Shown in pieces: positions 1 to 64,000 of a stretch of DNA of 64,000 nucleotides; position 1 is the stretch's first letter; every line of letters starts with the position of its first letter. The notes below the pieces were generated by a model. The model did not search any database. It was not told where the DNA came from and saw only the letters and a program-made list of their open reading frames with translations. This stretch comes from Eledone cirrhosa (taxonomy: Eukaryota): the NCBI GenBank assembly GCA_964016885.1, contig OZ024742.1, forward strand, positions 256,184,001 to 256,248,000, read 5' to 3'. Both the position numbers and the translations under genes were made by a program.

Positions 1-258
1 TGTGTGTGTTTGTGTATATATGTGTGTGTGTTCTCACGCGCATATTTGGAAAATTTGGCCCTTCGAAATACTTATTTGGCTGGAACGACATGCAACAGCG
101 TGTCTTGTTATTCATAATCGTGAGACGAACATCTTTACCCGAAGCATTTCGCCGTCACATGAGCGTCATTTGACTGTTACAATAGGTATTCGTATTGTAA
201 CGACAACAAAATCTATTTAATCTGAATACGATATATATATATATTTATATATATATAT

Positions 259-508
259 AATTGGTGTTGGATGCTTAAAGCGTCCGTATGCGGTAGGCCG
301 TATGAGCACTCGTTGCTCTCATAGAGCAGAATATGATATCATAAGAACATCTGCTTCGTAAAATCAAGACGTATCTGAGGACCTTGCGATTTTCAGAGTC
401 AGGTTCGACCATCACATCGATCGTGCCTCCAGCTGGTCGCCAGAGAAACGATTACAATATGCCCAATAAATTCCATTCGTCGCAACACTGATCCTCTTTT
501 TTTATGTG
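259..508 (+). mobile_element. Short PLE-derived (pLTR-like) insert between (TA)n tracts carrying a degenerate hammerhead at 368-463
   Basis: gacgtat-CTGAGGA-ccttgcga...tcgccaga-GAAA-cgattaca-atatgcc-cAATAAA; flanked by TA repeats. Confidence 0.5.
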
Positions 509-588
<80 letters not shown>

Positions 589-591
589 ACA

Positions 592-826
592 TATATAGGA
601 AAAAAAGTTTAAAAAGCGATTTGAGTCTTTAAGAATTTAAAATAATTCATAATTTTACTAGTTTTACATGTTTTATTATTTTCAAATTTAAGAGAGATGG
701 AGAAATATGTGCCTATGCCAACTTGTAAGTTACAAGGCGCCATAGCAACATATATCTCCATCTATGTTTACTTTTGAAATTAATAAAACTTGTGAAACCA
801 ATAATTTTCAACTTCTTTTTCCTATA
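592..826. repeat. Imperfect fold-back element with decayed UUGAAAA-type hammerhead remnants
   Basis: Arms about 655-717 and 740-802 around cttgtaagttacaag; outer ataggaaaaa/tttttcctat; ctccatct...ttttgaaa motif also seen at 24901 and 33394. Confidence 0.45.
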
Positions 827-988
827 TTTTTACTCGTGTGAGATATACTGAAAAAAATCTTACTTTCGAATATATAACCCTCTACTACATTAGATATGGT
901 ATATACTCCACTGTATATAGAATACCTTACTTACCGTTGCTACCTCCAATTAAACCAAGGACACACACATACACACACACACACACAT

Positions 989-1045
<57 letters not shown>

Positions 1046-2351
1046 CATATACATATATATTGAACTTCAGGTTCATCTTTTCACGAAGACTGCATATTTA
1101 ATAAAGGCTCACTGGTTAGAATATTTTGTTCATGGTTGTAATATCGTGAGCGTGCAATATATCCTGTAAAAAGAGTTTATTTCACATTAATTCTATTTAC
1201 TCAACTTGCCAGATACACTGTGTCTGTAATCCAAAATGACAATCTTGTCATACATTGGGTTCCGTTGCATCTGCCTAATAGCTACCTTAATGTTGTGAAT
1301 TTTCGCTACTTGTTGATTTTATGAAAAATTACATTTGGAAAGCTTCACTTAACTTTCAAGGATCACAACAAAGGAAAGGATTCATGTACACTCTAGACAA
1401 ATATGGTGGCTGTATATATCCTCCACTCCCTCTCACATATCGATTTATTGAAGAGAAGTATGCAATACTGAAAGTATAAAAAAAAGCAAGGTTTACATTT
1501 ATAAAGTGGAAGAACTAAAATGAAATAGAAAAATTGGTGGAATAAATAATGAACACTTGGACCCAGGAGGAGGGGTCAACCTCAACACTTTTGATTGAGC
1601 GATATATAACCACTTCTAAACCTTTTATTGAAGCTTTGAAACACACTGTAAAATATCACCTGCTTCAATGCAAATAGCAATTTCTTACCTCCACATATTG
1701 TTTTCCCGTGTGTTGCACATCAATTCCTTATCTAAAATTCTAATTTATTGTTATGAGAACAGCATTAGTCAATAGAAACTACCAAAAGCCAGTTATTGAT
1801 CTGATAAAAACAGACAAACAGGGCAACCGATAAATGATTTTGTTTAGTCTCAAACGTGCCTATTAATTAACGTCGAAACAAAAATAGATACTAACGCCAT
1901 ATTTTTATTATCATTGCCAACAGCCAACAGCTAAATACTAAAAGAAAAAGAAAAAAAATCTTTAATTCTTTTGCAAATGATACATCAGCTACTATTGATA
2001 TAAATTGACTTATTTCCATGACTGCACTAAGTAACAGATTGACGTTTATACAAAACCATTGTTCTAAATTTGAATTAGTTCATAAACGGCTGGGAAGTGA
2101 GCAATCTCTAATCAATAGAAACTTTTGTTAACCGAATAAAGTTATACTGACCAGACAAACAGACCGAAAGAGAAACATCTTATACGCAGAAATCGGAGTC
2201 GTGGATGTAGTAACATTTTGCCTAATTCAATATAATCTGAATACGGATTAAAACACATTTCTTTTCTCAAATTCTATCCACAAATTTGTTAACAATTAGC
2301 TAAATATAGAGCTGAAAATGTTACTTTCAACGTTTTCTTTTTTATTTTTAG

Positions 2352-2599
2352 ATAAGGAGGAGAAGACTGCCCATGATGATTTTAAGGAATACGAGAAAGA
2401 TAGATGGAAGTGCTGCAATTATATTCAATTTGGAAACCTGAAAGTGTGTAAAAGAGGGAACTCCACTAAAGGAACCGAAGGGCCAGGTGCTGTTATTAAA
2501 CCGAACGACGTATTAATTCTACCTCAGAATAGTCACTGTTGTGTATCTCGCCAAAAACATTCAATATCAGGAATTTCTATTAACATATCTTGGGTATGA
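2352..2599 (+). other. Possible host exon, unassigned
   Basis: Pyrimidine-rich acceptor ttttctttttatttttag| followed by an open, non-repetitive frame DKEEKTAHDDFKEYEKDRWKCCNY...ISWV*; no recognisable domain. Confidence 0.25.
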
Positions 2600-3834
2600 T
2601 ACGTCAATGGAGAAAAAAGTTAAGTCTATGTTTGTCATGAAACATCAGATTTGTGGGACTTCTTTTTAAATTCACGGTGCTCTTTAATACAATTTAATAA
2701 AACATTATTTTGGTGCATCTTTTTCTTAAATGCGAAAAATTACCTAAATCAGGCATTTATAAATATTAGTAACCATATTTGGACATCATCTTTACTCGAT
2801 ATATACAGTTAACTCCTACATATTAGCTGTCTATATTTCCAGTCAATAACTAAACACTGTATATCGTTCTATATTTCTAGTCTACATCTACACACTGTCT
2901 ATCTATCTCTATATTCAGACAATAGCTACACATTGTTCTATTTACGCAGTCAGTATTGAAAACAGTGGTTCCGAATTCTTATTCTTAAATCATGGTGCCC
3001 TCAAAACAAATAACAATATTTTGGTGCACCTTGCATCTAAATTCGAAATATTATTCAAACAATGTATTAACACTTTACCATAGCCGAATGTAGAAATATA
3101 GATAAGAAAACAATATAAGTACTTCATTCTTTAGTCAATGCACCTCCCACTTTAAGAGATATATATGAACTTATGAATTTCAATTTCTATGATTTTACAT
3201 TTTGAAATAGAATATTTCCTTCTCGCGGCACACATCATTACATAACGTAGCAAATAAGTGCAATGTGTAGACACATTTTGGAAATCATTACGTAGATAAG
3301 AAAAAAATGTTTCATTTATGCAAAGCAAAAGAGTAGGCTGTAAAAACAAACGATAGGTCTAAATATTGTAATCACATATTTTGTTGAATATCTTCAAAAC
3401 GTTATTGCTAAAACATCTGAAATACAAAAGGTAGGTTAGGTAATGTTTGATGTAAATTAAATAGCTCATAAAAATTCATTAATCATCAAATATACTTGAC
3501 TAAAATTTAGTAGAAATGTCTCGATACATTTTTTATCGTTTTATTAACATCTGTCTATATCCCTACGGCATAAGATAAAGTAAAATTTCATTCTTAATGA
3601 TAATTTTTATAGTAAAAGCAATGCTATTTCTGTAGATGCGAAACTTTCAAGTTAACACGTTAATACATTTATGGAAGTAATTGAGCGAAAATAAAGAGCT
3701 CAAGGTAAATATAACTTCTAAGAAGTATACATCATTAAGCAAGTCATCAATGAATACAGATTAGTCTACATTCCTACTCACATTTATACATACTCACATA
3801 GCAACACAGAAACCACCCACCACACTCACACATC

Positions 3835-3917
<83 letters not shown>

Positions 3918-5099
3918 ATTTGTTTGTTTTGAAAAGTGTGTGAGATAAGAGGCATAGGAAAAGTTTGATATTTGAAATATGTTTGTCCCAACGCAAATGA
4001 CCATAAAAATCGTCGATCACTGTAGATAAAAGATAACGAAATCGTGTAAGAAACCTCTAGGGACGGAACAATATTGGGCATAGGTGGATGTGAATAATCG
4101 AATTTCACATATCACGTATGAATGCGTTGACCCCTATGTTAAATAGTCGTGTCCAGCAACTCCGCAGTTTTAGAAAATTTGAGATTTGCCCAATTTGTCC
4201 ACCTATTATTGTCTTTCGCTTCGGGACACATGTGTTTAAAATACATTTGCTAATGTGAATCAAGATGGAATGAATGTTGCGTATGATTTTTGTTTTGAGA
4301 AGTTTGAACAAGGTGCATTAAAATTGTATCTCTATCTGATAGTTAGTCTTGCCACCATATGAAATATATATCTGCTTCTAAGAGATAGCAGCAATGTTTA
4401 TAAAAACGCCTTCAGCCAGCGTGAAAGCGTGAACGATTCAGTTAAAAGACTCATTGGATATGTCATGTTTTACAACACACTCCATCCAGAAACATGGTTC
4501 AGGTGTAATATAACAAAGAGCATGTAGGTGAAATTTGTCAGGTTTACAGGAATGAGCTTTCAGCCCAAATCATGACCTATCATTGCTTCATCTAAATAGA
4601 TTCCATTCAGAGACAACTGAACCCTGTCGACTCCGGGAAAAAAAAAACATTAGGCTCAGTAATTCGGTAAGCTTTTCAACGTTACTCATGATAATGCCTC
4701 ATGAAAGTGGCCGCATGCCCCATGATTGAATAGTTAACAGCTCGATTCGCAATCATTAGGTCTAGTATTCAATCTTACTGCATGCCACCTTTGGCAAGTG
4801 ACAATTATATATATGTGTGTGTGTGTATAGTGAGATGAACCATGATTGGAATTTTGTCAGCCTTCAGTGGAAAGTAAGACATGGAAAATTGCAAACTGTA
4901 TTATGATTGCCACATTTAATACGATTACATATTCACATAAACGCACAATCACATTTAGACATGTACTCCGACACACATACACACACTTGTATATTGCATA
5001 CAGAGAGAAATTTCAGTTTATCTTTGAAAGTTTTCTACATACAAATATACACCTATAACGCATGCAGACTATGTCTATAATATGTGTGGGTGTGTGAAT

Positions 5100-5192
<93 letters not shown>

Positions 5193-5248
5193 TATATTAG
5201 AAATGGTATCCATTTATACACACACACGAATATATATCTGTTATTTTA

Positions 5249-5301
<53 letters not shown>

Positions 5302-5839
5302 TTATATGTGTGCATGTACAACATTTCGAAAGAAAGTGCAGTAGAACATATCTATCTCATCTAACCATAGATACCTTCTGTCTGTCTGCCGTTTCCTGAA
5401 AACCAGGAATTTTAGGATAATGCCACTTTTCACCTTTATTAAACCTAATTACGACCAACGAAACGCTACTACTCTCAATACAAACCTACTTCGTAGTATA
5501 GTATATTCTGCAACTTATTTTCATTGCTTCATAAATCGCTGTAATTTCCAGCAATTTCATCATATTATGCTCATTTGAACACAATAATAGCTTTCCCCAT
5601 TCTCAATATGGTCTCTCTGATATTTCTTTACTACAAGGAATATTTTATTTTCATTCTTTTATTCATGTATTCTATTCTATTCTGTTTGGTTCAGTTTTGC
5701 CTAGGTTTTGGTTTTTATTTGGATTCCTCTTTTTTTTTTATTAATTTATTTGTGAAATTCTTTATCTCATTTTCTTTAACTGTATTTCTGTATGAATGTA
5801 TGTCTTTTTTTTTAATCACGCACACACACAACAACAACC

Positions 5840-5894
<55 letters not shown>

Positions 5895-5899
5895 TAGTA

Positions 5900-5939
<40 letters not shown>

Positions 5940-6482
5940 CTATCTAGATATATGTGTATATATACATACATACATACATATATATATATATATATTTTTA
6001 TATATATATGTATACACGCCCCGCACGTTACACATACACACACACACACATATAATATATATTCTTATAAACATTTGCATACACAAATATAAGTATTTCT
6101 ATGAATATAGTGAAAACAGGCAAACGATATGCGTATATACATATAAGAGTCAATGTTTGTGTTTATGTATAGTGTATAATGATACACACAAACTTACATA
6201 CACTGATACACATATTGTTGTTGTTTGTTTTTTCCACGGCTTTTTCAAATTTATTGTGTATACAATTGTTATATAATTCGCTTTCCTTGGTTTGTATCAG
6301 TCGGAATAGATGGCTGCTGCATTCTCTGCTCTATAATTCCATAAGCATTTCGAAGCAAAGTAACTTTTGGGTTGAAAAAAAAATCCATGGGTCTGCTCCA
6401 GTATGGCCACAGTGAATTGACTACAGCAAGTAGAAGAATAAAAGTGTAATAGAATAAACATTCTCTTGAGATAGGAAAAAGA

Positions 6483-7195
6483 TTTTACTTTTAAGAAAGG
6501 ATTTAGAATTTGGGATATTTTACAATATAACATTTTATCTCTGCATACTATTGCTTATGAAACAATTAAATCAAATGGACAAAATAAGAATTATCCATAC
6601 ATCACAGTGGTGGCTGTGCATCTTTCGATGAAGTGTTTATTGCAGAACCAGTTTAACGACATTAATGGGTATTGAACTTCCGCGATTATCAATTTAGAGG
6701 CTGTTTCCTCTTAATATCCTCTGGAAAGCGTCATGAATGTATTCCGTTCATTCATTTCCAGATATTTCCTCTGCAATAAGTTCTGTTCATGATTGACATT
6801 GAGGTAGTTTTAAGATCTGATCACTCCATCTACTACTCAATTTAACTTTCCTGGTATCATTCCATCCAGATAGACTTCAGGGAGAGAACCAGACGATCAT
6901 AAGATGTAGCGATATAGGTTGAAAGAAAATTTTGTAATGTTATTTAAAATGAACTGCGTCAATCGTATTAGATGCACTATTTTAAATCTGCCAGATAGTA
7001 TATATATATATATAAAACAAAGGAATTGTGGTAAGGAACCAGATGGACCATAATGCACCAGAGTACTCAATACTTAGAGTAGTAGAGTGAGAAATAAGAA
7101 AAAGTATGACCCCCGACGGCAGAACTCAAGCCGTTTCTGAGTCCAGAAATAGCCGTCTTAACGGCTTGAGCTCTGCCGTCGGGGTCATACTTTTT

Positions 7196-7264
<69 letters not shown>

Positions 7265-7836
7265 GCATGTATGTGTCAGGGTGTGTATAGGACAATGGAA
7301 TAAAAACAAATATCAGAGATTATAATACTATTAGTGGCAGTAATGCTGGTACAACTACTTAGAATATTAGAATAATAGTAATAACAGTTATAAAATGATG
7401 GCATATGGTCATCTTAAACGTAGTAGATAGAGAATTCACTTTAACGGTTATATATTGATGGAATTATGTGTAGTTACCAATTGACCCATACTAGTTGTAT
7501 GCGATGTTTTGTGGGCTCATAAATAAGATAGTCTTTGTGTGTGGTCAAAATTAACTGGCATGAGTAAATAGCTGCGTAAATAGATATGTATTTGGGGAGG
7601 AGGGGCTTCGCGGAGATAATTAAAATGTATCTTATACAAATTCAACAACTGGCCTATATCACCGCTGAAGTTCTGTGGTTGGTGTATTTTACTTTGTGAA
7701 AACAACATATAACATTTCTGTCAGATAATTTTTGTTTTGTCCATTTGATTTAATTGTTTCATAAGAAATAATATGCAGAGATAAAATTTTATATTGTAAA
7801 ATATCCCAAATTCTAAATCCTTTCTTAAAAGTAAAT
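6483..7836. repeat. About 113-bp near-perfect inverted repeats (6483-6595 / 7724-7836) enclosing about 1.1 kb
   Basis: tttacttttaagaaaggatttagaatttgggatattttacaatata... pairs with ...tatattgtaaaatatcccaaattctaaatcctttcttaaaagtaaa; no clear TSD. Confidence 0.8.
7014..7200 (-). mobile_element. Short PLE-type insert in (TA)n with terminal fold-back (family also at 29426 and 51047)
   Basis: Hairpin 7097-7136/7160-7198; minus strand has HHR 3' half GAAAcggc-ttgagttct-gccgTC; shared tail gtggtaag..ccagatggaccataa..gagtact. Confidence 0.65.
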
Positions 7837-8315
7837 TCACGTATATAAAAAACAGTTCACACACACACGCAGAAAATTATATCGCCAGACTTATCCACAG
7901 ACAAAGAAATTTTTCATGGGAATGTACAGATAATCTTATACACACTCACCCGTATGAATACAACTTGTTATTGATTCATATACTGTAGTGTATTGATCTA
8001 TAAAATCAGATACTTAGATGGGTATTCCGAGCATGTACTTGTAACCCTTAGACAGAGGTATTAATAATCTTTGATAGACACATATAAATACATGCGTATA
8101 GTCATATATCTATATGAGTCTACCTATGAACATACCCAAACATATAAATGTGTACCTATATACATAGACGAACAGGCACACATATATACATATACATACA
8201 TACACCTATAAACAATCATACAGACGCATACACGCATATGCATACACACATAAACACACACACACATGCATATATATATATATATACATACACACACGCA
8301 CAGTGTTTGTTATAG

Positions 8316-8355
<40 letters not shown>

Positions 8356-8524
8356 ATACACAAACAGTTAGAAACACTTCCTATTTAGCAGTGAATATTC
8401 ACTACACACATCCTATCCTAACACAAGTTATATGATACACATGAATTACTATTAAGTCACCAACTTCGAGCTAGATACTTTAATGTTGTGTTCAATTCGT
8501 TGAAGTCACCTGTTCTAATTTCAT

Positions 8525-8545
8525 TCAACAGCACCAGTGGGTCTC

Positions 8546-8619
<74 letters not shown>

Positions 8620-8778
8620 CTTCTATCTCTCTCTCTCGTTCTATGTCTCTTTTTCAATCTATTTCTCACAACCACTATCTTTTTCCTCTCTGTCGTCCTC
8701 TCTATCTATTTATGAAAGTACCCGGAAAAACCCCGTATCTCGGGATACCATGCTCCGATTTACGCAAAAATACTTCAG
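8525..8778 (-). mobile_element. Internal fragment of non-autonomous Helitron-like family (matches 55420-55597)
   Basis: ctatgtctctttttcaatcta...gtacccggaaaaaccccgtatctcgggataccatgctccgatttacgc is the near reverse complement of the 55420-55597 region. Confidence 0.55.
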
Positions 8779-8853
8779 GAGCAATTTTCTTTCAAAGTAA
8801 TTTCCCACCATGCTCCGTTCAGGCTGCATTAAATTACAAACAGTCAATCGCAG

Positions 8854-8927
<74 letters not shown>

Positions 8928-9031
8928 GAAAGAGGGCGATATATGTAACATCCCGACCGCTGACATGATTAATGGACTTTTCGGTCTTAGGCTCACAGAC
9001 TCTCTCTCCCACGCTCTCTCTCTTTCACCTT

Positions 9032-9144
<113 letters not shown>

Positions 9145-9550
9145 CTAGCAAGGTTGTTTGTGGAAGACCACCAGTCGCGCATGCATAACAGTCTCCTCTC
9201 TCTTCTCTACCGATTTTCCAAGGCAAAGGCCGATACAGCTTGGCAGCAAAGCGCGGTCCAAGAATCAAACACATAACCTGCATGTCGTAGGGCTTAGAGC
9301 TAGGAATTTGCAATTGTTTGCCGGTCAGTTCGATACCGAGACATAGTGATTTCTTGAGCAATTCTTTTTATATAATCTTGCTCGAGTTTTCTAATCTATA
9401 GAAATGAGTTATATCTTTGTTGCCAAGCTTTATTGGCCTTTGCCTTTCACTTAGAAGCCTTCAGTGGCATTGAGAGGTGAGGAGAGACTAGTATGCATAG
9501 GTCACAGCTGGCCTCCTGCCCAAACATCCTGCCCAAACATCTTGCCCAGG
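9145..9550. repeat. Inverted-repeat-bounded segment of unknown family between (TA)n tracts
   Basis: ccagtcgcgcatgcataacagtctcctctctc (about 9171-9202) pairs imperfectly with gaggagagactagtatgcataggtcacagctgg (about 9479-9511). Confidence 0.45.
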
Positions 9551-9766
9551 TTTATGCATCGTACGTGATCATTGTAGGTGCAACACCCGTGATCATTCGT
9601 GACCGAAGTTGTTCTTTACCCTTATATATATAAATGTAATCTGAGTTTTTCGAATATTAATAATAACATTCGATTCGTTTGCAATTATGCAAACAGGCCT
9701 CAATTTTATAGCCATGTCAGTAGAATGAACACGCCATTTTTGCTCTTATGTTGGCATGCGAACAGA

Positions 9767-9812
9767 ACTGCAGACATTAATGTTTCCGGGTATCATCTTT
9801 CATCAGTACAGC
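9767..9812 (-). ncRNA. Type I hammerhead ribozyme motif
   Basis: Minus strand: gctgta-CTGATGA-aagatgatacccg-GAAA-cattaatg-TC-tgcagt; 6-bp stem I, palindromic stem III, GUC triplet; stem II poorly paired. Confidence 0.7.
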
Positions 9813-10063
9813 TCATTGTTCACCTGCCAAACTGTCAGAGCTAGTGAAAATATATGCTATTTTCAAAAGTACACATTCACTGATCGGCCTGATTTGCATA
9901 TTAGCAGATCCACTGATCAGCCAGATTTGCATATCAGCAGACTGGCCAGTCAGTTTCCTGTATACAAGCGATAAATGGCCGGCTTTGCCAAATTCAAATA
10001 AAAAACGAAATTTCGCTTTACATGGCTGAATACAATAAATGTAATCCGAGTTTTTCGAATATA

Positions 10064-10255
10064 AATAATTGTTTCTACGTTAGGCACAAGGCCAGCAATT
10101 AACCAGTGCATTACTGGTACTTTATTTTATCGACCCCGTAAGGATGAAAGGCAAAGTTAACCTTGGCGGGATTTGAACTCGGAATGGCAAGGGCAGTAAC
10201 TCTATACGTCAAAGAATGGCGTCCGACCCTCTACCAATACTGCCAATCCACCGCC
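10064..10255 (-). mobile_element. tRNA-derived SINE (octopus-type, MetaSINE-like core), full length with TSD
   Basis: Minus strand: A box TGGCAGTATTGG, B box GAGTTCAAATCC, core gcctttcatccttacggggtcgataaaataaagtacc, tail agaaacaattatt; TSD ttttcgaatata at 10052 and 10257. Confidence 0.9.
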
Positions 10256-10424
10256 CTTTTCGAATATAAATAATAACATTCGATTCGTTTGCAATTATGT
10301 AAACAAGCCTCAATTTTATAGGTCCATTACGAGCAATTTTATAGGTCCATTAGGTGAAACAATTGTTCTCATTATGGCGAACTAACTGTTGTGTAACCAC
10401 TTCTATATATATATATATATATAA

Positions 10425-11970
10425 CCTTACTATACGCACACCTCGCACGAACACCATCTACTTCCTCCCCAGAATACACAACCAAAATAATCCCGGCCGT
10501 CCTATCGTTTCCGTGTGCAACTGCATTACCGAGATGATTTCTGAATATTTAGACATCATCCTTGCCCCGTTAGTCGTCAATCTCCCCTCCCACATCCACG
10601 ATACCAATCATGCCATTATACTCTTCAACTCCTTCTCCTTCTCTCTTGGTCCTTCTCGCCTTTTCTTTACCCTGGAAATAACCCCTCTATATACCGTCAT
10701 TCCTCATACCGCGTACCTCAACATTACCACTCTTCTTCATCTGGCCGAGCTTGTACTGACCTTCAATGGCTTTACCTTTACGGGTGAATTATATCAGAAG
10801 GTCTCTGGGGTACCGATGTGAACAAGAATGGGACCGAACTATGCTATCTTGTTTGTTTACTACTTCGAAGCCCAGATCTTCTCCCAGTACGCTAGACCGA
10901 CTCCTGAACTATAAGGTCGTTATATCGACGATTGTATCGACGCCACCTCTCTATCACAAGAAGAGCTCGACTGCTTTCTTTTTTTTTGTCCTATCTTTAC
11001 AACCTGCTCTCACCTTCACCGCCTCCGTCTCCAATTTTTCTCACTCTTTTCTAGATATCTCTCTATCTGCCAATCACTCTCACCACACCCCTCTCTACTT
11101 CCATCTTCTATAGACCAACAGACTCCCAATCTTACCTCAACTCCACCTCCTCCCATCCAACCCACACCAAACACTCCATACCCTATTCAAAATTCCTCCG
11201 TCTTCGTCGGCTCTGTAGCCATTGAAACCCACTCCCTTCACATGGCTTCCCGCTTTATCTAGCGTAGATATTTCCCGCCCTCATCCAAGCTGCTCTAACC
11301 CGCGCCCGTGAAACCAACCCTACCACAGCCCTCTCACCTCAGCAGCGCCATCCTATCACCTGCGTTCATTTCCCTCTCACATACCACCCCATCACCCTAC
11401 CACTCCGACGACATATCCTCCGTTCCTTCAGCATCCTCTCTTCTGACTGGGTCTCTTCTCGCTTTTTTCCAAACCCACCTATTACTGCATTTAAGCGAGC
11501 CCGCAACCTACACGTCCCCTGGTACGCAGTTTCTTCTCGTCCTCTCTAACGACACCACCCGACTCTCATCCTTCATCTGGTCCCCGCTTCAACATTTGTT
11601 CCTTCATTTCGACCCTCACCACTTCACAGGTTCTAACGGGTCATTCAGTATCAACCCGCTCTCACCTGCACATCCACTCACGTTGTCTATGCCCTGCGGT
11701 GTTCCTTTTGCGGGTCTTTATACATCGGACAAACGGGATGCCGTATGGCGGACCGTTTTGCTGAGCATTTGAGGGACATACGACACGGTTTGGATAATCG
11801 TGTCGCCCGTAATTTCTGTTCTACTGGTCATTCTTCCCTACGTGTCTCAGTCCTGGGTGACCTTTTCATCATGGATAACAGGCCTCGCGCACTAGGACTG
11901 AACAGAGTCTGATTCACCGCCTTGGGTCCTATTTCCTCATGGACTGAACTCAGCTCCACAATTTCTTCAA
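10425..11970 (+). mobile_element. Degraded Penelope-like retroelement (RT + GIY-YIG endonuclease) with frameshifts
   Basis: IYFLPRIHNQNNPGRPIVS, LYQKVSGVPM, RYIDD, FLDISL, HSIPYSKFLRLRRLCS, then HVVYALRCSFCGSLYIGQTGCRMADRFAEH. Confidence 0.92.
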
Positions 11971-12283
11971 TATGCCGTCCATTATAACATGCACTTTTAT
12001 ATTCAACCCTAGATTCCTATCGCTCTCTTATGATCAGAGACATATTCTCTTACAGCTAATACAAACCGACAAAATATGGACACTCCGCTTTTCCCTTCAC
12101 AGCTCTGTATACACACATACACACCCTTATATTAACATATTTTTGCTCATAGCTTCGTACCTTCTGGCACACACACACTCTATTACTTACATATACACGC
12201 ACATTTCTTCTTATCTTCATACGGGCATATAATAACAAAGACACGCGCAAATACACACATGCACACACAGACACACACACACA

Positions 12284-12344
<61 letters not shown>

Positions 12345-12363
12345 ACACACACACACACACACA

Positions 12364-12422
<59 letters not shown>

Positions 12423-12496
12423 GCATACAGACACACAAATGTATGCACAAGCGTACAAGTATAGCTCTTTTTACAAAACGGGTTTTTTCCATTTCA

Positions 12497-12789
12497 GCTA
12501 GACGCGCTCCATCATCCACTTTTCTAAAAAGATAAATCATACACAAAACACCAGCACCAACAGTTTTCCAAGAGATGTCAACATGAATGGACCTGTTATT
12601 ATTTTGTAAAGAAATTTATCAAATTCCCACCCACCGAACCGCTCAATCTATCTTACTTTTCATTCATTCTGGTGATGAAGGACTAGCGTACGAAACGTTA
12701 AAACCCTCTTCCTGCTATTTGAATCGTTAATCTAATATGTTCCTTCCATATACTGGGCCGATTGTGTTGTTATTTGTGCTTACATTTTA
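12497..12789 (+). mobile_element. About 295-bp PLE pLTR-like unit (family A) with minimal hammerhead at 12667-12704
   Basis: gTGATGA-aggactagcgtac-GAAA-cgtt; homologous to 23337, 26860, 42847 and 63495; 3' end abuts microsatellite. Confidence 0.8.
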
Positions 12790-13105
<316 letters not shown>

Positions 13106-13164
13106 AATATAAAGAAATACACGGACACATGCGAATACATACATATACATGAATATACCCACAT

Positions 13165-13763
13165 GTATCCCTGAATTTGTGTGGTGCCAACCTTAACCGT
13201 TGTTGCTCTATGAATAATCGGGACAAAATAATCCAAATTGATTAGATTGATTCAATATCAGAGCTATATAATACATTATAAAGAAAGAAGAAACATTAGA
13301 CATAATTAATAAGATAAACCATACCTAAATTTCTCTATTATCCTCGGCTACGTAGTTTCGTGGCGTATTATGCAAAAACACTACATCACAGAGATGCATT
13401 ATCTTTGTGAGGTTTGCCGACTTATCAAGAGGATACCTCATTTAGAGTTTCAAAACACGTCCGTAGGACCCGACATAGAGTCCCGAAAGGCGGAGGGGGA
13501 GTCCATCACGTGATACAGCGGTCAAGAAACAGAGCTAAGCCCTCCGCCTTTCGGGATTCTATCTCGCGTCCTACGGACGAGTTTTGAAACTCTAAATGAG
13601 GTATCCTCTTGATAAGTCGGCAAACCTCACAAAAATAATGCAACTCTGTGATGTAGTGTTTTTGCATAATAAGCCACGAAACTACGTAGTCGAGGATAAT
13701 AAAGAAATTTAGGTATGGTTTATCTTATTAATTATGTCTAATGTTTCTTCTTTCTTTATAATG

Positions 13764-13772
<9 letters not shown>
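13165..13772. mobile_element. PLE-type fold-back insertion: 233-bp arms (13265-13497/13540-13772), 42-nt loop, one-sided tail 13165-13264
   Basis: Arms pair almost perfectly by eye; each arm carries a hammerhead; embedded in (TA)n. Confidence 0.85.
13602..13698 (+). ncRNA. Type I hammerhead, U3-A8 core variant, extended stem II (inverted copy at 13339-13435)
   Basis: tatcctc-TTGATAA-gtcggc...(about 50 nt)...gccac-GAAA-ctacgtag-TC-gaggata, overlapped by AATAAA at 13698-13703. Confidence 0.75.
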
Positions 13773-15035
<1,263 letters not shown>

Positions 15036-15579
15036 CTCAATATATTTTTATAGACAAATAGCTACTTACGAATATATGCATTTACAGAGAATCGGTACAC
15101 AGATCATAAAAAATCATCTATATACGGTTTGTGCGATCTATCAATCTTCTCTAACATATTTTACTCGTATTTCTGATGGAATCATAAAGTCATTCTATCT
15201 TATTTAATCCATAGAAATAATGGACAATTTTTCACCCAGACAAAATATATCTCTCTCAAATATAACAGTTCAAAGCTACAAGCAATGTTCTCGCTATTTT
15301 TGCACCACTCGTTGCTTTTGTAGTCTAATGTTACTATTTGATTATCAGAACAACCACCTCATTAAATTAACTGCAAGTGGCTGAGCATTCCAGAGTTATG
15401 TATTTATGTATAAGTTTTACGTGATTTCAGAGGATTCAACCTGACACAGTTTAGGTCAAAACAGGCCAATTGAATTGCAGCCACAAAGGCACTTTTTTTT
15501 ACACAGTGTGTCACACCTATACTCCCTGAGCATTTCCATTAGTATACACGTCTCAATGGAATGCTCAACTCCTTAGAAT

Positions 15580-15800
15580 ATAATGGTTTCTTACATAGGC
15601 GCAATTCCATCAATTTTGGGGGAGGGAAAAGTCGATTTAATAGACCCAGTGTGTGACTCGTACTTTATTTTATGGACCCCATAATGATGAAAGGCAAATT
15701 TAACCTCGGCGGGATTTGAACTCAGATCATAAATGGCCGTAAGTCTATGCTGCAAAGCATGGCGTCCGACTCTCTACCGATGTGCCATTCGACGGCCCTA
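15580..15800 (-). mobile_element. tRNA-derived SINE, longer subfamily
   Basis: tactttattttatggacccc..gatgaaaggcaaatttaacctcggcgggatttgaactc; includes the extra ttttgggggagggaaaagtcgat segment. Confidence 0.85.
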
Positions 15801-16168
15801 GCACCTTAGAATATAATAGAAAATGAAATGTACACTAAATTCCAATGGCTGATGAACCTCACCGGTCATAGTTTTAAGTGGTAAACATGTTGATTGAATA
15901 CTTGATCCCGTGCACATTAATTTCACAGGCTGTTCCCTTGATGAAACAATCATTCTTTACTATCCGACGTCAAAATGATCAGGTAACCTCATTCATTAGT
16001 TTTATTTCGGAAAAACACACACAAACAAACTTACTCATATATATACATAAGCACATGCACACACATACGCGCGCATGCACACACAAGTATACACACACAC
16101 ACACACACACACACATACACACACACAAACCAACACACACACACATACACACACACATACACAAACAG

Positions 16169-16206
<38 letters not shown>

Positions 16207-17165
16207 TCATTTATTTTTTATATGTGTGTGTGCATATGAATATATGTATATGATCGAATATGATTTTTAATATTTACCTATTTATGTACTTATATATCTA
16301 TAGTCTGCAAATCCATTCACGTTTATTTTACAGACAACCTTTCGTCACACCAACTGTTAGATTATTTTTTACTATATTTCCTTACCAATAAAACATGAGA
16401 AAAGTACACAAAAGCGGAATATATTCGACGATGTAGCGAGCAAGTAATATATCACAGTGAAAAAAAATCAAATGAATGACTGAAAACCGCATAGCAGTGG
16501 AAAAGCCATGCTGTCTAGTTTGGCTTTTATAGAGATACAGAAATGCAAAGAATGAAATATTGAAAAAAATCTGGAGAGAATGAGGTGCGGAATTTTATAT
16601 TATAGTCAGATTTGATAGGTTTTCTCTTCTCTTCTGAAAGAGAAATTCCGAAAGGAGAATATATATATATAAATTGCAACTTTGCTAGCCAATAAATACA
16701 AAAAGTGTCACTTCCATACGAACATAACTGATCGATAGTATGAGACATAGTGTCTTTGAATCGATAACATTCGATAGAGACACTTTTTTCAAAGTGAATA
16801 CACTATAGAAAGTGAAACACATTCTGGAGTTGGCTTAGATCTATGGTAGAATAGAATAGAATAAAATAGATTGCGTAGAAAAGCTTGAAAAGCAAAGCAA
16901 TAGAGATGTGTAACATTTGACAAACGTTGATAAGACCATTTTGCAATAATAATTCACCGACATACGATCGTATATATGCAAATGCTTATATATACATATT
17001 GTTGACACGAACACATAATTACATAGGATAGTACGCAAACACAAATGAATAAGGACGCGCAAATAGCTACACATATCACTCTAAATCATAACCACTATCC
17101 TTCACCTTAATTTATATATCTACAATATATATATATATATAAGTATATATATACATATATATATT

Positions 17166-17303
<138 letters not shown>

Positions 17304-17343
17304 ATATATACATATACATATATATATATACATATATATATAC

Positions 17344-17432
<89 letters not shown>

Positions 17433-17437
<5 letters not shown>

Positions 17438-18262
17438 GGCGTGCTCCGTTGTTGCGAGTGTGATACATAGGAATGAAAAATAGAGCAAGAAACGGGACTG
17501 TCCATCATCAGATATCTTCTGACTATCATCGGTATTTCTTCGCATTAAAGACCAGATACCTAAAAATTAGTGCGAGCAATAACTAAAATAAGTTGTTGGG
17601 AAAGAGCAAATTGGGTGGAAAAAGAGGGACAGTAAACAAACAAAAGTAGTAATGTAACGTAAAGAGAGCTAATGTGAGACAAGTCAATGATACATGTGAA
17701 CTTAAGTTCTAACAAATCAACGACGAGAAGACAACAGACACGTCCGATCCCTGCGGAATGTGAGCGAGAAAAGGATTTCACACGGGTCAGACGGGAGGTG
17801 CAGCAGAGAGTAAGTGAGTGAGAAGAGGCCAGCCGAGAGAGTGTGTAACCAGCAGAGGGGGTGAATGAAAGCAAGAGGTACAAGGAGAGAGAAGGGGGAG
17901 AGAGAAAGAGGATAGCAGTAAGGTGATAGAAAAAGATAAACCACAGCGAGGGGAAAAATTATATATGAATGAAAAAATGGCGTGCTGCGTTGTTAAGAGT
18001 GTGATATCTATAAATGTAAAATAGAGGGAGAAACGGCACTGTCTATCATCAGTGATCTTCTGACTATCATCGGTATTTCTTCGCATTAAAGACCAGATAC
18101 CTCAAAAACAGTGCGAGCAATAACTAAAATAAGTTATTGGGACAGAGCGATTCGGGTGGAGAAAGAGGGACTGTAAACAAACAAAAATTGTAATGCAACG
18201 TAGTGACTTGTCTCTCATTTTCTCTCTTTACGTTGCATTACTATTTTTGTTTGTTTACTCAC
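17433..18262. mobile_element. Direct repeat (about 225 bp, period about 542) with terminal inversion; PLE pLTR-like
   Basis: aaatggcgtgct..cgttgtt...gcattaaagaccagatacct at 17433 and about 17975; hairpin 18173-18260; starts at the edge of a long (TA)n. Confidence 0.6.
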
Positions 18263-18289
18263 ACTATTTCCAGTTTCTTCTGGTCAGAG

Positions 18290-20250
18290 AGGACTGAGGA
18301 TGGGCGTAGGTTTTCCAGAAGGAATAATTGAACGCTTGAGAAAACACCGTCTAACATTGGGAAAAATCTCATCCCCTTAATTAGCACAATGCCACAGCAT
18401 TCACCAACTCCGATGAAGTAAAAACATATTTATAAGAAAAACTGTCATCCTTCATTCAATCGTAAGTGTACCTAGAGCAGATAGAATTGCAGCAGTTGTG
18501 GATTTTAACGCTAGGAATTGATCAGATTGTTCCAGCTGGAAGGGCGTAAGTAGGCAAGAACACTTTTTGGAAGTAAAACATCAATGAACTCCTGCCCCTG
18601 GAGGCTTGCACATATTATGAGCTAGTTTTACCAATACAGTTTTTCGATTCCCAACTAGAAACAAGACAACTTGGATGTTAACAAAGTCAAAATACTTGCA
18701 ACTGGTGGACTACGTTCTCAAGAGACAGAGACACAAACCGTATGTTCGCATCACAATTCTATTTTATGAATATATCGCTGGATACCTAACAAACTGCAAA
18801 TCACAAATTCCCAAATTAACCTTACTTTCAACTCAAAGAAACGGGCCTTTGACGAGAAGAATATGAAGTACAGGTAGACATCCATTGGTAACAAATGAGG
18901 ACCGACTAGCCAGTTGGGTAGAACATTTTCAGAAAATGCTCAATTGAGAGGATCACATTACTCGGTTTGACGTCAATCAGTAGACGATTTCGTAGGCCAC
19001 CTGCAGGTGGGAAATGAAGGGATCCCAACATAACAAATATTCAAAGCCATTGTTCGTCTGAGGAACAACAATCTAGCCAGGCTTGGAGAATAAATCTGCT
19101 GAATTGCTTAAACTCGGAGGAGGTAAAGCAGCAGAAGCCTTGAGACATCTTTACAGTTTAATATGGCCTGCTCAAGGTCTTAGGTGGTGGCGTGATAATA
19201 GCATTACCCAAGAATGACACTTAAATAACAGCACCAATTAGTGTTAAATAACTTTCTGCAGGATGGTTTCGTGCAGCGTCATGCTTGGTCACCTGAAGTG
19301 GCCTATCTATCAGCATCTACGAGAATAGGCTGAATTAAGGGATAGAATGCCGTACAGCAGAAAATCCTCACGTTATATAACACAATTGCTCTATGTCAGG
19401 AGTTCAAACAGCCATTGGTGTTCAACCTTTGACAGTGTGCACAGAGAGATTCAAAGGAAAATCGGCGCAATGTATGGCTGCCTAAACACTACATCACATA
19501 ATCATTTTAACTGATAACATACTACTGCATCAGAACCAATGATGTCGTCACAAAAGTGCGTCAGGGATGTATACTCTTCCGTTGTAGGCGAATTTCATCT
19601 TCAAGAAGTACAGCATAAGTGATCAAATAAGAAAACATTTATTTCGCTGACTATCTGAGTCTCCTTATTACCAATTACAAGAACATAAACCAGATTCAGC
19701 AACAGCAGCTCGGTCAGAGTTGAAAATATCAAAATAATAGAAATTCAGAAGATACAGTCCGTAGGCTGTTGAAAATGTTGCATATCTAGGCAGAATCGAG
19801 GATTAAGATAACAACTCAAACATTGATATGTCAAAAAGAATTTGTAAAGCTGTAGATGTCTTTCAGTGTCGGAAGCCTGTAGTGTTAATCTCCTCCATTT
19901 AGCTAAAGAACAAAGCTCCACCAGTATACGTTAATCGTTGCGCCAATAGGGATTTATGCTTGTGAGACAGAAAAAGACCTGTAGAATCTACAGAACACTA
20001 AATGTATTCCATTGACCTTGCCTTAGACCATATGTAAGAGTTTTTAGCCTGAGAATGCCTCAAATGAAGTGGTCATGGAAAGGACCAAGGTGAGTAATCT
20101 ACAGGATAGCATCGTTGTCAATGTACTGCGGATATATACACAAACAGCAATGCGGGTCTCATTTGAATCGATGCCCGAAGCAAGGGGGAGGAAACAAGGC
20201 TGGCTTGTCAAGGACCTGGCAGACAGTTGCCTGATGCGGTAAAAAGAAAA
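18290..20250 (+). mobile_element. Heavily degraded RTE-like LINE
   Basis: Ordered RT motifs across frameshifts: FDSVHRE (about 19428), VRQGCIL (about 19556), FADYL (about 19643), YLG (about 19783). Confidence 0.7.
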
Positions 20251-21777
20251 GAACATGCCTTGCAACCGTTAGGAATGGCGATTTCTTGTCACCTACAGCT
20301 CCATAAAAATTTCTTACATCGACGGATAAAAGAAAACACCACCACCACTCTCTCTAACCCCCACACGCGTTTATATGATTCTTATAACGTGACGGACATT
20401 TTACACATAATGTATTACTGCTTTATTACAACGTATACATCCAACACGACATATTGCTTCTATTCTTACAAGGACTGTGTGACGTGATTCCAATAGCTCT
20501 GGTGATATAATGACTCTAAATTATGTGAATCAGTGATGAGAACTCATTGATTCCGCATACAACGGAGGCGAGAAATAAATCTATATAGTGAAAAATAATT
20601 GGTCTGGCATTAACACAAATCATGCATATCTAATAAAGAAACCCCCATGTTAAACACCCCACCTATTAACTTTCCACTGCCCATATTCTGAATTAAAATC
20701 TACGTCTCAGACAGAGAGAAAGCAATAGAGAAATAAACACATTTGATCGATTAATAAAGAAATATAAATGTCATATCAAATAATAGAGCAATTGAAAGAA
20801 AGTTGAATGTAAATGAAACATATTGAAATGAAATAAAATAGAAAAAAATGGACATTCAACTTCGAAGATGAATGTTCTAGTTGTTCGATTAATGTAACAG
20901 CCTGATCAAAAAATTAGCGTCTAACGTGTAAAACGTTTAACCATAACGTTATTATCAGAGGGTTTCAGCGTATCACATTGTGACAACGATGGACCTTTGT
21001 ATTACAAATGTAATACATCAGTCGTGCTTCCAACCAGTGTCCGTCAACCTAATTTCAGTCACAAATCATGGATCACATCAAGGCTATGATAAATCACAAT
21101 TGGCCAAAATTACAAATATTGAATTATTTTAGTTCAACGAATAAATGAGAAATCAGTTTTAAGCCCGAAGGCTCATCAGACACGCGCGTTTACAGGCTTC
21201 ACTGACTGAGAATATAAGAAAACAAAAATTCTATAATATTTAATAAGTATTTTTAAAATTCATTTTAAACACCATTAAAATATTCACTGAATTATTAAAT
21301 ATGTCTGACCTATCTTATTATAAACAAGTTCAGATGAATAGAGCGTTTTGTTTTTATTATCTATTTTTTTCGTTATAAAATTTGAAATATAGGAGTTATT
21401 ATGTCTTGTCATTGACCAGGTCAATGACAGATCTACAAATATTTTGATGTGAATATATAGATGACGAAAAAGTATATGTGTATTTTCAATACTCAGTATG
21501 ATTCCTCTAAGCAGTAATTTGTTTATTTGAAATCTTTATTTTTTAAATTGACATTTTATGTCATTGATATATATGAGAATACAACAAATATATAAAAACA
21601 GTTATGGACATTTTTCCTTCTACAGAAAGAGGTTAGCCTTCTGAAGTAAATGGCAGCTTCTCAGTGTCAATGACCTTCCTGGAGACAACCTCTTTAATCA
21701 CCTGTATTATTCTCACTTATTTGCAGAAAGTATAAACAATCCATACATGTTTAGCTGTTTAGCATTATACCCCCACC

Positions 21778-21816
<39 letters not shown>

Positions 21817-21817
<1 letters not shown>

Positions 21818-22352
21818 AGTAAGTGTTTCTAATTTTCGCACACGGCCAGCAATTATCCTAGTCCATTACTGGGGCTTTATTTTATCGACCCCGTAAGGAT
21901 GAAACGCAAAGGTAACCTCTGTGGTATTTAAACTCAGACCCTAAAGGGCCGGAACTCTATGCTACAAAATATAACGTCCAACCCTCTACTGCTAATCCAC
22001 CTCTCTTTATATATCAAATACATATATTTATATATCAAATAATTGTTTCTACTATTGGTACAAGGCCAGCAATTACCCAGTACATTACTGGTACTTTATT
22101 TTATCGACCCCGTAAGGATGAAAGGCAAAGTTAACCTTGGCGGGATTTGAACTCAGAATGGCAAGGGCCGTAACTCTATGCGTCAAAGCAAGGCGTCCGA
22201 CCCTCTACCGATACTGCCAAATTCACCGCCCTTATATATATATATATCAAATAATTGTTTCTACTTTGGGCACAAGGCCAGCAATTACCCAGTGCATTAC
22301 TGGTACTTTATTTTATCGACCCCGTAAGGATGAAAGGCAAAGTCAACCTCGT
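21817..22352 (-). mobile_element. Three tandem tRNA-SINE copies (about 21817-22005, 22038-22231, 22250-22352)
   Basis: Same core and B box as the 10064 copy; each is preceded on + by tatatatcaa; third copy truncated. Confidence 0.88.
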
Positions 22353-22578
22353 GGTAGCTAAGCCGGGATTAAATCTTCATAGTTGATTATTGCATTATAT
22401 ATATATATATTGATACATTGTTATTTATGTTACTTCGTGTGATATGCTGGTGGCCATGCACTTCCATCCATTAGTGAAGTGCGTAAGAATCTGATGAAGC
22501 CAAGTGAATAACAATGCAACAGAAATACATATAATGCAATAAACAATTATGGTGATTTCATCCGGTCTTAGCTACCAT
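22352..22578. mobile_element. Fold-back element with degenerate hammerhead (about 22487-22540, +)
   Basis: tggtagctaagccgggattaaatc...ttattgcattatat pairs with atataatgcaataa...gatttcatccggtcttagctacca; gaat-CTGATGA...GAAA-tacata-TA-atgc-AATAAA. Confidence 0.55.
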
Positions 22579-22590
22579 TATTTGATAAAT

Positions 22591-22762
22591 GAAGCGGTGG
22601 ATTGGCAGTTTCGGTAGAGGGTCGGACGCCATGCTTTGAAGCATAGAGTTACGGTCCTTGCCATTCTGAGTTCAAATCCCGCTGAGGTTTACTTTGCCTT
22701 TCATCCTTACGGTATGCACTGGGTAATTGCTGGCCTTGTGCCAAAAGTAGAAACAATTATTT
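22591..22762 (+). mobile_element. tRNA-derived SINE (+ strand, internal deletion)
   Basis: gcggtggattggcagtttcggtag...gagttcaaatccc...gcctttcatccttacgg...gtagaaacaattatt. Confidence 0.88.
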
Positions 22763-22989
22763 CAATATAGGACACAGTGTTATCTAATATTCCTATGACA
22801 TTAGAATGAAAAGTAGAAACAATTATTTGATAAATGAATACTCCGTCAATCTTTATCACCTACCTGGGATAAACTACTGACGTGTAGTGCTTTGGTCCCC
22901 AGGACCTGCTTATCACCAGGAAGTTAATACTGTACAACTAAGATAAGCAACATTCTTGAGCAACTATAAATATATATATATATATATAA

Positions 22990-23165
22990 AACAAAATTTC
23001 GCTCTACATGGTTGAATACAATAAAAGTAATCTGAGTTTTTCGAATATTAACGATAACATTCGATTCATTCTACTGACATGGCTATAACATTGAGGCTTG
23101 TTTGCAAAATTGCAAACGAATCGAATGTTATCATTAATATTCGAAAAACTCAGATTACATTTATT
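22990..23165. repeat. Fold-back copy of the 9632 family in (TA)n
   Basis: gtaatctgagtttttcgaatattaacgataacattcgattc pairs with gaatcgaatgttatcattaatattcgaaaaactcagattac. Confidence 0.8.
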
Positions 23166-23182
23166 ATATATATATATATCAC

Positions 23183-23225
<43 letters not shown>

Positions 23226-23232
23226 TACCTTT

Positions 23233-23327
<95 letters not shown>

Positions 23328-23336
23328 GTGTATGTA

Positions 23337-23555
23337 AAAGGTAAACATATATAACAACACAATCGGTACAGGAAGGGATATATTAGGTTAACGCTTGATA
23401 TAGCAGGAAGGGGGACTTAACGTTTCGGACGCTAGTCCTTCATCAGGAGAAATAATGAGAAATAAGATAGATTGAGCGGATGGGCGGGTTGGAATTGGAA
23501 AAAAATAACTTTAGATTAAAATAACAGGTCTATTCATGTTGACATCTCTTGCAAA
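23337..23555 (-). mobile_element. Family A pLTR-like unit with minimal hammerhead at 23414-23451
   Basis: Minus: ttctc-CTGATGA-aggac-tagc-gtcc-GAAA-cgtt-aagtc. Confidence 0.85.
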
Positions 23556-24499
23556 TCTAATATATGTATTAACTTGCTCAGGTTGTCGAGAACAATACAT
23601 AGGCCAGACCAAAAACAGCCTCCGCCAACGCATGACTGTCCATAGATCCCAAATTAAAATACGGGAATACAGGAAAATACCACTGCGTGAACACATTGAT
23701 ACCTGTAGCGCCCAAAATCATCCCAACTTCAGAATCTTTACCCTCTACAAATTTAAAGATAATGCCACCCACACCCAGCGCATTAACAAGGACTCTGACT
23801 TTATTAACAAATACGGACCCCGTCTAAACACTTCTCCCTAAGACGAACCCACAACATACACACGCCAACATACATACCTACATCAGCATACATCTCTATC
23901 CACATATGAACACAATGACATACATAAACACACATATGGTGCAACACAAATATACACAAATTTGCATACCTTTTGATGTCTATAGATATAAACGAGTCGA
24001 CACACACACATACATATACGCACACATGCATTGCACACTGATGGGCACATACATATTTGTACACAAGACTTCCAATACGGCAAGGCCTAATGGATTCCCC
24101 TTGCAGTACGTACAATCTGGACACTCACACACACCTTGGTATTATGCCAATACTATATATCATTTCACACCTTTTATTATTAAGGTTGTTGATGTTCTAT
24201 TGAGAGTATCGTTTTTACTGAAAATATCCAATAATGTACACCATTTTTACCAGTATCACAAAAATACTGGTCCACCCCCCACACACACACATTCTCACAC
24301 ACACACACACACACATATATATATACACACACACATACACACGCGTACATTAACATACAAAGATACATATATAGACACACACACACACACTTCTCCGTAT
24401 AAGACAAGAGCTGAACAATAACTTTTAACATGTTAAAATATCAACCACATACGTACATACACATTCCTACTGACCATCCCTCTACCACGAATTATTCTG

Positions 24500-24547
<48 letters not shown>

Positions 24548-24650
24548 TTCTTAATAGGCATTTGAACTGTCAACAGGCTGCGGTTCGCACACACATCCCT
24601 GCTGACCATTATCACAAAAACGAACCTCTTTACTACTACTACTACTACTA

Positions 24651-24684
<34 letters not shown>

Positions 24685-25095
24685 TTGTCTTGAAAGACTT
24701 ATTTTTCAGTGACTTCTCAATCAGCCGAGACAACCTACATTTGGCGCAAAATCAATTTTTAACATTCACATGACCTCTACGGACCAATCAAAATTGTTTT
24801 GACCACAAGAATTTTGTAATACATCTGGAGTCACTTTTTTTTAAAAATAAAACAGGTAGAATTACCAAAACTAATCAGATTAGAACAAACATCACGGGCG
24901 CTCTATCTCAAAATTATTTTTGAAAAGCATTAGAAATGCGCAACCGGTAAAACTTAAAACCAAAACTGAATACTAACCAATACTATTACTAATTCTCACT
25001 TATTCCTAATTAAACTATTTTTCACTGTGAACAATTTGTCAGCATTTTCATTTCCTTTTACCAATATATCATAACTCGTGTGTTACACCTCTATT
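23556..25095 (+). mobile_element. 3' end of a PLE: GIY-YIG domain (stop at 23841), long microsatellite-rich 3' region, hammerhead at 24917-24952
   Basis: NLIYVLTCSGCREQYIGQTKNSLRQRMTVHRSQI...FINKYGPRLN; ttt-TTGAAAA-gcat-tagaa-atgc-GCAA-ccgg-TA-aaa. Confidence 0.85.
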
Positions 25096-25099
25096 CTTT

Positions 25100-25159
<60 letters not shown>

Positions 25160-25160
<1 letters not shown>

Positions 25161-26400
25161 AAAGGTAATGAATACAAAGAGTTTAAAACCGTTAAAACAT
25201 GTTTATATAATTGTGCACCTACGTACGTTTCGCCCTGAGCGGTTTTCAATGGAATGGAAAGCAAAATAATGTTCAATATAGGACCCAGGAGGGAATTTAC
25301 GGTTAAATTAGCATCATTCATTTTCCTCTCTGTGCATGTGTTTTTATTATCACAGAGCAGGGGGAGTAACTCTGGCCGGTGTTCCAGCAATCAGTCCCAT
25401 GTGAATTTTAATGCCTGTCCATATACTGATGTTTCGCATCTTTATGTTATGTGTGTTGTTTCACTAGTGCCAGTACAGGTCGAGTCTGATGTGTCCATTT
25501 ATTATTTAATGGATGTTGCTTCACTAATGTTTGTTCGAGTATGGTCTGCGGTGTACATTTGGTTCACAGATGTTTGTTCATACTGCGTGCCCACCGGGGG
25601 TTATGGTTCGGGCAGGAGCACCCAGTTCGTAGTTTTCATGTCACAGTCGCCTCCCAGGCAAAATACGACACCTGTACCCGGTGTTTACAATTAATAACTG
25701 ATTCTGCTCGGCTATTTAAGGGCTCATGGGGTGTTCTTATGATGTAGTACAACTCCATGAGGCAAAGCTGGCATTTCCCCCTGAAGTTGTAGGGTGCAGC
25801 CCTACTGACAATATCCCAATGTGTGGAGAAGCATATGTTGGCGTCTTGCAATGTGGTGACATAGTTTGCAAGCGATGTGGAGTGCCTTAATTTTTTGTTC
25901 CTGAAAGAGTGGAGATGCGTTCTAAATCTCGTTTTAAACTGGCCAGAGGTGGCTCCAATATAGTGTTTAACTCCGCTATGGCTAGTTACGGTACACCTAT
26001 AAACAACCTTATCAGTCAGGCATTTTCGCCTGAGAGGGCAGCCTCCCTGTCACGACAGTTGCATTTTCCGTCGCGGTCGCTCCTAGTTCCTAAAGTAAAG
26101 CTATTACTATTGCTATCTATGTTGTTATCTATGTCTCTAGCTCCATCATTGGTACTGTTATCTCTCGAGGCCTGCGGTGTTGTACCATTATTATTCCGCA
26201 CGCCGCAGCCCATTCGGCTGCCGGTGGGTGACGCATGTGGGTCGCCGGTATATTCTCCAATCACGCCTTGGTTACGTGGGTTTCGTCTGCCGTGGCGGCC
26301 ATCCACCCCATTTGGTGCTGTTAGGGGCTTGTTAAGGTTAATAGTGTTGTTGTCATGTCTAGATGTATCTGTGCTAAGGTGTGGTGTTTTGCTGTGCTGA
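25160..26400 (-). mobile_element. 3' end of a second PLE type (Naiad-like Cys-rich GIY-YIG) with hammerhead remnant at 25216-25254
   Basis: Minus, with a frameshift: CNCRDRE..CLTDKVVYRCTV..YIGATSGQFKTRFRTH..WDIVSRAAPY..CQLCLMELYYII..LNSRAE..CKH; TTGAAAA-ccgctcagggc-GAAA-cgtacg-TA. Confidence 0.85.
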
Positions 26401-26475
26401 ATATGACCCGTCCCACCCTTGCAAGCAAGGAAAAGCGAACGTAAAATGATGATGATGGTGATATATATATATATT

Positions 26476-26758
26476 AGAGAAAATGATGAAGTTTCGATTA
26501 CATGTATTTAGATATTTAATGTGTATCTAACTGTTGCGCACTTTTCGCAGAGAGTTGGCCTATTGCCACGCATAGAAGTTATGGATCCAATTCTATTATG
26601 CATCTTCTCTTCATACCGGGGATGTGACAATAAATATAGTGTTCCTCGCATCACCAGTCTGAAGAGAAAATCGTAAATGGATGACCCTGAGCCTATCACA
26701 GGTCGATTCACAATAAAACTCAAAATATATGTAATCAAAACTTCATCGTTCTTTTTAT
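26476..26758. repeat. Fold-back element (about 50-bp terminal inverted arms) in TA context
   Basis: gatgaagtttcgattacatgtattt pairs with aaatatatgtaatcaaaacttcatc; internal CTGAAGA and gtc-gattcac-AATAAA. Confidence 0.55.
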
Positions 26759-26859
26759 TATATATACTCTGCCTTTGCATAGAGTGCTTGTTTTAGTACC
26801 ACCACCACTAATTCATTGAATCATATACAATATATATATGGCAACAAGAAAGCACCTAT

Positions 26860-27053
26860 TATTTTTCTCTAAAAACATTTTTCCCAATTACACCCCGCCC
26901 GTCCTTTCAATCTTTCTCATTTCTCATTCTGTCTTCTGATGAAAGACTAGGGTCCGAAATACTAAGACGCTCTTCCTGGTATTTCAAGCGTTAACCTAAT
27001 ATATTCCTTCCATATACTGTACCGATTGTGTTTTTATTTCTGTTTACCATTTA
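26860..27053 (+). mobile_element. Family A pLTR-like unit, hammerhead at 26931-26968
   Basis: gtctt-CTGATGA-aagactagggtcc-GAAA-tact-aagac (perfect 5-bp stem I). Confidence 0.8.
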
Positions 27054-27069
27054 CACACACACTCACAAG

Positions 27070-27960
<891 letters not shown>

Positions 27961-28295
27961 AAAATATCAAGCTAAGTTTTCACTCACTTACAACATAAAA
28001 AAATATATATGCAGTATATATTAAGGGAGTTACGCCCCTTGTCACATATCAAAACCACAACAAACAAAAACAAAAACAAAATAACTTGTATCCCTTAGTT
28101 TAGCAAGGACGGAAGCGACAAAAAGCACGCGATCGAACAACAACGGAAGTACAACTCAAACAGGTGTTTATGAAAACGTAAAAAGAAAGGAAGCATGCTA
28201 AACACTAACCTTTTGTACATGTTTTAACATTCCCCTCTTTTTTTCTATATATGCAAGGTATATATGCAAGGTGGTTTTTCTTTTATTATCTTTTT

Positions 28296-28354
<59 letters not shown>

Positions 28355-28439
28355 CATGTTCCGAAGAGATTGTTTTGGATAAAACAGGAGCAAGCAGGAG
28401 AAAGCTCTCAAAAGTCTTAGTTTGTAGTTACGATGGAGG

Positions 28440-28734
28440 TCCAGTATAATAAAAACATTCTGTGGGGATGCGTGAAACTGACACATAAACAGCACTTCAC
28501 TGCAGCAAACGCGACGGCTGAAAGACGATTTTGAACTCATATGTCTGCTGGATATACGATCAGAAGGACGTGTTTTTCCTGCCGGCGGCATATCACAAAA
28601 TCCAATTTCATCTGAATATACCGTTCACATAACAACAGCAAATACATGAATTACATGTTGATTGAATGGGAGTACCGTAGATACTTAATTATAATGAATA
28701 AACGTTTTATATAACTTCAGCATCTTTATTAATG

Positions 28735-28738
<4 letters not shown>
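28440..28738 (+). mobile_element. Solo pLTR of the 48060-50470 PLE family, degenerate extended hammerhead at 28607-28698
   Basis: Homologous to about 50200-50465 (cgacggctg..atcacaaaatc..atttcatctg..atgaataaa..cagcatctt); ends in (TA)n. Confidence 0.7.
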
Positions 28739-28788
<50 letters not shown>

Positions 28789-29335
28789 TGAAAGTAATGC
28801 ATGCTTACAATATTTTTATCTACAATTATATTTATGTGTATGCGTGTGTATGTATATAACTAAATCGAGTAAAACTTTCAAGTAGTCATGATATTCATGC
28901 ATTATGTGAGGAGGTGGATTCTTTCTTCAGGGTGTTCTTCTTTGCAAACTTACATTCGATTATATAATAGTCCACCCATTTGACTTCAGAATTTTCTGTG
29001 TTCGTTGGATTTATTGATCCTTACAGACAACTTAAACAAAATGTATTAAAATGCCCGAAGTTTAAAACTTTAAATTTCTAGCATATTCTAATGAAATTTC
29101 TGAAAATTTATTACGTAGTCTCTTGTGAACTTATCCAAAAAGTTATACAGTACAACATATAATCTATGCCTAACAAGATTTGTAAATTCTAAAACTCAAG
29201 TATATATAATATGCGGACATTTCTCATCGAATAAAATGTTTGATATCATACAGCTCAATGACAAAATATACTTCACTCCAAAAATCCTAAGCTACGGCAT
29301 TAGTATTACGTGCACACATACACACACACACGCAG

Positions 29336-29425
<90 letters not shown>

Positions 29426-29426
<1 letters not shown>

Positions 29427-29566
29427 AGAAGGTGTGGTTAGATACCAGATGGAACATAACGCACGAAAGTACTCGATACTTAGGGTTGTAGAGTGGGTAA
29501 TAGGAAAAAGTCAGGATCCCGACAGCTGAGCTCCGGCCGTTTCGACAACTAGATCCAAAAAGGATA
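29426..29566 (-). mobile_element. Short PLE-type insert (7014 family)
   Basis: Shared tail; minus HHR 3' half GAAAcggc-cggagctca-gctgTC-ggg. Confidence 0.65.
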
Positions 29567-30129
29567 TATAAATGTGTGTGTGCGTGTGTGTATGTATGTG
29601 TGCGTGTGTGTGTATACGTATATGTACTTCGTTTTGTATTTGTTTTGCAAAATACTTGATGTGTGACCGTGTGTTGAAACTGATATTGTTTCATTTTGGG
29701 AGCGGCATGATTCGAATAGAAATACAACACACACCAGAATGTTTTCACTTCTGTTTATTGTTAGTTAGGGACCTAATCCATTTCTCCATTAGTTAGTTAT
29801 TAATGTTTATACATATTTGTCAAATATTGTCCCACATTCTGTGAATGTCATAAGGAATTTTCTTGCTTCTCCTCTTTTCCTATTTCTTTTGAACCTTTTT
29901 GTATTTTCTATTGACACCGTCTTATTTCTGTCTAAAATAAATGAGGAATATATTAGATACTTCGATATATCTCTGCAATCCTCATTAGCGATGATTAGGT
30001 TCCACGTATAATTACGCCAATGCTTATCTATATGAGGTAGCATATCGATCTTTATAATCGGATAAGGTATCCCTTATTTTTGAAAATTCTTCGGACCATT
30101 GTTCCGAAGCTAGTGAGTGATTGAAACTA

Positions 30130-30472
30130 AACTAATCCGACCTCATAGCAAGCCTGAAGCCGATGGAAGCCTGCAAGGTAGTCACGAAGATGATGAATGA
30201 ATTCCACCCTCCAAGCTTTTGAAATCAGAGTGATCTTTCTCCTAGACGGGCTGCCAATGAGGCTAACCAGCTATCTCTGTCCGGTTTCTTTACATTGTAT
30301 GGGATGGGCGGCAATGTTCTCATATTTCCTTGATGGGTTTTGTTTATTACACTACAGGACGTCGAACCAATCTTGGGAGGATTGAAGGTTTAGTTGCTTG
30401 CCTAAAACTAAACTGAATTGACACTCACTGGTGTATGATCTCCTATAGGCAGTATGACTCACCCATTGTACA
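30130..30472 (-). mobile_element. 5' region of an RTE-like LINE
   Basis: Minus ggcagcccgtctaggagaaagatcactctga resembles a recurrent RTE 5'-region motif (from recall, not searched). Confidence 0.4.
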
Positions 30473-30488
30473 ACACTATATATAAATA

Positions 30489-30560
<72 letters not shown>

Positions 30561-30605
30561 TTTTTTTTTATATATATATATATTTATATATATATATATA
30601 TATAT

Positions 30606-30643
<38 letters not shown>

Positions 30644-30692
30644 ATATATAATATTAAATAAATGGAAAACTATATTTATAAAACCATATTTA

Positions 30693-30754
30693 TTTCATTA
30701 TATATATTTCTGGGATATCATATTAACAATATGCTATGCCTTCATCAGACAAAA
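30693..30754 (-). ncRNA. Type I hammerhead with long stem II, inside a segment between (TA)n arrays
   Basis: ttttgt-CTGATGA-aggcatagcatatt-gtt-aatatgatatccca-GAAA-tatata-TA-atgaaa-taaa. Confidence 0.65.
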
Positions 30755-30927
30755 TACAATATAAACAGTTTTATAGATAAATATATTCGACATACCGTAA
30801 TAAACATCGACTTCATTTGAAGAGGTTTTTTGTCGAGTGCTTTTATATCAGTTATAAATATTTACTAGTTGTAACCCAACAATTTTAAATATAACTTTAC
30901 ATATATTGTATATATATATATATATAT

Positions 30928-31154
<227 letters not shown>

Positions 31155-31284
31155 CGTGTACTTTTGACGGACGTGAGAAAAATATTCAATACAGAAGCAG
31201 AGTTTAAATATTTATTTAGTGGGTATGTGATGTACGTTGCAACTCTGGCGTTTCACATCCGCACATGCAGGTTCATATATACAT

Positions 31285-31362
<78 letters not shown>

Positions 31363-31904
31363 ATGTATGTATGTATGTATGTATATTTATATGTATATAT
31401 AAACGCGTGTGGAATTTATATTTGTAAATGTCATTCAAATAAGGGTAGTAGCTTTAAATGTATGTATATATATATATTAATCTATATATATTATTCTGAT
31501 ATACATATTTTAGACGCAACGTATTGTCTCGGCAGATCAAGCCATTTGCCAAACATGTGATAAAACAATAAAATATCGATTTTCATGTGTGGGGGTTATA
31601 CGTTTCAGAGGTTATTTTCTTCAAATCTTATTTGACATCCAATCAGATATTCTAGATTCAAAATTCAATTGTTTATAGTTAATGTCCAGTTAGTTTTCAG
31701 TTTTATATTCTGATGGAACGAACATGAAGTCAATGAAATTTACGTAGGCATCGTTAATGAAGTAACATGTACGTTCATAGACAATGTATGTATATTTATA
31801 TGGGTTTGCATATCTATATATCTATAGATGAATACATCCACACATATATGTATATAGACATTCACACCTACCCACACACAAACGCATAATTATACTTGGA
31901 ACAA

Positions 31905-31980
<76 letters not shown>

Positions 31981-32846
31981 AGATGTATATATACATACAT
32001 ACACATATATAAATATATATATATATGGGGGGGGGGTCGAACTCCAAACCCCATATCGTATTTTATGGTTATCTGTAATGGAGATTTAACAAGTTTTTGC
32101 ACCGTATTTGAAATTATATGAAAATTACTTGATGGTTTCACTGAGAAAGGTTTTCCCATTGCTAATATAACGTTTGCATTCTAACAGTAGATAGATAATC
32201 ATGAAATAACATTCAACCGAAAATTTACATAGTTTATAAGCCACACATTTACCACGACCGTTGAATAGTTTCTGCAAAATGAACTTGTAAATTATTGGCT
32301 ATGAAACAATGTATAAAATATCTCTTGGATTTCAAGAACGCTCGACATAAACTACCGAACAAAAGCGATAATATTTTTCAGTGAAACGCCTTATGGCTTA
32401 TATTATGTATTATATTATACTATGCTAGCTGGGACTATTCCTTAATGTGGAACATAATAACCAAATAATGTGCAGTTTCATTTGAAGCTACAATGGCAGT
32501 ATGTATAATAGAATACGGGGATAGAACAAATAAATAAATAAATGACAGGTTAACAAAGATCACTACGTGCCAATTGTGTGATATATTAAACAAAGGATAT
32601 AATATTTAGCAACACAACAGTAAAGTTAATTACTTGTAGAGAAGAAATAAATCTATGCAGTCTAAGTAAGATGCTTTAAAATATTGCAATATAACTGGGA
32701 TATTAAAAGTGTATCTGTTTGCAGTTAAAGAGAACATGATTCATGGTTATCTTTGGCGATTAAGAGCTGCAGGAAGCAAAGTAGCCTGTCGTTGTGTCTC
32801 TATTTCGAAAATATTTGCAAAGAAGTCTATGTACCTAAATTCGGCA

Positions 32847-33818
<972 letters not shown>

Positions 33819-34966
33819 ATGAGTGTTTAGAGCATTTAATTACTTACGCTCGTCTCATCCTTCTTCCTAAAGGTAAAAACACAAATATAATTGTCATCAG
33901 AACATTTTGAGGGTACATAATATGGGAAGAAAGCATAAGTATCAATATTTATATGAGAAAATATAGCAAAGGTAGAACAAGCATGTGAAAAATATGAGCA
34001 TTTAAATGCAATAAAATGAAATTAGGAGCAGCTAAAAGCAATAAAACATGTTAAAACATGCTGGTATAGAGAATTATCCAGATATAAAGAATTAAACAAT
34101 AGTGCCCGACATATATCATAATTAGTAAATAGACATATATCATAAGCATTACAAAAGTTTATAAAGTTAATAAGAGTAGCTGTGCAGTTCAAATATAAAT
34201 TTAAGAATATAAAAATACATCTCCAAAATATACTTTAATAAAAGGTTCGACTGCGTGATTCAGTCATAAAGATAAAATATTAGTTTTCAAAGGTAATAAG
34301 TGGGATGAGTGAAGTCAGCAAAATAAAAATTAAATATATGTTAAAATGTTATTATTATTAATAAAACCATTCAAAGGAATTAATGTTGAGTACAAATAAT
34401 CAGCAAAGTAAAATCCAATATAGAATAATTGCTATCATCGCAAAAAAAGCAGCACTTATTTGAATAGGTGGAAGAAAGTAATATATTCTCAGCATAAATA
34501 ACTCCATCTTAACATAGAGTTTCCATATTCATAGTTAGTTGACGGTTGATACAAAATTTCGAATAAAATGGAGATAATTTTTAGATATTTTGATAAGTGA
34601 GTTACAAATTATTAAATGGAAAAATAAATATTTAGTAAGTCAAGGTGTTATGAAATAAAACAAAATTATTAGGGCTAATAATTTTAAAACTGAATAATTA
34701 TTTTAAATTATTTAAAAATAATATATTACAAAATACAAATGAAATAATTTATCTATGTATTCTAAAATGGTATGTATAATTAAAAAAATCTTTATACATA
34801 TGCTAAATAATAAAGAAGGATAAAAAAGAAAAAGATGATAAAATGTTTTTGAAACTATCTAAGGATAAAAGAAATGGTATTTCGGTTTTGTAATATACTA
34901 GTTATTTTACATCGCGCTATTCTCATACTTGTAATTGGATAATATTAAATATTACCCACATCTTTA

Positions 34967-35013
<47 letters not shown>

Positions 35014-35021
<8 letters not shown>

Positions 35022-35393
35022 AAAGGATAATAAGGACGATTGATTATTTCTTCATTGCATTTATTGATAGATGACGCGCGTTTCGCCACTGATCAGCTCA
35101 AGGTTCGATCTATATCTATCCTACACGACTCAATAATCGGCAGCTCGACGGAAAAGGGTCCGTCGAGCTGCCGATTATTGAGTCGTGTAGGATCGATATA
35201 GATCGAACCTTGAGCTGATCAGTGGCGAAACGCGCGTCACCTATCAATAAATGCAATGAAGGAATAATCAATCGTCCTTATTATACTTTCAATATATTAA
35301 ACTCTGTATAGCTCTACACCTCATCACAGAGGTGAACCTAAACATCGAGTGCTCCCCCGGGTGAACCTGCAGTAACTCCTAGTTACATCCCCT

Positions 35394-35397
<4 letters not shown>
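35014..35397. mobile_element. Fold-back insertion in (TA)n: about 138-bp arms (35014-35152/35159-35297) plus one-sided tail
   Basis: Near-perfect hairpin with loop aaaggg; HHR 3' half gtggc-GAAA-cgcgcg-TC-acctatc-AATAAA. Confidence 0.85.
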
Positions 35398-35437
<40 letters not shown>

Positions 35438-35440
<3 letters not shown>

Positions 35441-37169
35441 AGAAAACACAGGTAAGCATTAAGAGAAGGATTTTATCCAGGTATTTACAACCGTTTCATT
35501 GGTAAGTGCAACCTTATATTGCTATACTGCAAATAGCAGCCACTCTATTATAATTGTTGTTCACGTCCAAATTTTCAAAATAGTTGGTAAGTTACTCTTG
35601 AAATAGTTCTTAATATATAGAGAAAAACATTTTGGGGGAATTGTATTTACTTGTATAGAGAGAGAAGAAGAGGAATTAGAAGGTGAGGGGACAAACGGAA
35701 TATTATAGAGAGAGGGGAAGGGGGAAAAGAGTTAGGAAGTAGAGTGACAAACTTTGATGGAGGGAGGGGTAGAGGTGGAAGGATTCCTTCATCAGTTTTG
35801 ATATGTATACTTCATGTCGTGGTGTGTAGTGAGTTAAAGAGAATTAAATTGATCATAGTGGAAGGGATGGATAGAGAGAGAGGGGGAAAGATATACAGAG
35901 ATAAATATATATATAAAAAATAAAAGCAAATAATAGGAAGAAAGAAGAAAAGAAAAGATAGCCAAAAAGGGGAGGGAAGGAAGGAAGAAATGAAGAAATA
36001 GAAGTGGAATGAAGGAGAAAGGAGGGATATAGGTATTGGTTTTTGTGGGTAATTAAAAGGGTTTAGATACAATAAGAGGGTATAAATTCTAAGTATATGC
36101 AGTTTGTCAGTTGGTAGTAAGAGGTTAAGTGTTCGATTTGCACTTGTAGTGCGAAAACCTTCCTTTCAGACTATGGTTACAATAAATTGATCTTTCGATT
36201 TTATTGTTGAGTAACTTATTCTTCGAACTCAAAATGTGGAACAGCTCAAGGTCACATAATCGACAGCTTCTCATACCACGCAGCATATCCCTTAGGGTCT
36301 CCGCCCCCCTCTAACCGACAAATCCTCGAGGAACATGCAGAATACTACAATACCGCATTAGACAAGGCAGGCCACTTAGATAGAGTAGAATATATAGATG
36401 AAAGCCTCCACAAAGCATACACGAACACGCATAACACAAACTCCAGAAACACACTCACACACGCACTTACGCATAGAACTACAAAGTATACGGTAAATAG
36501 AAATACAACATCGAAATCAAACAAGTCACGCAGTAGAAAATATATTTGGTATAACCCCATATTTATCTCTTTATATCACCCCCTCTCTCTCTCTCTATCC
36601 ATCCCTCCCTCCCTCTATGATCAATGTAATTCTCTTTAACTCACTACACTCCACGACATGAAGTCTACATATCAAAACTGATCAAGGAATCATTCCACCT
36701 CTACCCCTCCCTCCATCTCAGTTTATCACTCTACTTTCTAACACTTCTCCCCCTTCCTCTCTCTCTATACTATTCCGTTTGTCCCCTCACCTTCTAATTC
36801 CTCTTCCTCTCTCTCTATACTAGTAAACACAATTCCAAATAAATGTTTTTCTCTATATATTAAGAACTATTTCAAGAGTAACTTACTCACTATTTTGAAA
36901 ATTTGGACGTGAACAACAATTAATATTGAGTGGCTGCTATTTGCAGTATAGCAATATAAGGTTTCACTTACCAATGAAACAGTCGCAAATACCTGGATAA
37001 AATCATTCTCTTAATGCTTACTTGTGTTTTCTCTTTTATACTTTATACTCCAAGATTGAACGGAATTCTTACAAACTTGTGGAGTTACCCCTAACCGTAC
37101 GTTGAAACCATCCATGAAAATGGCTTTCTTAACCACGAACTGGATGACAATAAGCAATTTTCTGCTTCG

Positions 37170-37172
<3 letters not shown>
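35438..37172 (+). mobile_element. Truncated Naiad-like PLE with inverted pLTRs (35438-35908 / 36559-37035) and tail
   Basis: Spacer encodes EEHAEYYNTALDKAGHLDRVEYID...KSRSRKYIWYNP; both arms carry an extended hammerhead; flanked by (TA)n. Confidence 0.8.
35482..35582 (-). ncRNA. Type I hammerhead, UUGAAAA core, about 75-nt domain II (mirror copy 36891-36991)
   Basis: tatt-TTGAAAA-tttgg...ccaat-GAAA-cggttg-TA-aata. Confidence 0.6.
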
Positions 37173-37207
<35 letters not shown>

Positions 37208-37254
37208 CGCAAATATATATTAATACATATACATATATATTAATACATATATTA

Positions 37255-37296
<42 letters not shown>

Positions 37297-37314
37297 ATTA
37301 ATACATATATTAAT

Positions 37315-37378
<64 letters not shown>

Positions 37379-37959
37379 TAATATAGGTATTAATATATAT
37401 GTATATGTATTAATATATATTTACGTATGTGAAAGGTAAACAGAAATAAAAACGGACATACGAACGTATATCCGTGAACCGTTATTAACAAATCTAATTT
37501 TGAGGGATAATCTACAAATTAATCATATCTCGTAGTTGGTCAAAATATAATCGAATTAAAATTGAAATTTATTCAAACTTGTAACAATGATTTCAAATGC
37601 CTGTATCATCTTCAGACTTATGCAAGAATATATTTTCATATCGACATTCGATCGGGAGGATTTTATTTAACAATAATAAGTATATTAACGCCACGGAATT
37701 CAAAAAAGATTGCGATGTATTATGAGATCGTGAAAGTTGTATATTTTGCTACCAGGAGGTGACATGTAAATACTGGTGATCTACATATAGTTGAGAACAA
37801 AAATTGAGATGGCTAATGATAAAGGGTACTACATTTAGGGACTCTGTAAGGACAAGCAGGTCCACGGTAGGTACGTTGGTGTTAGAATCGATAGATGATT
37901 TCGTGGTTAGGCTAGGCCTTGAATTTGGGCTTGATTGTCAAGTGCTCCAGAAACGGAAG

Positions 37960-38521
37960 TAAACAGTTATTAGCTTGGTAAAGAGTAAGTTAAGCGGCTT
38001 GGGCACGTTGGGGCAGGGGTTTTCTATACATACTGGACCACGGGTAAAGCAATATTTGAATGAGTTTCGTAATAGCTATACCATAGCACCTGAATATAAA
38101 GCAGCAGGTAATTTATTTATAATAATCAAAAACACAACCTACAGATTTTAGCTAGGGAGTTAGAATGTGCTGTTAGTTATAATTTTATAATTTTAGTGCT
38201 AATGGAACATACAAGCTGAGTCCGTGAAATATTATTCAGCTGATAGTAAAGCTTAAGTTTGAAGTAGAGGATCTGAAGGATTGCCAGTTGAAAGAGGAGG
38301 ATGTGTGTGTTCCTAGAGTATTTTGGATACCCAAGCTGCAGAAAGCACCATTTGGGTGTAGATATATAGTCGGAGCTAGTAATTGCACTAACAGACAAGT
38401 AGCTATTTTAGATAACGAATATCTTGCAGTAGTTAAAGTGGATTTTGATAGAAATTATGGTGCTATTCTTGCAAATAATGGAATGGATATGAGATGTGTG
38501 TATGTGTGTATGTGTCTGCGC

Positions 38522-38596
<75 letters not shown>

Positions 38597-39520
38597 CGTG
38601 CGCGTCTGTGTGTGTGTGTGTAGATAGATAGATACATGGAAATACATTTGAACAGATGGAGTATAGGATCTACCAATCCGATTTTAAAACAGATTGGATA
38701 GATTAAAGTCGATATAAACAATGCACGTATATGATCTTTCCACCCTTTATAATTGTTTGGAACAGGAGCAAGTTAACAATGGGGTGATTAGTATAATACT
38801 CATGGTTTTCGGTAATAAATTCAAGTATGTTTCCTTAAAAAACGGCAAGGGCTTCATGTCTAGAGTAAGGTACAGCAGATACACTAGTTGCTGAAATGTT
38901 ACACCCATGCAATTGGTCCGATTTATAATGGACAGTTCTTACATTGCACTCGAGAGTAATATTTTCAAGCAGTTAAATGTCATACCAATGGGCGGATTTA
39001 TATCTATCTTCTTGTAAGTTTGACTATCTAGAATGTTTAGGAAGGTTTAAGAGAATAGGCCTAATTAGGAATTTTGCTGGATGTTTTAGGCATAGCGTTG
39101 ACATATTTGTTCCTAGTTATCGGCATTTCAAAGTTTGCTACATAAGATCAACCCGAAGAGTTTAAAAGTGAATATGAATGCATGTGACTTTAGTAATGTT
39201 AATTATTTAGACGTCACAGTTGAAATGTTAGGTGAAACGTTATACAGAAAAGCTTTCAATAAAAACAAAGGATTTTAGCTTTAAGATCACTTGGATGCCT
39301 TTTGCATATAGCCGTGCTCTAACATTCTTAGGATACAATGTCTTTTTAACCAAGTTGTACGTTATAGTAGAATGAATAGCTAGATGAATATTTTTACGGA
39401 AGTAATGAATACACATTTAAAACACATGGTAGGACAGATACAAAAAGAAATATCTAATACGGCGTTTTCATAGGTACCTTGACGCTAAAAAGAAAATTTT
39501 GGGAAAATGTGGATTCATTT
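37960..39520 (+). mobile_element. Degraded Penelope-like RT, interrupted by (GT)n
   Basis: VPRVFWIPKLQKAPFGCRYIVGASNCT, WADLYLSSCKFDYL, FRHSVDIF (RYIDD position), VNYLDVTVE, FNQVVRYSR. Confidence 0.8.
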
Positions 39521-39666
39521 CTAGCTTGTAAATGAGAGACAGAAGACATTGAAACGTATCTTATGTGCCTTAAGTTAGTAACAATTTAACATATATATCC
39601 AAAAATAAGAAAATAAACGGTGTTTTCGGTTCGAAGTGGAACGCGTATGGTCTGAATTCATTAAAT

Positions 39667-40172
39667 AGTAGCTGAATTACCCAATGTTGCCCGGGTTACT
39701 GTTATTCAGTAACAATAAATATGAAGATAGGTTTTTTTATTTTCTTATAATTAATTCGAAATTTCTATATTTTATGAAAAAAAAAAATCAAAATTGTAAT
39801 GATAATAGAATTTAGAAATGAAAATCTGTCAATCTTGAAGCACCTTAGGATAAACAATGCTCATTGTGTAATTCATGTATGTGTAGATGTATGTGTGTAT
39901 TTAATAACGTACCTAATGAACTCGCGCACACATACACACACACACACTCACAGACACATACATATTCATATACAAAATGTGACATCCTATTGTTTTAATC
40001 CAAATGAAAATAAAAATTATCACACATACACTTACACACACATAGGCTCTCTCACACACATACACTCTCCAATACACTCACACACACTCTCACATACACT
40101 CACATGTTTAAAGGACATGGTTAGCCAAGCATGCCATTTTTCTCTTTAGTGAAACTGATATTTTATAAAGGA
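39667..40172 (-). mobile_element. Non-autonomous Helitron-like element (family H2)
   Basis: Minus 5' TC (tcctttataaaata); 3' hairpin acccgggcaacattgggt then aattcagctac; homologous to about 45520-46062. Confidence 0.65.
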
Positions 40173-40379
40173 ACAGCAATGTCGTCGCAACTCGATTTTA
40201 TTCCAGCTGAGTCAAATAACTGTGTTGCTCAATGGTACATGCGTGCTGCTAGAAATCGATGTGACTACCTTACGAATTGTGAGGCGACCAGCCTACCTAC
40301 TTAGCCATATACCTTCCGAGCTTAAAAAATAAGGAAAATGACATTAATAATAGCTAAATTTAGTATGCAACAGCAAACG

Positions 40380-41320
40380 TCTGGAGCAGAAAAATTAAAA
40401 TTAACACATACTGCTAGAGGTGTCAGTTTTTCCATAACCAGTAAATTATTATGAAACGTCTACTGAAAAATTAAAATAGCATCTTGCCACAAATATTGAA
40501 AAACTGACGAAATAAACTAGAAATAAACGTACCAAATATGAGAAAATGTTTCTGTTTTCAATAAAGCCAAGAACTATATAAGAGTGAAGCTGAGGTTAGA
40601 AATTGTTCTTTAGATAAAGGAGAAAGAACAAAACAGTAAAAAATAACAATAGCTAGATTGCAAATTTGGCTACATATTGTCATACTATAATTATGTAAAA
40701 AAAAGCCATTACGTAGCCAATATACAATATTATTACTTACTATCAGAGTAAAATTTGATAAATAAATGTCGTAACGTTGGCTGAGAAGTGAGCGAAGAAA
40801 TTAAATCTGAGACCGCAAGATTTGTTTTTATTGCGACTCAAGAACAAATTCATGGAATAAAGCATAATACAATAACTAACTGCCCAGAATATGTGAAGCA
40901 TGGGAATACACAATCACATGGTTTCTGACGAACAAATTTTAGCCAAAATACATATAATGTCGGGGTGGGTTAGGTTTAACATTCACATCAAATTGTAGCA
41001 GCATTAAGACATATTGCAGACAGAAAATACATGGCACTGTAAAAAATATAAATATAATCAACGCAAAAACAAAATAAAGGAACACAGGAACAATAATGAA
41101 ATTAGAAATATGTGCGTCCAAAAGCAAATGATCATAATCATAAATAAATAATTGTTTCTACTTTAGGCACAAGGCCAGCAATAATAATAAATAAATAATG
41201 GTAGAGAAAATGAGGTAGAGTGCGCTTGGAAAAGGAAGAAATTCGACCATGCAACCTTATTTTATTCTATAGAAAAAGCAAAAACAGTGTCAGCATGTTT
41301 AACTAGTGGATAATTGTGAC
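40380..41320 (+). mobile_element. Very degraded R4-type LINE C-terminal remnant, interrupted by a SINE tail at about 41145-41183
   Basis: WLRS...ETARFVFIATQEQ resembles the WL..ETEG...AQDQ motif, followed by a CCHC-like remnant. Confidence 0.4.
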
Positions 41321-41685
41321 GACTATGACATGACAGAGTGACAGTAGATATAAAGTTTGCAATTCCGGCGTCGCACGTAAGTTAGTAATACAAATAAAGG
41401 TCACGTTTCCCTTACACCGTGCAGCAATCCTCATGATTGTCGATGAACTAAGAATTCGTCTGCTTAGAAAGTTTGTCAAGCGTATATTCATATAGATACA
41501 TACATGAATATGCTCAAACATACATGCATATTTAGGCACAGGAATGCCCCTGTGGGCAAGGTAATTGTTCCTCAACTACGTGTTTATGTTCTGGATTCAG
41601 TCTGCTGTGCAAGATCTTGAGCAAATGTCTTGTACTATACCTTCAATTTGACGAATGTACATGAACGAAATTTGCAGACACTCGT

Positions 41686-41760
<75 letters not shown>

Positions 41761-41763
<3 letters not shown>

Positions 41764-42027
41764 GGAGGTGAGTTTTATTGTAGTACAATAAAGCAATGCA
41801 GATATCGGATAAGAAGCACTCTACAGTTTGTAGGACTGGAGTATACATAATATATAAGAACAAAAGATGGTTGATTTAAAACTGCACTATTCACAAGTGT
41901 TTTTTAACCTTCATATCATGTCTTCCTATTTTATCTGATGAAAACACAAATATTATTGCATGATGATATTTGTTTTTGAAATGCGCATAATAAAATACAT
42001 GGAACTCTTTTAACCATCTTTTGATCT

Positions 42028-42037
<10 letters not shown>
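41761..42037. mobile_element. PLE-type insertion in (TA)n: tail, about 28-bp inverted end, then hammerhead segment
   Basis: ataatatataagaacaaaagatggttga (41847-41874) pairs with ttaaccatcttttgatcttatatattat (42010-42037). Confidence 0.75.
41927..41997 (+). ncRNA. Type I hammerhead ribozyme with canonical core
   Basis: tattttat-CTGATGA-aaacacaaatattat-tgcatg-atgatatttgttttt-GAAA-tgcgca-TA-ataaaata: 8-bp stem I, about 14-bp stem II, palindromic stem III, AUA triplet. Confidence 0.88.
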
Positions 42038-42074
<37 letters not shown>

Positions 42075-42459
42075 ATATGTGATAAAATAATTGATTATTG
42101 TTGTCTCCACAATATTATAGATTAAGAGTCTGCTGTCCTTTAGTAACTTTTTGAGTAATAACGGAGCAACGTGGTCGAAATAATTTTATATCAATCTAAA
42201 TCCGTAGTATATTTTACCCCCAATATTTTCAATATATGCTTATATTGAATTGATGTCATCGGTATACGAGCTTATCTTTTTTAGCATTCCCACCAAACTA
42301 ATCGCTATCTGGTTGTTGCTACAAAATAGTTGCAGCCACGAAAATTTGCGTGGAGTTCAATCATGAACTTGACTGCTCTGTGGAGAGATTATATGTTGGG
42401 TTATTATTACTATGGCCAACTCATGAAATCCATCATTCTATCTTTACTACTGAAGTTAT

Positions 42460-42569
42460 AATAATTGTTTCTACTTTTGACACAAGGCCAGCAATTTTTC
42501 CAGTGTATTACTGGTACTTTATTTTATCGACTCCATAAGGATGAAAGGCAAAGTTAACCTCGGCGGGAT
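42460..42569 (-). mobile_element. 5'-truncated tRNA-SINE with TSD
   Basis: Core present; actgaagttataataat occurs on both sides. Confidence 0.85.
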
Positions 42570-42846
42570 ACTGAAGTTATAATAATGGTAATTGGCAAGG
42601 GTTTTCTTGGCTTGAAACGATTCAGTATAGACATGAAACATGTGGCATTTTTGAAATAATGTGAGTATTTTAGCGTTTCTCTGTGAAACTGTCTAAATGC
42701 TCGGCATGTCTAATTTGTTGTATGTTTTATGTTAGGATATTAGTCCCCCCCCCCCACCACATTTTTGTAAAAGGGTACGCTCTGATAAAGGGTTCCTCCA
42801 TTTAGTTTAATTGAGTGGTCATGGGGAAAGAAATCGAAAATGTTGG

Positions 42847-43140
42847 GCTAGACGCGCTCCATCATCCACTATTCTACAAAAAATCGATCACACACAAAAC
42901 GACAGCACCAACAGTTTTGCATGAGATGTCAACATGAATGGACCTCTTATTTTCAATTAAAGACATTTTTTCCAAGTACATCCCACCCGGCCCCTCAATC
43001 TATCTTATTTCTCATTCTTTCTTATGATGAAGGACTAGGGTCCGAAACGTTAAGACCCTCTTCCTACTGTATCAAGCTTTAACCTATATATCCCTCCCAA
43101 GAAATGTACCGATTGTGTTGTTATTTCTGTTTACTTTTTA
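42847..43140 (+). mobile_element. Family A pLTR-like unit, hammerhead at 43019-43056
   Basis: Same 5' start gctagacgcgctccatcatccac as 12497; aTGATGA-aggactagggtcc-GAAA-cgtt-aagac. Confidence 0.85.
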
Positions 43141-43141
43141 C

Positions 43142-43202
<61 letters not shown>

Positions 43203-43257
43203 TATATACATATATGTTAAAAGTAAACATATATATATATATATATATATATGTCTA

Positions 43258-43985
43258 TAAATGAAAATAGAGAAATTAATATAAACAAAATGACAACAAT
43301 AGTTCAGACATTTAAGTGACTATACCATCTAGATGAAAAAAATATTAATGTAAGATGTGGGAAAAGTAATACAATCTTAAATTAAAACAAATCAAGAAAT
43401 ACTTACCCGTCAATTTTGGTAAAACTACAAATGCACTATATAGTCTTAAAAGACTATTTCACGAAACTTTTCAGTGGGGTTAGTCACGGTTGGAGTCGAT
43501 CTTCAGTAGTGCTCAACACATTAACTAGATAATTACTGCTAAAATGCCGGAGGGGATTTAATAGCAGGCAAACGACAGCGTATAGACTTGAAATAACAAA
43601 ACACACTTGTACGGACACTAGTGATGGTGGGATGAGACAACAAGCTGTTTACAAGAAACAACAGTCATAACATTCCGAAAAAACTCACCAAAAATATGGA
43701 GTTCAGCATAAGCAATATTATCGCAGTTTTTCTTTTTTAAAGCCGGCATTAGTCACAAATATTAAGTAGCCCTCTAGGAAAACTCCGAGTAAAAATATAT
43801 CAATGAAAATAGAGAAATTTATGTAAGCAAAATGCCAACAATAATTCATACATATAAGTGACTATACCATGAAGATGAAAACATTTTTAATGTAAGATGA
43901 GGGAAAAGTAATACAATCTTAATTTAAAACAAATCAAGAAGAAAAACTTTATACTCAGACTTTGTGTAGGTTGGCGAAAAAGCAG
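43258..43985 (-). mobile_element. About 140-bp direct repeats (period about 542) enclosing a hammerhead; tandem pLTR/retrozyme-like
   Basis: aatgaaaatagagaaatt...aaaacaaatcaagaa at 43260 and 43802; sits between (TA)n tracts. Confidence 0.7.
43433..43512 (-). ncRNA. Type I hammerhead with extended domain II and a true stem III hairpin
   Basis: gcacta-CTGAAGA-tcga...(about 31 nt)...tcgt-GAAA-tagtct-ttta-agacta-TA-tagtgc. Confidence 0.8.
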
Positions 43986-44013
43986 AAATACGTAACCGTA
44001 AATTTATATATAA

Positions 44014-44063
<50 letters not shown>

Positions 44064-44065
44064 TC

Positions 44066-44145
<80 letters not shown>

Positions 44146-44265
44146 ATATATATATATATATTCATTTCTATATACAATAAAGATGCCTATATTCTACGAA
44201 GTTATTCACTACCTTTTCTAATTGTAGTCCCCCTCACCGATGCCTATGGGGAACCCATCTACCTT

Positions 44266-44353
<88 letters not shown>

Positions 44354-45239
44354 TGCAGTTATACATACATATGTATATATATCTATGTGTGTGTGTGTTT
44401 TTATTCGTGTGTGTATGAGCGTACTAATCGTTTCTGCGCTTAGGTTTGGGTTTGTGTCGGTGTTTATGCTCTGTGATTAGTGGTTCGACTAAAATGGATC
44501 GTTGAAAGCAGTACTAGACTTTACAAATATGTACTTTAATAAATCAATAGAGTTCTCCAGCACTGTCAGAGACTTTTGACTGAAATTAGTAAAAATATAC
44601 ACCGGTAGAGGAAAATCAAAACCTAATTCCCGTGAGAGAATACCAATAAAGGACTCAGACAGTATTGTTGTCAGAGACCCGCATCTGCTCCCACACACAC
44701 TACACCTTGCGCAGTTACGAAACTATTAAATTCGTGGTATTTCATTAACACAAGCATATATGACACAACATAGGGCCAATAATTCAGAAACCTGGTTTAT
44801 GCCATAAAAAATTATGTCTGCGTTACATTACGTTTGGTTCTGACAAAACGTTTGAAAAATGGAACAAGCGACTCATAAAATAGGCATTTAAGAGGCTAAG
44901 CATTTCACTGACATGTATAATCCTAACCCATCTCTCACGGCGATACAGTGTGTAATAGCATGTGAGATGGCTTGCTCTTTTTTCCAATTGAGTCGAGTGG
45001 AGGAACTCGAAATAATTGTATTACCAAATACCCTAGCAACTCAACCAATTGTCTTCCCATGCACACACACACACACGCATACACCCACGCACATATGTAA
45101 ATATATATACACATACATTCAATCAAGCTTTAATATATATATATATAATTCTTTGTCGCTCTGTGTGTCTGTCCTATGTATTCTCAAACAGCTGGTCCAA
45201 ATCAAATCCAAATTTACAAGGTAAAGAGTATTAGACCCG

Positions 45240-46062
45240 GGGAGTGTCAACATGTAATTTTTATTTTCATTTGGATTAAGACAATATAATATTTTATCTA
45301 AAATAACCTATCTATATTGAACTATAGTAAACCACCCAACATCGGCGACCACGATGACGTCACGTTGTATATGAGTGTGTATGTGTGTGCGAGTTCGTTA
45401 GATACCTTAGGGTTCAGAGAAATAAACATACATCTACAGATACATATGTGATGACAGACAGGTGTGCGTGAATGTATGTATGTGTGTGTGTCTATCTAAT
45501 TATATGTATTTGAGTGTATGTCAGAGTGTGTGTAAGTGTTTGGGAGAGTGTATGTGTGTGTGAGTGTACGTGTGATGATTTTTGTTTTCATTTGGATTAA
45601 AATAATAAAAAAACAACACAAACACGTCACATTTTGTATATGAATATATATCTGTGAGCGTGTGTATGCAAGTTCATTAGGTACGTTATTAAATACACAC
45701 ACATCTACATATACATGTAGCGACTGTAAATAAACGAGGTAAAAAGCTATGCGTGTGTTTGCGTCAATGTATGCATGTGTGTGTCTGTCTTAGTATATGT
45801 ATGTGAGAGTGTGTAGCAAGAATTTGTTTATTTTGACACCAACAATAAAATTACACAATGAATATTGTTTACCCTAACGTGCTTAATGTATGACAGATTT
45901 TCATTAGTAAATTCTATTAACATTATAATTTTGATATTTATTTTATAAAATATAGATATTTAAAAATAATTATGAGAAGAAAAAATCATATCTTCATATT
46001 TATTGTTTACTAATCTGAATAAAAACAGTAGTAACCCGGGTAACATCGGGTAATTCAGCTAA
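45240..46062 (+). mobile_element. Non-autonomous Helitron-like element (family H2) with internal duplications
   Basis: 3' hairpin acccgggtaacatcgggt then aattcagctaa|t; reverse-complement match to about 39667-40110. Confidence 0.6.
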
Positions 46063-47110
46063 TATATATGCATATATACGTTCATATACATGTACATTCT
46101 TACGTAAATACATTCATGTGTATACAAATGCACACGTATATACATATGTATGATTATATTTATGACTAAGCGATACATAAAAATATATGATCAAAGACAC
46201 ACTAGATATAGCAACACTAATTTTTATATACAAACGAATACAAAATGATGAATGTCTTTCAACCTGTTTATGTTTTTCAATACGAGTTGATCTGTTTGAA
46301 ACAACTAAAATAGAATCTTCAAACATACAATGCAGTGTTATGTAAGAAATTGTTATTGAGTTATTATGTAATATGAAACGGAATTAAATATGCACTGTGA
46401 GATAAGATCAACGACCATACCTATCTAATTACAAGTATCATTTCGAAAATGTTGAAACTATGTTAATCCCTAAAAATAGAGTTATACCTATGTAAAGATA
46501 AATGTAAGAATCTTATTAGATAAATTCTGGATGTGTTTGAACGCAATGTAAATTCAAAGAAAAATGGAATATTAGGCAAAACGCTATCATTCATTCCAAA
46601 TCGCATATTTCTTGAACGTGTTTATTGTATACAAATATCAATTGTAATTAATTAGATTTAGTGAAACTAAATCTAAGTTAACGTTGAGATTTCACGATAA
46701 AAATGAATTGCTTTATTTAGTAATACATCATGCACTAATATTATTACCCAGAAGCAGATACGAATAATTGCATTAAACAGCGAGACAAAGTATTAATGTC
46801 GTCAAAAGTATATTAATAACAAATATACGGTAATATACGTGGATTTACTGACAGGCGTCGCTGATATGCAGAGGGGTTTGTTTCGTAAACAACTGGTTCA
46901 ATACTCAATCCAGCTGTATTACACCTTGGACAAGGATATTCTACTCTATTATACAGGGATTAACTAATTTCTACCGGGTGGAATTTACTAGACGAAAAAT
47001 CCAAGCGTGTGTCTTATGCACACACATCTCACGCACACGTACACACACGTATACACACACACATGCTAACACATACACACACACAGATACACACACAGAT
47101 ACACACACAT

Positions 47111-47197
<87 letters not shown>

Positions 47198-47354
47198 CAT
47201 ATATAAACGATCTATGCATTTAGCATTTCTTAATGTTATTCTTATATACACATAAACAAATATATATCATAATATAATAAAGGGGGGAGTGCGGGACTGT
47301 GTCCTGAATATATTTTTCTATCCTGTTAGTAAAATAAGTTTTATTACTTTTGAA

Positions 47355-47533
47355 TAAATAATTGTTTCTACGTTAGGCACAAGGCCAGCAATTACCCAGT
47401 GTATTACTGGTACTTTATTTTATCGACCCCGTAAGGATGAAAGGCAAAGTTAACTCGGTGGGATTTGAACTCAGAATGGCAAGGGCCGTAACTCTATGCG
47501 TCAAAGCATGGCGTCCGACCCTCTACCAATACT
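47355..47533 (-). mobile_element. tRNA-derived SINE (short subfamily)
   Basis: Near-identical to the 10064 and 22038 copies. Confidence 0.9.
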
Positions 47534-48059
47534 AATGAATGAATATTTCATACTTTATGTAGTACATTTCGTAGCTGTTGATTAAACATAAATATTCTTA
47601 TATAGAAGTGCTTCTATATATTTTTTTTCTTATATATAATGATTGCTTATTTTAAGATTCACTTCTTTTAAAATGTTCAAATGTCAATATTTCCCATTAT
47701 GATATACCGGAAGCTATATATATATATCACTTATATAAACGTTCATCATACGTTCATCGTTATATCATAACGTTTATATTTCCGTCGCTAATTTTCTCCT
47801 TTTTCGTTTTCATTAAATTTCACCGTAATGCAGTTTATATATAATATCACCTTTTTAAAATGTATCATCGATTACTTTACATATTACAGAAGACAGTGTA
47901 ACACAGTCTGTCTTCAGTGTCTGTGCATATTGTCAATTACGATTTCATTTGACGTATCATATATACAGGCATATATATCAGCGTATAATGTCAATATAAC
48001 CACTACACATGCTAGTAGAAAACCACCCGAGGGTGGTTTGTTTGATAGTGTATATAATA

Positions 48060-48535
48060 ATAGCATTAAGAAAAATGTTGATGTTACATAAATCAATTAT
48101 TCGTAATAATTATTTCAACATTTAATTCATGTATTTGTTGTTTTATGAAAACAGTAACTTCAGATGAAATTCGATTTTGTGATATGCCGCCCGCAGAAAA
48201 AAACACGTCCTTCTAAACGTGCGGCCGGCTGCTAAATGAGTTCCTAAAAGGGTCTTTCCCAGCCGTGGTGTTTACTGGAGTTAAATGCTACCCATGTGTC
48301 AATTAGCGAAAACTGGACTCATGTACCCCATACGGAATTAGGGTCGTAAATTATCAAAGGATAACCCTTCAAGTATGTTGTGTTGCCCGGTACCAAACGA
48401 TAGTCTACGGGTAGCTAGATTCCAGCGGAAAGTGGAAACAATAAACGGAACTCTGAGGGAGGGCGATATACACAATTTCATGGCAGCTACATTCAAGACA
48501 ACAACAATAGAAGCGACAACAACAACAACAACAAC

Positions 48536-48578
<43 letters not shown>

Positions 48579-50470
48579 AAAACAACAGCATCACCGACCA
48601 CATCACCTACACAGATGTTTGTGGCAGCGACAGGCCAACCGCAGATGTGAGCCTCGCGAGTTGGATTGGTCCTTCCAGCGCATCTCCCTTACCATCCACC
48701 GGGAAAACGCATTCTCCATTCTCTCCGCCGTGGCTGTGGGACAGCCACCAATATAATTACCTAACTTTTTCATTACCATATTTCTAATGAAATCTTTAAT
48801 GTAAAAAAATAAAAATGAAATTGTGGTTACCCTTCTTACAGATATGACAGCTGCGGGAGTGGTTTGTTTGGCACGAGGCGAATTGTTCGTGCCACTAATA
48901 CAATATATTTATTAAACAACAATTTGACTTGCCCGAACCATAGTGTTAGTATTGAAGGAAGATGCATTTGTGTTGTATGTCCGTTGGATTGGCCATGCCG
49001 ATTAGAGCGTCCCGAACCGTGGGTTCTCAGTTCTTAGTGAGGGAGGCGACTCGTATTGTCCACAACCCCCCCCCCCCCCCACTCTGTACCTGCATAGGGG
49101 CTGCGCAGTCCTCCTCCGTCTACTACGTGGAACTCCTCTTTTTGCATCGTAGGCGAAGTTGGTTCCCTGTTTATTAAACGGTGCCCGGAGTCTTTCGCCT
49201 TTAGGTTTACAGTTCTTCTTGGATTAGTTTTATTAAAAAGCTGTTGTGTAGTTCCACTTCCAGGGATGTGTGTTGCACTCCCAGTCGTATCAAGCCCGCT
49301 ATTTGTTCCCTCTGATCTGTTACTGTCAGCGGTTACGTTATTATTTCGATTAGGTATATATTTAATTTTGTCTTTGCAACCTGCACTAATAAGAGCATAA
49401 TTATCATAGCTAAGTTGTTGAAGTTTTCCCGGTTGGCTGACAGAGATGATATCCTACGCATTTCACTATGGGCCTTTTGACTGACTTGGGATTGTTAGAG
49501 TTTGCAGTAACGTATTTTAGCCACTCGTTCGGCCTGTGGTACAGATAATAGAGGCTGGTTTCTAAATTGAGGGTAACGTTCAGGAAGTTAACTATTTTTC
49601 TATTATGATTTATATATATGCTGATGCCCATGTTTTTAAAGAATTTAATTAATATTTTCCTGATGTAACCTGTTCAGCTCCAGCCACCACAGATCAGCTG
49701 GAACCTTCCCCAGACTGTACGGGGTAGCAACGTAGTTGTACTGGCTATGGTCTAGTACAAAGCTTGACCATGGAAGTCATTATTATTATTATTGTAGGAA
49801 TTTATTTACAGCGACCTGAGCCACCAGGCGTTTTATTGTTGCCGTTGTCGTGACTAATTCATTACTGGTGTTGTTGTTATTGTTGTTGGTACCGTTGCCG
49901 CTATCTGGCTATCGGGTAGGGATATAATCGCTGCCATTAGCTGGGTGTTACTATCATTACTACTACAACGGCCAGTATAGGTGATGTAGTCGGTGTTGTT
50001 GTTTTTGTTGCTGTTGTTTTGAATGTAACTGTCATCAAATTGTGTATATCGCCCTCCCCCAGAGTTCCGTTTATTGCTTCCATTCTCTGCTGGAATCTAG
50101 TTACGCGTAGACTATTGTTTGTTACAGGTCAACACAACATACTGGAAGGGTTATCCTTTGATAATTTACGACCTTAATTCCGTAGAGGGTAGTGAGTCCA
50201 ATTTTCGCTAGTTGACACATGGATAGCATTTTAGTCCCGTAAACACGACGGCTGGGAAATACCTTTTTAAGAACTGATATGTCTGTCGGGCGCAAGAACG
50301 TGTTCTTTTCCCCCGGTTGCAAATCACAAAATCGAATTTCATCTGGAAATAGCGTTCTCTTATCAACAACAAATGCTTGAATTAAATGTTGGATTGCATT
50401 GGAGAACTGTTTAAATAATTATTATGAATAAATGATTTATGTAACATCAGCATCTTTCTTGATGTTTTTC
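48060..50470 (-). mobile_element. Naiad-like PLE remnant bounded by about 470-bp inverted pLTRs (48060-48530 / 49990-50470)
   Basis: Minus ORF RKIVNFLNVTLNLETSLYYLYHRPNEWLKYVTANSNNP, then YALISAG; arms are reverse complements; degenerate hammerheads at 48100-48168 and 50338-50428. Confidence 0.8.
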
Positions 50471-51046
50471 TTATACTGAATCTCCATTGTAATCAGAAAA
50501 TACGAGTGTAGAGAGCTTTCTGCTGCTTGCACCTGTTTTTACCAAAACACTCTCTTCTGAGCAATGTTGCCGATATTTGACCAACTAAAGGTAATGACCG
50601 ATACATCTTAGCACCTGTAACGTCGCAACTCATTACTACAGTCGAATAAACTATAGACACGTGAAATAAAGTGTCTTCCTTAAGGACAAAACGCATCAAC
50701 CGGTATTGTTATAAACCTGGCGCTTCTCCTGTGCAAATTCTGTGCCTGTTTAAAATACAAAAAATCAGTGCTCAATATCGTTTGTCCTGAAATACAAATA
50801 CATGTTGGCATGAATCACTATCATAACAGCGTCTTGTTCCGATGAGCCAAACTTGTTTCGTCGTAACGAGTTTAACCTGAGACTCTGATTCGTCCAGTTT
50901 CTGCAATTTACAAATTTTCAGAAGCAGTATCAATCGTTATGTTTCCTCTGTCTTCACCTTTTCCCTTCTCCGTGACCCCTTGCATCACAGTAGTTTTATA
51001 GCCCTACTAGGTGTGTGAAAATTTATATATATATATATATATATAT

Positions 51047-51188
51047 CACAAACAAGATGTGGTAAGATACCAGGCGGACCATAAGGCACCAGAGTACTTC
51101 ATACTCGGGGTAGTAGCGTGGGTAATATGAAAAGAGTTCGTATCTAGCTGTCGAAACGACCCGATCTCAGTCGTCGGCGTCCTGACTC

Positions 51189-51196
<8 letters not shown>
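51047..51196. mobile_element. Short PLE-type insert (7014 family) with inversion: tail on minus, HHR 3' half on plus
   Basis: gtggtaagataccaggcggaccataag tail, then tagctgtc-GAAAcgac-ccgatctca-gtcgTC-ggcgtcctgact. Confidence 0.65.
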
Positions 51197-51232
<36 letters not shown>

Positions 51233-52166
51233 GGGGGCGGGTGTTTGTGTGCGTGATTGTGTGTGTGGGTGTACTTATTTCCATATACGTAGGCATATAT
51301 GAGTTTGTGTGTGGATGTGTATGTGTATCCATATCTATTTTATATATAAACAGTATAAAAATAGGTGATCTTAACTGAGTTTATTTTCTGAAAGCGGACT
51401 TATCAATTTAGAAATTCCAAATTCCTTCTCTTGTCTAGAAGACTGTATACATATTATATAACATCATACTGCGCAAAACACACTTACATCATTAATCAAA
51501 CTGTCAGCTTAAATTATATGGAATAACTCTCCTGTATAAGTGGAGCCATGACCAAGACTGTTGTATCAGTTGTGATATTTTGCATGAAAAAATCCATCTG
51601 AGTATTAATCCATTAATCACATTTCACATGACAGTCTTAATGAATTAAGCATGCGTATTTCAAATGTTATATATCCCCGTTCAGTTTCTAGAACATTTCT
51701 TACTTCTTATTCTCTTATCATTTCATCTCAATTGCATTGATATAAAATGTCTGAAATTTCGGTTTGTAGATTTACGGCTGAGAACTCGGGTTTAGTGTAT
51801 CGAAATTATCCAGTATTTTGCATCTGTTACTATGTTTCGACCACAGCAATTCTGTTGGAGAGCAAAACACATAAATCAGGCAGAAAATATTTGTCTGGAC
51901 TTTTTTCAGAACCGATAAACGATAACATACATGTACAATAGGAAACAAACACACACTAATATATTGATATAAATATACATGTACACATAAATATAAATAT
52001 GTGTATTTACATAATTACTTATATATTTATATAAAAGTTTATCGTTTACCGTTTATCGTTTTCGGTGCACCCAGCCGATTAAACCACTCGATATGCAAAT
52101 TGGGCTACTCAGCCGTTAATGTGCATAAGGTTATAATATACGTTCAGCAATCTGGCAGGAAGGTAT

Positions 52167-52209
52167 ACGTTGTTGACGATAGCTAATAAGCTTGAAACTA
52201 GTACAGCGT
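52167..52209 (+). ncRNA. Minimal type I hammerhead (C3U variant)
   Basis: acgttg-TTGACGA-tagc-taataa-gctt-GAAA-ctag-TA-cagcgt. Confidence 0.75.
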
Positions 52210-52586
52210 TCCTTTGTCAGTGTTGAACAAACTAGCAACGATGGTTGCTAGACAATACGGCTTAATACGGGATGTTTGTTTACAAACACACCGAGCATTA
52301 TAATAAATGTTCGGTGAATCCATACGTACATATATATATGTGTGCATATATGTATATATATGTACATACTATTGTACGTCTGTATACATATATGTATGTA
52401 CGTGTACATACTTATATTTAAGTAACAGCCGTACTAAAAGTGGGAAATGGAATTTCGTTTCATTTTTTCCGTTTATCGTTTTCGGTGCACCCGGCTGATT
52501 AACCCACTCGATATGCAAATTGGGCTACTCAGCCGTTAATGTGTATAAGGTAAGTATATACGTTCAACAATCTGCCAGGAAGGTAT

Positions 52587-52629
52587 ACGTTGCTGACGAT
52601 AGCTAATAAGCTTGAAACTAGTACAGCGT
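52587..52629 (+). ncRNA. Minimal type I hammerhead with canonical core
   Basis: acgttg-CTGACGA-tagc-taataa-gctt-GAAA-ctag-TA-cagcgt; palindromic ACUAGU stem III; GUA triplet. Confidence 0.88.
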
Positions 52630-52872
52630 TCCTTTGTCAGTGTTGAACAAACGAGCAACGATGGTTGCTAGACACTACGGCTTAATACGGGATGTTTGTT
52701 TACAAACACACCGAGCATTATAATAAATGTTCGGTGAATTTATACGTACATATATATATATATATGTGTGCATGTATGTATATATATGTACATACTACTG
52801 TACGTCTGTATACATATATGTATGTACATACTTATATATAAAAGTATTTGTGCAAATATGTATCTACTTGTA

Positions 52873-52913
<41 letters not shown>

Positions 52914-53041
52914 ATATATATATATGTATATATATATACACACACACACACACATATATATATACATAAGTATATATACACATATTTATATATATATATG
53001 TGTGTGTATATCTATATATATTTATATATATATACACACAC

Positions 53042-53130
<89 letters not shown>

Positions 53131-53346
53131 CATATATATATATACATATATATATATAAATATATATATATACATATATAGTAATAATAATAAATTTGAA
53201 GACTAAAATCCAAAGAGAGCTCGATAAGGATAAATATATATCAAATATATAAGTACCGTAGAGCAAATATTTATTAAAATAACAGATTAAAGATATTTTA
53301 ATAAATCTATATACATATATATATATATATATACATATATATATTT

Positions 53347-53423
<77 letters not shown>

Positions 53424-53597
53424 CGAATACACACAAATATATCTACGTATATATAAATTCTGATGGGAATTAATTCCCATCGTTGAACGAAGAAACTTAG
53501 CTTTTTACGCCAACTGAACACGTCTCTGTACTGAGGTATCGACATACGGGTGGAACACGTAATACCGGATGTTTTCAAAGTTTTGTGTCGTATCTGA

Positions 53598-53700
53598 AAT
53601 GGCTGAAGATTAGATCATTCTCAACTGAACAGCTTAGTATATAATTTCAATATTCATAGTTGTGTATCAACGACAACTCTATGAAACTAGTTGTAAAATG
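53598..53700 (+). ncRNA. Possible degenerate extended hammerhead
   Basis: CTGAAGA-ttaga...tctat-GAAA-ctagttg-TA; stem I poorly paired; segment lies between (TA)n tracts. Confidence 0.35.
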
Positions 53701-54959
53701 AAATTCGTCTAAATGAATATATATATATATATATATTAGAGGCAATCTAGCACATTCCGTGCTAAATACATCCAATAACTTCCGGAATTATTTTGTCAAT
53801 CGTATCGGTTATTCGAACCTTTTGGTACGAATTATAACAAACTTGCTCTGGTACTAAGAAACAAATCACCAAGGGTCCCTTTTTAATGAAAATGTTCCAA
53901 TATATTTTCATGCACAGTCAAGGACATATCTTAGCAATAATATATTTTAAAAATCAAAAATTGTTCTTAATTGAAATACGGCTTATATCATTAGAAACAC
54001 AGTAGCTATATTCATCTCAACACATAAATACTACACCACCCACGCTTGCAGTGTTTCTGAGGCTTTCCAAATTCATCAAAAAGGTCACGCCAAAAGATTT
54101 CAGGAATCTTGCGCAAACTCTCTTGATGGAAAACATATTTTCTTGTACAAAACATAAATATTTATTTGTTCCTCTGTTCACCGTATTGTCATTTCTTTGT
54201 CTTTTTAACATCTTTACTGAAATCCTCAAATTCGAAACTAATTGGCTGATTTTAGTGTCTATACAAATCTTCACACTGCACCTATTTCTTGCTACCTACA
54301 CAGACTTTACCTTTCCTTATCACCTTTCAAGTCTTGTTCAAGGATCGCAACGATTATAGAATAATGTTGCTGAACATATTGATACAAACATTCATTCATT
54401 TAAAGTTAAAAGAGATTGATTTCAACTGCCTGCCCAGAGAAATAGATAGTATAGGATTTATATTGGCTTTTAGAAAAATTATATTTGTAGAGTGTTCACG
54501 TCTTCATTACAAGGTTAGATTAAAGGCTTTGGGGTATCCACTCCAGGTTTGTGCTCTGATTGGAAGTCCAACCGGGAATACGTTTGCCTTTCATCCTTTA
54601 AGTATACATAGATAATCTACCAATTCAATACTGAGGTCGATTCTTCTTATTTTTCTTCTTCTTCTTCTTCTTCTTCTTCTTCTTCTTCTTCTTCTTCTTC
54701 TTCTTCTTCTTCCCCTTCCCTCTGCCTCTCCTCTATTTTTCAGTCCCTATCTTTCTGTGGAAGTAAATGGCAGTTGTCAGACTTATTGGGTTTACAACGC
54801 CTCTATCTCAAAATCAGGAATTATCGGATCAATGATATGTCCATATCTACATGTAACAGATACATAAGTATATTTCACTAACTCAGCGTAAGTGTGCTAT
54901 ATGTGGTTTTAGTTGTAAACACTAAAAATAAGAACTTAATCTCATCTCAATTTCGATAG

Positions 54960-55290
54960 AGACGGGTAAAATATGCAGGAAATCTTCCGGAAGAGAGTAA
55001 ATGATTTGCTTTTCTTGGATGACCTGAAATTACATGGCAAGAATGAGATAGAGCTGCAATCCTTAATCAGTTCGATGGGTGTATTTAGTAACGGCATATA
55101 CATGGAATTTGGAATTTCCGAATGTAGAATCCTTGAAAAGAAGAGTGGCAAATACAATAAAAGTGATGAGATAAATTTACCAAATGAAGAAAGGATCCCA
55201 CAGATTGACACATATCTGACAGTTTTGGAAGCTGATGTTATAAAAGATGGACTAATCAAAAATAGAATTAGGTGAGAGTAGCTTTAAAGG
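54960..55290 (+). mobile_element. R4-type LINE RT fragment
   Basis: RVNDLLFLDDLKLHGKNEIELQSLISSMGVFSNGIYMEFGISEC. Confidence 0.85.
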
Positions 55291-55295
55291 TTACA

Positions 55296-56773
<1,478 letters not shown>

Positions 56774-56789
56774 TAGGATATTAACATCC

Positions 56790-59700
56790 TATGATGAGTA
56801 TGTGCACAATGCTTTCATTGTTCGGCGCGGATCAAAGGCAGAGCCGTTTGATATCACTTCCGTACTTGTAGAGTTTATCTCGAAACGGCAGTCCCTAGTA
56901 GAGCTGCCAAGTGAGAGATTTCTGGAAGTCATCCATAGTCTCAGGCTTGAAAGTCCTCCGTGACAGAATGGTGATGTCGAATTATGTTACAGCCAGACAC
57001 TCTCCAAATACGTCGCCGAATTTGGTCACCACTAATCCTCTATAGAAATTGAAAATGTAGAGAGTGCTGGCAGCAAATTGACCACTTCACCAACGGAACC
57101 TGTCCCTTCCGCAACAATCTGAACCTAGGCCGTTCCAATTTGGTGAGGCACGAATGTGGGTAAGGAAAGACGGTCAGGCGGTAATAGATGATGGATACGA
57201 TGTAAATTATTCATCATTCTGTGTTGAATAAAGCATATTTCAGAAAAAACAACAACAACCTACAAACCAATGATCACCCCATTTACACCTCCCACTAAAA
57301 AACAACAAGAAACTAAAATTACAATACAAAACAAAATGAAATGGAAGCAACTCAAATAAGCTACACTACCACCCACCACAATACCACTTCCATCACCACC
57401 AACTCCATAATCAATCTCCCCGTTACCACCATCACTACTCTTAAAACAGAAACAGTTGAAACAAGACTCTTACACTCATTACTTGTGCAACCATAACAGT
57501 ATACTACAACCAACAACAATATCGTCTCAATCAATAAGAGCAATGGCACAACTATACTATCATTATAATGGTTACTAGAAGTGGTACCCGGCGTTGCTCG
57601 GGATAAGGTATTTTGGAACGCGGTCCGCCAACAGACCTAATCGTGGAAAAACTGCATGGCTGGACAATATGTAAAGAAAAGAAACCGAATACTCAGATGG
57701 CTGGATACTCTTTAAGATTTTCCACGATGAAGCAGGAAAAATGCGGGTTTTCACTTAATGCGGGACCTAGGGGATCAAGAAAATGAATTTTCTCATGTAT
57801 ACAATATGCATTGAAATTTCGGGAGGTCGGCTGGACGTAACGCCTCCAGAAAACACTAAAAACCTGAAAAAACGTAGTTTTTCACCTAATGCGGGCCCTA
57901 GGGGATCAAAAAGTTGAAATGTTTATGTGCATAACACTCCCTGAAACATAAGTAATACACATGTAAAGTTTGAAAAAAGTCGGTGGGAACTTCTCGAGTT
58001 TTAGGGATTCAAACTCACAGACACACACACACACACACACACACATCCTCAGGGAAGTGACGTAATGCAGACAGCCAGACATACAAACATATATTATAAG
58101 GGCACGACGTTATATGCATGTATCTATCTAAAAAGAGAAAGACTAAGAATTGTAAAGAGAGATCGCTAAATCGCTTAATGCGGTCCCTAGGGCATTGAAC
58201 ATTTTGAAATGTTTTTCTCTCAGAACACTCCCTGAAACATAAGTATTACATGTGTAAAGTTTGAAAACAGTCGGTTGGGTGTTTCTCGAATTTTAGGGAT
58301 TCAACTCACACACAAACACACAGAGACAGACATCCTCAGTTTTATAAATATAGATAATTATTTCACTGCTGGCCAACCGGAGTGTTTCCCAAAGTGTCTG
58401 GTAGCATTCTCTGGACATCTAATTCCATGCGTAACACAAGCATGAATTGCAAAAAAAAACAAAAAATAATACAGAACACCAAATCGCTTGTCCTGAAGCG
58501 CATCCATCAGGAAGGTGCTAAACGGAGATCCAAAAGTCTTCCTCAGGGACAAACACTTCTCCGATTATGAACCTGGATGGGCACTTAAACGGGGATTGCT
58601 CTAAATCAAGCCAACCAGCTCCGCCATCCCAGCCACCTATAAAAGAAAATTGTAAAAGGATGATATCGACCCGAGAAGAGTATAAAGAAGTAATATAGAC
58701 ATATTGCTATGCATTAGTTAAGCCTTCACCAGAGAGACACTCGGCAAAGTCTTACAAAATATATAAAACACAAAATCAAGCTAGCAGACGTTATTTGGAT
58801 GAAAACAAAGTAGCCGGTGTTAGGAGGGATATCTTCAGAAATAATAGATACTGAAATAACTGCGATCAAGCATGCTGTGGTGAATGACATAAATATAATT
58901 CATGAAAGAATTGAAGAATTAGAACTTGAACTTACTGTGTTGAATGAAATCATTTACACATCCACTAGTGCAATTGAAAGAAGTTGTTTACCACCAAAAA
59001 GAACAAAGTCTAACTTTATAAGTAAACCGATTTCGAAGAGTAGAATTGAAAGTATATTAACCTAATGAGAGGGAAAATATATTTACTAAATGAGCTAAAC
59101 ACTGCAACTGATGTAAGATCCTCGAAGGGAAGAAAGCTAATTGAAATTATGGACTTCATCTCGAGAAGTACTAATATCAACAAAGGAACTTCTGAATCAA
59201 AAAGTCCAATTAAAAGTCCAACGAGAATCGAAACACCTACAGGGTAAAGAAGTTGTTTAGATCCAATGCCAAGTCATTCTATGGAGAAACAAGGAAGCAG
59301 AACATAAGTATTGAAGGCCCGCCTTCAAAAAGAATGACCTGGAGAGCAAATGGTATTACTTACCTTCTCCCAAAGAACAATGAAACTAATGATACCAAAA
59401 GCTATCGGCTCATAAATTGCTTGTCTACGGTTTATAAGCTAATAACTTCTGTTCTCATGTAGAAAGCATGTGCATGTATGTAGAATAATCGTTTCCCCAT
59501 TGAACAAAAAAGGTGCCTACGAGGTTCATATGGTTGGAAAAATAAACACTTAAATAAGCCACCTATATTATAAGGATAATCTAAAGCTATATTGAAAAGA
59601 TATTTGCGAGCTGGAAGGTTTTTTGAGGGCAGTAAAAACATTTACTCATGACATCTGGATGAAGTTTGTATTTGATAAGTGTGCCAAGGCCATATTCAAG

Positions 59701-61090
59701 AAAGGGAATCATATCAACTCAAACTCAGTTGAATTAGAAGTTAAACAATCATTAAGGAACTGGAGCAGGAGCAAACATAAAAATACTGAGGTATTAATGA
59801 AGCCTCTGACATTCAACATACAAGTATGAAAAAGAAGATAAAGAAGGAATGTTACAACAGAGTACGTGCATTTCTGAGATCAAGACAACATTCACATATC
59901 AAGGTGTTAGCTATAAATTCCTTGTCAGTTCCAGATGTCACTTATAGCTTCGGTGTTTTAAACAGGAATATAAGTGAAATTAAAAGAAGTGACACCACCT
60001 TTCGTAAGTTAGCATCTTGTAATAAGATGTACCACCCGAAGCCAGATATGGATCGTCTTTACCTTCCTAGAACTCAAGGAGGCCATGGCCTGATCCAAGT
60101 TGAACTTACCGACAAGACCATCACCATTAGACTGGTCAAATAACTTGAAAAACAAACGACCGGATACTGAAACTTGTTGAAAAACATGAGAGAAGTAAAT
60201 AGCTTCAATCTATCTCGAAGGAGACCAGAACATACGCTATCGATCTCATGATTGATACCCATGCTGGACAGCCTAAAGGAACTGTTGCAACTGTACTGCT
60301 AAGCATATAACATTAATGGCAAAAGTAAAAGAGCAAGAATAATTAGCATCAAAGTGGGAGCAGAAACATCTGCATGGCAAATATCTGGCCCGTAGCAAAC
60401 AAACTAATGTTGACCAGAAGCGCACCTATCAGTTGCTACGTAGCTGAGAGCTAAAGGCAGGGAGAGAAGGTGTCAGCTTAGCTGCCAACGATTAAAGCTT
60501 ATTGACAGAAAACTACCAAGTCAATGCAATGAGGAATGGAGTGCCGATTCTGCAATGATGAGATCGAATCTGTGGACCACTTAATATCAGAATGTAAAGA
60601 GTTTGCACCAGTAGAGTATAAATCTAGACATGGCAGCGTTGGCCAATATCTACACTGGTTAATATGTCGGCTGAACATTGGTACAATCATCAGCCTGATA
60701 CTGTAACTGAAGGGGAAAAAATAACGTTTATGTAGGGCTTTCCTGTACATACTGACAGAACAATAAAAGCTAATGGACTAGATATGATTTGAAAAGACCA
60801 ATATAGCAAGGTTTGTATAGTAATTGATACTAGCATCCCATATAAACACAATGTCGCGGCAAAAGAATTTCACAAGCTAAGAAATTAAAAGGATTAGCTC
60901 ATTGAAATTGGAAAGAATTTAGCACCTCAAAACCGTTACAATAGCAGTGATTGTAGGAGCACTGGGAATAATTAAAAAAGGGACAGAACAGTATTTCAGA
61001 ATGATCCCTGGTTTATCCTCTCTGCAAGAGGTGCAAAAATGTATTTTAACTTGTAGTTCATACGTATTGAAAAGAGCACTATCTCTGTGA
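56790..61090 (+). mobile_element. Degraded R4/Dong-type (RLE) non-LTR retrotransposon; 5' limit uncertain
   Basis: TREEYKEVI; GITYLLPK..YRLINCLSTVYKL; MKFVFDKCA; AINSLSVP..YSFG; HPKPDMDRLYLPRTQGGHGL; LHGKYL; DHLISEC..YKSRH; TDRTIKAN; VIVGALG. Confidence 0.88.
57575..58354 (-). mobile_element. Non-autonomous Helitron with canonical termini
   Basis: Minus: A|TCtatatttataaaac ... hairpin cccgagcaacgccggg + taccacttCTAG|T; internal duplication and (CA)n. Confidence 0.85.
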
Positions 61091-61230
61091 GAATGATATA
61101 CATCCATGTATGTATGTGTGGATGAGTGTGTGTCTATGTGTATATGTTTGCATGTATGTCTATGTTTAGGTATATGTATATGTAGCTATGTGTGACGGTG
61201 CGCGTGTATATGTGTGTATCTAAATGAGTA

Positions 61231-61311
<81 letters not shown>

Positions 61312-61469
61312 TAAGCTGTAAATTATAATCAACTGGCTTACCTATTCATAGAGTGAGTTTATTTACCCTAGGTATCCGGCAGACACTCGTTATATAACTG
61401 AAACAATACTGAAGGAAAAGGAAAAACAATAACAGTCATAATAATAGTAATAATATGAACACTGGTTAA

Positions 61470-61895
61470 TGTCCATGTATTATCGTATGAAAATGGAGGG
61501 GAAATGGTATAAACATCACCCAGAAGCATTAGCAGGAGGCGAGAACCTAACAACACTCTGGTATTTCCCTGTGAATACTGACAGAACAATCAAGGCTGAC
61601 AGACCTGATATAATTGTGAAGGACCATAAAGAGAATTCATGTTTCTTAATTGGCATGAACTTCCCATGAGATCGTAACATCTCCTCGAAAGCTCAGTAAG
61701 TATAAAGATCTAACAATTGAAATTGAGAAAATGTGGCATATTAATGCCTCTACAAAACCAATAATAGTCACGTATATGGAATGATAACATTTTAGTGAAA
61801 AGTATTTGAACCGGATAGCTGGAAAGCCATCTTTGTAAGAAATACAAATAATAGTGCTTACTGGCCCATTCCTGAGAAGGGCATTATCAATTTTA
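61470..61895 (+). mobile_element. Second R4-type 3' fragment (RLE endonuclease)
   Basis: KWYKHHPE..LWYFPVNTDRTIKADRPDIIVKDHKENSCFLIGMNFP..KYKDLTIEIEKMW. Confidence 0.88.
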
Positions 61896-62059
61896 AAACT
61901 TCGCACAGACATTGTTTGCTGTTTGTGGTCTTGTTGCATCATTCGTATGAAAATTGATAGTAAAACGTGTGTTTTATGAAATTTTGAAACAGGTGCCAGG
62001 TTTACACCCGGCATGATATGGGAAAGAAGCATAATTCAAAGGAAGTTTCAAATGAGAAT

Positions 62060-62280
62060 AATAATAATTTCTAGTATAGGCACAAAGCCGGTAATTTGGG
62101 GGAAGGGGAAAGTCGTCTAAATCGATATCAGTGTGTTACTGGTACTTTATTTTGTCGACCCCGTAAGGATGAAAGGCAAAGTTACATCGGCGGGATTTGA
62201 AATCAGAACACAAAGGGACGTAACTCTATACCACATAGCATGGTGTCAAACGCTCTACAGATACTGCCAACCCATCTCCC
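62060..62280 (-). mobile_element. tRNA-derived SINE, longer subfamily
   Basis: Core plus tttgggggaaggggaaagtcg segment; B-box-like cgggatttgaaatc. Confidence 0.85.
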
Positions 62281-62742
62281 TAACAACAGTAACAATAATA
62301 ACTATGAAGCGAAGATGGAGGAGAAATGGAAAATTTTAATATGATATGACGCATTAACGTTATTACTTTCTGCATAATACTTTGTAGATATTTTTACCGT
62401 TAAATTAACATTTTTTCTTATTCTTATTCTTCTCTTTGTTAAAACCTCGTCTAATTTCTTTGCGGATATCTATTCATCCTCTTTCACATTTCACTGAATC
62501 TCGATGTTTCAAATTGATTGATCATATATAGAATATTGAAGTGATCAATCATAAGTAAAATTGATCTCTTATTAATGTATATTATTTTTGCGTCTTCTAC
62601 TTTTTTCATCTATCTCTCTCTCTTCTTTTCGTTTTAACTTTCCTCGTATTTAATTTCATCTGTATCTACAGCTCTCACCTGATCTCCAACTCGCTCTCTC
62701 TTTCTCTCGCTCTCTCTCTCTGTCTCTCTATTTCTCTCTCTC

Positions 62743-62855
<113 letters not shown>

Positions 62856-63336
62856 CTTTTTTTCTCTTTCTCTCAGTCTCTTGACTTTCATTTTGACTTC
62901 ATACATAATCTCTTTTTCTGTCCACACCACCTCTTCTCTCTCACGTTCTTTTACCCTATCATCTCCCCTTTCTTTCACTTCTTTATCATTTTTACTTCCC
63001 TCACACATTCTATATTTCCAACTCACCTCTGCTAAACCCCTCTCACTCCCGCTCTTCCGCTCTATCCAGCTCATATTCAACATCAACAACATTAAAGATG
63101 ATTCTTGGATACGTTCATATTGTTTAATAATACAGTAAATTCGTTTATTTCACCACTTATCAGTCGGATGATTATATAAAGTCCTATCGTTAATGATGTA
63201 GACAAAGTTGACAGGATAAGCTATATAGTAAAAGCACGCAGTATTATGAATAACATTCTTCTAAATTTTCCTTCTCATCTCTCCCACTCACATTTACAAG
63301 TATATACATATGTATAAATGCGTATGTTTTTGTTTT

Positions 63337-63373
<37 letters not shown>

Positions 63374-63494
63374 TCACTCAAACACACATACACACACACT
63401 CACACAAACACACACATACACACACACTAACACAAACACAAAAACACACACACAAACACACACAAACACACACACACACATATATAAATAGATG

Positions 63495-63745
63495 ATCGCC
63501 AGAATCAACAATTTTTCAAGAGACGGCAACTTGAATAATGGACATGATTTTTCCCTAAGAATTTATATTTTCTGTTCTGTTACCGCCCATCCTCCTATAT
63601 CTTTCTATTTCTTCTTTGATTTCTTATTCTATTTTCTGATGAAGAACTAGAGTCCAAAACATTAAAACACTTTTCTTTCTATATCAAACGTAAAATTAAT
63701 AACCTATTTCTTCGTTGTACTGAGTGGTATCCCTTTTGCATACAT
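63495..63745 (+). mobile_element. Diverged family A unit, hammerhead remnant at 63631-63668
   Basis: atttt-CTGATGA-agaactagagtcc-aaaa-catt-aaaac. Confidence 0.65.
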
Positions 63746-63792
63746 ACATACATGTATACTATATATAACTGATTTAGAGCACTCGATAGGTT

Positions 63793-63844
<52 letters not shown>

Positions 63845-63875
63845 TATAAATATATATATATATACATATATATAA

Positions 63876-63982
<107 letters not shown>

Positions 63983-64000
63983 AATATATATACATATATA

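What the first reader, a model, noticed from the sequence alone, without database searches (positions are those of the whole stretch)
52049..52840. Exact 420-nt tandem retrozyme-like dimer: candidate circular RNA template
Seen: two near-identical units in perfect register, each with a minimal HHR; predicted cuts after 52203 and 52623 would release a 420-nt non-coding monomer. Stem III is the palindrome ACUAGU. Established: minimal HHRs with palindromic stem III can cleave as dimers, and tandem non-LTR retrozymes produce small circRNAs in other metazoans. Inference: a cephalopod retrozyme; copy 1 has C3U and may be impaired.
Basis: partly seen in the sequence, partly recalled or inferred. Interest (0 to 1): 0.72.

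Follow-up and report, generated by a model that had tools for sequence, protein, structure and literature searches.

The report
Octopus retrozyme with Penelope insertion scars
This is one ageing copy of a protein-free 420-base repeat, present thousands of times in a likely octopus genome, that carries a predicted self-cutting RNA motif and was likely pasted in by Penelope-type jumping-gene enzymes; the kind is known, and whether its RNA forms a circle is untested.

Summary
The hammerheads are real and 420 nt apart, but the repeat is 1.9 units at about 94% identity, not an exact dimer. It is one dispersed insertion (11-bp target duplication) of a family with at least 9,247 units. Sister families add about 23,700 more hammerheads with covarying stems. 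Copies show the Penelope-like-element (PLE) footprint: random 5' truncation, (TA)n targets, inverted second arms and two fixed 3' ends 59 nt apart. In 32 of 34 two-armed insertions with both ends classified, each arm uses a different end. An autonomous PLE-type element in the genome behaves alike (60-nt tail) but shares no detected sequence. Copies read through the cut site (1 stop in 88 arrivals), so cleaved linear monomers are not the template; a circle or an uncut multimer is. No RNA data were available. This locus carries C3U in one ribozyme and is probably a decayed daughter. Verdict: a new member of a known kind (non-LTR retrozyme, a non-autonomous PLE). The scan reported this before on other DNA of this and other genomes (56 notes hold my search words).

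The parts
52028..52038 (+). Left target-site duplication (11 bp)
   Evidence: Identical to 52835-52845. L003 also shows an 11-bp non-simple duplication; most targets are (TA)n and unreadable.
52039..52048 (+). 10 extra nt at the 5' junction, partly repeating unit phases 270-278; likely a template slip
   Evidence: Sequence, alignment; cause inferred
52049..52203 (+). 5'-truncated first unit (phases 266-420; phase 1 = first nt after the cut)
52093..52100 (+). Octamer ATGCAAAT, copy 1; candidate internal promoter element
   Evidence: Position. Invariant in all four aligned family sequences. Function inferred.
52142..52228 (+). Hammerhead 1 with extended stem I; core 52173-52203 carries C3U; predicted cut after 52203
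   Evidence: C3U in 113 copies versus 5,299 with C.
52204..52623 (+). The only complete cut-to-cut monomer, 420 nt, non-coding
   Evidence: 11 substitutions and no gaps against the family consensus from 35 units. Folds at z = -8.8, partly through an AT-rich self-complementary hairpin.
52418..52476 (+). 59-nt PLE-type 'tail' between the two fixed 3' ends of the family (end A = 52417, end B = 52476), with a hairpin
   Evidence: 111 of 138 arm ends fall at these two phases. Loose (AT)n ends at 52476 in run X1.
52513..52520 (+). Octamer ATGCAAAT, copy 2
52562..52648 (+). Hammerhead 2 with intact core and extended stem I; predicted cut after 52623
52624..52837 (+). Last partial unit, ending at 3' end A (phase 214); its final TAT overlaps the target duplication
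52835..52845 (+). Right target-site duplication

Best explanation
The repeat is one 5'-truncated insertion of a high-copy, non-coding, hammerhead-bearing element (a non-LTR retrozyme) that was likely copied into AT-rich DNA by the reverse transcriptase-endonuclease of an autonomous Penelope-like element. Shown: the dispersed family, the target duplication, (TA)n flanks, random 5' ends, two fixed 3' ends 59 nt apart, head-to-head arms that use one end each, and read-through of the cut site. Inferred: (1) units are transcribed, perhaps helped by the conserved octamer; (2) a PLE protein nicks both strands of a TA-rich target, and each strand primes reverse transcription at one of two internal sites flanking the tail, both ending in UAU; (3) the template has no end at the ribozyme cut, so it is either a circle made by double self-cleavage and host ligation (I put this at about 45%) or an uncut multimer; (4) long arrays later grow at DNA level. 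This copy has since decayed (C3U) and is likely a daughter, not a source.
For: 5,299 exact hammerhead cores and 9,247 exact matches to a second probe, controls 0. 111 of 138 3' ends at two phases, mostly followed by (TA)n. 51 head-to-head pairs in 106 loci: 32 A+B, 2 B+B, 0 A+A, 17 with an unclassified end. This matches the described PLE tail, inversion and (TA)n bias (PMC8557442) and the two internal RT start sites that define the tail (PMC11167929). An autonomous element with an ORF of about 1,200 aa (37,807 first-look candidates; atlas neighbours with HTH_animal, RVT_1 and GIY-YIG) has two 3' ends about 60 nt apart into (TA)n, and 7 of 7 two-orientation loci have one long and one short end. 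In a sample picked outside the ribozyme, 1 stop in 88 arrivals at the cut. Hammerhead covariation: 92% of cells paired, 8 of 16 pairs with changes on both sides. Units within one insertion agree at subfamily sites (discordance 7.6% same arm, 5.5% paired arms, 37.7% between loci).
Against: No sequence similarity between the unit and the candidate partner's terminal region, so the partner is not identified; only one PLE family's 3' ends were examined. The tail is 59 nt, longer than the 30-40 nt described in the papers read. The UAU/target match differs from the anole PLE, which starts without homology (PMC11167929). Fourteen loci show some allele discordance, and L057, L070, L075 and L079 look chimeric, which a single monomer circle cannot explain. 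In the predicted ensemble of the 1.9-unit RNA, the strand-swapped double hammerhead has probability about 0 and local stem I dominates. Within the family the core mutates as fast as the rest (1.5% versus 1.7%, core set mis-indexed by two positions), and 15 of 79 cores are altered. Minimal PLE hammerheads cleave poorly in vitro (PMC4209133), and only 1 of 9 Xenopus dimers cleaved (10.64898/2026.07.22.740005).
Confidence: 0.85

Rival explanations
1. The template is a ligated 420-nt circle that the PLE enzyme copies round and round from two start sites (rolling-circle target-primed reverse transcription).
For: The ribozyme is kept with covariation in ORF-less families, yet cDNAs cross the cut without stopping; ligation reconciles the two. 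Rare alleles are shared at similar rates in the same arm (1.01/kb), in register (0.82) and off register (0.83), versus 0.04/kb between loci (12, 3 and 3 shared cells; the rarity filter biases the baseline low). Coral, mussel and axolotl retrozymes form circles (PMC7229834).
Against: A homogeneous master array gives the same allele pattern, and long arrays exist (about 50 units). Chimeric arms occur. The dimer fold is not favoured in the prediction. A genomic tandem junction is identical to a circle junction, so DNA cannot prove a circle.
Confidence: 0.45
2. The template is an uncut linear multimer transcribed from tandem master arrays. The hammerhead is slow, protein-dependent or used for another step, and no circle is needed.
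For: [quoted passage not shown] Chimeric arms. Median arm 491 nt, so short masters suffice for most copies.
Against: It does not explain the lineage-level conservation of the core and of the ACUAGU palindrome in about 29,000 motifs. There is no clear pile-up of 5' ends at a start site, and in-register sharing is not higher than off-register sharing.
Confidence: 0.4
3. Ordinary satellite or local tandem duplication of a dead repeat, with no RNA step.
For: Long arrays show 2-unit and 4-unit higher-order repeats, typical of DNA-level amplification (L089, L052 and the 50-unit array).
Against: Dispersal, fixed 3' ends, 5' truncation, inverted arms and target duplications.
Confidence: 0.03
4. Copies are pLTR remnants of an autonomous PLE, and the unit is not itself mobile.
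For: Animal retrozymes resemble pLTRs (10.64898/2026.07.22.740005). I sampled 106 of thousands of loci.
Against: Units join head to tail without any ORF. 3 of 59 unpaired arms have a same-strand PLE fragment within 1 kb upstream, at three different phases.
Confidence: 0.07

Closest known systems
Metazoan non-LTR retrozymes (Cervera and de la Pena 2020, PMC7229834; passages and Discussion read)
   Same: Non-coding tandem units of a few hundred nt, low GC, type I hammerhead in each unit, thousands of copies. The U-U base of stem II recalls axolotl HHR_Amex2.
   Different: 420 nt is slightly above the 170-400 nt RNAs reported. Stem III is minimal (2 bp plus a 2-nt loop). 'Cephalopod' does not occur in the main text. 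Circles were shown there and are untested here.
Animal retrozymes as non-autonomous PLEs (Li, Clavereau, Pollet 2026, 10.64898/2026.07.22.740005; parts 1-3 of 5 read)
   Same: Same conclusion: PLE-dependent tandem hammerhead elements, often monomers or short arrays.
   Different: Their evidence is co-occurrence and pLTR similarity in 35 genomes with no mollusc. Here it is the insertion footprint, and no pLTR homology was found.
EN+ Penelope-like elements (Craig et al. 2021, PMC8557442, passages and section 6; Frangieh et al. 2024, PMC11167929, parts 1-2 of 4; Cervera and de la Pena 2014, PMC4209133, parts 1-2 of 4)
   Same: Partial tandems, 5' truncation, inverted 5'-truncated copy, tail at one end, two internal RT starts, (TA)n bias, minimal hammerhead with palindromic helix III.
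   Different: No ORF; the tail is 59 nt rather than 30-40; the ends match the target by TAT.
Newt satellite 2
   Same: Hammerhead tandem repeat with an internal snRNA-type promoter (seen only as a citing passage in PMC2220036). That this promoter has an octamer is recalled, not read.
   Different: No promoter activity or proximal sequence element was tested here.

Membership tests
Non-LTR retrozyme | Non-coding tandem units of a few hundred nt, each with a type I hammerhead | tested here: met
   13 of 71 sampled arms hold two or more hammerheads.
Non-LTR retrozyme | Dispersed high copy number, no LTRs | tested here: met
   PBS and PPT were not searched for separately.
Non-LTR retrozyme | Two consecutive intact hammerheads at the locus ('active' criterion of Li et al.) | tested here: not met
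   Copy 1 has C3U. This lowers 'active locus', not family membership.
Non-LTR retrozyme | Self-cleavage in vitro or in vivo | not testable with these tools
   Only covariation and folding
Non-LTR retrozyme | Linear and circular monomer RNAs | not testable with these tools
   Needs RNase R northern blots or raw RNA reads
Minimal type I hammerhead | CUGAnGA, stem II, GAAA, NUH site, stem I, palindromic helix III | tested here: met
Minimal type I hammerhead | G10.1-C11.1 pair | tested here: not met
   U-U in this family; G-C in 4 and C-G in 1 of 12 aligned relatives
PLE-mobilised non-autonomous element | Tail defined by two fixed 3' ends | tested here: met
   111 of 138 ends; 58 of 71 in the second sample
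PLE-mobilised non-autonomous element | 5' truncation, partial tandems, inverted 5' copy, microsatellite target | tested here: met
PLE-mobilised non-autonomous element | Sequence similarity to the pLTR of an autonomous partner | tested here: inconclusive
   None to the one family examined; other PLE families not examined
Autonomous PLE | RT plus GIY-YIG ORF | tested here: not met

The most novel reading that the evidence does not exclude
A Penelope-type RT dimer uses a ribozyme-made 420-nt RNA circle as template. It primes from both nicked strands of a (TA)n target at two fixed sites 59 nt apart, one per strand, and rolls round the circle. About 29,000 hammerheads in sister families share one ACUAGU palindrome and could cleave as cross-family heterodimers.
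Probability: 0.35. Interest if true: 0.72.

Novelty: new member of a known kind. Interest (0 to 1): 0.42.

Why it matters
How animal retrozymes get back into DNA has been proposed (PLE enzymes, circular template) but not shown in the papers I read. Here the insertion ends give exact predicted priming sites, a one-end-per-arm rule, and a candidate partner with many long open ORFs in the same genome. The PLE link and the circle-versus-multimer question can therefore be tested in vitro. The locus itself is an ordinary decayed copy.

Tried and rejected
Intron around the ribozyme (AG|GTAAGT ... TTTGTCAG): rejected. No genomic copy is spliced at that donor (one unrelated deletion), and the donor is absent in subfamily 2 and the sister families. 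Apparent within-family conservation of the core (1.0% versus 3.4%): discarded as ascertainment bias, since the loci were picked by the core sequence; the unbiased sample shows no difference. RNA evidence: no RNA holder listed; the four runs laid are contigs of unrecorded kind and show no starts or ends. Rfam: no hammerhead model hit. Pfam and PDB did not classify the PLE ORFs; a pairwise comparison gave only a weak endonuclease-region match. Helitron or MITE reading from the short inverted match at 51910-51926: not supported; it is 17 nt and not shared by other loci. A 5'-end cluster at phases 385-394: not pursued, as it is weak once many windows are considered. ViennaRNA cannot score the monomer active fold (2-nt loop). 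The newt promoter paper was not available. A sequence look-up in earlier findings returned nothing. Rows dropped: overlapping duplicate loci; five or six long arrays in the allele tests; L217 and L227 in the merged set, though both remain.

Full report
Observation. The window holds two copies of a unit spaced exactly 420 nt, 94% identical over 300 ungapped nt (18 differences). Against a consensus from 35 cut-to-cut units the insertion is 1.90 units, from phase 262 to phase 214-218 (phase 1 is the first base after the predicted cut). It is flanked by an 11-bp duplication at 52028-52038 and 52835-52845. Both copies carry a minimal type I hammerhead with palindromic ACUAGU and a GUA site, cutting after 52203 and 52623. 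Copy 1 has C3U. Stem I is extended by three further helices; the outermost is predicted at probabilities 0.83-1.0 in both copies. Rfam does not detect the motif. The host is probably an octopus. That rests on my recall of its typical repeats and on earlier scan notes, not on a test.

Family. The 36-nt core occurs exactly 5,299 times and a 32-nt probe elsewhere in the unit 9,247 times in the 3.0-Gb assembly, with controls 0. The C3U form occurs 113 times, about 2%, similar to background decay (1.5-1.7% per site). Two degenerate patterns give 12,332 and 11,357 further hammerheads with the same palindrome (controls 0 and 20), in tandem units of 456-538 and 466-470 bp. These align with our unit over the whole length and keep the core, the palindrome, the octamer TATGCAAATT and the motif at 3' end B. 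On 12 aligned ribozymes, 92% of cells pair, 8 of 16 pairs change on both sides, and covariation is 0.388 against 0.167 shuffled. The rows represent only about four or five lineages, so this is supportive, not a probability.

Insertion anatomy. In 82 loci (30 picked by similarity, the rest by position on contig C1, duplicates removed), 111 of 138 arm 3' ends fall at phase about 214 (52) or about 273 (59), mostly followed by (TA)n, and 5' ends are spread over all phases. Many insertions have two arms joined head to head. In the merged 106 loci there are 51 such pairs: 32 use one end each, 2 use B twice, none uses A twice, and 17 have an unclassified end. Independent choice would give about half. 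This is the architecture described for PLEs: partial tandems, an inverted truncated copy, a tail at one end and (TA)n bias (PMC8557442). In vitro work on an anole PLE ties the tail to two internal RT start sites and shows that both target strands are nicked and extended (PMC11167929).

Partner. A very abundant element with ORFs open for more than 1,100 codons has RT and GIY-YIG motifs by eye, and its atlas neighbours carry HTH_animal, RVT_1 and GIY-YIG (scores 0.95-0.98). Pfam and PDB gave nothing. Its 3' UTR holds a hammerhead with a non-palindromic stem III. Of 33 terminal matches, 16 are short and 17 long (3 of these continue into a tandem copy), about 60 nt apart, and all 7 two-orientation loci have one of each. 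It shares tail length and target with the retrozyme but no detected sequence, so it is a candidate only. Other PLE families exist and were not examined. No sampled unit looks like a pLTR: 3 of 59 unpaired arms have a same-strand PLE fragment within 1 kb upstream, at different phases.

Template. My first samples were chosen through the ribozyme and are biased toward read-through. I therefore resampled with the probe at phases 67-98: 71 arms in 56 loci, including a few segmental duplicates. One 5' end lies within 5 nt of the cut, in 88 arrivals; the median arm is 491 nt and the longest 3,144. Cleaved linear monomers are therefore not the usual template. Units within one insertion agree at nine subfamily sites far better than loci do (24 of 315 discordant in the same arm, 17 of 309 in paired arms, 37.7% between loci; six long arrays excluded). 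Rare alleles are shared equally in and out of register (small numbers). This fits one repeated unit, either a circle or a homogeneous array. Against a pure monomer circle, four loci look chimeric, and the long arrays show 2- and 4-unit periodicity from later DNA-level growth. The strand-swapped double hammerhead is not favoured in the predicted ensemble, although the palindrome duplex is stable (-4.8 kcal/mol). The papers read report weak cleavage by such motifs (PMC4209133; 1 of 9 dimers in 10.64898/2026.07.22.740005) and no need for cleavage in the anole PLE. Circles are shown for coral, mussel and axolotl retrozymes (PMC7229834). I put the circle at about 45% and the uncut multimer at about 40%.

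Comparison and novelty. It is organised like a non-LTR retrozyme and meets the sequence-level features; cleavage and circles could not be tested. PLE mobilisation was proposed in 2014 and 2020 and argued from co-occurrence and pLTR similarity in 2026. Searches listed no paper describing an octopus retrozyme. 'Retrozyme' and 'octopus' co-occur in the listing only in Craig et al. and in PMC10886601 (listing only, not opened). An Octopus vulgaris repeat annotation has no 'ribozyme' in its main text (PMC13282606, passages). Repbase and supplements were not seen and may already hold the family. The scan has reported the same kind of element and footprint repeatedly on other DNA (consulted after my reading was formed; unchecked AI notes). 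Verdict: real feature, new member of a known kind, decayed locus. The value lies in the family-level footprint that makes the mobilisation mechanism testable. Interest 0.42.

Noticed in passing
window 52093-52100, 52513-52520: The octamer ATGCAAAT is invariant across four diverged family sequences, about 100-130 nt upstream of the cut; a possible internal snRNA-type promoter element, as cited for newt satellite 2.
   Followed up: partly
L149-L153 (for example L150:2353-6066): A young autonomous PLE-type family with 37,807 first-look candidates, ORFs open for more than 1,100 codons, a 3' UTR hammerhead and a 60-nt tail; Pfam misses it.
   Followed up: partly
L089; L090-L092; L164-L183; L234: Arrays of about 10, 50, 30 and 7.5 units; L089 and L090-L092 show 2-unit and 4-unit higher-order repeats, meaning retrozyme insertions turning into satellite DNA.
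   Followed up: partly
window 10354-12000 (+), 25636-26049 (-), 36211-36639 (+), 38228-38623 (+): Broken fragments of several other PLE-like RT/endonuclease genes (recognised by eye, clade names from recall).
   Followed up: no
window 9806 (-), 23446 (-), 26936 (+), 22491 (+), 30748 (-), 41935 (+): Further hammerhead-core-like motifs from other repeat families.
   Followed up: no
window 51050-51195 and 53455-53715: Two short structured repeats between (TA)n tracts; relatives of the first recur beside many loci (L013, L131, L141). Earlier scan notes describe permuted hammerheads in such repeats of this genome; not tested here.
   Followed up: no
L217; L226 and L227: Whole two-armed insertions duplicated locally or about 0.9 Mb apart, with identical junctions (segmental duplication or re-mobilisation).
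   Followed up: no
runs X4, X5 (organisms B and C): Low-depth contigs match the ribozyme region and the downstream part of the unit; this could be related species or cross-contamination.
   Followed up: no
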